Source: Geosiphon pyriformis uo1 | Taxonomy: Eukaryota; Fungi; Glomeromycota | DNA: 64,000 bases | Direction: 5' to 3' | NCBI GenBank assembly: GCA_016748015.1 | Contig: JAAOMT010000706.1 | Coordinates: 390,219-454,218, forward strand | Shown: positions 1 through 64,000 of the stretch, one piece after another | Layout of the letters: every line of letters begins with the position of its first letter | Numbering within the stretch: position 1 is the stretch's first letter | Program-made: the position numbers and the translations under genes | The notes under the pieces: generated by a model | What the model was told of the DNA's origin: nothing | Database searches by the model: none | The model's input: only the letters and a program-made list of their open reading frames with translations

Positions 1-2
1 CA

Positions 3-1418
3 TTTGAATTAACAGCATCAAAACAACAAACAATAAACCCCGAAAACTACAACAATCTCAAACAATATTTGGAGACATTAACAATCCCAACAGATTAGTC
101 CCCAGACAAAAAACATTGGTTACAACAACAAGCCAAACAATATTTTCTACACAACAACATTATTTATCATCGAAATTTCAAAAACCCAACCAAACCACTC
201 AGATTAATACAAAAACAGGAAAAAGAGACCATTTTATACAATATGCACTCAGATCCTTCATCAGCACACTTCAGAAAAGATAACACCACTCAAAGAACAC
301 TAGAATACTACTTTTGGCCTCGAATGAGAAAAGACATTCACGAATATGTCGAATCTTGTGATAGTTGTCAAAGAAGAGAAGGAACTTGCCCTACAGAACC
401 TTTAAATCCAATCAAAGTTGAACAGCCTTTTGACAGAGTTAGTATCAATTTAGTCGGACCACTATCTATCACCACTCAAGGAAATTGTTATATTGCAGTA
501 GCTATAGACTATCTTACTAAATGGCCTGAAGCCAGAGCCATTCAATGAGCAGATGCAAAATTAGTAGCAAATTTTATCTACAAAGACATCATTTATAGAC
601 ATGAATGTCCAATTGAACTTTTATCCAATCAGGGAACACACTTTGTGAACAATCTGATACAAGAAATTTGTGAACGATTCAATGTCAAAAGACCTCTGTC
701 TTTGCCCTACTATCCACAAACAAACGGACTTGTGAAACGTTTTAACAGAACATTGTGTGAGTCATTAGCCAAAGTCTCAACCAATTTTGAGCAAGAATGG
801 GATTTCTTTATTCCATCAGTGTTATTAGCATATAGGACATTAAAACAAGATACCACGAAACACACACCATTTGATTTAACTTATGGAAGGATGGCAACAT
901 TACCAATTAGTTTCACAGTGGAAACATACCTAGCACAACCGATCGATGAAAACAATTTCCAAGAAATGCTTCAGTGAAGAGCCTACACTCTGCTTAGCAC
1001 ATTGGAAGGAAAATGACGAATAGCAGCCACCCATATTGAACACTCCCAAACTCAACAAAAAGAATGGCATGATGACAAATTGCCTTTAGTTACCAATAAA
1101 TTCAAAATTGGAAACAAAGTTCTCTTACACAGAACTAAAGCTGAAAAACAATAGAGTGAAAAATTTGAAAATAAATGGGATGGATCATTCTTTATCCATG
1201 AAGTCCTAGACAATGGATCATACAAGCTAAGACTTGATGACAAAATCCTAGCAAAAGTTGCACATGGAGATCGTTTGAAACACTATCATTCCAGAAACAA
1301 TCCTGAACCATTAATTCCACAAATTGGTACACATTCCCCTTTGATCAGTCCCGAAGATATTTTCCAAAACTTAGAACCAATAGTTGTCATTGAACAACCT
1401 TCCAACCTGAACACTTAA
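3..1418 (+). pseudogene. Ty3/Gypsy pol 3' end (integrase: HHCC zinc finger, DDE core, GPY/F C-terminal module), copy 1, inactivated
   Basis: One continuous frame with in-frame stops at 546, 975, 1014 and 1152. Motifs: MHSDPSSAH...CDSC, AIDYLTKWPEA, YYPQTNGLVKRFN, TPFDLTYGR, FKIGNKVLL...KWDGSF...GSYKL. Integrase is last in pol, which is Gypsy order. Confidence 0.9.
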
Positions 1419-1536
1419 TTTAATTTTACTAGTTATTTTCTTATAATTTAGAAACAATCTCACAAAAACAAAACAAAAATAACATAAAAACCCATACACC
1501 AAAAATAATTTTTTTTATTTTTTTCAATTGCTTATA

Positions 1537-2256
1537 ATGACTATTCCTCAAAACATTCAACAATTATCCCAAAAACTAATGTTAGCTTTAAAAACAATAC
1601 CCAAATTATCCATTACTGTTACTGGAAACCACATAAATTATACCCAAACAGAAGTAGTTACAAATTTAGCCCCAAATTCACGAAAATATCACCCGTATAA
1701 AAAAAACACAAAAAGTTATACTGGAATTCACCTGCCAGAACTTTTAAAGCTTGCTTTAAGAGAAAACCTAATGCTCACTCCGATTAGTATTCCATCAAAT
1801 ACTACAATTCAACAAAAACTTCAACTATGTCTCAATGAGAAAAACACTAAATATCCTCCAATCTATAGATATTTTCACATTGGAAAAACACTCTACGAAC
1901 GGAAACTGGAACTTATAACAGCAAACCTCACAAAAAAAGCTATTTAGAAACAACTCCACAACGAATTCAAGACAACAGCTGGATCAACAAACAGTCGCTA
2001 CAGGCTTAGAGCTGCTCTTAGACTTTATGACCTATTCCACACCTGTGAAAACGTACTACAAAACCCAATTTGTCAATCTTTGAAGATTCAATATATTGGA
2101 AAGCTCACAGAACTGAAATTTCAACAATTTTCAGACCAAATTTCTTCAATAATTTTGGATTATTATCTGGAAATAACAGACAGTACTTGGACTTTGACAG
2201 AGCTCAGTCTTGAGGAGGAGGTTATGTTACCAGACAAAATTAGAGATATCATTTAG
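1537..2256 (+). pseudogene. Extra ORF (about 239 codons) of the Gypsy element between pol and the 3' LTR; one premature stop
   Basis: ATG at 1537; TAG at 1945 (copy 2 has CAA at the aligned codon). The frame then stays open (KQLHNEFK...RAALRLYDLF...LEEEVMLPDKIRDII) to TAG at 2254-2256. Confidence 0.75.
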
Positions 2257-3208
2257 CATGAAATTATCTCATAATTCTTATCATTAATTAGCATATATTA
2301 TCATTTCAAATTATCACTTATTACATTAGCAAAAAATGTCCAAAATTATCATTTAATTAATAACCCAAATTGTATACAACACAAATGTAACCTAATTGCG
2401 ATAATCAATCATGCAATACCCTGAACTATGTAACATTCAAAAGTTTGCCGAAATTTATAGAAATTCACCGAAATAATTGATAATTTACCGAAATATCTAA
2501 TAGTTCACAGAAATAACTTGTAGTTCACCGAAATGTATCTTTAGTTCAGCGAAATTGTAGAAAATAGCAAAGTTCAAGTTCATAGAATAATATTATGACA
2601 AGTTGTATAAAAGAAGAGCTTCTCTCTTCGAGAAAATGTATCTTACTTTAGATTTATCACTTAGAACCATTTCTACACACACAAAAAGAAATAAATACCA
2701 AATAATTTGAAAAACCAAATTCTTTAATTATTGCCCTTGGAAAATTCCCAAAAAACCAACTAACATTTCAAAATTGATTAGCTACCAATTTCAGTAAACT
2801 GTTAGTAACTCCAGGCCTGGATAGAAAACGTTTCCCTTGATAAAATTCTATTTCTTTTACACTTCTTTTATTTTTCTTTTCTTTTTTTATTACAATCATT
2901 AGGGTAGCCTACAGACAAGATTCCTGTAGAAGAGTTCACTTTCACAGCAAAGTAACTACACATTTTTAGTGAGCTTCCAGACAAACAATTCCTGAAAAAG
3001 AGTTGACATTTACTACAACATAACTACATAAAGCAACTGGCACGGAATTGGTCATTTCACTCATAAGCCCAGCAAGTTTAAATTATAGGAGATAATTTGA
3101 AGTTAAAAATTCAGTTACTGAAGGTTCAACCACATCCAGAAAACGTGAATTCACAGCAAATAAGTATCAACAACATTACAGAAAAGAGACCAAAAACCTC
3201 TGGTAACA
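2225..3208 (+). mobile_element. 3' LTR of Gypsy copy 1 (984 bp)
   Basis: Begins TGTTACCAGA and ends TCTGGTAACA, a perfect 10-bp inverted repeat with TG...CA ends. Preceded by polypurine tract GAGGAGGAGG. Contains TATAAAA near 2607 and AATAAA near 2690. Confidence 0.88.
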
Positions 3209-5287
3209 ACTACAACAAAATTTATTATTAAAACCATAGAAATCCAACCAACTTACTCAGATTAGTACAAGAAAATAAGAAAGAAACAATCTTTTACAAC
3301 ATGCATACAAATTTTTCTTCAGCATACTTGGAAAAAGATAAAATAATTCAAAGAATTCTTGAACATTATTTTTGGTTTTACATGTAAAAAAACATTTAAT
3401 AATATATAGAGTCTTGTGATAGTTGTTAAAAAAAAAAAGAACTCACTTCATGAAACTTTTAAATCTAATCAAAATTGGACAACTTTTTAACAGAGTTAAA
3501 ATTAATTTAGTTGGACCATTATTTATTACAACCCAAGGAAATTGTTATATTGCAGTCGCAGTAAATTATTTTACCAAATGGCCTAAAACTAGAGTCATCC
3601 AAAGAGCAGATGTAAAATCAGTAGCAAATTTCATTTATGAAGACATTATTTGTAGACATAGATGCTTAATTAAACTTTTATCTGATCAAAAACCACATTT
3701 TGTAAACAACTTGATACAAAAAATTTGTAAACAATTTAATATCAAAAGATCTTTATCATCATCTTATTACCCCCAAACAAATAGATTTGTAGAACATTTT
3801 AACAAAACATTGTATAAATCTTTAGCCAAAGTTTCAACTAATTTTAAGCAGAAATGAGATATATTTATTCTATCAGTATTATTAACATACAGGATACTAA
3901 AACAAAATACTACAAAACACACACTATTTGATCTTACTTATGGAAAAACAGCAATATTACTAATTAACTTTATAGTGGAAACATATCCAATGCAACCAAT
4001 CAATAAAAAAAACTTTCAAACAACATTTTAAAAAAGAGTTTACACTCTTTTTAATACACTAAAAAAAAAAAGACAAATAGCAGCTACTCATATTAAACAC
4101 TTTTAAGCTCAACAAAAAGAAAGGCATGACAACAAACTGTTACTAATTACCAATGAATTTAAAATTAGAAATAAAGTTTTCTTATACAAAACTAAGACTA
4201 AAAAACAATAAAGTAAAAAATTTGAACATAAATAGAATAGATTATTTTATATTCACAAAATCTTAGACAATAGATTATATAAGTTAAGACTTGATAACAA
4301 AGTACTAGCAAAAGTTGCACATAGAGATTGATTAAAACACTATTATTTCAGAAACAATTCTGAACCATTAATTCCACAAATTGGTACACATTTTCTTTTA
4401 ATTAATCCTGAAGATATTTCCTGAAATTTAAAACCAATAGTTATAATAGAACAATAACCAAACTTAAATACTTAATTTAATATTTTTACAATAACTTCTT
4501 TAAAATACACTAAACATAAAACAAAAATAGTAAATAATTACAAAAAACACTCAAATCCAAAAACAAATAAAAATCTTATACCCAAAAATAATTTTTCATA
4601 TTTTTTTTCAAAAATTATTTATTAGTTAGTCATTTTTATCATGATTATTCCTTAAAATATTCAACAAATATTCCAAAAATTTATTTATAATAATTAATAG
4701 AAGTCAAATTAATTACATTCAAAAAAAAACTATAACACCAATAGTAAATAATTCTCCTTATAGAAAAAAAACAAAAGATTACTCTGAAAATCAATTACCA
4801 GAACTTTTGAAACAAGCACTAAAAAAAAATCTTTTAATTGCTTCTATTGACATTTTACCAAATACCACAATCTAACAGAAACTTCTACTATTTCTTAATG
4901 AACAAAACAATGAACATATCTTTATCTATAGATATTTTTATATTGGAAAAACACTTTATAAACGAAAACTGGAGCTTGAAGCAACAAAAATTACTTTTGA
5001 AACTATACAAAAACAAATTCACAATGAATTCAAAACAGCAGTTAGATCAATAAACACTTGCTATAAACTTAAAGCAGCATTTAGACTCTATGATTTATTC
5101 AATACTTGTAAAAACGTCCTACAAAATCCAATACTTTACTCAATAAAAATTCAATACATTAAAAAGCTCACAGAATTGAAATTTCAACAATTTTCAAAAC
5201 AGATCACTTTAATTATCTTGGATTATTATCTTAATATCACAGATAGTGCTTAGACTTTGATAGAACTTAGTCTTAAGGAAGAAATTA
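3209..5287 (+). mobile_element. Older Gypsy copy 2: degenerate integrase plus the same extra ORF
   Basis: Colinear with about 145-2224, with many more C>T/G>A changes, stops and frameshifts. ORF 3423-3857 is the integrase core. Confidence 0.88.
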
Positions 5288-6285
5288 TGTTACCAGTAGA
5301 ATTTTAGCTATTAATTAGCATAAAATTACTCTCATAATACCTATTATTAATTAGTATATATTATTATCATTTCAATTATCACTTATTAATTAATCAAATT
5401 ATCAAATATTATTATTTAATTAATAACTTAATTTGTACCATAGAAATTAAGATAATCAAATTACACAATATTCTGAACCATTTAATATAGTCAAAATTTG
5501 CTAAAATTGATAAAAATTGGCTGAAATAATTAATAGTTTGTAGAAATAACTTGTAGTTCACCAAAATATATCTTTAGTTTACCAAAATTAAAGCAAAGAG
5601 AAAAGTGCAAGTTCAAAGACTAGTATTATAACAAGTTGTATAAAAAAAAAGCTTCTCTCTTCAAGAAAATAATATCTTTCTATAGTATCTTCTCATAATA
5701 TTTTCTCATAGTATCTTTTCATAGTATTTTACTTTAGATATCTTAATTAGAACAAATCATCTTTAACATATCTCAAATAAAAATTAAATATTTGAAAACC
5801 AAATTTTTTAAAATTATTACACTTAAAAATCTTTCAACACAATTAATATTTTGAAATTGATTAGCTACCAATTTCAGTAAATCTGTTAATAACTTCAGGC
5901 CTAAATAGAAAACATTTCTCTTGACACAATTTTATTTCTTTTATATTTCTTTTATTTATTTATTTTTTATTATAATCATTAAGGTAGTCTACAAACAAGA
6001 TTTCTGTAAAAAAGTTGATTTTTACAGCAAAGTAACTACATATTTTTAGTGAGCTTTTAAATAAAAAATTCTTGGAAAAGAGTTAACATTTATTACAATG
6101 TAACTACACAAAGTAACTGACATAGAATTGGCTATTCTACTTATAAGTCTAGTAGTTCAAATTATAAGAGATAATTTGAAGATAAATTTAGTTATTAAAG
6201 ATCTAACTACTCTTTTTAGTCATGAATTCACAGCAAACAGACATTAACAGCATTTAAGAAAAAAAACCAAAAACCTCTGATAATA
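5288..6285 (+). mobile_element. 3' LTR of Gypsy copy 2
   Basis: Starts TGTTACCAG and ends TCTGATAATA, a transition-mutated TCTGGTAACA. Colinear with LTR 2225-3208 and carries an extra 13-bp tandem repeat at about 5682-5730. Confidence 0.85.
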
Positions 6286-8330
6286 ATACTATGGACATTA
6301 CATATAGCATTTTTCTAAACCAAATTACTTATTAAGATAAAAAACATATTAGAAAACCCAAATCAGTACACAATTGATCTAATTTCACTAGAACTGAACC
6401 AACAAAAGCTTCAAAAGCCACCAATTTTAATTTTAAACTGCTTATTTTGGTGGTCAAAATCTTTAAACTATTCAAATCTAAGATTAAAGTTTTAATAATA
6501 ACCAGAAAAAGAGATAAAAGTGAAATATTCAAACTATTTAATACTATATTTGAATTCAAAACCAAACTAAAATTTATTAAGTTTGCCAAGTTATAAGAAG
6601 AAAAATGTAAAGACAAAGACACTAAATCTATATTGCCAAGTCTGTACACAATACTAGATACCTAATTAGCAATAGCTTCAAAAAACATTCTAAAAAGTCT
6701 AAGCAAGTAACAATTAACAAATTATTATTAAGAACTAAGAGAGCTTTGCCAATGTACAGAAGTTTTAAAAGATGTGACTTAGAACCAAAACCAGAACCAA
6801 AACCAAGAAAAAAGTCTTTAGTAAAGACAGCAAATAAAACCATTTAAGTCTAAGATTTGCTATCAAAAGCAGCAAGGCAAAAAATAGAAACATTTTTTTT
6901 GGCATACAACTTGACAAGCTGAAAACAATTTTTATTTGAAACAAATCTTTTAAATACTTTTATAGAAAGAGAAGCTAAGACATTAAACATCTTATATTCT
7001 AGAGCAAAATGCTTAAAATAGTCACATTTCTTATATCAAACCAAATCCATCTTAGTTTATAAAAGTTTCATATCACCAAAAATCAGTTTTGTGTAAAAGA
7101 CAGATCTCAGCTTTTCATCTAATTCAAAACCAATTACAGTACAATGAATTTAGTTGTTAGTATTAAATAAATAATTAATAATACAAGTTTTCTTATCAGC
7201 TTTCTCTAATATATTACCAAAATTATGTACAGTTGTCCTTACAAGCAAGATAAACAAAAGCAATCTAAAATAATCTTTAGACATCCAAGTTTTGTAATTT
7301 TTTACAGCTTTAATTACATATATTGAATTTTTCTCAATTAAAAATAACCACTTTGCTATTAACTAATTTGCTTGACTTGATTTAGTAAACTTCATTACAG
7401 CTTTCTGTTATAGTCTAATTAATTGTAATCAAATTGATATTACTTAACCAAACTCAGAGAAAGCTGCAATAATCATTTTTTTTAACATATATATAAGAAT
7501 TTTTTTTATTACTACAATCTAATCTGAACAAATTTTTTGTTTTTTAAGATTATTGTTTACTATAATATCTTTTTTTTTGGCCAATAATGTAATCTTTTCT
7601 ATGCTTTTTTCTAATGTAAATGTTGATCTAATAATCTTTTTAAATTTTGAAGAAATAGTAATTTTCTCAAAACTATTAACAAATAAAAAACTTTTTCTAA
7701 TTAACTAAGTTTTTATTATTGCTAATTTTTTCTTTATAATTAAAAGATTAATGTCCAATATAAAAGATTTTTTAACAATCACTTCAATCTGATTTTTTAT
7801 TAATTTAGAATCAATTCACTTCTTATTCAAAGAAACATAAAAGCAAAAAGAAAGAAAGACTTCATTATTATTATTTATATAATAGTTTAAAGAGCCAATT
7901 AAAAAACCAATTTTATTATTAGTATTAGCTTATTTGATCTTAAATGTATTCATTTTTGAGTTAGACTAGGCTTTATTCTCATCATTAGCATTATTATTTG
8001 TATTTATTCCAAAACTCAAATCTGCTTTATTATTAAAATGTTTAATATTACCAAGTAATAACTTTTGCTTCTAAGCCAAGCTCTTATTAACAGAGCCTGA
8101 AACCACAATTCTGGCTGATTTTTTTTAGCCTCAGAACTATTCATAATAGCAGCCAATTTAACAACAAAAGAATTTGGTATTTGACTCTTTTTTGGAAATT
8201 TGAGACAAAGAACAATAATTTGATAATAAAATTAAAAAATAATTTTATAATAATATTTAAATTGAATGGTTTTTTTTAATTTGGTTGGATTAATAAATCT
8301 TGTTAATAAATTTTTAATTATAAAATAACA
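6286..8330 (-). mobile_element. Degenerate non-LTR (LINE-like) element: ORF1 relic and the first codons of ORF2 endonuclease
   Basis: The minus strand at about 6992-7035 reads YKKCDYFKHFALEY, a CX2CX4HX4C knuckle with TGT>TAT changes. At about 6287-6334 it reads ISNLV*KNAICNVHSI, resembling the APE start (..ATCNVRG). The 5' boundary is approximate. Confidence 0.65.
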
Positions 8331-8801
8331 TAAACAAATTGTTAATAATAAATTTTAGTAATTGTTTATTTTCTTTGGCATATTTTCACATTCTCAGGCT
8401 TTGCCAAAGTTAACATTTATTCATAACAACTTTCAAAAATTTGAAAGAACTTTTAATAAAAACTTTTGAATAAATCTTGCCAAATTATTTTACAAGATGG
8501 ACATCAAGTTATAACAATTTCTGGACAACTTATTCCAAGAAAATACCTAAACAAAGAAAATGATTCGAGAAATGGAAAAAATGTACAAAAGCTATAACCA
8601 TGAGCTAGTTATAAGTAGCAAAAAATCATGAAATTCATCAAAATTTGAGGATACGAAATCGGCTGGGATGTATCACGCCTATTAGCAGTAGTTTCCAAGA
8701 AATGAAAAACACAATATATACATATTGATCTCATCAAAATAAATAGGACAAATATTGTGTGATCAAACCGAATTCAAATTATCCCAATTTCAGGATTTCC
8801 A

Positions 8802-11800
8802 CTAACTAAATAGTCGCCGAATGAATGCTGTTGGACTGTTTGGAGGATTTATAGATGGTTCGCCATCTTCGACTTGTGGAGTATCAATTTCCATAGGAGT
8901 GATTATCTGAGTAGCTCCCTCTTCCGAGACGTTCGTTATTGAATCATCGGTATTAATTTTTAGACTATCGTTTGCCTTATCATTCGTTGTTATTGGGTAA
9001 GCATTTTCAGTTGAATTGGAATCGTTTTTCGATATAGATGCCCTTTTCTCACTAGGTGAAGGGGATCCACACATTTCATCGACATCTGAGGAAACACGCG
9101 AATTTCCTCCTTGACTACCCATTTCTGGTGTACCTTTTACACTGAACCAACCAGGCAAAAAGCTTGTAAATCGACGGGGTGTTTGGATCTGTCGAGTTGG
9201 TGTCGACAAATTATCCGAGAAACTAGGAGAAGTAATTCTTGAAGTTGAAGCAAAGTTTGGAGTCCGACTTTCATTGATTTTTCGGCGTTTCATAGAATCG
9301 TTTTCCTCATTTGATTTCTCGTCATTTTGGGACTGTTAAATGAAATAAATCCAAGAAACGAATTGAAGCATTTCCATCAACAATGAAGATAAAGACTTTT
9401 AGATAAAGATAAAATTACCTCTAAACTACTAATCTTCCGCTTGTGCTTTGATAAGTCTGAATTTGCAATATGAAGGTTGTTATATACTTCATCATAACGT
9501 GTATTACTGGTAGTCAGGGAAGTTGTGCTATCAAAACTGCCACGCCTGCTTGCTTCAGAACGATGCTTTTCTCTGTCTTCCCGGGCAATAATATCCAAAG
9601 CCAAAACACGCTTTCTTACATTTTCCCTGATGTCAAAAATAAGAATAATGCGATGTAAATTATCCAATTGATATGGAATAAAATTGATGTCAAATCAATA
9701 GGCTAGGAAGCAACTTACGGAAGAAAGCATCTATGATCCTCATCAATTTTATAAAATTCATCCAAAATTTTTTTAAAAACTGTTTCTGGATTGTTGTGAC
9801 CCCTCCGAACTCCTGCATAAACTTGTTTTAGTTTATGCCAATGGTTATCAGTCCAACCCCTTGAGCTTGATGCTACAGATGGACTGAGATTGCCTGAAGT
9901 TGCTCGGGTAGCGTTATTAAATATTATATCTCGTGATCCATCCATGGAGTTAACAGGTTTCAATAAGAAAGTGGTTGGTCCAATTGGAGATTTATGGGAT
10001 GCTGTTGATTGAGTTTCTGGATCAGTACCACCTACTATTTGATAGACTGGCTTCAGCCGATTTACTATCTTTTCCAACGCCATGGGGCTATGTGATGTTA
10101 CTTCAACCACATCAGGATCGAAGGGGGGAGAAATAGGAGTTAGTTCGGATGGAACAAATTCTTCTGGTTTTTTGCCCTGAGAGTTCCCCTCTTGACCCAT
10201 AACCATATCTTTTACTTTGCTTTCTTTTTTTTCAGCAAATTTATTATTTTTGAAAGGAGTTTGGGGAAGATTATAATAATCAGATGATTCATCATTATTC
10301 TCTTCAACTCTATTATCAGGTTCATTTATGATCTGCACTTGTGGTTCAAGATGTATAACTTCTACGTCTTCTTCTTCTTCTTCTTCTTCCAGTTTGTTTT
10401 GTTCATAAATGAGTTTTTTCTCCGAGTCTGGTTTTTGAATCAATTCCTTATTAGCTATTGTTATAAAAGGGTCACGTATATTTTTATTTTTCGGTCGAGT
10501 TTTACTTTTGGCTCGAGGCTTTGGTTCATTTGAGGTTTTATTGGTTTTTAAACCGCGTACGGTAGGAGAATTAGGCGAATGGGAGATGGGAAGTGCATCA
10601 GATTTTACAGGTCGTAATGGGGCTTCAATATTGGACCCTTCTATCGTCGTATTTATTGGTGCATCACGGCGTGCACGTCTTGTGGTTGGCTTAGAATTAG
10701 TATTTTGGCGACCCCTGACTCCAGAAACGACTAAAGATTTTTTCGGACCGGAAATTCTACTACTTCCTTGAGGAGATATTTTACGTATAAGTCGCCGTGT
10801 TGATTTCTTACGAGTGCCATATTCACTGCCAGTTTCATTATTAGTTTCTGATTCATTATCTGCTTCTTCTGGGTGCCATTCGGCGTCTCCTTTATGTTGA
10901 TTTGAGCGAGTCTTTGGACGTCCAACTCTGCCTTTACGTGGGGAAGATTTCGGTCTACTATAAAGCCGTATACTTTTTGAGGTTGAGCTTTTATTAGATT
11001 TGTTCCGTTTCACATTTTCAAGTTCATCATCAACCTCCTTTTCCTTTGTTTGTTCTTCCTCTTTTGGCTCTTCCTCTTTTGGTTCTCCCTCTTTTGGTTC
11101 TTCTTCCTTTGGTTCTTCTTCCTTTGGTTCTCCCTCCTTTCCCTCAGGGGCATTTCTATCTTTGTGAGCTAAAATTTTACGTGAACGTAGTTCATGCTTG
11201 ACAAACACGCTAGATGTCTCAGAGAAATCATCTTCAGGTTGAGCTGCTATTTCTTCATTTGCATCTGGGCTAATAGGTTGATTTTCGAGTTTTGTTTCAC
11301 CCATTTGTATTTGAACAGGATGTTGATCCGTTTCAGATATGGGGTTAATTAGGCCAGGATGTTGATTAACCTCCTTCTTGGTATATTCTTCATCAACATC
11401 AGCTTCGTTTTCTGTAGCTGATTGTGGTTTACGACGAGCCATTTGCGATTTCTTTCTACCCCGTGATTTTGATCTCCTTCTTGGATAGTAAACATAATGA
11501 GGAAGGGATCTAGACGAAGAAGATTGGGGTTTGATAAGTCTCTTGCAAATAAGAAATAATGTCTAAAATTTGTATCAACCTCTTCCGTTCACGCAGTCTA
11601 GTTGATACAGGACTGTCATCGTCCTGCGGTTTTTCATATTGGTTTAAAGGCTCCATTTTGACGAATTCAGCCTGTGAAAGTATATCTTCCACATGTTGAA
11701 TGTGTTCATCCTTTCTAAATGTTTCCTTATATACCAGGAAAATTTTTAACGCATCAATAAAGATTACAAAGAAATCAATCAATCACCACCATAATTGGAG

Positions 11801-12293
11801 AGTTGGTCCCAACCTCGTTTTGATTCAATTCCAGTGAATTAATTTCCAACGTGAGATCCTGCACAGCAGTTTCCTGTTCATAGTTGGTTCCGATTTTTTT
11901 TTCCTCAAGTGGTTCATTATTCTCAGAATGATTTTGTGGGATATCATTTAGCGGGTCTCCACCAAAGTGCTCGACACCATCGGAATCTTCAGATAATAGC
12001 ACAAGTGTGGACTGTTGTTGAAGGTTCACTATCGTGCTATGCGATAACGAATCAGTGCTCAACCTTTCGCTTGGAGTAGCATACATAAATTCAGTCATTG
12101 TTGACTCTTGTTGACTCTGTGACGAATCTATTTTCGGGAAATGTTCAACAGAAACTAATTCATGTTGAAACAGCTTTGTGTGGCTTCTTGTCTTTCTATT
12201 TGGTAAAGTTTCTATAACTTGCAAAGTGCTCTTTTTAGTAATCTTTCCAGCAGTACGCTTGTTATTCTTAACCTTTGACGGTTCGAGCGGCAT
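8802..12293 (-). CDS. Large five-exon low-complexity, probably nuclear protein with an AT-hook-like motif
   Basis: Consecutive minus ORFs are joined by GT-AG introns (about 11787-11729, 11580-11481, 9718-9628, 9418-9333). Contains RVGRPK, EEPKE repeats, a WTDNHWHKLKQVY helical segment and a KRRK NLS-like motif. Confidence 0.75.
11050..11140 (-). repeat. Coding 15-bp tandem repeat (E[G/E]EPK)n
   Basis: KEGEPKEEEPKEEEPKEGEPKEEEPKEEE within ORF 9715-11442. Confidence 0.85.
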
Positions 12294-12769
12294 ATTGTTA
12301 TATATTTAGCTCGAAAACACTTTTTAACGCGTGGTAGAGAACGTTTTTGTTTCCAGTGTGCTGCTTCTTTCGGATAATGCAACTACAGGGAGGTTTCGAA
12401 AGCAAACAGCCACCCGGTATGATATTCGAGAAGACACGGTTCGAAAAGGGGAATTGTTTCCTAATAAGTAAAGATGGTCTCCAAATATGGTAATACAAAA
12501 CGTCCAAGAAAAGCCTCGTGTACAAAAACAAACATTACAGCAATGTTAATTTCAAGATGTACTGTTTTAATATCTGACATTACTGATCCCGATCGACACT
12601 TTTAAATGATCGCAGAATAGTTGATCCCTGATGCTTTTTTCGTAGATTTTTTTTGGTTTCACCGGGCAAAAAAAAAAATTTTTTATAAATTTTGAAAAAT
12701 ATAAAATAATTACGTTGTCTTTAAAATAACTCAACAGAATAAATATTCGGAGTTTAAAGGTCATAAAAT

Positions 12770-12832
12770 CATGATGATGATAATAATAATGATGATAATG
12801 ATGATAATGATGATATAATAATAATAATAATA

Positions 12833-12867
<35 letters not shown>
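12770..12867. repeat. (ATG/ATA)n compound microsatellite
   Basis: Directly visible; it produces the spurious poly-H/Y/I ORF 12761-12958. Confidence 0.95.
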
Positions 12868-13930
12868 CTCTATTAAAATCAACAGTCATAAAAGAACAAT
12901 AGATTAGATATTGATAAATTAATATTATTAGCGATTTAATATTAATGATCAAAAACAATATAATAGTTTGAAGAGTTATATTATTTTTGAATGATTAATT
13001 AATAGTAAAATAAAAATTAGTATATATAAAAATTTATTTTTAATAGAAATTGATTTATTTATTATGTAATTATTATTGAAAATTCCCGAAAATAAAAATT
13101 CTTTGATAGTTAGATTTCTTACATAATTTAATTTTTGAATTTATATTTTTGTTGAATAAATATATTTTTTGCAAACTATTTTCGCATAACACAATTGTTA
13201 CACGCCTTATATATATATATATATATATATAATAAATAAATAAATAAATTTTAAAATCTGTTATAATTTTTTGTTAATTATATTAAAAAATAAGTTTAAA
13301 AAATTTAAAAAGATTGTTATTATTAAGTTAAAAATAGTTATTGTTTATATATATATTAAATTATGTTTATAATTGTTTTTATTGTATTTAGATTAGATAA
13401 TAAAAATTTTTTATTTTGTTATAGGAATTTTAAAAAAATCAAATTAAAATTTGTTAACTTATAACAATATATTCATATTTATTTTAAAAACTTTAAATTT
13501 ATTATTTTTATTTTTAAGCCATTTGTTATATTTAAAATTAGTATAAACTGTTTTTTAAATTTAATTTTATATATGTTTAAGCTATTGTTTATTATATTTA
13601 ATAAAAACTTTAAATTTTAAATACAAAAATTAATTTATTTAGTTAAATTATATTTAGTGTCTTTTTCGTGAGTAAATGAGTAATTTTTGGGGCGGGATGG
13701 TTCCGGAGAGTTAAGGTTTCCAAATCCATAATATCAATTTATCATCGAAAACGATGCTTGGGATGCTGTGAAATCAAGGCTCCGATTAATCATGGATATT
13801 TAGTTGAATATGCATGCATAAAGTATATCTCAATTTTTTCGCTCAAATTTTCGTGATCATACAGGAGATACATTGTTTTCACATATAATTCCTGGTTATC
13901 TGTTATAACTGAATTTTGAAGTTTTTCAAA

Positions 13931-13963
13931 TTCATCATTCATCCTTCATCATCATTCATCATC

Positions 13964-14008
<45 letters not shown>

Positions 14009-14014
14009 CATCAT
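13931..14014. repeat. (TTCATCA)n heptanucleotide repeat
   Basis: Directly visible upstream of TMEM234. Confidence 0.9.
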
Positions 14015-14280
14015 TGAAACCAAGAAAAAAACGATTTTGAAAATGTATTATAATTACGATTATGATATGATTATTAGTATGTATAAAATTATGAAATTTA
14101 AAATTCGGCATTTGTAGTTTATTTTAATTGAGCGAAAATGTGTCAGATGGGACAAAAATATGTATTCATTTGAATAGTTTTATTCAATTTCAATAGCTAA
14201 ATATTCTAAATTATTTGATTTTTTTTTTTCGATTCCCTTCTTTCAAAAATTCACGAAATACGGAATTTAAAATAAAAAAG

Positions 14281-15136
14281 AAAATACTATCGGATTTATT
14301 CTAGGTAATAATATAAATCATATAAATATTTACCTTTCTTTTGATTCAATTTTGACTTAAATGACTTACTTGTTTTTTCTATAAAATTTATAGTGGCATT
14401 ATGCTGGGGTTTCACAAACCCATTCATTAAACGTGGTAGTGCTGGATTAGAACGTATTCATCGAGATACGTGGTTCAAGCAAACACTTGCCGAAGTCTGG
14501 TTTTTGTTTACGCGGTGGCAGGTATATTTTATTATTATTATAAGCATCAAATTATAGAAGGTTTACTTTCAATTAAAGAAGATTATCTCCATATTTTTTT
14601 TAAGGATGATGGTGATTATGTAATAGAATTTCTGAATTTTTTGTACATTTTAATTTTAAACATATCATAGTATATTATTCCGTTACTTTTAAACTTGAGT
14701 GGATCAACAGTTTACTATATTACCTTGGGGCAAGCTGGTGAGCATATAATTCTAATATTATCTTTTTACTTTCGAATCGATAAAACTACCATATTTAAAT
14801 AATGAATGAGAATTTATAAATTTATCAATAAAAATTATTCTCATTAATTATTTCTTTTTAGATCTCTCACTCGCCGTACCAATTACGAATTCACTCACTT
14901 TTATATTTACCACTTTTGCGGCATGGATTTTAGGCGAGAAAGTTGGAACAAAAGGTCAAATTTTAAAATGATTATTTATTAATCTAAATTTGATTTCCTG
15001 ATCTTTTGATTTTTTTAAAACATAAGGTATTTGGATTGGAATGTTCATGGTTGTGGTTGGTGTAGGATTATGTGTTCAAAGTAAAATTGGTGCTTCTGTT
15101 GAAATTAAAGATCCTTTATTTACCAAAGAATATTAG
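14281..15136 (+). CDS. TMEM234: Transmembrane protein 234 family (small DMT-superfamily membrane protein); first exon and start codon not resolved
   Basis: Spliced product NTIGFILVALCWGFTNPFIKRGSAGL...RWQ|YIIPLLLNLSGSTVYYITLGQA|DLSLAVPITNSLTFIFT...LGEK|...GMFMVVVGVGLCV. These motifs are characteristic of the family. Missed by the ORF track. Confidence 0.88.
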
Positions 15137-15385
15137 TAATGGTTAATTATATGATACAATAAACTATATTGCTGTAAATTTTTTAAAGGATTAACCTAAA
15201 TCTTAAGATAATAAAGTTTAAGAAAATCAGAATCACTAAAATCTGATTGGTGCAATATTTTAAGACTAATCATCAGTTCCTGCCATTGTAGCCATCAATA
15301 TTAAAAAAAAAGAAAAAGAAAAGGGTAATAGCTTCAAACGGGTAAAAAAAAACTAACTGATTCGATCCAAAAACCATTATCCGAA

Positions 15386-18300
15386 ATGTCTTTAGAATCG
15401 ATTTGCGATGAATTCATTGAATCCCACCCACATTCTCTTGTATATTTGCATAATCGATTGCTATTTCTCTCTAGTTATTTGTTTAAAGATGAACGCATAT
15501 CATGGCTTGTGTTTTTAAAAGATCTATGGATGCGACAAGCTTCATCGACCCCCGGTAAATATTTTCCTCCTTTTGATCGTTTTGATTCGTCTTTTTTGAT
15601 ACATTATCTATACCCTTTTTTCTCGAAAAATCATATCCTAATGAAACCAAATTTGAACAGAAAATTTTCGTATCGCTATTATAAAAAGTACCGCAAATTA
15701 TATCAAAGGTCAATTAAGTCCAAAACCTCATTCAGTCATCGATGATGTCCCATTCAGATTGATTCAAAATGATCTCGATTTTTATGTTACTCGCATGATT
15801 TCTGTGCCTTATTGTCATTTATCAAATGAACCAGAAAATGGAAAATCAATGAAAGAGACAAATGAAATTGAGGAGACATTCGATGTTACCGGAAGGTATT
15901 TTAAATTTTTAAAATGGTCTCATAATTTAATTTTCAAAACTTCTAACAACCAATGTAATCATCAATATCAGTCTCTTTCAAGATTTACTACCAAAGAGGC
16001 AACCAAAATTGACAGATCCAGAAATCTTAATAAATCTGTTATCACTTTTCAACTATCTTGGATTTCAGGCTTGGGAGGAAATTCGATGGAACTCATCTTT
16101 TCCTTTAATCATCATCAGCCTTGCTTCAAAATTAATATCTTCTGGTATATTCTGATTAATAATTCAATCAAAGTTTTATTTAAATAAATTTAATACTTTA
16201 ATTTTTTCTTTCTTTCTTTCTTCGAAAGAATTTTGGGAAAAAATTAAAGACGATCCTAACACAAGACATATCTGTAGATATAAACTTGAAAATCAAAATC
16301 AATCAATCCCATCGGTATTTCCTCGATTTTTTTCCTGCTTTTTTACTTTGCACCTGCTGACATAGTCAATTTTTATTTGATCAAAGTCCGATTATACTGC
16401 TGAAAAAAAAAAGATTTGCCACCAGTAAGAATTTTACATGAACTTTTTTATTGATTCCAAAAATTTCATGTAAACCTACCGTTTTAGATTAAGAGATCTC
16501 AAAAGATACCTGGCTGAAAATGCTCAATCAGAGAGTGATCCTAATGAAGAGCCCCTCACATTCCATGAAACCACATTCATGAAGATATTTTGGAAGATCT
16601 ATCGTCAAATTAATGTTAACCAGTCCTTTGGACATTATTTACAAAATTCATTGGATGAACCAAATTGGAAAAACACTCGAAAAGGACACGATCAGTGTCT
16701 CAAAAGTTTGTTTCGGATGATTATTCTTCGATCACCAGGATACCAGTCATTTTTGAAGCTGATGATACAATTCATAGATCTAATAGCTGGGTAAATATTT
16801 TATTGTTTAAATCTCTGAAATATTCGACAAAATATGCGCTAAATTTATCCCCTTATTAGAAGGGATGAATTCAAGATTGATTATTTCACAGAATTGATTG
16901 TACATCAGGGATTGCAGCTTGAACTTTACAAAAGTATTAAAAGACTTGTCACAATATTTCTTTCAAAAGATAGGTTGATTAAATCGGAAGTGGTTTCTGT
17001 AAGCCAAAAAATTTTATTCTCTCCTATGATACGCTTTTTTTCCTGACCTAGAAATTCAACACCGAGTCTAAATAGGACTCGGTCAATTTGTTCTTCAAAG
17101 TTTTGCCTTGTCTCACACGAAGTGAACGCCTTCATTTACGGAATCAGATTTTCAATGATAGGTAATGAGGTTCTATGTTTAAATGTATAATTGAAATTGG
17201 ATAAAAGGATCTTAACATCTAACCTGGAAATTAATAGATCATTTGAATTGGAAATCACCACGCCTATTTTCAACACTTGGGAAATTTGGCCGTTTGATTT
17301 CGACAAGCGTATCATCAGTGTTTGTAATAAAATATTATCTCCCACTCTCACACTCGATCGAAGTTTTGAAGATAAGGGTGGTCATGACTACGATGAAAGA
17401 TTTCTTCATAAAAAAGCTACCAATACACAATTAGACGTTGTTGATTCATTAATCGAGGTAATCTTTAGATACAATGTTTAAAGATTCAATGAATTTCAGA
17501 TGAAGCTTTATATTAGTAATATTAATTTTTTACATTTTATTAATTCTTTTATAATTAAACCGTAAAAATAAACTTTGCTTAGCTTTCATTCATTTCGCCA
17601 TACCACGTTTTGGAAGAGCTTATAAAACAAACAATATTAAATAAAGGCCAAGGACCTCTCATCCTTGATATTCTATGCCAACTAGGAAATCTATGTTGGC
17701 TACAGCCAAAATCAGGTTCATCTAGATTGTTAATAATTGTATTGGAAGATATTCTTGAGAAAATTGACGACGGTTTGATTCAGCTGACCGAGCAAGAAGC
17801 AAAGAACTGGGTGGAGTTTGTTACGCACGGAATGCTGGTATCTTCGAAATGAATTTGATAAAGAATATCACGACTTGTTTCAACCCTAGAATATTTTAAT
17901 TGTTATTGAAATCACTTTTCTACAAGGGGGACTCGGGGAAAATCAATATAAATATAGAAGATCTTGAGATCGATGATTTGTCTGGAAAAATTCTTGATTT
18001 TCGAGAATACGTAAATCAATGTTTGATTCCTTTCCTGGAAAGATATCAAAAATCTGGCAACACCCATACAACTTTTTCTCTGTCAATCGCTACGCTTCAA
18101 AATTTACTTCAATCATTTCTTTCCAAGCCAAGCGTTCCCGAGGCATTTTGGCTTCTCTTGGTCAAACCTTATCAGCTATTGCATTTCTTGGGATTATGTT
18201 TGGATCAACGGCAATCCGGGGCTCTGTCAAGTATGAAGCAAATTGACGATATTTATGTGCTAATGAAAGATATTATAGAAATATTGGGGCAATTGATGAA

Positions 18301-19776
18301 GGAGATTTCTTTGGATTCCATGGAATATTGTAAGTTTCCCATGGCTCAATTTCTTGATTAAAGATAATTAGAAATTACTAATCTTTCATAAATTTTCAGC
18401 TATTCTTCAACGAAATGCTGACAATGCTCACCGTCTTTATAAAGATTCCAAAGATTTGGGTGATTACATATGTTAAGCCATTGCAACCGATCTGAGTCAG
18501 TAGTATTACAATTTTGCTAAATTTTCATAAACTTTTAATCCAGATTGGATGACTCAACTTCTCTTGAGACCCTTTTTCGAAATGTGTTGTGCCGTGTTTG
18601 GTTTTGAGCTTGATCAATTAGCGCTTCCTGCAGCCCTCATTTCTTTCTGCGAAATATCGACCGATTATTTGTCAATTGATGAAGAAAAGATGGAAGGAAA
18701 TCAAGCGATTATTGTACAGCAAATGAAAAAAATGATGCTATTTCTTGACGGCTGTCGTGTGTCTGATGATTGGTTGAACTATTTCTGTTCGGCATGTATT
18801 CCTCTGTGAATCAAAATCAAAATCAAAATACCATTATCATAATTTGTGATCCATGATACAATTAGGCACTTAACAAGGCGAAGAATATAACTCGTAGTAA
18901 TTTACGGGATCTTTTCATGAAGATTGGTCCATTTGCTTTTTGTGCTACTCTATCATCGAGTATAGGGGAGGAAGCTCGACGGCTATTGAATAACTTCTTA
19001 AAGAAATTATTTTCTTATGGAATGTTATCCACAACTGAACTATTGATGATTTTTAACGAGAATCAATCAGAGTTGAATTTCCTCGTGATCGAATCACTTG
19101 ATATGTCAGGTGAGTATTGAGTAAAAATATATTGATCTCGGGAAAAATTTTTGTTCTCCCTATTTATTTTTAAAATATTTTTTGTTGAAAGAGCGCATAC
19201 AGCTAGCTTCCTTAAGATTCTCTACAATCAAAATTTTATCTTGTTTGAGAAAGCTCAGTTATTTAAAAGAATCTGCCTCAAACTCCCCATTGCAAGAACA
19301 GGGTATCAATGATATTTGGATTGTGCAAAACATTGGAAAAAACATCAAGGTAGACCTAGCTTTTTATCTCATTTTTTATCTTAGAATTGAAAAATTCTAC
19401 TTATTCTAAAAATCATGATTGTCGACAGATTCTTGTTCCTTCATCTGCCAGTTTAAACTATCTCGTATTGGCTTTCGTTTCTATCGTCACTGGACTAGAG
19501 ATGCTTGATGACGCATTACCTAATTCCAGGGAGATCCTATACATTTGTTTATTAAGCATTGTAGAAATATTGGGCGAACGAATGCAACAGAAAAGACGTC
19601 AAAAATCAGGTGAAAAGGACATTAAAGAGAGTCCAGATAATATTTGTCATCAACAATGGAGAGACAATTTATTATTTGACGCAGTTGGGCGAATTAAGGA
19701 AGAAGGAGGACGAAGCGCCGTTATTGGAGGTTTGAAGTTACCACGTAGTTTGTTTCCAAAACAGAATCATAGATGA
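15386..19776 (+). CDS. GEMIN4: Probable Gem-associated protein 4 (Gemin4)-like helical protein, roughly 1000 aa, multi-exon
   Basis: A chain of GT-AG-joined exons. Blocks in colinear order resemble human GEMIN4 as I recall it: ICDEF..[97 protein letters not shown]. The gene is certain; its identity is not searched. Confidence 0.65.
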
Positions 19777-21463
19777 TATGAAAATCCTGATTTGAGTAGA
19801 ATCTTTAGAATCGAAGCCACCACTCGAATTTACTGGTACACAAAACAAGAAATTGGTAATTTCGCCATTGCTAACTAACCAATAATTCCCAACTTATGAT
19901 CATCAGCATAAAGATAAAAATAAGGCTTGAACTCGCATAATTCACAGAAAGATAATAAGGTCAAGCTTGAAATTTCAAAGTTATTTTTATAAAAATTTGT
20001 GACTAAATGTCGATGATGAGAGGTGCGATTTGTGAAAACGGGTGAGCCAAATAAATCCGCATGCTGATTACAATTTCAATTTGCAGCTTGGAATCCCGAA
20101 TAGTTTGTCCCACAATTATTGTTCAACATGCAAAACAGTTATTTTTATCTTATGAAGTCTATATATATATATATATGCATATTATTGATTGTTTTGGGAT
20201 TTGACCGAAACTTACGGAATAATTGATGTCCAGCTTGTTTTATTAATATGCCGAGATTCAACATTGAGCTCAAATGAATTGCTGTTTAATGTGAATCTCC
20301 TCAATTATTGTTTTTGAGTGGTTGAAGGGGGAAATATCAAGTTAAAAATTATCATATGTTTTTGATTCTGACAGTAAAAATAATTACTGTCCGAAGTTGT
20401 ATGTAATATCTTTCTGGTTACTATATTTGTTGTACAATTATTCGACACACAATGCAGTCCGGGTATCCTGAAACCCGTTAATTGAAACATTCACTTACTG
20501 TAGTATAAAAACGTATTGTAAATCCAATCCATACAATAGAATAAATATGAACGCGAGGTTGAAATTTCGTTTTATTTTTTTTTGTCTTTTTTCACCTAAT
20601 TTTCCCTTCATTCGCGGTTGGATGACAGGAGCATCCTTAATATACAAATTTTAAATTGTATATTCCCATATTCCTAATTTTTTATTCTCCTTACACAAAT
20701 ACACGCGTCACATACATACTCACTTAATTTTTCGTTATCAAACAATTCATTTGTCCTATTTTCTCTTCATTCCTTCTCGCTCTCACTCTCTTCACTTTCT
20801 TTTAAATTTTCTGGAGTGTGTATCGCACGCTCTTTTCACAAAATAAAACTTCACTGTAAAACATCCCTGACAAAGTTTACATCTTCCCTTTTTTTCCTTT
20901 TTCCTTTTTCCACGTGTTATACTTTATATTTTTTCTAGTCGTCTTTTGAATCTTTCCCAAACTACACCACGAACCACAATATTTCCTCCAAAAAAAACCC
21001 CCCTTCTACCCTAACACTTTTTACGAACTATTTTGCTTCTCTCTAATCCTCCACTTTAACTTGTGTACCCCTGACATACTTCTCATTTAACCTCATGCCC
21101 TGACTCTTTCGAGTGTAGAGTGTTAATATTAAAATAAAGATATCCCAACCTCTATTTTGTATATTTTACCTTGTAAATTCGGTCCTCACTAAGGGTAAGT
21201 TTTATATTTTTCTATTTGAATGCGGCTTTTTGGTCATATGAAAAATGCTAAGCAACTTTTTTTTTGATTTAATTGCACACATATTTCACCTTTAATCATC
21301 ACTCCTTTACAACTTTTCCATCAACCCCTTTCTCAAACTCTCATCTTTACCTCTCAGACACTTCAAATAGATTTTTAATTTAGCATAGAAGACATAAGCG
21401 TGGCATAACGTTATTTATTTATTTATTAAACATTCAAAATTACATAAATTCTACTCAAAAAGT

Positions 21464-22547
21464 ATGCGGACTACACCGATTTTTGCACTTTTATTCGCGT
21501 CCATCTCTCTCCTGCACACCTCCATTCATCACAAGGTTAATGCAGCACCAATAGTAGAATCATGGAAAGATCTGCTTAAGACTGGTTGGGATGAATTATC
21601 GCCAAGTTTTACCCCATCAAAAATAAGATCAAGAAAATTCAAAAGACATTTGTCATCATATTCTTTGTCAAAAAGATCATTAGATATGACACGGCGTTCC
21701 TTGCTCCAAGTAAGAGCACCACCGGGGCGAACCGCCGATAATCAAAATAATGATGGTAAAGATGGTAAAGATGGTAAAGATTCTGATGCCAATTCGAACA
21801 AGAATAATGCGGCTCAACAGCATCAACCTGGCAAGGGTCAAGTTGCTGATTCTCAATCAGCAAATCAACAGATTAATAAGAATCCAAGTAAATTCAATGA
21901 ATAAATTTATGAAAATTCGAGAAATTTAAACTTAAAACTTAACCTTTTTTCTTATTGATTTAGCTGACATCAAACCTCTTAATGCCGCTGCCCCAACTTC
22001 ATCAGTTGTTAATAATTCGGCGCCGATAGCATCAAACGTATCATCCACTGGTGGAAAAGATTTAAGTTCGGGGTCTGGGCAAGCTGTACCAACTGGCAGT
22101 ATTTCAAATGGTGCTATTGCTGGATTGTGCGTAGTCGGTGGTTGTGTTATCCTTGCTGGCGGTTTTTTCGCACTTATTCGTAAAAAGAAACATCAAGAGC
22201 GCACCAGCGAGATTGTCGCGAAATCTGCATCCGCCTTTGAAGCACAAAGTTCCAATTATGAGAAAATGGAGGAAGAGGTATTGCAACCAATTGGTAGATA
22301 CACCGTCGTAGAAACGTACACCCCAACTTTGGCTGACGAATTGGAGATACAACCGGGTGATAAGGTCACTGTATTTTTGGAATATGATGATGGTTGGGTG
22401 CAAGGGCTCAATGAAACCCGAAAAGGAGCCAAGGGTGTATTTCCAAGGCATTGTATCGACATGAACATTATTGGCCCCGCCCTAAAATCGGGTAAAAGAT
22501 CTAGTTCGATAAACGTTGGGTATCACAATATCAATTTAAATAATTAA
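21464..22547 (+). CDS. Signal peptide - low-complexity ectodomain - single TM - cytoplasmic SH3 protein
   Basis: Two coding exons (intron about 21887-21963). Hydrophobic N-terminus ending VNA/AP, TM GAIAGLCVVGGCVILAGGFFALI followed by RKKK, and SH3 motif YTPTLADELEIQPGDKV...YDDGW...GVFP. Confidence 0.9.
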
Positions 22548-25500
22548 TAAGTTTTAAAATATTCCTAATCAACCAATATTTTCCTGTTTTTCAAATTGAC
22601 TTGAGATTTACAGGCAATTACTGGTTGATTAGCTGTTCATTAATTTTCTAATTTTTCCAAATAATCAACTCCTTTTCATTCGTGCACGATTATTAATCAT
22701 TACAAAATTTGGATTTCTAACTTTTTAATTATCGTTGTATTCAAAATCAATTTTTCTCATAGTTGACAATTAATATGAAACAACGCCTTATTTTAGTGAT
22801 TAAATATAGGACGAATGAGTTCACATAAAAATCATCATGACATATTCTTTAGAATACGCATTCATTTGCGTCCTTTGTATTTGAACTCGAATTTCCAAAT
22901 TTTCTGCAGAATGGCACTTTTCATTTGATATTTGCTAAATTGTCATCTAATTTCTAAATAATCAATGATGATCGTGCAAGTTAAGTCATTAAGTACATAA
23001 TTTTGTACAAGGATTCACTATGCGACAAAATATATTTGATTAAAAACATCTTTCATATCTGGAAAGGGGCGAGTTTTTTCATGAGAACGAGCAATGAGAA
23101 GTTGATACCCTTTTAAAATTTGATCTTGCAAGTTCACTTTTGGTCCCTCATTTTATGCTGAGAATCTGTGTGATTTAAATTAAAGAAGTGGAGGTATCAA
23201 ATTTTCTATATATGTTGATGTGGTGAACTGTGAATTTTTAATCTATACAAAAATAAAGAATTTAATACCAAATGCCATTTAGTATATATAAAGAAATCAA
23301 AGGCATAGTCCAAACAGATATCCTTTTAAAATTCCATCGTCAAAGGGGCAAGACGAATCTGTAAGATATATTATTTCCGCATTCATATCATTGCACCTGG
23401 TTATCGGCCGAATCGTTGATTAGATTTTGAGAATTTGTACAAGCCACGTAAAAATACGTTATAATCGAATCTAGTATTTCTTGGTATGTGGCTATGATAT
23501 TATCGTCCAGTGAAACAAAAAATAAATAAGACTTAAGGTAATTTCAAATAAATCAGAACAAGATATAAATAAGACTTACAAAATTTCAGTGTATTTAATA
23601 TGCCATGGGGGGAAACCTTGGAGATCAATATCGGGGGAAAACGTAATTAACAGTTGAGGCTCGGAAAATTGGGGGGCTGGGTTAAGAAAGCAAGGTGGAT
23701 TAAAAGCCATTTAGCTTTGATTCCTNNNNNNNNNNNNNNNNNNNNCTCCATTCATCACAAGGTTAATGCAGCACCAATAGTAGAATCATGGAAAGATCTG
23801 CTTAAGACTGGTTGGGATGAATTATCGCCAAGTTTTACCCCATCAAAAATAAGATCAAGAAAATTCAAAAGACATTTGTCATCATATTCTTTGTCAAAAA
23901 GATCATTAGATATGACACGGCGTTCCTTGCTCCAAGTAAGAGCACCACCGGGGCGAACCGCCGATAATCAAAATAATGATGGTAAAGATGGTAAAGATGG
24001 TAAAGATTCTGATGCCAATTCGAACAAGAATAATGCGGCTCAACAGCATCAACCTGGCAAGGGTCAAGTTGCTGATTCTCAATCAGCAAATCAACAGATT
24101 AATAAGAATCCAAGTAAATTCAATGAATAAATTTATGAAAATTCGAGAAATTTAAACTTAAAACTTAACCTTTTTTCTTATTGATTTAGCTGACATCAAA
24201 CCTCTTAATGCCGCTGCCCCAACTTCATCAGTTGTTAATAATTCGGCGCCGATAGCATCAAACGTATCATCCACTGGTGGAAAAGATTTAAGTTCGGGGT
24301 CTGGGCAAGCTGTACCAACTGGCAGTATTTCAAATGGTGCTATTGCTGGATTGTGCGTAGTCGGTGGTTGTGTTATCCTTGCTGGCGGTTTTTTCGCACT
24401 TATTCGTAAAAAGAAACATCAAGAGCGCACCAGCGAGATTGTCGCGAAATCTGCATCCGCCTTTGAAGCACAAAGTTCCAATTATGAGAAAATGGAGGAA
24501 GAGGTATTGCAACCAATTGGTAGATACACCGTCGTAGAAACGTACACCCCAACTTTGGCTGACGAATTGGAGATACAACCGGGTGATAAGGTCACTGTAT
24601 TTTTGGAATATGATGATGGTTGGGTGCAAGGGCTCAATGAAACCCGAAAAGGAGCCAAGGGTGTATTTCCAAGGCATTGTATCGACATGAACATTATTGG
24701 CCCCGCCCTAAAATCGGGTAAAAGATCTAGTTCGATAAACGTTGGGTATCACAATATCAATTTAAATAATTAATAAGTTTTAAAATATTCCTAATCAACC
24801 AATATTTTCCTGTTTTTCAAATTGACTTGAGATTTACAGGCAATTACTGGTTGATTAGCTGTTCATTAATTTTCTAATTTTTCCAAATAATCAACTCCTT
24901 TTCATTCGTGCACGATTATTAATCATTACAAAATTTGGATTTCTAACTTTTTAATTATCGTTGTATTCAAAATCAATTTTTCTCATAGTTGACAATTAAT
25001 ATGAAACAACGCCTTATTTTAGTGATTAAATATAGGACGAATGAGTTCACATAAAAATCATCATGACATATTCTTTAGAATACGCATTCATTTGCGTCCT
25101 TTGTATTTGAACTCGAATTTCCAAATTTTCTGCAGAATGGCACTTTTCATTTGATATTTGCTAAATTGTCATCTAATTTCTAAATAATCAATGATGATCG
25201 TGCAAGTTAAGTCATTAAGTACATAATTTTGTACAAGGATTCACTATGCGACAAAATATATTTGATTAAAAACATCTTTCATATCTGGAAAGGGGCGAGT
25301 TTTTTCATGAGAACGAGCAATGAGAAGTTGATACCCTTTTAAAATTTGATCTTGCAAGTTCACTTTTGGTCCCTCATTTTATGCTGAGAATCTGTGTGAT
25401 TTAAATTAAAGAAGTGGAGGTATCAAATTTTCTATATATGTTGATGTGGTGAACTGTGAATTTTTAATCTATACAAAAATAAAGAATTTAATACCAAATG

Positions 25501-25951
25501 CCATTTAGTATATATAAAGAAATCAAAGGCATAGTCCAAACAGATATCCTTTTAAAATTCCATCGTCAAAGGGGCAAGACGAATCTGTAAGATATATTAT
25601 TTCCGCATTCATATCATTGCACCTGGTTATCGGCCGAATCGTTGATTAGATTTTGAGAATTTGTACAAGCCACGTAAAAATACGTTATAATCGAATCTAG
25701 TATTTCTTGGTATGTGGCTATGATATTATCGTCCAGTGAAACAAAAAATAAATAAGACTTAAGGTAATTTCAAATAAATCAGAACAAGATATAAATAAGA
25801 CTTACAAAATTTCAGTGTATTTAATATGCCATGGGGGGAAACCTTGGAGATCAATATCGGGGGAAAACGTAATTAACAGTTGAGGCTCGGAAAATTGGGG
25901 GGCTGGGTTAAGAAAGCAAGGTGGATTAAAAGCCATTTAGCTTTGATTCCT
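21520..25951. repeat. Apparently identical 2206-bp direct duplication (21520-23725 and 23746-25951) separated by a 20-N gap
   Basis: Identical ORFs occur at a constant 2226-bp offset; both ends were traced in the sequence. Confidence 0.95.
23746..24773 (+). pseudogene. 5'-truncated second copy of the SH3 gene (real duplicate or assembly artefact)
   Basis: Identical to 21520-22547 but lacks the ATG and most of the signal peptide. Confidence 0.6.
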
Positions 25952-26827
25952 GCAAAGTTCTTAAAATCTTAATAAATGGGTGACTTACTACTCAATCTTC
26001 GATCCAGCTCATTAACATCTACCTGACCGCTTTTTATTTTTCTTGCTAATGTTTCAAATGCTAATGACTTTGTTATCTCAGTCATGCGTCCACGGCCATC
26101 AGCACGAGAAACCAGATTTACCTGAAAGTCTTTAATATGTTAAGCGAGTAAGGATATTAGAGGAGAAACAAAAGAAGCATGGCATTTATGAATGTTTTCA
26201 AAATACCTGGAATATTTCGATTTACTTGCTCTGAAAATGTATTGCTGAGTGCCGTGACACACAGAGTGGGGATAAATTTGTCGCGAGCGAAAAAACGTTG
26301 CATGGCGATTTGGATGTGTGATTGAAGGAGGTGAGCGTTTAACTTGATATTGCCTAAAATATGTTGGAAAGGATTTGATCAAAATTGTCTTCGAACGAAT
26401 TAAAAAATATATGTTGGTCAATGAGGAAAAGCTGGAAGAACCTGTGAAAACACCACATACCTTCAGATTCATAAACGCTCAAAACCTTGATGCCCACACA
26501 CCATGCCCAACAGCACAATTGTCCAACCTCGTTCAATTCAACCTCTCCCAGAATCCCAGCTGGGGTAGCTTTCCCCCAAAAAATGACTGCCAAATGTTTT
26601 GGTATTTTATCTATGTGTTTCACGTCATCTCTCACTTTTCCCGAAGTCACCGAGTCACCGAAACGCTTTCGAAGAAAGACTATGGACAATGATATCCACG
26701 TAAATAGTTTGTAAATTCTGTAGCTTAAGTGTAGGAGTGTTAAAAGAATGGAGTATACATTGTTTGGGTTGCGATATGTATATACAATAATTGGACAAAG
26801 GAGAACGATGGTAGCTATGAAGAGCAT
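25627..26827 (-). CDS. NUS1: Dehydrodolichyl diphosphate synthase complex subunit NUS1/NgBR
   Basis: Spliced motifs KIPKHLAVI, LCCWAWCVGIKVLSVYESEG, LVSRADGR, EPQLLITF.PDIDLQGFPPWHIKYTEIF and C-terminal QRFGR* (RxG motif). First ATG at 26827. The last two exons are duplicated at about 23401-23677. Confidence 0.92.
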
Positions 26828-27434
26828 TGACTTTTGAACTCCTAATCGCGAGCCGGTAAGGACTGGCAAGGTAAAGAATCGAGAGGTAGATGAATTTGTC
26901 GTAGTTTGAACGATTAGATGCCGCAATTACACGTGTCAAAATTTTTGCAAATCTTTTTAATCAGGTAAAAGAAATAAGAGCATAAACTTTTTATTGAATA
27001 ATCAAATCCTCAGGGTTATTATTAGAACGAAAAAAGTTCGAGAGGTCTTTTTTTTTAAAATGTTTCTAGTTTCTTGTTTCATAGTTGAAAACAAGTTTTC
27101 CGAACTTTCAAATTCTTTTTTTTACTATAATCATTCTAAAAAGATTTTCAAATCATCAAATTTGATTTTTTGGGGATTTCATTATTCAAAGAATGATAAA
27201 CATTATTCTTAAAAACACATGCTTTCCCATGATTAAATAAATCCTTAAAATTTGAATAAAAAACAACAACAATAATAATAATTGATTTAGTTATCGAATT
27301 AATAGGTCAATAATAATATTCGGTTTTAATTAATTGATGATGAATTAATTTCTGATTTGACGTCATCATTAATTGTGTTACAGTGTTCGAAAATAAAAAA
27401 AATAGTCGGGGAAAACAACAACTTCATTCAATTA

Positions 27435-27958
27435 ATGATGGAGGTGCTTTATACTTTGCTTAATTTTCTATTTACTTTTGGCAAGTATTACTATTTTCTA
27501 TTTATGAAGTTCAATAGATCAATAATTTACACATATTTATCCTTATCATTATAAGCAATTCGTCTCCCCGATTCCATTTTGCTCTTCCTGGTTTCACATT
27601 ATGTTCACTACAACCTTCCAACTCTAATTCTCCCTCAAAGACAAAAAAATTTCAAGTCTCCACCATTGAGTTGTCCACCAACTCTCTACCAACGAATTAT
27701 TACCACATTTATAAAAACCGCCCAGGATTGTCTTTCCAATGAAGGACTTCGATATTTGTATCGTATCGGTGGATATTTCGACATGATGACTCATGGAATT
27801 TTTCAGGCGGAAGGAAAGTGGTATAGAAGCATTAAAGACGATTCCGCCGGATATAGACTATATTTAATTGCGGAGAATGCGAAGTATGAGAGTGTGGGTG
27901 GGGATAATGTTGATTTTATAATTTTATATACGCATGGTGATTATTTATCTAATTTTTG

Positions 27959-28012
<54 letters not shown>

Positions 28013-28905
28013 GGTGTTATTTATAATGCCGATCTTTGATTAGCTTACTTGATATACCATGCTCTAAATGTTTATGAAAATATTCAGGTGGGGGCTTTCG
28101 TTTGGGGCATCCATTAATTCCGTTGGCAGCATTTGTAGAATGGTTGAAAATATGGAAAAGGAATCATAATGTTAATGTTCAAATCTTGTCTTTAGAATAT
28201 CGTAAGTTTTCCATGAGTTAGAAATAAATTCAAAAATCTCAATAATTATTCACTTTTTTCACAGCACTTGCACCAGAATATCCATATCCTGCCGCAAGAG
28301 ATCATGTGATCGATTGTTACGAATGGTTAATCCGTGACCGAGGTCTTGACCCCTCAAAGATTGCATTCGCGGGTGATAGCGCCGGCGGAAATCTCGCAGC
28401 TGTAACCACATTAGAAATGATCAAACGTCGAAAAAATTCAAATCCCCTACCACTCCCTGCCGCTCTTCTCCTCATTTCACCTCTAGTCCACACAGCAACC
28501 AGTGCCAATTCATACAATTTCAACGAAGCGAACGATATAATCAGTCTCGATTGGATGGATGGATGTGCGGATGCTTATGCTGAGGGTACAAAGATCTCTC
28601 ATGAATCACCAGAAATTTCTCCTTTATTGGAACCGGATCTTAGTGAAATCCCGAGATTTTATGCATGTGTCGGAGAATATGAAGTGATGCGAGACGATGT
28701 GATAGCTTTTGTAAAGAAAGCTAGATCCCAAGGTGTGGAGGTGGTGTTAAATGTGGAAAACGCGAATTTTCATAATTTTGCTGTCGCCTGGTCAATTTCA
28801 AGGAATGGAGCTTATGAAAGAACTGCATTGAATATGGGAAAGTTTTTGTTTGAAATCCCTTCTAAAAAATTATATTGTGTTGTAGAAGGTCAGATCGGTC
28901 AATAA
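27435..28905 (+). CDS. Alpha/beta hydrolase, hormone-sensitive-lipase (Abhydrolase_3) family esterase/lipase
   Basis: Four exons. Motifs YTH|GGAF, LEY|PLAPEYPYPAA, GDSAGG nucleophile elbow, LISP, GEYEVMRDD and FHNF. Confidence 0.92.
27960..28012. repeat. (ATT)n microsatellite in an intron of the hydrolase
   Basis: Directly visible. Confidence 0.95.
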
Positions 28906-29319
28906 TGAACCCAGAAGTCTATTCGGAAATGTCCTCATGATTAGTAAAATGATCAAATAGTGAAATCGACCTAAATTTATTTGGCATTACATGATGCTAT
29001 TACTAATAATAAATGGGACACAAATAATTTTTCGAACAAGTAATATTTTTAAATTCATCTTTTACAGATGAATGAATCTTTGGTTTTGAAAATATTCTTG
29101 ATATTAAAAAAAATTTCTATATCAAAATAGACAAAAACCATTATTTCTAATGTCACGTGTTCACAAAAGTACTTTGTTGACTCTTGATTAATCAAATCAA
29201 ATAAGGATAATCTGAATCAAAGGCCATCGCATCTTCAAAATTTCCCACCAATCAAACTCAATGGGAAGTTTCATAAATAAAGTCGAGATGGAAACTTACC
29301 TGGAACACTCTTACAAGCC

Positions 29320-32300
29320 ATGACTATCAAAACGTCTAAAAAAATTCCAAGTTTTCCTACGCATGGCTTACTTCCCAAAGAGGTATCCCCTCTCATATGT
29401 AACAACAGTTTGGCGGATTTCTCCAAGAATTCAGCATCGTTGACTTTTCTTGGATCGTCTTGATTTTTTATTTTTAGGAAACAGAAGCTGCTGCATTTAT
29501 AAAAAAATACCCGGAATATGATGGTCGTAACATTGTCGTTGCCATTCTTGACACGGGAGTCGACCCCGGCGCTGCTGGTTTACAGGTATGGGTAGGGAAA
29601 AATTGAATCCCGAAGTGTATGATTTCTTTGTCTCATTGTTTTCCCCTTGTTTCCAATATTCTTTCAACCACTTAATGTTTGCAATCAAATTCTTTTTTCA
29701 GGTTACGACCGAAGGCAAACCTAAAATAATCGATATAGTTGATTGTACGGGCTCTGGTAAATCTCAATTTTCTACTCGAAATAATGTTTTTTCCATATCT
29801 CTCAATTTTACTCACACATCACATAACTTTATAGGTGATGTGATTATGAAAACCATTGTGAAGCCAACCATCAAAGAAGATTCTAATTTACACGTAATTC
29901 AAGGATTATCCGGACGTTCGTTGATCGTTAATCCTGATTGGTCAAATCCTTCCGGTGAATTTCGTGTTGGGATCAAACGAGCTTACGAAATTTTCCCGAA
30001 AAGTTTGTTGAATCGGCTTCAACAGGTACTCTACTTTTTAAATTAGTTTTATTATTATTATTTGGAAAATTTTGCTTAATAACCTAATTCAACACTATTT
30101 AATCAACTTTGGATATTCCCAACAGGAGCAACATGAAAAAATCAAAACCGAAAATCATAAATTTCAAACACAAGTACAGAAGCAATTATTGGCATGGGAA
30201 GAATTACATCCTAAGGATTCGACTCCTTCCGAAACTGAGGCTCAAACTAAAATCGATTTAGAAGCTCGATCTGAAATACTTAAAGATCTCCTCAAAAAAT
30301 ATGAAGCTCCCGGTCCAATTTTGGATATTGTCGCCTTTTTCGACGGTACGGATTGGAGAGTTGTCGTGGACGTCAACGAATCTGGAGATTTAAGAGGTGA
30401 TTGCTTAATTCTCCCTAGCTTTAGGATATGCATCAAATTGCAAATTCAGGGTAAATTATCAACTCTAAAATCGCTATTTTTTTTCCCTTAGATGAACCTC
30501 TCTTGACAGATTATCGTAAGGAACATAAATACGATACGTTTAGTCAAGAAGATTTGCTAAATTTTTGCGTCAATATTTATGAAGATGGCGAGGTCGTTAG
30601 GTAAGATTTTTTTGATTGTGGTTTCATTCAATCAATCTTTCGAATAGTAATTTATTAATCTCCCCGCTTTGCTCACATATCAATCGATCAGCATTGTAAG
30701 CGCATGTGGTAGTCATGGAACTCATGTTGCTGCTATCACGGCGGCTTATCATCCAGAAGAGCCAGAATTGAATGGGGTAATTTTTTGACTTTTCTTTCTG
30801 AAAAAACTAGAAAAAAACAAAATAGATAATTAATTAATTAATTAATTAACCGCCTTACTCCAATCTTATATTATTAAAGGTGGCGCCAGGTGCACAGGTT
30901 GGCCAATCGAAATTCTTTCTACTCAATTTCTTCAATTCAAACATGGCTAATTTCAATATTATCTCATTTCCATTAATTTCTAGATCATCTCTCTACAAAT
31001 TGGAGATAGTCGATTAGGGACTATGGAAACTGGTGCCGCAATTGCTCGTGCCGCAATAGCACTGGTCAATACTCGGGTTGATATCGCAAATATGAGTTTT
31101 GGTGAAGCTGTGGCCATTCCGAACGCTGGTTATTTTATCGAATTGCTTCGTGATGAGGTGATCAATAAATATGGATGTATCTTTTTAAGTAGTGCCGGAA
31201 ACAATGGTCCGGCTTTAACAACTGTAGGTTCACCTGGAGGAACATCGAATGGTATGTACTTGTTTAAGATTTTATTGTTTGATTTACGATTCTGAATTGA
31301 CTTTAGATATGTTATTTCACATTTGATGATTAAATCTCGAGATTTTTTTAGGGGTCATTGGTGTTGGGGCATATGTTAGTCATGCGATGATTCAAGCAGA
31401 ATATGCTTTGCTTGAATCCGTACCAGAACGTCCTTTCACATGGACTTCTCGTGGACCAACCACCGATGGGGATGTAGGGATTGACATATACGCTCCTGGC
31501 GGGTAATTTTTTGTTTATTCTTGAGAAGGAAATTTATCTTTTCATAGATCAACCACTGTTATCTCAAATTTTTTTTTAAAAAACCTAGAGCTATCACCTC
31601 AGTTCCTCCCTATTCGCTTCAAAAAACTCGATTAATGAATGGGACTTCCATGTAATGTTCGAATAGATCATTCAGTTAGAGTTTTTATGCGATTCTGATT
31701 TTTGGCTTTCAATCTTTTGGTGATTTCGTCTGAAAGGTCTTCGCCAAACGCATGCGGTTGTGTAACACTCCTTCTCTCGGGCTTGAAAGCGGAAAATAAA
31801 AAATATACTCCTTATCGAATTAAAAATGCAATTGTAAATAGTGCTAAATCCATTGACGATCCGTTCGGTGTCGGTTTCATACAAGTAGATAAAGCCTGGA
31901 ATTTCTTGCAAAGTCATTATGATCGGTCAGAACAAGATTTATCCTTTGAGGTTCGTCTCCCTCTCATTATAAATTTCGGGAAATTTTTATAAATCTTGGT
32001 TAGAATGAGATTGATTGATCAGTAAATCATTTTCTCTTTAGGTTAAAATTCTCGCAAGTCCTCGAAACAAACGTGGAATTTATTTACGTGAAGCCGATGA
32101 AACCTCAAGTGTCCAAATATTTAATGTAGAGATAGAACCGAAATTCATGGAACCGATTGATCCTACTTCTGGAGATAACAATTCTCAAAAATATGAATTT
32201 GAAAGCCGTGTTGCACTGATCACAACCGAGAACTGGGTCCGATCTCCTGATTTTCTGTTGTTTGGAAGTCCAGGTAAGATTTTATCAATTTTTTTTTATA

Positions 32301-34810
32301 AAAAGGGCTTATATCAATTGTCATTTAATGTGTCAATTTCTTCTAACCACTCTAACTGATAAGGACGAAGCTTCCAAATTAAAGTGGACCCTTCTCAGCT
32401 ATCCCCTGGCAAATTATATTATGCCGAAGTGCAGGTAGGCCAAAAAATTCTGCAGAATCTAACCTTTGACCATCAATGCTAAAGTTTTAATTCTTAGGGT
32501 TATGATACAAGCACCTCATCTCCAGTCCCGCTATTTAAAGTACCGGTGACCATTACCAAACCGTTAACGTTGACTAATGGTAGCAAACTTTCTCTTGGTA
32601 CATTGTCTTTTGGACCTGGGCATATTGAGAGGCACTTTGTAAAGGTTCCCCAGGGTGCCACTTTTGCAGGTATTCTTTCGCATTTTCTGCTAAACTTTGT
32701 ATTTAGCCAAGCAAAAATGAATAAACTTATTGATTCCCCCCACAAAAGATATCATCATCAAATCTTCTGCAACTCACGCTACTGATCCTGCTCGCCTCTT
32801 GCTTCACATGATTCAACTCTTACCACAAACTCGGTACTCAAAAAACCAGCATGCGTACGTCTTTTCCTTGGGAAAAGGTAGTTATGGCGATTTAAACGGG
32901 GAAGAACAAATCGAACAAAGATCTATTGCAGTTCGTGGTGGTGTAACTCTTGAGGTCCGTGTTTAATTTACCAAAAGACCCAAAATTGGTCTTTTCATTT
33001 TTAACCTTATCAAATATCTAGATTTGTCTTGCCCAATTTTGGTCTAGTCCTGGCAATCATACAATCTCCTTCGAAATTACTTTCCATGGAATTCAACTTG
33101 CGAATAATACCACAAATGCAGATAATATTGTATACATCAATGGAAATAATGCCTTCACTCGTCTGAATATCGTTGCTCCAGTGCGAAGGGAGGATGAGAT
33201 TAATCCTTTGATAAGTTTTCGTATGTGTATTTATTAGCTCTTTTATGACTTTCAAGGTGTTAATTTACCTATAATTGATTAAAATAATAACTTTTTCATA
33301 TTATTAGATGCAATTCGTAAATTTCTTCGTCCAGTCGAACATATCTTAAAACCTCTTAGTCCAGAACGAGATACCTTGCCTAACTCGAGGCAAATTTATG
33401 GACTTCAACTTACTTACACATTTAAAGTAAATGAAAAAAATACGAGCGTGACACCAATATTTACCGCGTTTTTCGACTATCTCTACGACGCCTATTTTCA
33501 AGATTTTTTCGCCATTAGTAAGTCTTATGAACTGTGTGATTCAGCACCCTTATTAATTAATAAGCTATACGTTCTTCTCAGTATTCGATGCGAACCAGAG
33601 GCCACTCGGTTACTTGGATATATACGCAAAGAATTTTAAACTGGAGGCGAAAGGAGACTACACAATTCGTGTACAAATCAGGCATGATTCTCAGGAACTT
33701 TTAGAAAAATTCATTAGCACCATCTGCTTGTTGGAAATTACTCTCACAAAAACAAAGGTAACCCTGGATATCTTTGCTCAAATCTCGGACGTTTACGCTT
33801 CAAAAAAATCAGTCTTTGGCCGAAGTTTCCTTGAAAAAGGTGAACAAAAAGCCTTGTTTGTTGCGTCTCCAACCGACCACAGCGTATTTCCAAAAGAAGC
33901 GGAGGTTGGCGATCTTTTGGTTGGCAACTTGAATCTTGTGAGCACATTGAAAATTGACGGTGGTCAATTGAAAGTACTCTTTGTTATTCCACTTCCCCCG
34001 GTCAAAAGCAAAGAGTCCACACCAGTCGACAAAATCAAAGAAGTCTCCTCAGGATCTAAAAGCGAGGAAATAATATCTCAAGAGTTATCCGACTCAATCC
34101 GCGATACTCAGATCACTTATCTCTCCAAATTCCCGGCGGAATCTATAGCTCGTAAAGAATTATTCGAGGAGCTCGAGAAGAATTACCCATCCCATTTACC
34201 TTTGTTGCAGACAAAATTAGAATTGCTGCTTGAAACATCCAACGGCAACTTGACACCTGAAGTTGCTCAAGAAGTGGTTGAAGTTGCTGAACAAATTCTC
34301 AACAATATAGACTTGAATGAATTATCTACATATTATGGTCTCAAACAAGAATTGACCAATGAGACGGCTAAAAAAAGGAAGAAGGAAGCCGATGAAAAAA
34401 AGAAGGCTATTGTGATTGCATTGCGATCCAAGGCACAAGCCTTGGCAGTTCTGGCCCAACAAACTGGGACCAATAGCAGCAGTATCGATGATTTAGCTGT
34501 GCAATTCGAACAAACCTATCAATCACTCATACAATGGGTTGATATCAATCTACCGACTACAGACTACAAAACCTTACTCGTATACTTGATTCGCGAACGT
34601 CAAGCACAGCGTTACGGCAATGCGATCAAGGCAATTAACCAATTCCTTGCGGAACTACCACTCACTAAAGAAAATTTAAAAGATACAAATAAAGCCACAT
34701 CTTTTCAACTTGAGTTATTAAAAGACTTAGGGTGGAGCGTTTGGGTAACACATGAAGAAAAATGGAAATTGATTCGTGCACCACCTGGTGGTTGCTCTCC
34801 TTTTTATTAG
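29320..34810 (+). CDS. TPP2: Tripeptidyl-peptidase II (subtilase S8), highly multi-exon
   Basis: N-terminal [10 protein letters not shown]|[13 protein letters not shown]. Catalytic motifs [29 protein letters not shown] and MNGTSM|SSPN, followed by the TPPII central and helical C-terminal regions. Confidence 0.97.
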
Positions 34811-35030
34811 ATTGCGCATATTTAGGTGGTTCTACTTCGTCTCTCCTGCCTATTTATGAGCTACTTTTTAGAATTTTTTCAAGTTAACCTGAATACTATA
34901 TTTTTCGCTCGAGTTGTATGTAAAATAAATGAAATGAATAAATATTTATTAAGATAGAGTCAAGATAAAAAATGAAGGATCTTTCGGCATGTATGACGAG
35001 ATGATCATCTAGTGAAGATAAATAAAAATT

Positions 35031-35993
35031 TTAATCCTGTGAACCTTGGCCAAGTTGTTCAAAATATTGAACTTTCCCTCGAATTCCGGGACATATCATC
35101 GATGCGGTGGTCGCATCGGTCTTTAGTAGACCAACCTCGTCAAGCAAATAGGATAAAGAGGGACGGTGTGTTAGAGAGTTTGCCAGTGAGATATTCTGAA
35201 AAGACTTCAACAAAAGCAATTGCAAAGGCAATAATGATGGATAGATTGACGAAGGTTTTGTTATATGTTGAGCTATGATGAACAGATGACAATATATGTG
35301 AGGAGAGGGTAAATTGTTAATCATCAATTTCCAGGTTAGGGATAGAATTAATTTGTAAACGAGACTCGTTTAATAGTTATTGATCCAAACTGACAGAGGT
35401 GCACTAAACAATTTTTACTCACTTTTCATAACCCCACATCGTCTCATGTCCTCCAGACTTGGGCGATTTTGCAACTTTCGCGATAGTTTATCCCGCTGCA
35501 AGGCGGTTTTCAACGCTTTCATTATGGGTATCAATGCGGGGGCGAGAAAAACCTTGGGACGTTCAATGATTTCCTCACTGACAGCAACACGCGACAACTG
35601 TCCCATATTCATTTCTGTTTCAGTCCAAGACGACGTAGGAGGGCGATAAAGCGCGCAGATAATCTCTTGGGGGACCAAGTTCCTATCCAACAAAACGCGT
35701 AAACCAGGACGACACTGAAGACGACGTGACAACGAGTTCCTGAGGAAACTACGTCCTATGCGACATTGGGCTTCATAAGCACGAACAAGTTGCACGTGGT
35801 TAATATATCGTCCTTGACGAATTTTTTCCGGCAACGATAACCCACGTAGAATGTTTTGCACAGCAAGTTTTTCGCGGGTGGGGCGTTGTGCCAATGAAAG
35901 ACGAGTTTCAAGACGAAATGCGTTTTGGGTGAGTCTGTAACGGTGAAGCAGTGCATCCTGACAGAGATGGTGTAGTTTTTTGGAGGTTTTCAT
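35031..35993 (-). CDS. RPEL-repeat protein (putative G-actin binding), two exons
   Basis: Three RPEL-like motifs: LAQRPTREKLAVQNIL, LSRRLQCRPGLRVLLDRNLV and LSRKLQNRPSLEDMRRCGVM. Intron 35422-35273 (GTGAGT...TAG) joins ORF 35031-35327 in frame. Confidence 0.8.
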
Positions 35994-37926
35994 GAGGCAA
36001 GGTAAATCTGTATCGTCAACAAACTATCAAGTCAGACAGGAAAAAACTAATGATTCAGTAAACGTAAAGCTTTTTCAAAGGAGCTTTTTTAAAAACTCTT
36101 CAGTTTTAACCTGCAAAATTCTGAATGAGAGTTCTTGAGGTAACCACTCCATTGTGCTTCGCAAGACTGAGCTTTGACCCAAGAACTCTATGTAATAGGA
36201 AGTTCAGTTCTCTTGGCAAGCCAGAAGGAACGTCAGGGTGAGAGGCAATTAGTGGTCTTGGGACCAGAAAAATCTAGAATATATCTTTACTCATGGTGTC
36301 ATATCACGATAAATTTAGAATGCAATTTAGATCCAAAGAGTTACGACCGTGGGTTGGATTTTAAAAATAAAACAATTTTTATTTTGGCCAAAAATTGATT
36401 TTTAACAAAATAAAGTGGTTACATACTTTTTTAATAATCTTTAAATTTATTGAATTATTTTATAATGCTATAAATGTAAATAAGCTTTTACAAATTTTTT
36501 CTTTTAATTACTTTTTTATTATTTATTAAAAAAAATTAAAACTATAATATATATATATTTGTAATAAATAAATTACATTAATTTTTTTTGTTTTTTATAA
36601 TAATTAATAATTAAATAGTATTATTAAAAAGTTTTTTTATTGTTTATATTATTGATAATACAAATAAAAATAATCAATTTTATTTAGATTTTGTTATTAA
36701 TATTTAATTAAATTGACTATAATATAAATTGTTTGTGATTTTAAAAAAATAATTAATTATTTAAAACATTTTCAATATATATTTATTAAAAGCAATTTGC
36801 ATATTATTACTAAAACATATTTTAAATGTTTAACTACTAAATATTATTTTTAAAAAGCTATTATAATTATATAATCAAAAAATAAGTTAAAATTTATAAG
36901 CTGTATTGGTTTAAAAAACTTGTTTATTTTTATTTAAATATTAATATATACAATTATAAAATTTGAAGCTATATAATACAAAAAAACAATTTAAGTTAAT
37001 TTTATTATGTTTATTAAAAGTAATATTAATGCTTATTTATATAATAACTTACAAAAAATAAAAATAATTAAAAAAAGTTTTTTTACAGATTTTGTTAAGT
37101 TATTTTTTATAAATTATTAATAATATAAAATTAAAATAAATAATATTAAAATATTGTATAAAAATATTATTTAATTTGTTTTATATAAACATATAATTTT
37201 AATAGTTTTTATTAATGTTTTAAAACCTAAAAGTTTGATTTTTTTGTGATATTTTTAATTAATTTTTGTTTAATAATTATAGTAATTAATAAAAGTATTG
37301 TTATTTGTAAAATTTTTAATAAATAATATTTTAAAAGTTATTAAAAAAATTAAGTAAAATTAAGCAAATATAAAATTATTTATTTTTGTTTTTAAAAAAA
37401 CCAGTTTTAAAAACTTTAATTTTAATTATTATTTGAATCAAAAATACTTTATTTAATAAAATATATTTATTTTAAGTATTAAACTTTTAAAATTATTAAT
37501 TAATATTAACAAAATTTTATTTTAAAAAGTCTTAATAAATATGAATTTTAACAAACTTTTATATATATATTTTTATTAATTTATTTAATAAATACAGTCT
37601 AATTACTATCTAACATACAAAAATAAATTAAGTATAACTTATATGTTTACTATATACAGTGTATTGCAAAAAAAATTGGACAAAAATGCATATTACAAAC
37701 CTTGATATAGTTTAATCAATTTTAGTTAATTTGTAATAGTTGAATTAGGAAGTAAATGCTAAAATAAATGACTAAATTTGATGATTTTTTTTTGTGTATT
37801 TTATTAATAATTTTTTAGAAATTTTCTTGCACAATATTATTTTCTAAGCAAGAAACACAGCACCAAACCATATTATATTTTTGGAATAAAGAAATATAAG
37901 ACACAACTAAAATAAAACAGCAAATA

Positions 37927-39471
37927 TCTTAAACTCCCGTGAATAAGCAACCCCCTACATTATCGATTTTGGATCGATTTTTTAGGATGGTTGCTTATTC
38001 ACGAGACTTTTTGAATACTTAATGCCTATTGGTCTAATGGTTAAATTATTCACTGTGCATATATCTATTACGAATTTCAATCGCGTTACTAATTTATTGA
38101 CCATCTGGTTGAGCCATTTTGTTGGTATTAGAAGCTGATATTTCGATTATTATAAATGTGGTGAAATAGATACTTGTGTGAAATGCAACAACACAAAAAT
38201 AATACCTTTGGATGAGGCATGATTTCGAGCAGTATATACTGTAGCACTTGTAATGTTGATCTTAAGAAACTTGGGTTCATTGTAGCAAAAATTATCAAGT
38301 CGAGTTTCGAATTGGAAATTGGATACTATTATTATGAGACTCAGAATCTTAACAAATTTCTATTTGATCAATATACTATATTAATTCCAAAGGATTTCTC
38401 ATTTGTGATCACGTAAGCTCTTTGTATCCTAAACATGTGATTTGACGTATTCGTCTAATTTTTGGCACTTGTTCCCATTAAATTACTGTAGCGGAATTAT
38501 CAAGAAGAATTTCGACTGCTTTAGTGCCATTAGGCAACGATTTGAATGAAAAAATCATCGAATTTCAAAGATTTATAATCCGATCTCGACTAGCATACCA
38601 GTATAATCTTTCTCAAATAGTCAATATGGATGAAACTCCCATTTATTTTGACATGGCAGGTTCTACTACAATCAATGTAAAAGGAGCCAAAACTATTCAA
38701 ATTCGAACAACTGGTAATAACAAAAATCAGTTTACTTGTGTCTTGGCTATAACAGCAGATGGCGGCAAACTCCCTCCTATGATAATTTTCAAAGTGTACA
38801 AACTCCTCCTAATCTTCCCAAAGGCGTTGTCATATATATGCATGAAAAAGCTTGGATGGATGAACATTTGATGTGTGAATAGATAGATCAAATTTGGAAC
38901 AAACGTCCTGGAATATCAACAGCATCCAAACCTACCTCTTTACTTGTTATGGATTCATTTGAAGAGCACAAAACTGAATCAGTACGCCAAAAATGCAATG
39001 TTAATAATACTCATGTGGCAATTATTCCTGGCGGTTTAACATCAATTATTCAACCTTTGGATGTATGTATAAACAAACCATTTAAAGACAGATTGAGAGA
39101 AAAATGGCGATTATGGATGAGTCATAGAGATTTTCAATTGACTAAAGGTGGAAATTCCAAAAAACCACAATATAATTTGATTTGCCAGTGGATTTTAGAG
39201 ATATGGAAATATATTCCTTTAAAAAATGTGGAATTTTTAATGAATTAGATGGAACTGAGGATGATTTATTATATAGTTCTGATACAGAAATTAGTAATCA
39301 AATTAATGATTTAAATGAAATAGTAAATGAAGATAATATTTTTACTAAAGAATTAGAATTAGATAAATAAATAAAAATTTATTTTGGTATATATAAATGG
39401 GTTACTTATTTAACTTTTTTAAGACTTTTGGACTTAAAAAGGGAAGGTTGCTTATTCACAGGAGTTTACGG
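37927..39471 (+). mobile_element. pogo/Tigger-family DNA transposon inserted into the Tc1 element
   Basis: TIRs (T/C)C(T/G)TAAACTCC(C/T)GTGAATAAGCAACC are flanked by TA. An internal inverted copy of the TIR core lies at about 37989-38004. Confidence 0.88.
38524..39370 (+). pseudogene. pogo-type DDE_1 transposase, frameshifted
   Basis: NMDETP, ADGGKLPPMIIFK, LLVMDSFEEH and IIPGGLTSIIQPLDVCINKPFK are split over several frames, with a TAG stop at about 38880. Confidence 0.9.
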
Positions 39472-42400
39472 TAAATATATCACACTCTTTTATCTATAAT
39501 ATTCTTAAAAAACTCGAAAAAACAAAAATGATAAAACATATAAGTAGAAATAGTTGGCTGCAAAAAATTAAAAAAGATATATCATGAGCATTAAAATAAT
39601 ATCTTCATCAAGATTTTTCAATATTTTTAAGAACTTTGAATATAAAATTAACAAAAAAAAAATGTAGATATTTCTTTTAGTATTATTTAAAGATATTTAA
39701 TTAATTATAAATATAAATAAGACTTGTTTTTAACAACTCTAAAGCTCATTAATCTTTACAAAAAAAATTATGTAAAATAAACTTAACAGCTTTTTGTTTA
39801 TTCTAAAATACAGTAGAATATTGGTATAAAGACTAGCAACTAATTTATATTATATTAAAAGATCAAATAAAAATTATAATATAGAATAGTTTTTATAAGA
39901 AAAAAAAATAAATTAATTTTGTTTTACCTAAATAATAGATATTAAGTTCTATGTAAAAATTATTTATAAACATTTATTTAAGATAAAAAGAACATTAAAA
40001 AATAAGTAACAGTTTTAACAAAACAATAATTCAAAGCATATAAGCTATTTAGTCAGGATTTTTTTTTAAGAAAATATCCTAAAGTTATAGCTTGCTTATC
40101 TAATAGTTCTAACTTAAATCTTATTAAAAACTTATGAATTATTATAAAAAAAAATGTGGAAAAGTATATGACCAAAAATTAGAATAAATTAAAACATTTT
40201 ATAAAAAAAAGTGATAAAATATTTTTTAATCTATCTTAATTAGATTAGTAAAATCAATAAAACACTATTGTAAGATAATAATTGCGAATAAAAAAGAAAA
40301 AATATTATATTAAATTATTTTTAATAAAATTATGTGCTTTTTAGTTTTTTAATAATATATAATTTATATCTTTTAATGTATTAAATAAAGTACAGTTATT
40401 ATTTTTTTGTCTAATTTTTTTTGTAATACACTATATAACAAGCCATTTGAATTAGTTAAAGCTATATTATATATTTATATATTGTAATATTATTATTTAA
40501 ATTTAAAAAAAACAAATACATATAATAATATTTAAAACTAATTTATATTTTTTACTTTAATAAAATATAATTTAATATTATCTATAGTATAAAATTCATA
40601 AATTTTACAAATAATTATAACTTATATGCTTTTTATATATAATTATTTATTTAAATTAATTAAATTTAAATTAAATTAAATTTACAAACCAAATTTATTT
40701 AAAACAAATAATTTATATATAACAATAATTAAATTTTGTTATTAAAACTAAATTAATTATATATATAACAATTTTATTTGTATTTAATTTCTTATTAAAA
40801 ATTTAGAGCTTATAAAAAATTATTATTTTAGAAAAAACATTATTATTAATACAAAATCTAAATTAATATTTTTTATAATATTATTATAAAAACTTTTTAT
40901 ATTATATTTTAATTTAAAATTAACTATTTTTTATTAAATTATTAACAATTTTTTCAATATTATTAATTAATTTTTTAATTACAAAATTTTTTTTTATTTT
41001 AATATTTAAAAAAAAAAAGAATATTTAACAACTTTATACAAAAAATTTATAAATTTTATAATAAACTTAATTAACAAAACCAATTTAATTAACTTAGTTT
41101 TTAAAAAAACCAACTTTAAAATTAAATAATCTAATAAGCAAATTAATTAAAATTATATGCAAAAACATAATTTGTTTTGTTTTTAAAACCAGTTATAATT
41201 AACTAAAAACTAATATATTAAATAATATAATTAAAAATTAATCCAAATTAAGATTATTGTTATTGTTTACAATAAAAAACTTTTTTTATTTACAATTATA
41301 ATAGAATTAAATATTATAATTTGTATAAATAATACAGAATTAATAAAAAAAGTTAAAAAAAACCAATACTTTATTTTTCACAAAAGAAAAAACTGGAATT
41401 AAAACATTAAATTAACACCAAAAACACCAGAAATTTTTTTTAATATTATAAAAAAAGAAACAAAAAAAATAACTTGGTTATTAATTTTTTATTAAATACT
41501 TTGGAATTCTTAAAGAAAACAAATATCACACCAGAACTACTTTAAATAAGCCTCTTTAAAAAAACTTTAAATGAAAAAAACTTTTAACCAAAGATAAAAA
41601 TAATGTTTTAGAACCAGTAAAAAACTAGTTTATTATAATTTTATTTAAAAAAAGAGTTTTTACAAAATGATGTCAAGCAGTCTTAATAGCTACAAGTGTT
41701 TTACTGATAAAAATACTACCAGTTGTTTCAGAAAATAAAAGAGCTGCAACTTTTTTACTCTTTGTTTTAGTTGTGATTATAAAAATACAAAAAAAAAATA
41801 ATTGATTAATTTGTTTTTTTAATGTTTTTTTATTGTTAAAAATTAATAAATAATAACATGAATTAAAGATTATTTTTAAATATATTTATTTTATTAAATA
41901 ATATATTAAAAACAATAAATATATTTTAGTAATTAAGGTTTTTAATATATGAAATTAGTTATTAAAATTATTGTATATATGCATAATTTATAATTATGCA
42001 AAAAATTAAAATTTATTTTACTTGTCGATACTAAATTCAATAATAAAACTTTATATTTAAACAAAAAAATTATTAATAAAAAAAAAGTTCTATACATAAT
42101 TATTAAATAAATAATAATGTAATAAAAAAAATAATGTTAAAATATTACAATTTTTGATAATGTAAAGAAAAAATATAATAATAATTAATTAATTAATTAA
42201 TTAAAAAATTAATTAAAAATTTTTTGTGAATTTTCAAGCAAAAAATATACAAAGCCTTTTTTTTTCTTGCTTTCTTTCATCAGAAGATGTGCATTTAAAT
42301 TCATATACTAAACTAAATAAGCAAAACAGTTTCTTGAAATTTTTTAAACATCAAGTTACAAGTAAAAATCCTATTCATCCAGATTTTGGACAAATTTCTT

Positions 42401-43297
42401 TTATTGAAAGAATAAATATCATCTGGATGGCTTCGTTACCCTTTCTTTAATGTCGTAATATGTCAAAAATTAATATTTTGTTCATTTATTTTAAAATTTC
42501 AAAATATATTTTTCAATGCTATCGTTCCTTTGCCAAAGTTCAACATTTATAACATAAAGTCATTACCTTGCACAAAAATCAATTTTTAACATCTTGAAAT
42601 GGGAAATCTCAACGTAGCAATTTCATGCTAAAATATTGGCTATAAACCCAAGCCTGCATGACCGAATGATAAAAAATCAGTAATTTTGGAAAAGTGGGTG
42701 GGAATTTTTCTTATTAATTTCTGAAAGGCAATGAAAGGCTTTTATCGGGCTGAATTAACTACTTGAAAACTATTCCAAGGTTGGTTCTTGAAACATCAAA
42801 AGACCACATTATGATAAAGTGTTTTGACTTTCAGTTTTTAATCATTTACGGATTTGTTCTCTTATGGAAAAAACTTTAGATGTGAAATTCCAAAAAAAAG
42901 AAGCTTTTTCCAAGTGGAAGATCTCGCAAAAAAGTTTCGCCGAAATCAGTTTTAATTGATATTTCTACAAACTTTGAGAGTCAAGTCTAAACGTATATAT
43001 TCATTTCTATTTGAAGCATTAAAAGTCAAATACCTTTTTTTGGCAATATTACGTAATTAAAGTCTTTAGATCACATCCAATCGGACGTTTCTATTTACGA
43101 AGTTCGTTAAAAGTTTTCTGATCACATCCAATCGGGGCGTTTTCCATTTTACGGAGTTTCGGACAAAACCGCACTCTTACCCAGTCAATAGTATGTGAAT
43201 ATAAGATGAAAGAGTTCAAAATTTTAATTTTTTATCTCCAAGGAAAAACAAATTATTAACATTTTTTAGAAACTAATAGAAAAACCAAAAAATTTAT

Positions 43298-43830
43298 ATG
43301 AAATCAAAATTCGCCACCTGCATAACTCAAGAGCCAGAAAGCTATTTCCCAAAGAGGGGTAGCAATCTTAACAGCTTAAATAAATCAAAATCAGGGTTAA
43401 TATCATGTACCGGTAAGGATTTAAAATTTTACACTTTTTTTTTTGATGATAGATGAGATTATTATACTTAAATATAAACTTTTGCCCATTTTTTCGGCTT
43501 TTAAAAGATTCTCGCCAAAACTCGCTTATAATTCCGGATTCGCGTCGATTTTCATCTGGTTACGTGTTTGCCGACCAGAATACTTCATTTGACCAGAAAT
43601 CACAAGAAACTATCTTTAGCAATAACCGAGATAACTCTTTCACCATTCCAAAAATTGAAAGCTTCTTTTATCAAGAACATCCTGATCGGAAAAATTTGGT
43701 TGGAATTGAAAACAATGATTGCTTTATGCCTCAAAATTTGGATCAGACTTCGTTGATAATACGAGATAATGTTATTCCTATTGATAAAAAATTGCAATCG
43801 ATAGTAGGCGAAAGGGGTTTTGCCCAGTAG
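43298..43830 (+). CDS. Two-exon orphan protein (about 145 aa), no recognisable domain
   Basis: ATG at 43298, donor GTAAGG at 43413, acceptor AAAG at 43507. The phases match ORF 43453-43830. Confidence 0.5.
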
Positions 43831-44799
43831 TTTCATCAAGAACATTTTTTCTTTGCATTCTAATAATTTTTTTGTGATTGGCAAATATTTCAAATACCAA
43901 AATCGTACTTGACTGATGTCTGATATTCTATGTCTAGATCATTTTCTGAATAATTGTGTGCTTTCTAAATTTTCTGAGTCTGGATAATCTTTTCCATCAA
44001 AAATTCCACCAATCCAAATAACAAAAGAATGAGTAATTTCACTTATGTAAATATTCTCCAATAAAACGGGTTTACCATAACAAGAATTTAGTAACATTTT
44101 ACGAGCCTTTTTGGTTTTCAGGAATTATTATCACTAATATTACGTCTCATTTCATCAGAAATGATAAAAAAATCATTTTAATATTTAATTTCTCAACGAG
44201 ATTCATTACCATTTTCCAATGGTGAAAATTTTCAAACACACATTTCAGGTTACCAAAAAGGGTTCATTCCATTGAGAAATTAAAACAATTTTTGGCCAAA
44301 GGAAAATAGTGATAGAATTTTATATTAAAATTTTTACAGTTAATAAAATACTTACATAATTGTCAAGAGTCTCTTTTTTAATGCAAAATTACATATTTTC
44401 ATTGTTTTAAAAATTGTTTTTTCTTTTCATTGTAATTTATTAGTGATTGCAGCATTTTCAGAATTTATGTTTAATTAAACTCTTTAATTATTTTTTTGTT
44501 ATAGAGATTAATTGTTTCTTGAACAGCAAACAAAATTGAGTTTGTAATATATTTACATAAAATGATTTATATTAAATAATTGTAAAACAAAACAAATATA
44601 TTTTTTAAAAAAGTACTTTTTATCTTATTATTTTTGTTGTAATTTTGGCAATTTCCAAATGAATTAATATATCTATAAATTATCATTTTCGATTTTATTA
44701 TTTTAATTTTTTAATCCATTAATATTGGTATTTCCTAAGATACAATCTTCTTATATTTTTATATTATTGAAAAATATGGTTTATAATAAAATGATTTTA

Positions 44800-47700
44800 T
44801 AAATTTATTAAATTAAATTAATGTTTTAAAGTAATTTAAATTAAAAAAAAAGTTAAAGTTTTATTCAAAAATTAATTATTATTTTAAATACAATTTAATA
44901 TTTAAAAATACATTACTATTTAAAAATAAAATACCCAAAAAAATACAAAAATGTTAAAATTTATTTTTATATTTGACAACATTTCAAATCAATAATAAAA
45001 TTTTTTAAATAAAATTAATATTATAAAATTAATAAAATATAAAAGATTCAAGTATTAATAATTCTTTTTCTTTGTTAAATAATAAACATAATATAGCAAA
45101 TAATAATAAAACAGCAAAACTAATATAAAAAATATAAAAAAATGCTATATTGAAAAATTAGTTTTAACTTGAATAATAATAATAATAATAATGATTTCAA
45201 ATATCTTAAAAATTTAGTGCTAAAAAACACTAAAACCAGTTTTTTTTTGTTAGAAAAGCCTCTTAAATAGTTTAATTTTAAAAATATTAATATAAATAAA
45301 TTTTTTTATTAACTTTTATTATTTTTAACAAAAAAAATATCAAAAAATCTTTTGTATTAAATATTAACTTATTAATTATAAATTATTCAAAAAATAGTTT
45401 TATTAATAATTATTTTAAAAAAATTTTATTTTTTCAAAGTTTTATAAAATAATTAAATTATTGTTTATTTTTAAATTAAGCTTAACTAAAGCAAATATTA
45501 ATTTTAAGCATATAAACTTTTGCATAAATTAAAAAGTAATTTTCAAAAATTTTTATAAATATTATAAAAAAACAATATTTGTAGTTTTTTCTAAATTCAA
45601 TAAAATAATAATAATTAAAATACAATTTATTAAATTATAACAAAAGACAGTAATTGAATTTATTAATTTAAATATTGCTAAATTAATTTTTGTTAAAAAA
45701 ATTTAGTGTATTATAAAAGTTAATATTAATAAAAAATTTTTTTAAAAAAATACATATTAAAAACTTTTTTATATTTTGTTAATAAGCACAATAGCTTATA
45801 ATATATCTGGTTTTTTTGTATTTTTTAATAAAAAAATTAGTACTATTAATTATAATTTCGTAATCTATAATTAAATTAAGTATGTTGTTATTTGTTTTAA
45901 ATTCAAAAAAGTTTTAAAAATTACTTTTAATAATAATTTATTTTAAAATAATAATAGTTTTTTGTTTAAGCAAAAGATATTTAATATTTATTTTATTAAA
46001 TAAAACATGGTTTTATTAATTTTATAAAACAAATAATAAAATTAATAAAAAAGTTAAATATATTTAAGCCAATAATTTTCTAATTTTATTTTAAATATAT
46101 ATTATTGGTGTTTTTTTAATTTGAATTTAATAAAAATACAATAATAAAAATAAAACTGTTATAAATTTTAAATTAAACAAATTAAATAATATTAAGTTAA
46201 ATATTAATAGTTAATATATATAATAATTAATTAAAATAAAAATTATTGTCTTTTATAATATTTTTAAAACCAAATTAATCAACTTTTTTTTTGGTTATAT
46301 TGTTTTTAAAATTAATAAATTGGTTTTTTAGATTAACAATTATATTTGCTTTGTTTTTTATTTTTTAATAATTAAAATATGTAATTATTATCTTTAATTT
46401 TTATAAAAACTTAAAAGCTGTAATTATTAAAACTAGTAAATTAAAAAATATTATATTAATAAAAAACTTCTAAATATTAATATTGTTTTAAGTTTCAAAG
46501 TTTTAATTATTTGGCTATAGATTATAAATTATTTTTATTTTTTTCTAAATTTTTATTTAAGCTTGTTAATAATTATAAAATTTTTAATTTTTAGTTTATT
46601 AGTACTAAATTATATATTAAAACTTTTGTTTTATTGGTTTTTTTTGTTGTTATATTTTGGCTACTTTTGTTGTTATAACTGTTGATTTTATAATTAGTTT
46701 TAGATTAAATTTTTGAAATTTCAAATCTTTGATTTAATTATATTAATAAAATTTGTTAATAAACTAATTGTTTTTTTATTGTTTTAACTATCAAAAAATC
46801 TTAAAATAAAAATTAATATTATTACAATATTTAATTAGATAATAATAATTTAAATACTATTAAGACATTTTTTTAAGTAATTAAATTTTTTAATATTTAG
46901 TATTATTGTAATAAATAAGTAATTTTAATATTAAATATAATATAAAAAAGGCTAGATTGTTTTTATGTAGATTTATTTTTAATAACTAAAATTTAAATAA
47001 TTATATTAATAATTAAATAAATTAAATTTACTTTTAACTTTTTTTGGTTTAATTTAGTTTAATTTTAATTGGCTCAAATAATTAGTTTTATATAAAAAAC
47101 AGATAAACTACAGCTATTTTAAAAACTATATTTTATTAAAACATAAAAAAATTATAATATTATTATGATTAAAAATCATAATTTTTATTAATTATTATAT
47201 GTATTAATTAATAATATTATATAATTGGTTATTTTATTTTATTTTTCTTAATTTGTATTGTTAAAATTAGCCTAAAAAATATTGTTTGCTTTTGTAATTT
47301 ATTAAATAAAAAAACAATTGAAAAGTATGATAATATTTGTTATTGATTTTAAAAATTGCCAAATAAAACATAAAATAATAACAGCATTATTATTTTGGTG
47401 ATAATTACAAACTATTTTTTTACTATTAAATTTCTCAAAAAAAATTAAGCAACTATGATTTTAAGATTAATTAAATATATAATTATTTATATTTGCTATA
47501 ACAATCAAAAAAATACTTTATAGTATATAATAAAAATAACTTAAATTTTATTAAACTTAAATTTTTGTCTTTTTGTTTAATTTGCTTTTTTATTAAAAAT
47601 CAATTTAATAAACAATTTCAAGACTTTTAAAACTGGTTTTTAAATAAATATTTAGTTTAAAACTGAAAAATTATTATTATAAAAAACATTAAACTTGTTA

Positions 47701-48118
47701 TAAATTAAAAATATCTTGTTAAAAAAAATTTTGAAAAGAATTTTTTTAGCAATTTTAATTAATACAATAAAACAAAAATTAAATAATACTTTTTTTTAGT
47801 TATATAGCTTAGAAATTATTAATATTTAAATTTTTTTACAATTAAAAAACTGATTTGCTTACCGGATATACATTTAGCAAACTTTATAACAAATTTTAAA
47901 CAAACTTATCACAATATTTTTATAATTTATTTTTAATATCAAACAAATTATTAACTTTATTAATTGGCAGATTTTTAACTACTCTTAATAATTTATTGTG
48001 TTGAATTTTTTTATTACTTTAGCAAATACAATATTATCTATATAATTTTTTAAATTATATTAATAACACCAAAAATTAAGAATTATATTTAAAATTATCT
48101 ATTTTTGAGTTTACTTTC
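44800..48118 (-). mobile_element. Extremely AT-degenerate LINE ORF2 (reverse transcriptase) relic
   Basis: The minus strand at about 47870-47980 reads VKNLPINKVNNLFDIKNKL*KYCDK, a transition-mutated form of the non-LTR RT LPxxKAxGxxGIxxELWK motif. The left boundary is approximate. Confidence 0.5.
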
Positions 48119-48750
48119 TATTATTAAACATTTTTGTTTTTTTTTGATGTTATTGCTAAGTTATTGTTAAATTTATTGTTAATAAAAGCTAATAAACCAT
48201 TAATAAACTAATTTATTTACAAAGTACTTTTCTATATTTTGAATTATTTATGCTATTGGGCTTATAATAGAATAAATAATTTTATATCAATTATTGATGT
48301 AATTACTTTGCAATAAAAGTTAATTTTTTTTACAAGAAATCTTAACTGTAATAATGTATAGTTACTTTGCTGTAAAAATTAATTCTTCTACAAAAAATTT
48401 CAATTATAGACTATTCAATAATATAAGAAAGCAAAGAAAAAAAAGAATTTAAAATAAAAAAAAATGTAAAAAAATGTTTTCTGTTCAAACTCGAAATTAA
48501 CTAAGTAATTATTGAAATTAGTAGTTAAATAATTTTGAACTAAAATATATTTTCTTAAAAAGAAAAGCTCTTTTTTTATACAATTTATTGTAATACTATT
48601 TTATAATTTAACACTTTTTTTACTTGTATATTATTATTGAAAAAATATTAAAAAATTACAACAATTATTTTTATTTTTATTAGTTTTTAAAGTAAATAAG
48701 CATTTTTATCAAATTAAACTTGCTAATAACATAATATTATTTTTTAGTTT
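48119..48750 (-). mobile_element. Third, inverted and decayed LTR of the same Gypsy family
   Basis: The reverse complement aligns with LTR 2225-3208 (TTGTATAAAA..GAGCTT, ACAGCAAAGTAACTA, ATAAGCCCA). It ends TTTAATAATA, which is TCTGGTAACA with four transitions. The 5' limit is unclear. Confidence 0.75.
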
Positions 48751-48879
48751 GCAAAGCTTAAATGGTCAAATAGTAAATTATTTATTAATATTTTTGTTAA
48801 ATATTTTTTAAAACAATTGGTAAAAAAACAATAGGTTAATGCATTCACTTCTTTCAATGATGATTTAAGACCCAAGGTA

Positions 48880-50135
48880 ATGAACATGTCCGAGACTGAG
48901 CACATTCATCTACTAATAGTAAGCCATTCTCTGTTGTTCATTTTTCTTTTGAGAATTTGAAGGAATCTAAATTGATTTTATCCGCTCACATTATTTTAGG
49001 AATCATTTCCTTTAATTGCTTCGAATTTACGAAAGTCACTTATTTCATCAGCGCTTGATCATAGTGATACGGAGTTTTTTGGAAATATTCACGATAAATG
49101 GGCTGATTGTTAAATTTCTATCGTCTTTTATTGCTCTTACTAAATGTATCATTTTTTTTAGGATTTATAATCCATATAAAAGCAATGTGGGAAACCATTG
49201 ACGCACGAGGAAGCTTTTTGTATTTCGATAATTTTAAAACAATACAAAAGTGGAATATAATGCAGAATTTTGTTGAAGCATAACGATTTGCTTTCCTCGA
49301 GCCTTTCAAGAAAGAGGCAAAAGAAAAAATGAAGGACAAAATTGATAAACTGAGATTGAATCCAACTAGCTATATTGAGATCAACGAAAATATCAAAAAT
49401 ATCTTAAGATTTCTTCAGACAACTTTTCTAAGGCTGCGGTTGACAAAAAGTAGGAAATCAAATTGATGATGTTATAAAGGATGAAGGCTTTTATGAACCT
49501 AGGATTCGTAATAAATTTTTTAATCTCATGCTCCTACAATTTCTTGCTAGCGAATCATGATTTTTCTTATATTATGCATTTCGCTTTAAGTGAAAACCTT
49601 ATCGATCACCTCGAAGATTATCTGATTGAATACCCAAGATACGTCACGCGTTCACTTTGTTTTTGTCGCAGCGCGCCCTTACTAATATTTAACTTTTTAC
49701 TAAATTAGATTCTGTCGGATTTCGTATATAAACTACCAAAGAGTAAAACAGATGGAGTACATTGTAAAATATCTGAAGTCGATCCATTACCTCCAATGGA
49801 TCTTAAATATTTAGCTGATAATGTATACTTTACAAGTGAAAGTTCAAATGATATTAAGCAAATCGTGGTCAATGACATAAACTCTCTCCAAGGAGCACGA
49901 AATAAGGCCTTTAAACTTTATACCACATTGGAAACATTTACAAGCCGACGTGAAATTCAACAACTTTTGAAATACAAGATCTTAAGTTTTGTCAGCGCCG
50001 CCACGAAACAAATATTCGAATTAGTGTTGCAACAGATGATAAGAGAGATAAGCAAGTACAGGAACTGTCGAAATATTCGAAGTTTATTACTAGTGTACAT
50101 GCTATACGAAATGATAATATGTCTGCATTTGTCAA
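48880..50135 (+). pseudogene. Fragments of a decayed spliced gene of unknown type
   Basis: Exon-like blocks with GT/AG borders and an in-frame TAA near 49281; includes ORF 49796-50191. Confidence 0.35.
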
Positions 50136-50200
50136 GTAAGCCTTTATTTAAATATTTTTGTCTTGTTTTTGCCTTGCATGCTCTGATCTAATCTATTGTA

Positions 50201-51326
50201 GCCCACTCTGGTGGAGTGTGATTGATCTCCGAGAGGAGAAAGTTTCACCATGCCCTTACCTCCCTCGAGCGAAGGAGTTTTTGCTCGCAAAAGATGTGGA
50301 CGAGCTTCACTTGTGCGCTATCGAGATTGTTCAAAGCGCATCCTCCCTAAATGTGTCGGTCAATGCTCTGCTCAAATCCTTTGCATTGGCCGACATTATG
50401 AGCATTCAGGAGCTCGCAAAAGAACGCGGGACCCTCGGAATCGCTGGAATTCGGAATTTACTCGAGAAAACAAACGAGAATGGAGAAACGGATGAAGAGT
50501 TGGGCGAATGCGCGAAAAATCTGGAGAATATTGATAAACGCGATGACGATACAATATACGTTTGGGGGTGTCTTGAGGATGCGTGAGTTATTGAATTTCG
50601 TTGGTTGATAGCCTTCACTCTTCGGTGACTCCATATATTCGCGATTTAGAAATATATGGATTCAGAACTACGGCGGCGCAAATGAGTCAGAACGATCGGT
50701 GGACATGCATCTCGTTGGACCTTTTGCAAAGGCACCCAACGCCACCTTTAAATAGTAGGGTTTTTTTTACTCTCCCATCAAAATTGCATATAACTAAATT
50801 CCTCTCCTTGTAGTGGTGAAAACCATTCTCGTGCCGATCAGGAAGAAAAGGCTTCTCGATCAAACGTTGTCCGCTCTGGTAAAGCCTGTAATTTCCTATT
50901 TCTGGTAAGTAAAAAGGTTTTAAATTTAAGAATCGGATGATCTACTTACCTCATCCATCATCAGACTCGTCATCGCGAGACCGGTATCGGCGAAAACAGC
51001 GGGCCAAATCATAGGGAGAATCATGAGAAAGCTGTGACGGATTTTATTGATGTGGTGAAGGTTGCGCGAAGGCAACACATTAGCCTGCAAACGAGATGAT
51101 TGAATGCAGCGCAAGCAACCCATTACCTGCAGCCTTGGTTGATGCTATGAAGTTCATAGTGATCCCGTTTTTCCATGTGATCGGGATGTGCATTAGGTTT
51201 TATATCTTGATGCAAGTATCCTGAGACCTGTATGCAATATGGGAGTGGGGATCTGACGAGCTTCCGGTCTCGGATGCTGATTTGAGAAATCTCATTTCGC
51301 TCTGCCGTAGGTTTCTCACCTTTCGG
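50201..51326 (+). pseudogene. Crinkler-type restriction-endonuclease-fold (PD-(D/E)XK-like) domain pseudogene
   Basis: Spliced motifs GENHSRADQEEK...GKACNFLFW|TRHRETGIGENSGP...TDFIDVVKVARRQH...IPFFHVIGMCIRFY...LYAIWEW...LP. Frameshift near 51095 and TGA at 51222. GC-richer than the flanks. Confidence 0.55.
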
Positions 51327-53067
51327 GTAAGTTATTTTATTGAGTTCATGTAGTAAATTATGTTTAGTAAATTTAGAATAGATATATACTATCCTTATTT
51401 TTAAGAATATGTCATTTATGCAATATTAGACTAGCCAAATTTAAATGAGTTTGTACAAGCTGATAAAGTAAAAAACAGTCTATTTTGATTAATAATGTAT
51501 TTAACATTTATAAACATAGCAGAATTTAATTAAAAATTTTTTTTGAAAATAACAGTTTCGTATGTTTCAACATATTTTGAAAACTTAAAAAAAAACTTTA
51601 TTTAAATGTAAATTTATTTTTCACACTTTTTATATTATAATTTTATTGATATAAATTAAAAATCTAATGTTAATAACATAATATTGAGTCTGATTTTATT
51701 AAATAATTGTTTAATTAAATTTGGGTTTATACTTTTTATTTTTTTTAACGAGTGAAGCCCAACCACTATTTACTACAATACAGCAAGAGATATGTTCTAA
51801 AGTAAACGTGACTCATACACACATAATAATCAAATTAATTTATATAATAATTGAAGCTATTTTAAATAATTATTTTAGCATACAAACAAAAAATATTTTA
51901 ATAATTAAAGTAACTAGCAAAAAGTTATTTAAAAATATAAAAATTTGGGGCAATTAATTGGGAATAAAGATAAGTCTGCAATTGTTTTTTTAAAAAAAAC
52001 TATGATTTCTCATTGGAGTTATGGTTATATTAATATGTTATGATGACATTAATGGTTTAATAATTGGTTTTAATTATAATATCAATGACTTCATTTTCAA
52101 TTAAATTTAGTTAAAAAATCTAATCAAACAAAGCCGAAATTTGTGGTTTAATTTTAAAAAATCACTTATTTAATCAAATGCTCAACTCTAAAAGGATTTT
52201 AAACTTGAATGTAAAAATTGGAAACTGGAAGAAAACATACGTTTTTCTGGCTGAAAAAAATAAAAGTTGCACTGTCTTCCATAGATAAATAAAAATGAAA
52301 ACCCAATTTTTCAAAGATAAATATTCAGTTGGTCCTATTGTTCTTTGTTATTCTCTCAAAATTTTATCTTTTCATTGAAACAATTAAAACGACAAAATCC
52401 TATATCAAATATTTTAAACAGTACTCAATGCAGATACTTTATGTTCCAGCTATAATAACCATAAAACACGTAATTTATTTATAGAAATGGCCATTGAAAT
52501 TTTTTTAACTTATGTCTGTTTTTAACTCAAATAACAATTTTTATATTATGACTCGGAAATATTTTTCTACAAAATGCAAAAATATATACCTTGAAGATAT
52601 TTTTAGCAGGAAAGAATATTTTAGGCTAGATCGAAATCTTGAATAATCATACACGGAGAAAAACTAAAATAAATATCGGACACATTTAAAAAGGGGGGCG
52701 AGTCTTGTGATTTTGATTGGTGTCAAAGTACTGACTTTTAATATAGTCCGTTCTTCTCCGAAAACTGTAATAGTTGATGCCCGTTTTTTCTGAAAACTGA
52801 AATAGTTGATTTCAGTTCAGCTTAACCCGGCAAGATTTCTCCGAAATTTGAATAGGAGATGTCGGTTTTTTCAACCGCCAAGCCCAATTACATATAATTC
52901 TTCAATGAATTAGAGATAAGTTTTATTAAAAATATTTTATCCAAATACATATATAATGACTGCACGCGAGAACATTTTGATTCTCCATCTGTTTTATAAA
53001 CATTTCTAATTTGCCCTATAAAATTAGAATAATCATAAAATCAAAAACCAAAGTCTTGTTTTTTTCA

Positions 53068-53304
53068 ATGTCTCAATACGGTGAATCATTGGCCTCTAAT
53101 CAAGGAGCATATACTCCCTCAAAGAGAAATATCTTCATTCAAAATGCAAGAGAAATTCAACAAACCACGAATATCTATCAACCAGCTAATCAATTAAGCA
53201 ACCAACAATATATGTTTCTTGGAGAACGAAATCTTGATTTTAGTCGAAAAGAAGATTTAATGGAACCTACCTTCCATTTTTCATATATGCCCAAGAACCC
53301 TTAG
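53068..53304 (+). CDS. Small Q/N-rich orphan ORF (78 aa)
   Basis: ATG at 53068, open to TAG at 53304, downstream of a CpG-retaining promoter-like patch. Confidence 0.35.
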   Translation: MSQYGESLASNQGAYTPSKRNIFIQNAREIQQTTNIYQPANQLSNQQYMFLGERNLDFSRKEDLMEPTFHFSYMPKNP

Positions 53305-56300
53305 CTATTGCTCAATTATATTGTATATGAATATCATTTTTTGTGTCTTTGAAATATAAAAGTGTTTTTATAAGTTTTGATTGTTTCTCAAAATTCTTAT
53401 TCTTTCTTGACTGCTGAACATCAGATTTGGATCTTCAACAAATTATTATTTTCATGGCCTTTTTAGAAGCTTTCACGAATTTATATTAAAGTTTTTTTAG
53501 AAGAATTTAGCTTTCTCATTTTGTAAGTTTAACTAAACTAAAAATTCTCTACTTTTCTAAGTTTCATTTTTTGGAATAAATCAATTCAAACATGGTAATC
53601 TAGGGAATTCTTTTATTTTTTAAGTTTTGAATTTAAATAACAATATTACACAAAGCCATTAACAAGTTTGCAATAACATTATTCACAAAAAACTTACTGC
53701 TTTGTGAATACAAAACATAACATAATCTAAATTGTATTATTTATGGTTGTGCTGCTTATTTAATAATTCAAATTTTTAATTAAACTAATATTATGTATTT
53801 TAAGCTTATATTTAATAAAAACTTTTTTTTGTTATTGAATTTAAATGCATAACAAAAATAATAAATACAAATAATATTATATTTTAATCATAAATTTGTT
53901 AAGAACTTATATTTGTAAAAAAAACTTTTGTATCTTAAAATTTAGTTCAATTACTCTTATTTTTGTTTTTTGTACTTTTTGTTTGATTACAACATTGAAG
54001 TTATATTCTTAAAAAATTATTTATCCATTTTATAAATCTTTTTTATTTTTTTTATACAGAAAAAAGGCAAATATATTGGATTTTAAAAAATCTTTTTTTT
54101 TAAATGGTTTTGTTTTTTTTGGTGTTGATACCTAAATGAAATTTATTATAATGTATAATAAATATTATAATAATTTGAACAACATTTTTCAGTTTATTAT
54201 TATTGATTCAAATATTTAAACTGAATACTACAAGTTATGTTATGTTTTTTCAAAATCCTTCTTTACAAGTTCAATTTAAAACAAATTTCTAAATAAATAA
54301 TTTTTTAATATATATTTATTTCAAAGAAATAGTAAAATTTTGTGTTGAAAATAACACTATTAAAAATTACTTTATTAATGTTTTAAATAACTTTAATATA
54401 ATAAATTTTGACTTTTTATATAAATTATAATTATTAATTATTTTTTAATATTTTAACAATAGTTGTTTTTTGGTAAACAACTAATTGTAACAACATTTTA
54501 ATTAAAATAACATGTCTTTTAAATTTTATTTGTATTCAATTTAGTAATCTTTTTTTAAAAACTAATTGTATTTTATTTTTTATTATTAATCAAAGTATTT
54601 TTTTTTTTAAGAAAATAATACATTAACTATATAATATTTGTTAAACTTATTTTTTTTATATTTAGTATAACATGATGAAAGCAAAATTAAACAGTATTAG
54701 TTTTTAAGTATATTTAATAATGCAAAAAGTGTATTTATTTTGAGATGTTCAAAAATTAGTTCATGATTCACATATTTTTAATATGTTTATAATAAAAGTT
54801 TGATGATATCAAATCTTAATTTAATTTTTGCAATTTACTTTTTGAAGTGGCAAATTTTAATTTTGTTATCAATCAATTTTAAGTCTAAAATTTCTTTATA
54901 ATGTTTGTTATTTAAATCTTTTGATTAAAAAGTTCATCAACATACTTTGAATTTAATATGTAAGATCTCTAGTAAGAGTAAAAGACTTTTTTTCATATGA
55001 TCTTTTACAATGTGATCAAACTTTTCAAAATTCAACTAATTTTTTTTTAGAATAATGGTAATTCTCTCAAGAAAAAAATTATCTATATAATATGTAGAAT
55101 ATTTTAAGTTTAATGAAATTTTCAAAAATGAAAAATTCGCTTAAAAATTCCAGAAAAATTCCAAAATTTAATTTTAATTAGAAAAGCATTACGATTAAAC
55201 TTGAATTTTCTTTTGTCACAACTTTCAAAAATTTATTAATCAGTATGCTGATTAATGGGTTACATTAAAATTTTATTGTCAGACTATTAAACAAGAATCT
55301 ATAAATAGGAAAAGTTCATTATTTGTGAATGAACAGAAAAATAATTATTTTTAATTCATGATGATAGAACATTGTTATCGCGATTAAATTTAAACTTTCC
55401 GATCTAATGAGATAAACTTTTCCAATTTATAAATTGCATCTTAATATAGTGCATTGTATACTCCCCTGAATATGTTATATTTTAAGGTTAATTGGCTCAT
55501 CTTACAAAAAATTGAGTAACATTTTAAGAATATTAACTTTACAATTCAGGGTCATGATATGAAAAAAAAAATTGGAAAGTGTAAATCGGTGATGAGCAAT
55601 TCTTTAATGTTCAAATTGATGTGAACACAATTTTGGGAATTTTTAATAGAGTTTGATCATTTAAATGCATGAAATTTTTTCTTAAACTCATTTATGACCA
55701 AGCCCATGACGTACCATGACAAATATTACCGCAACTTGCGTTTAAATTATTGAAAATTTAAACGTTGTCCCGCATGGAATTTACAAAATGATTTTAGCTG
55801 TTTCAAAAGGATATTAGATTCTAAAGATTTTTTAGAAATACTTTAATGGTACAAACGTTTCGTCTTGAGAGCTCTGTTTAAAATTTAAAGATATTTTCTT
55901 CTTACTCCAAGAAATTTGGTAAATTATCTTTTATTTTACCAATTCAAAAAAGTTCTTAACTAATAAAATGCACCATTTTTTTAAATTATCTAATTCTCAT
56001 AGTATGTAGGTATGTTCTTTGAATTATAAGATTTCGATCTTCATCGTCAATGAAAAGGCAAGATCGTAGCTTCAAAAGACCTGCAATTATGTTACCAAAT
56101 CTCTGACTCAGGACACAATTAAAGCTATGCACATACTTTTAAAACAAAAATTGTCAATCGTAACATTTTAAAGTCTAAAAAATGCTTTTATAGGATAACA
56201 AGCAAATGTTGATCGCAGTGGTTTATCAAAAATCATGATGAAACTACGACATGCATGCAATTAGCATTGATACTACCAACGTTGAGACAATATATACAGT

Positions 56301-57312
56301 GATGCATCTCCACACCGGTCAAACTGTTACTGTTAAAGTTTTAACTTGTTGAACCAAAAATCTTTGTATCTTCATAACTTCTTTATTAGTCCTTTTTGAT
56401 GTAAGTTTCGTAACTCACTCCGTTGCTTACCCAAATCTGATTTTCCTTACTGAGATTTTCAAGATCTTGTTCTAGTTTGGGAAATGGGATCTAGACTTAA
56501 TTGGCGTGCAAAAGGAGATTTTAAGTACGCGATTTCAATTTATTTTCCGCGCCTTAATGTTCCAATTTTCTATATTTAAAACTCGAAAAGGCTTACTCAA
56601 ATTTCGGGTTGCTCAATGCTTGCATACCGCTTTTTTTGTCGGTTGGCACAACGGCAAGGTCATTTCAAGATACAAATGTTTCCTAAGCATGACTAAGATC
56701 TTTAGACAGGTATTTTAAATGAAAATTTTAATTTTGAGATGTATTCTACTTGAAAATAAAAATAAAAAAAAAAGAGAAATAGACCTATGAAAAATGGGAA
56801 TTGATTTTTCAAAAATTTTAATTTCCCTCTTCCTAACACCAAAACAAAGATCTGGGTTCACGATCGAAGAGATTTGCTACTTTTTGAGAAATTCTGACCA
56901 AATGATATTCACCAAAGTCAATTCTTTAAAGGACATTCATGGGAGACCTTACAATGTAACTCTAGTAATTATTGTCACCAATGAGAAAGATTTTCGGCAA
57001 TCCTTTAGTGAAGTGCACAGGCCACAAGATTTTCCTGTAAAAATCGAAGTGGATCAATCTTAATAGGAGATAAAACTGCCAACTAGATGTACCACAAAGC
57101 TTTTTGGCCAGCTGAATATAAAAGAAGAGTCTTTTCTTGTTCAGGAGAGGATGCGAGAACGCCAGGAGAAACTTTTCCTGCAATTCGTATAACTAATTAC
57201 CAGCTTGTGAAATAAAAAGTCAAAACTTTTAGATGCGGAGAAACTTTATTTAGTATCTTGTACATACATTATTCATGCACATCCTTTAGCTCGTTTAAAA
57301 TTTTTTAAAAAA

Positions 57313-58743
57313 ATGCCTAAAGGGAGCTCACTCTCAAAAGATTTGGGCTTCGTCTTTAATAATCCTCGCTACAGCGACGTTCGTATAGTATGTGATCAGA
57401 ATGAAGTACTTTTCGGTAGTCGAACAATTTTGGCAGCTCGTTCTGAAACATTCGACAGCATTTTATATGGGGTAAAGATTGCAGAAAGCTGTCTTCCATT
57501 CGAAATCTCCTTTCCAGACATGAAAGCTTCAGCGATGGAAGTGGTCCTCGAGTTTATTTACACTGGAAGTATGAGAGAAGAGTCGATTGAAAATCCTCTC
57601 GACGCAATTGATGTATTTTATGCTGCAGAATATTTCCTTCTCCCAGATCTTCAAGATTGCGTTCTTAAGTATATAAAAGAATGGTTAAAAGAAAATGACC
57701 ACAATTTAGCAATTGAACTTTTAGAAAAAACCACCCAAAAAATCATTTCAACGTCCTCAGAAAACAAACTTCTAAATCTCTTGACTTCCCATATTGCTGC
57801 AACACCTTTAGAAGCTTTCGAGTTCGAATGTCTCACATTGACCAATCTACAAGTTTTGCTTTTGCACACTCTTAATAGTGAAACATACTTTGCTACTTCT
57901 GAATACGATGTTTTGCGGTATATAATTTTTTGGGGAGCGAGCCAAATTTGCGAAGAAGCCATTTCCTTCTTTGAATCTAGATTACCTTTGTCAGAAATAG
58001 CGGAACAACAATCAATCCCTCTAACTATCGAATTCATTCATAATCCCCATGAACTCAATAAATTTTACGAATATCAAGCAGCAGTTATAAATATTGTCGC
58101 ACCAATCCTTCGATATATTAATTTCGCCCTAATCGCACCCAATGTTCTTGCCAATGTCATTCACCCACTTGGAATTATCTCCACCCCAGTTCTTCTTGAA
58201 GCTTATCGATATCACGCAGGTTTTAAAAATAAGTCGAAAAATAGAAGAGGGGGTATTTCTTGCAGAATCGATGATCTTCGCTGGGATAACATGGCTTGTG
58301 GGCCAAACATTGAAATCCGTGATTATGGGACGCGAGTTCTTTGTACAAATAGCACGACCGTAGAATCAGTTCGTGGTGTTAATCTTTTATGGGGTAATGG
58401 GATGTACGAGTGGGACGTAATTGTTGAAGAAAAGAGTAGGTGTGCCTGGATTGGTGTTTGTACTGAAAATGTTAATTTCTCTTCATATTTGGGTCGACAA
58501 GAAAATATCTATGTTTTTGGTTCTGATGGTCAAATTTGGAATTCTGGAAAGTCGCACCGTTATGCTAAACCATTTACTAAAGGAGCAACTATTACTGTGC
58601 ATTTGGATATGACAAAAAGAACTTGTGCATTCTCGATCGACGGTGTTCGATATCCAGTGGCTTGGACGGATTTACCCGAAAAATTGTACCCTGCAGCCGC
58701 CATTTGGAAATTCGGTAGACTACGAATCAAGCCTCATACTTGA
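57313..58743 (+). CDS. BTB/POZ - BACK-like - SPRY (B30.2) domain protein, intronless
   Basis: BTB motifs NNPRYSDV...RTILAARSETF...LEFIYTG...AAEYFLLPDL. SPRY motifs YEWDVIVE...WIGV...ITVHLDMTKRTCAFSIDG...LYPA. Confidence 0.93.
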   Translation: MPKGSSLSKDLGFVFNNPRYSDVRIVCDQNEVLFGSRTILAARSETFDSILYGVKIAESCLPFEISFPDMKASAMEVVLEFIYTGSMREESIENPLDAIDVFYAAEYFLLPDLQDCVLKYIKEWLKENDHNLAIELLEKTTQKIISTSSENKLLNLLTSHIAATPLEAFEFECLTLTNLQVLLLHTLNSETYFATSEYDVLRYIIFWGASQICEEAISFFESRLPLSEIAEQQSIPLTIEFIHNPHELNKFYEYQAAVINIVAPILRYINFALIAPNVLANVIHPLGIISTPVLLEAYRYHAGFKNKSKNRRGGISCRIDDLRWDNMACGPNIEIRDYGTRVLCTNSTTVESVRGVNLLWGNGMYEWDVIVEEKSRCAWIGVCTENVNFSSYLGRQENIYVFGSDGQIWNSGKSHRYAKPFTKGATITVHLDMTKRTCAFSIDGVRYPVAWTDLPEKLYPAAAIWKFGRLRIKPHT

Positions 58744-59331
58744 ATAATTATTATTAACGAAACATAAGTTTTCAAAAAAAAACAATTTTAAGCAAGTTTT
58801 TTTTTTACAATTAAGATTTTTTTTTTAAGGTATTTTATGCTATCAACCAGGGCAATTAATTAAAAAAAATTAAAAGCATTTAAGGTGTGCGAGGTCAACA
58901 TTATTTTAGTTTCATATATAAATATATATATGAGTAATTTTTAGTTCATATCTACCCAAGAGAGAAAATAAGAAATGGAAATTTCCATAGCAAGAAATAT
59001 TAGTAAACCTGTAAAAAAATCGAATTTTCAATTTTGAAATTAATAAATTTTTTTTATCTCTTTTGAACAAGTTTTTTAATGCATATTCTTCACTATGATA
59101 TTGGAATTTCGATTTCCCTAATTATTCATTCATTTATTCATTCATTCATTCATTCACAAAATCAATTGCCGGTTTCAAAACAGAATGTTAAGGTAAAACA
59201 TAAAAGACAAGTGATTTGGATATTTAGAAACATAAATTCAAGTTTAAAAGGCAAGATTTGAATTCCTATGACAAGAAATATTATTTCGATTCTAAAAAAG
59301 TGTTCCCCCGCTGAAATCAATGATTCCCCCG

Positions 59332-60338
59332 TTATTCATTCTCCCTTTTCATGTAAAACTTCTTATACTGGACCGCATATTCAGCCAAGATTTTTGGTCG
59401 AATCATGTGCCAAGAACGATCACTAAACGGTTGAGTAGACCCCCAATTGAAGAAGCGATCCATCGAGTATCTGGTAAATCTCAAAATTACTTCCTCAAAC
59501 TTTTTAGTACCATCATTATTTGTCTCAGCGGCCAATTCAGTCATCTTGGCGAAAATAGCTTCTTGACGAAGCTTTTGTTTTTCTCTTATTTCTTTTACAC
59601 GATCATTTAGCCAATTTTGACGATTGGCATTTCGAGCATGAGCGTCGCTCATGCGATTTCGAGTTTCGATTACCTGTTGATTGAACCATTTTGATTTTTC
59701 CTCGTCTGGGATGGTAAGGTATTCTTCATTGAATTTTTTCACTTGGGGAATCCAGAATTTTAGACCACCACGATCAAATGAGGGAAGACAGAGAAGGATA
59801 TGACTATTCATATTGAACATAGATTTCACCTCACGCACGCTTATCAAGATTTTGAAATTGAAAATATCATGAAACAAAAAAACAAGATTAATTTCAAATT
59901 TAATATTTTGTAATGGGGAAAATTTGATTTAAAGCAAATAAAACAAGAAAATTACCCAAGCAGATTCTTGTTGAAACAAGTGGGGCAACATCGCACCATG
60001 AACTCAAAATAAGGACGATATCCAAAGGTATATTTCTTGCCACACAGTTGACAATTTTTTTCGACAATCAATCTTATATATTCTAGTTCAGTAGTAGATG
60101 GCGGTGCTGGAAGTGAGTAATGTGGCAAGAAATTCTCTCTAGCTTGTTTCCAAACGAGGTTTGTCGAGGTAGAATTTTCTGATACTAAATATTGACGAAA
60201 TGTACGGCAAACACGAGCGAGGGTAAGAAGATCAATTGGGTGGAGATCTGTACAGATTTTGATAAAAATTTCGGGAGCGATAGTTGGGAATTTGGATGAC
60301 GAAATTTGAAAGCGGTGGGATTCAATAAAATTTGACAT
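59332..60338 (-). CDS. F-box protein with CxxC...CxxC motif, two exons
   Basis: F-box motif FPTIAPEIFIKICTDLHPIDLLTLARVCRTFR; also WKQARENF and CQLC...CPTC. Intron 59955-59840 is phase-compatible. Confidence 0.9.
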
Positions 60339-61614
60339 TTTCGTAAATCCTCTTTGAAAAATTTTGTCGGTAAAAAAAAGTGTCTGAATATAGGTTCAAA
60401 AAATTAATTAAGAACATTTTTTGAATGGTTCAATTTTTTTAACGATAAGATTGAATGATGAATTTAAAGTAGAACATGTGATGAACAAACCTCTTGTTAA
60501 AAAGTGAACAAATTCTGCCGACAAATTTTGATATTAAACATTCAACCCTTCTGGAGAAGAGGAGTTTTGGAATTGTTTACCAATTCAAGAATCTCGAAGT
60601 GCAGGTTTGTAACATAATCTGTATTCGATATGAATAAGTTATGTTCCGATGTAACACACTGGAGTGTTTGACAGGCAGGATTGTACAATGAGATCATGAA
60701 TTTGATCATGTGTTGGTCAGTCGGGTGAAAAGTAGGTAGATTGCAGATATTGAAGGCAATGATCGTTTAATTAATGAACCGAGTGATCGAGTAAATTTTG
60801 ATCAAGATTATTTATGGAAAAAAACAAAATTTCAGGATTAAAGAGATTTTGTTTAAAATTTACAAAATGATTATTAAGTGGGCCTGTTAAATATGGACTC
60901 ATCAAGATTAAAAGTCATTTAAAACAATAGATTTTTAAATGATTACTCAGTTAGTCAATTGTAATCTTTGAAATGAAAATACATGGACTTTTTACGAATA
61001 CTATGTATATATTAAAAATATAAAATTCATCTAATAGATTCTTTAAAATATTCAAAAAAATTTTAAAATTTTTTTTATAAAAACTTTTTCTACAATTTTA
61101 ATAATAATTCTTTCTCATAAAAATCTTGTGATTTAGTAAACTCAAAGATATATTTTTTTCTTTTTACACAAAAAATTAAAGATAAACACATATAATATCA
61201 TCAAGCGTTTTTCCCTACACATATACACATATACACATACACACATATACACATATACACACATATACACACACCAAGTTATATGTATCAAGCAATAAAA
61301 TTTTTTTTTAAAAACTTGACAAAAAAAAAATTATTTTATAGAAAATTTGAACTCGAATAATTTATATAGACTTATTCAAAGACCTTTAGAAAATTTTTAA
61401 AAGTAAAGAGAAAAACTTTTTAAATATTCTAATTAAATAATATTTTAAATCAACTTTTGATTCAAAGAAAAAAAAAAATGTTGTTTAATGTTTGATTATA
61501 TTTGAATATGTTTCAAGAAAAACGGTAAAATTGAAATTGAAATTGAAATTGAAATTTGAAAAATTGTTTATGTAAATGATATTTTAAGCTATTAAAAAAT
61601 CAATTTGAAATTCC

Positions 61615-61656
<42 letters not shown>

Positions 61657-61817
61657 TTATATTTATATTTATATTTATTTATTTTACAGTATTTTTATGG
61701 TTTAATTTATGTGAGACACATTATAGTTGGTTTTGTGTAAAATTTAAATTGATTAGCTAATATGGTATGCATTAAAAAATTATTTAAAGTTAAGTTTTTT
61801 TTTTTTTTTTTTTTTAA

Positions 61818-62509
61818 NNNNNNNNNNNNNNNNNNNNNNNNNNNNNNNNNNNNNNNNNNNNNNNNNNNNNNNNNNNNNNNNNNNNNNNNNNNNNNNNNNN
61901 NNNNNNNNNNNNNNNNNNNNNNNNNNNNNNNNNNNNNNNNNNNNNNNNNNNNNNNNNNNNNNNNNNNNNNNNNNNNNNNNNNNNNNNNNNNNNNNNNNNN
62001 NNNNNNNNNNNNNNNNNNNNNNNNNNNNNNNNNNNNNNNNNNNNNNNNNNNNNNNNNNNNNNNNNNNNNNNNNNNNNNNNNNNNNNNNNNNNNNNNNNNN
62101 NNNNNNNNNNNNNNNNNNNNNNNNNNNNNNNNNNNNNNNNNNNNNNNNNNNNNNNNNNNNNNNNNNNNNNNNNNNNNNNNNNNNNNNNNNNNNNNNNNNN
62201 NNNNNNNNNNNNNNNNNNNNNNNNNNNNNNNNNNNNNNNNNNNNNNNNNNNNNNNNNNNNNNNNNNNNNNNNNNNNNNNNNNNNNNNNNNNNNNNNNNNN
62301 NNNNNNNNNNNNNNNNNNNNNNNNNNNNNNNNNNNNNNNNNNNNNNNNNNNNNNNNNNNNNNNNNNNNNNNNNNNNNNNNNNNNNNNNNNNNNNNNNNNN
62401 NNNNNNNNNNNNNNNNNNNNNNNNNNNNNNNNNNNNNNNNNNNNNNNNNNNNNNNNNNNNNNNNNNNNNNNNNNNNNNNNNNNNNNNNNNNNNNNNNNNN
62501 NNNNNNNNN
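61818..62509. other. Assembly gap (N run)
   Basis: Run of Ns flanked by poly-T and poly-A tracts. Confidence 0.99.
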
Positions 62510-62510
62510 C

Positions 62511-62541
<31 letters not shown>

Positions 62542-63552
62542 GAAAAAAAAAAGAAAAAAAGTACTTTAATGGGTAAGAGGTTAAAACTGCTAAATATTGA
62601 AATAGATGTGAAAAATAAAAGGTTATTAAAAATGGAATTAATTGATTTTCAAACTTGAGAAACATGTAGAAGAATTAAGTTTTTTAACTGGATTTAAAAA
62701 TTTTCAATATTCAAGTTTCACTAATTATATATTTTCAATTTCACCAATAAAATCAATAGTTAAAAATATTTTTATAAAGGTTATCATCTTTTAAATCTTG
62801 AATTATATTTTTAATTTTTCAGTTTTATTTTGACAAAGATATTTGATATTATCTTGTCACTATTTCATGAAAAACCATTGGAAATTTGTAATTTCTCTGA
62901 TCTTTGTCACTATTCATGAAAAACCATTGGAAATCTATCACAACATTAAAAAACATTGAATCTGAGCTTTTTTCCATATTTACATTTTTCTAAATGTTTA
63001 GCAATCGGGACAAACTTACTCGTATCCATATCTCGTTTCAAGGGTGTAAATTTCAAAGTTACCTTATAAATTATTTATCGTTATCAGTTATTATAATTAA
63101 AGTTTGTGGTTGTTTATCACACTCACTAAGCTTTTCGAATTTACCATTTTCGGAAAATTGTTTCTAAATATCCCCGATGCTGGCTAGTAAAACTTGATAT
63201 CAGATATTATTGTCACCGGAATTTTTTTTTTTGAAATGAGGATATTTAAAATTGTTCAAATAGAAAAAATTCAGAAGTCTGCCGATAATGGTAATAATCA
63301 TTTTTCCTAATTAGGATTCAGTGATGGAGCTTTGAGACTCCGTCAACAACACGCACATTAAATTAAGATTTTTTTTTTCATTCAATAAAAAATTTGTAAT
63401 AAATTTAACCGCTTTTATGCGGACACATTTTTGAAAGTTCACTAAAAGTCACACCAAATTTACACATTAAAGATTAAAGATAACTAGGCTAAAGGTAAAA
63501 TTTAAAAGGTAAAAACAAAATGTAAATAGTAAAGTGAAAATTTTAAAGTTTT

Positions 63553-63667
63553 TTCGTTTGTTCGTTTGTTCTTTCGTTCGTTTGTTCGTTCGTTTGTTCG
63601 TTCGTTCGTTCGTTCGTTCGTTCGTTCGTTCGTTCGTTCGTTCGTTCGTTCGTTCGTTCATTCATTC
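63553..63667. repeat. (TTCG)n tetranucleotide microsatellite
   Basis: Directly visible; it produces the spurious NERT-repeat ORF. Confidence 0.95.
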
Positions 63668-64000
63668 CTTAGTTAGGATTATTTAATCTGTCAGTATTAT
63701 TCGGCAGAATTTCCTTTTGATTCTCTGTGCATGAATTGATCTGGGATCGATAAAGAGGTTTGACGAGATTTCATGTTTTTGGATGTACAATCCTGGGAGG
63801 GGAAATGATTTGTCAAACTTATTGGACTTTGACCGCAATACAGGTATATGTCAAAGGTATCTGGGAGAACGAGGGAATTCTGGCGAGAATCTTTATACCA
63901 AAAAGTTTCAAATATTGGTTATTTCTCATTTTTTGGGCACGAAAAATTTGCAAAAAATCTTTTTAAAAATAGAACTTACCGGTACATGATAGTTTACTAT

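Follow-up and report, generated by a model that had tools for sequence, protein, structure and literature searches.

Gene structure and annotated protein

The window (the whole stretch of Geosiphon pyriformis DNA that was analysed, 64,000 nucleotides) contains at positions 15386-20100 of the forward strand a single gene of 18 exons. Its product is P0001, a protein of 1010 residues that NCBI carries as hypothetical (KAG9286243.1, Geosiphon pyriformis). P0001 maps exactly onto the window and was also placed there by tblastn. Searches for this gene were run with individual exons or with P0001 as deposited. As a query in a whole-database HMMER search, exon 12 retrieved P0001 at 100% identity. The annotated introns, 16 GT-AG and one GC-AG, range from 44 to 357 nt. 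The features are given below; where no source is named, the assignment rests on the mapping of P0001.

15386-20100, +, whole coding span of P0001 (1010 residues, 18 exons); exact mapping and tblastn
15386-15554, +, exon 1, residues 1-56, with the start ATG and the ICDEF block; mapping and ORF list
15661-15895, +, exon 2, residues 57-134
15999-16144, +, exon 3, residues 135-183
16229-16314, +, exon 4, residues 184-212
16387-16424, +, exon 5, residues 213-224
16488-16694, +, exon 6, residues 225-293
16739-16790, +, exon 7, residues 294-311
16876-16998, +, exon 8, residues 312-352
17076-17161, +, exon 9, residues 353-380
17238-17457, +, exon 10, residues 381-454, at whose last residues the PF24293 match starts; mapping and Pfam scan
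17583-17837, +, exon 11, residues 455-539, core of the PF24293 (TPR_Edg1) match, profile positions 151-218; mapping and Pfam scan
17927-18329, +, exon 12, residues 540-673, with the EYVNQCLIPFL block and a 20-residue block (18146-18205)
18400-18459, +, exon 13, residues 674-693
18460-18543, +, GT-AG intron, whose removal joins up a 14-residue block; sequence and mapping
18544-18791, +, exon 14, residues 694-776, with a 12-residue block
18792-18865, +, GC-AG intron after exon 14
18866-19109, +, exon 15, residues 777-857
19207-19349, +, exon 16, residues 858-905
19429-19729, +, exon 17, residues 906-1005; the frame stays open until a stop at 19774-19776, an alternative 3' end; ORF list and mapping
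20087-20100, +, exon 18 of the annotated model, residues 1006-1010, 14 nt, doubtful

An earlier note, made from the DNA letters, had joined the fragmented reading frames between 15386 and 19776 into one gene for a long helical protein, and the mapping bears out this assembly. The intron proposed at 18460-18543 is exact, with exon 13 ending at 18459 and exon 14 starting at 18544, and the 14-residue block expected from its removal occupies residues 693-706 of P0001, across the exon 13/exon 14 junction. Blocks quoted for their resemblance to human GEMIN4 are likewise present in the order given: ICDEF at residues 6-10, EYVNQCLIPFL at 566-576, the 20-residue block at 613-632 and the 12-residue block at 721-732. 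The two models part at the 3' end, where the earlier reading runs to the stop at 19776, whereas the annotation splices from 19729 to 20087-20100. We consider the annotated exon 18 doubtful, because the unspliced continuation of exon 17 aligns better with the C-termini of the orthologues. These orthologues also carry about 100 additional N-terminal residues, and a search upstream of the gene for the corresponding exons returned nothing significant.

Sequence relatives and predicted fold

The protein is conserved across arbuscular-mycorrhizal fungi, and its orthologues were found by sequence in other Glomeromycotina only. Word-based protein searches with alignment A1, with the whole of P0002 and with residues 490-910 of P0010 returned Glomeromycotina proteins and no Gemin4; one of the runs also missed known members of the family, so that a negative from these searches carries little weight. 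The HMMER search of the whole database that used exon 12 detected no pairwise similarity to animal Gemin4, and a PDB sequence search with exon 12 and profile A1 gave nothing meaningful and no Gemin4 match. In a language-model feature search, Gemin4 clusters appeared among the neighbours of two orthologues at ranks 7 and 14 (scores 0.90-0.91); we give this little weight, and the neighbours were otherwise a mixture of large helical proteins, namely Med24, Med5, Nckap1 and NELF.

AlphaFold models consist of helices only, as the earlier note had anticipated, and depict an all-alpha solenoid of the size expected for Gemin4 (about 1000-1100 residues), family members spanning 1010-1231 residues. A comparison with Gemin4 structures had also been proposed, and here the fold searches gave HEAT-type solenoids without singling out Gemin4. 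Foldseek of the full model against the PDB returned karyopherins and other solenoids with TM values below 0.2, which we rejected as generic, and no Gemin4 match. The Atlas fold search, run with residues 440-830, showed no Gemin4 cluster among the rows listed, one per family set of the 30 nearest models, for a query model of pLDDT 68 and with a search that misses about one-third of true neighbours. ZIP4/SPO22, C1orf112, CFAP69 and Vps35, which it did list, were rejected as generic, since all had TM values below 0.5. Assignment to the karyopherin/importin-beta HEAT proteins was rejected as well, the top Foldseek matches, Kap121 and CRM1, reaching TM values of 0.13-0.20 with neither an importin/exportin domain match nor a global fold match.

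Partner genes in the Geosiphon genome

The same genome encodes a DDX20/Gemin3-like partner helicase (G000:C726, locus L038, minus strand; about 7-10 kb). Human DDX20 (2oxc) is, by wide margins, the best PDB match of two of its exons (37 versus 28 and 41.1 versus 21.7 bits). A Gemin5-like gene matches the Gemin5 TPR domain at 40 and 45 bits, above the Pfam cut-off, and has WD40 sequence upstream. The SMN Tudor domain and Gemin2 are present, and Gemin7 gave a marginal match. Of the partners named in the earlier note, Gemin6 and Gemin8 were not recovered, as the genome gave nothing with their Pfam models, a negative that does not by itself show absence.

Match of the central region to PF24293

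Pfam scans were made with 24,736 models. Full-length P0001 and its orthologues yielded no reported domain, and scans of single exons identified no family. When the middle third of each protein was scanned alone, however, PF24293 (TPR_Edg1), the domain present in 94-100% of those Atlas clusters that are named 'Gem-associated protein 4', was the top match in all 12 Glomeromycotina orthologues, with E-values from 4.1e-6 to 0.085. The best of these was P0011 (4.1e-6, 26.3 bits), followed by P0010 (9.2e-6), P0004 (1.1e-5), P0002 (3.8e-5) and P0008 (1.3e-4); the four remaining members of alignment A2 gave 4.8e-4 to 0.085, and three more distant Entrophospora proteins 0.002-0.01. P0001 itself matched at 0.012-0.023 (about 14-15 bits), and exon 11 of the window has PF24293 as its top match when scanned alone (E 0.023, 14 bits). 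The highest scores of orthologue pieces, 26.3, 25.2, 25.0 and 23.1 bits, and with them all others, lie under the curated gathering cut-off of 27 bits, which is an operational threshold and not a biological criterion. All matches are collinear, falling in the same alignment columns and at profile positions of about 38-218(276) out of 397. Control pieces of the same proteins and the same composition (the N-terminus, residues 545-870 and the C-terminus) gave no PF24293 match. A six-frame search of the genome with the PF24293 profile yielded no match. The only karyopherin-type trace in Pfam was a 14-bit match to Importin_rep_6 in one orthologue.

Matches of this strength might arise by chance or from compositional similarity among helical repeats, in which case P0001 would be a lineage-restricted alpha-solenoid of arbuscular-mycorrhizal fungi that shares no ancestry with Gemin4. 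The sub-threshold scores and blank full-length scans would fit such an origin, as would the fold searches, with their generic HEAT/ARM/TPR solenoids, the mixed feature-search neighbours, where Gemin4 ranks no higher than 7 and 14, and the confinement of all detected relatives to Glomeromycotina. Nonetheless we consider it unlikely, given that a single model out of the whole library leads in every orthologue and always at the same columns, that five of the 12 reach E-values of 1.3e-4 or lower, that pieces of identical composition never match, and that Gemin3 and Gemin5, the animal partners of Gemin4, are encoded in the genome. The similarity to the Gemin4/EDG-1 profile is statistically significant, collinear and reproducible across orthologues, and judged from sequence P0001 is probably a remote homologue within the Gemin4/EDG-1 family.

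Discussion

Gemin4 has been placed by the literature in Metazoa only, early work having restricted it to Deuterostomia (PMC10470402, PMC6385987), and it is poorly conserved even among animals (PMC6385987). Fungi have been credited with SMN and Gemin2 only, fission yeast having Gemin6-8 as well (PMC10470402, PMC6385987). Compared with Gemin4 (GEMIN4; Gaulos/CG2941 in Drosophila), the metazoan SMN-complex subunit, P0001 is of similar length (about 1000-1200 residues) and equally all-helical; the fungal family matches PF24293 in the equivalent central region, albeit with scores below the family cut-off, and P0001 shares its genome with Gemin3/DDX20-, Gemin5-, SMN- and Gemin2-like genes. It is, however, a fungal protein known here from sequence and predicted structure, whereas Gemin4 figures in the literature as an animal subunit. 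Given the weak but consistent Gemin4/EDG-1 match and these partner genes, a complex for snRNP assembly of the animal type has probably persisted in this lineage of fungi.

On balance, we favour the view that P0001 represents a distant Gemin4/EDG-1-family solenoid of Glomeromycotina, most likely with a Gemin4-type role in the SMN machinery. The earlier note had called it a probable Gemin4 orthologue. The collinear top match in 12 out of 12 orthologues and the partner genes uphold this at the level of the family; with every score beneath the Pfam cut-off, full-length scans blank and fold searches devoid of Gemin4, strict orthology is a narrower claim, to which P0001 may also conform. Gemin4 is essential in mice and flies. 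By analogy with it, P0001, a HEAT/TPR-like all-alpha solenoid of ~1000 residues, would serve as a scaffold or cofactor. It would bind the DEAD-box ATPase Gemin3/DDX20, of which the genome has a clear counterpart, and through that helicase take part in the SMN-Gemin2-Gemin5 machinery, whose task is to load Sm proteins onto snRNAs. Membership of P0001 in the SMN complex and a function in snRNP assembly would follow this scheme.

P0001 could instead be truly homologous to the Gemin4/EDG-1 family and yet work outside the SMN complex, perhaps in another RNP or helicase pathway. C. elegans EDG-1 (B0035.6), after which PF24293 is named, and HERD-1, two germ-granule proteins linked to P0001 through this Pfam domain family, act in small-RNA pathways of germ granules and not in snRNP assembly, and the family is therefore not bound to one function. 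EDG-1 and its paralogue HERD-1 have been studied in the context of the Z granule (bioRxiv 10.64898/2026.10.06.756944). The role of human Gemin4 itself is described as unknown (PMC10470402), and what ties the fungal protein to SMN here is their occurrence in one genome. In the nematode, EDG-1 and HERD-1 work with PIWI/DEPS-1 and in Z granules, a setting of which there is no hint in the fungus. As the genome retains the specific Gemin4 partner, a DDX20-like helicase, along with Gemin5, SMN and Gemin2, the most straightforward context in which to place a Gemin4-like protein, a function elsewhere appears improbable.

If arbuscular-mycorrhizal fungi do keep the near-complete animal-type complex considered below, the Gemin3-4-5 module predates the animal-fungus split and was lost in Dikarya, not added stepwise in Metazoa. 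Gemin4 is usually taken to have been invented by animals. Its occurrence, as a Gemin4-like gene, together with Gemin3- and Gemin5-like genes in an early-diverging fungus would date the ATP-dependent part of the snRNP assembly machinery to the ancestor that animals and fungi share, and the absence of this part from yeasts would be a loss. The fungal proteins would also provide very remote sequences with which to locate those surfaces of Gemin4 that are conserved and hence functional.

More tentatively, arbuscular-mycorrhizal fungi might keep a near-complete animal-type SMN complex, comprising SMN with its Tudor domain, Gemin2, a DDX20-like Gemin3, the Gemin4-like solenoid, Gemin5 and perhaps Gemin7, and the central domain that characterises the Gemin4 family could regulate the Gemin3 ATPase in the manner of MIF4G/MA3 domains. 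MIF4G/MA3 HEAT domains, as in eIF4G, Pdcd4, CWC22, UPF2 and CNOT1, bind and regulate DEAD-box ATPases, which suggests a possible mode of action of P0001 on Gemin3; we regard this as a lead only. In the predicted model the central domain of P0001 (residues about 440-660) resembles the MIF4G/MA3 HEAT domains; P0001 gave no Pfam match to MIF4G or MA3, and no fold match that clearly exceeded the background of helical repeats.

Gemin4/EDG-1 similarity in arbuscular-mycorrhizal fungi

The 1010-residue product of the window gene at 15386-20100 (+), P0001, is probably a distant protein of the Gemin4/EDG-1 family that is conserved in arbuscular-mycorrhizal fungi, with homology at the level of the family. 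It corresponds to NCBI KAG9286243.1 ("hypothetical protein G9A89_014229", Geosiphon pyriformis). With its largest exon (17900-18328) as query against 1.84 billion representative proteins, HMMER returned P0001 itself at 100% identity and five weaker matches (E 2e-10 to 1e-4); three of these, traced to their source, belong to the arbuscular-mycorrhizal fungi Acaulospora, Racocetra and Dentiscutata. Further orthologues, full-length or partial, emerged from word-based searches; they represent Acaulospora, Diversispora, Gigaspora, Cetraspora, Dentiscutata and Entrophospora, and neither type of search yielded a relative beyond Glomeromycotina. In alignment A2 the orthologues share 31-34% identity with P0001; all are unnamed proteins without a precomputed Pfam domain.

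Pfam scans with single exons and with full-length proteins matched no family. Rescanning in thirds placed PF24293 (TPR_Edg1, the Gemin4/EDG-1 domain) first for the middle third, equivalent to P0001 300-545, in every family member scanned.

Middle thirds of P0001 and its orthologues against PF24293 (E value; score)
P0011: 4.1e-6; 26.3 bits
P0010: 9.2e-6; 25.2 bits
P0004: 1.1e-5; 25.0 bits
P0002: 3.8e-5; 23.1 bits
P0008: 1.3e-4; 21.3 bits
P0012: 4.8e-4; 19.5 bits
P0009: 2.1e-3; 17.4 bits
P0001: 0.012-0.023; 14-15 bits
P0007: 0.085; 12.1 bits

Three Entrophospora proteins gave E 0.002-0.01, and exon 11 alone (17583-17837) gave 0.023. The matches share alignment columns and the profile segment from about 38 to 218 of 397, reaching 276 in P0002. 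Control pieces of the same proteins (N-terminus, 545-870 and C-terminus) never matched PF24293, which argues against a compositional artefact. All scores lie below the Pfam cut-off of 27 bits; the similarity appears significant, reproducible and remote, and falls short of formal Pfam membership. A feature search by language model placed Gemin4 clusters, 94-100% of whose members carry PF24293, near P0001 (rank 7, score 0.91) and P0008 (rank 14, score 0.90); since they ranked beside Mediator, Nckap1 and NELF proteins, this evidence is weak. EDG-1 of C. elegans has a paralogue, HERD-1 (bioRxiv 10.64898/2026.10.06.756944).

The long helical protein foreseen in the earlier note is also what AlphaFold2 predicts: the full-length model is entirely helical (pLDDT 56.8, pTM 0.45), and residues 440-830 modelled separately reach pLDDT 67.8 and pTM 0.69. 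Foldseek hits of the full model in the PDB were solenoids, karyopherins among them, with TM values of 0.13-0.20. For the 440-830 model, the Atlas fold search listed ZIP4/SPO22, C1orf112, CFAP69 and Vps35, none of them reaching TM 0.5; Gemin4 clusters were absent from the matches listed for this model. The same list is rich in MIF4G/MA3 domains (Pdcd4, eIF4G, DAP5, CWC22, UPF2 and CNOT1), which bind DEAD-box ATPases; their alignments cover roughly the first 220 residues of the model. The orthology to Gemin4 proposed earlier is partly supported, through the consistent first rank of PF24293; the scores stay below the cut-off, and the fold searches yielded generic solenoids. An unrelated, lineage-specific solenoid, to which the low scores and the fold matches lend themselves, seems unlikely beside a profile match that recurs in the same columns throughout the family.

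Partner genes of the SMN complex

Gemin4 has indeed been described as metazoan, from Deuterostomia only in early surveys and later from insects, where its conservation is modest; fungi are said to carry SMN and Gemin2, with Gemin6-8 in fission yeast (PMC6385987, PMC10470402). Our literature search found no report of Gemin3, Gemin4 or Gemin5 in early-diverging fungi. The Geosiphon genome (G000) contains the following candidates.

SMN-complex candidates (L, locus)
G000:C645:252347-252499, SMN Tudor domain, 33 bits (L001)
G000:C595:98191-99205, Gemin2/SIP1 gene, 91 and 46 bits (L002-L004)
G000:C778:639031-642370, Gemin5-like gene, TPR_GEMI5 match at 640531-640870, 40 and 45 bits (L005/L006)
G000:C726:6681-9968, minus strand, Gemin3/DDX20-like DEAD-box helicase gene, many short exons (L038)
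G000:C733:824537-824680, marginal Gemin7 match at 24.5 bits, cut-off 25 (L055)

Both TPR_GEMI5 scores exceed the Pfam cut-off of 33; the matched exons are consecutive and are preceded by a WD40 repeat. The 52 Helicase_C matches in the genome include the L038 gene, which encodes the motifs GYERPSPIQLKAIP, AQAKSGTGKT, LDEADKL and HRVGRTGRYG. For two of its exons (L038:2973-3134 and L038:2569-2673), human DDX20 (2oxc) leads the PDB matches by a wide margin (37 versus 28 bits and 41.1 versus 21.7 bits), so that the genome has a Gemin3-like helicase. In animals, Gemin3 is the direct partner of Gemin4 (PMC6385987).

Of the partners suggested for a genome search, candidates were recovered for Gemin3/DDX20, Gemin5 and the SMN Tudor domain, together with Gemin2, and marginally for Gemin7; the Gemin6 and Gemin8 Pfam models had no genome match, a result weakly informative for short, intron-split genes. 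On balance we favour the full claim that P0001 is a Gemin4-like partner of a Gemin3-like helicase within the SMN complex. A true family member acting outside this complex seems unlikely beside the recovered partners. P0001 would represent a known family in an unexpected lineage, a finding that matters for how old the Gemin3-4-5 module is.

Gene model and surroundings

The gene region is AT-rich (GC about 0.27-0.38), with many short open frames on the plus strand. Those at 15386-19776, previously read as one gene, prove to be its exons: P0001 maps onto 18 exons, exactly and by tblastn. The intron proposed at 18460-18543 is exact, the 14-residue peptide quoted across it arises only upon its removal, and the remaining quoted blocks all occur in P0001 in the proposed order. 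The blocks and spacing of human GEMIN4 presumably agree with those cited for comparison. Introns measure 44-357 nt; 16 are GT-AG and one, at 18792-18865 between exons 14 and 15, is GC-AG, the sole non-GT donor, and this join is gap-free against the orthologues. Support for the predicted splicing comes from the annotation as deposited, from canonical splice sites and from exon joins free of gaps in the alignment with orthologues.

In the annotation, a splice at 19729 leads to a 14-nt terminal exon (20087-20100). Unspliced read-through to the stop at 19776 yields ...SAVIGGLKLP..., which fits ...NAVKQVLKPY... of the orthologues better than the annotated end; 19776, as in the earlier note, may therefore be the true end rather than 20100. 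In the complete orthologues the N-terminus is longer by ~100 residues and bears a conserved LF(K/E)AWQQ motif. Upstream, the window shows just one trace of this extension, a weak resemblance at FLFTRWQ (14501-14521, within 14393-14557; E about 0.9); N-terminal exons may be missing from the P0001 model or truly absent.

Near the C-terminus, a K/R-rich patch (A2 columns about 1300-1310, P0001 about 961-970, window about 19590-19620) resembles a nuclear localisation signal. It reads KKQRKKK in Gigasporaceae, KKKRKKK in Diversispora and QQKRRQKSGEK in Geosiphon, is lacking in Acaulospora, and is followed by a conserved SEW...GIDKIKKQ segment. Upstream of the gene, 12750-13650 is extremely AT-rich (GC 9-17%). 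The window further contains:

28306-28905, +, alpha/beta hydrolase (Abhydrolase_3) gene
33614-34810, +, tripeptidyl peptidase II, C-terminal part
57313-58743, +, BTB and SPRY protein gene
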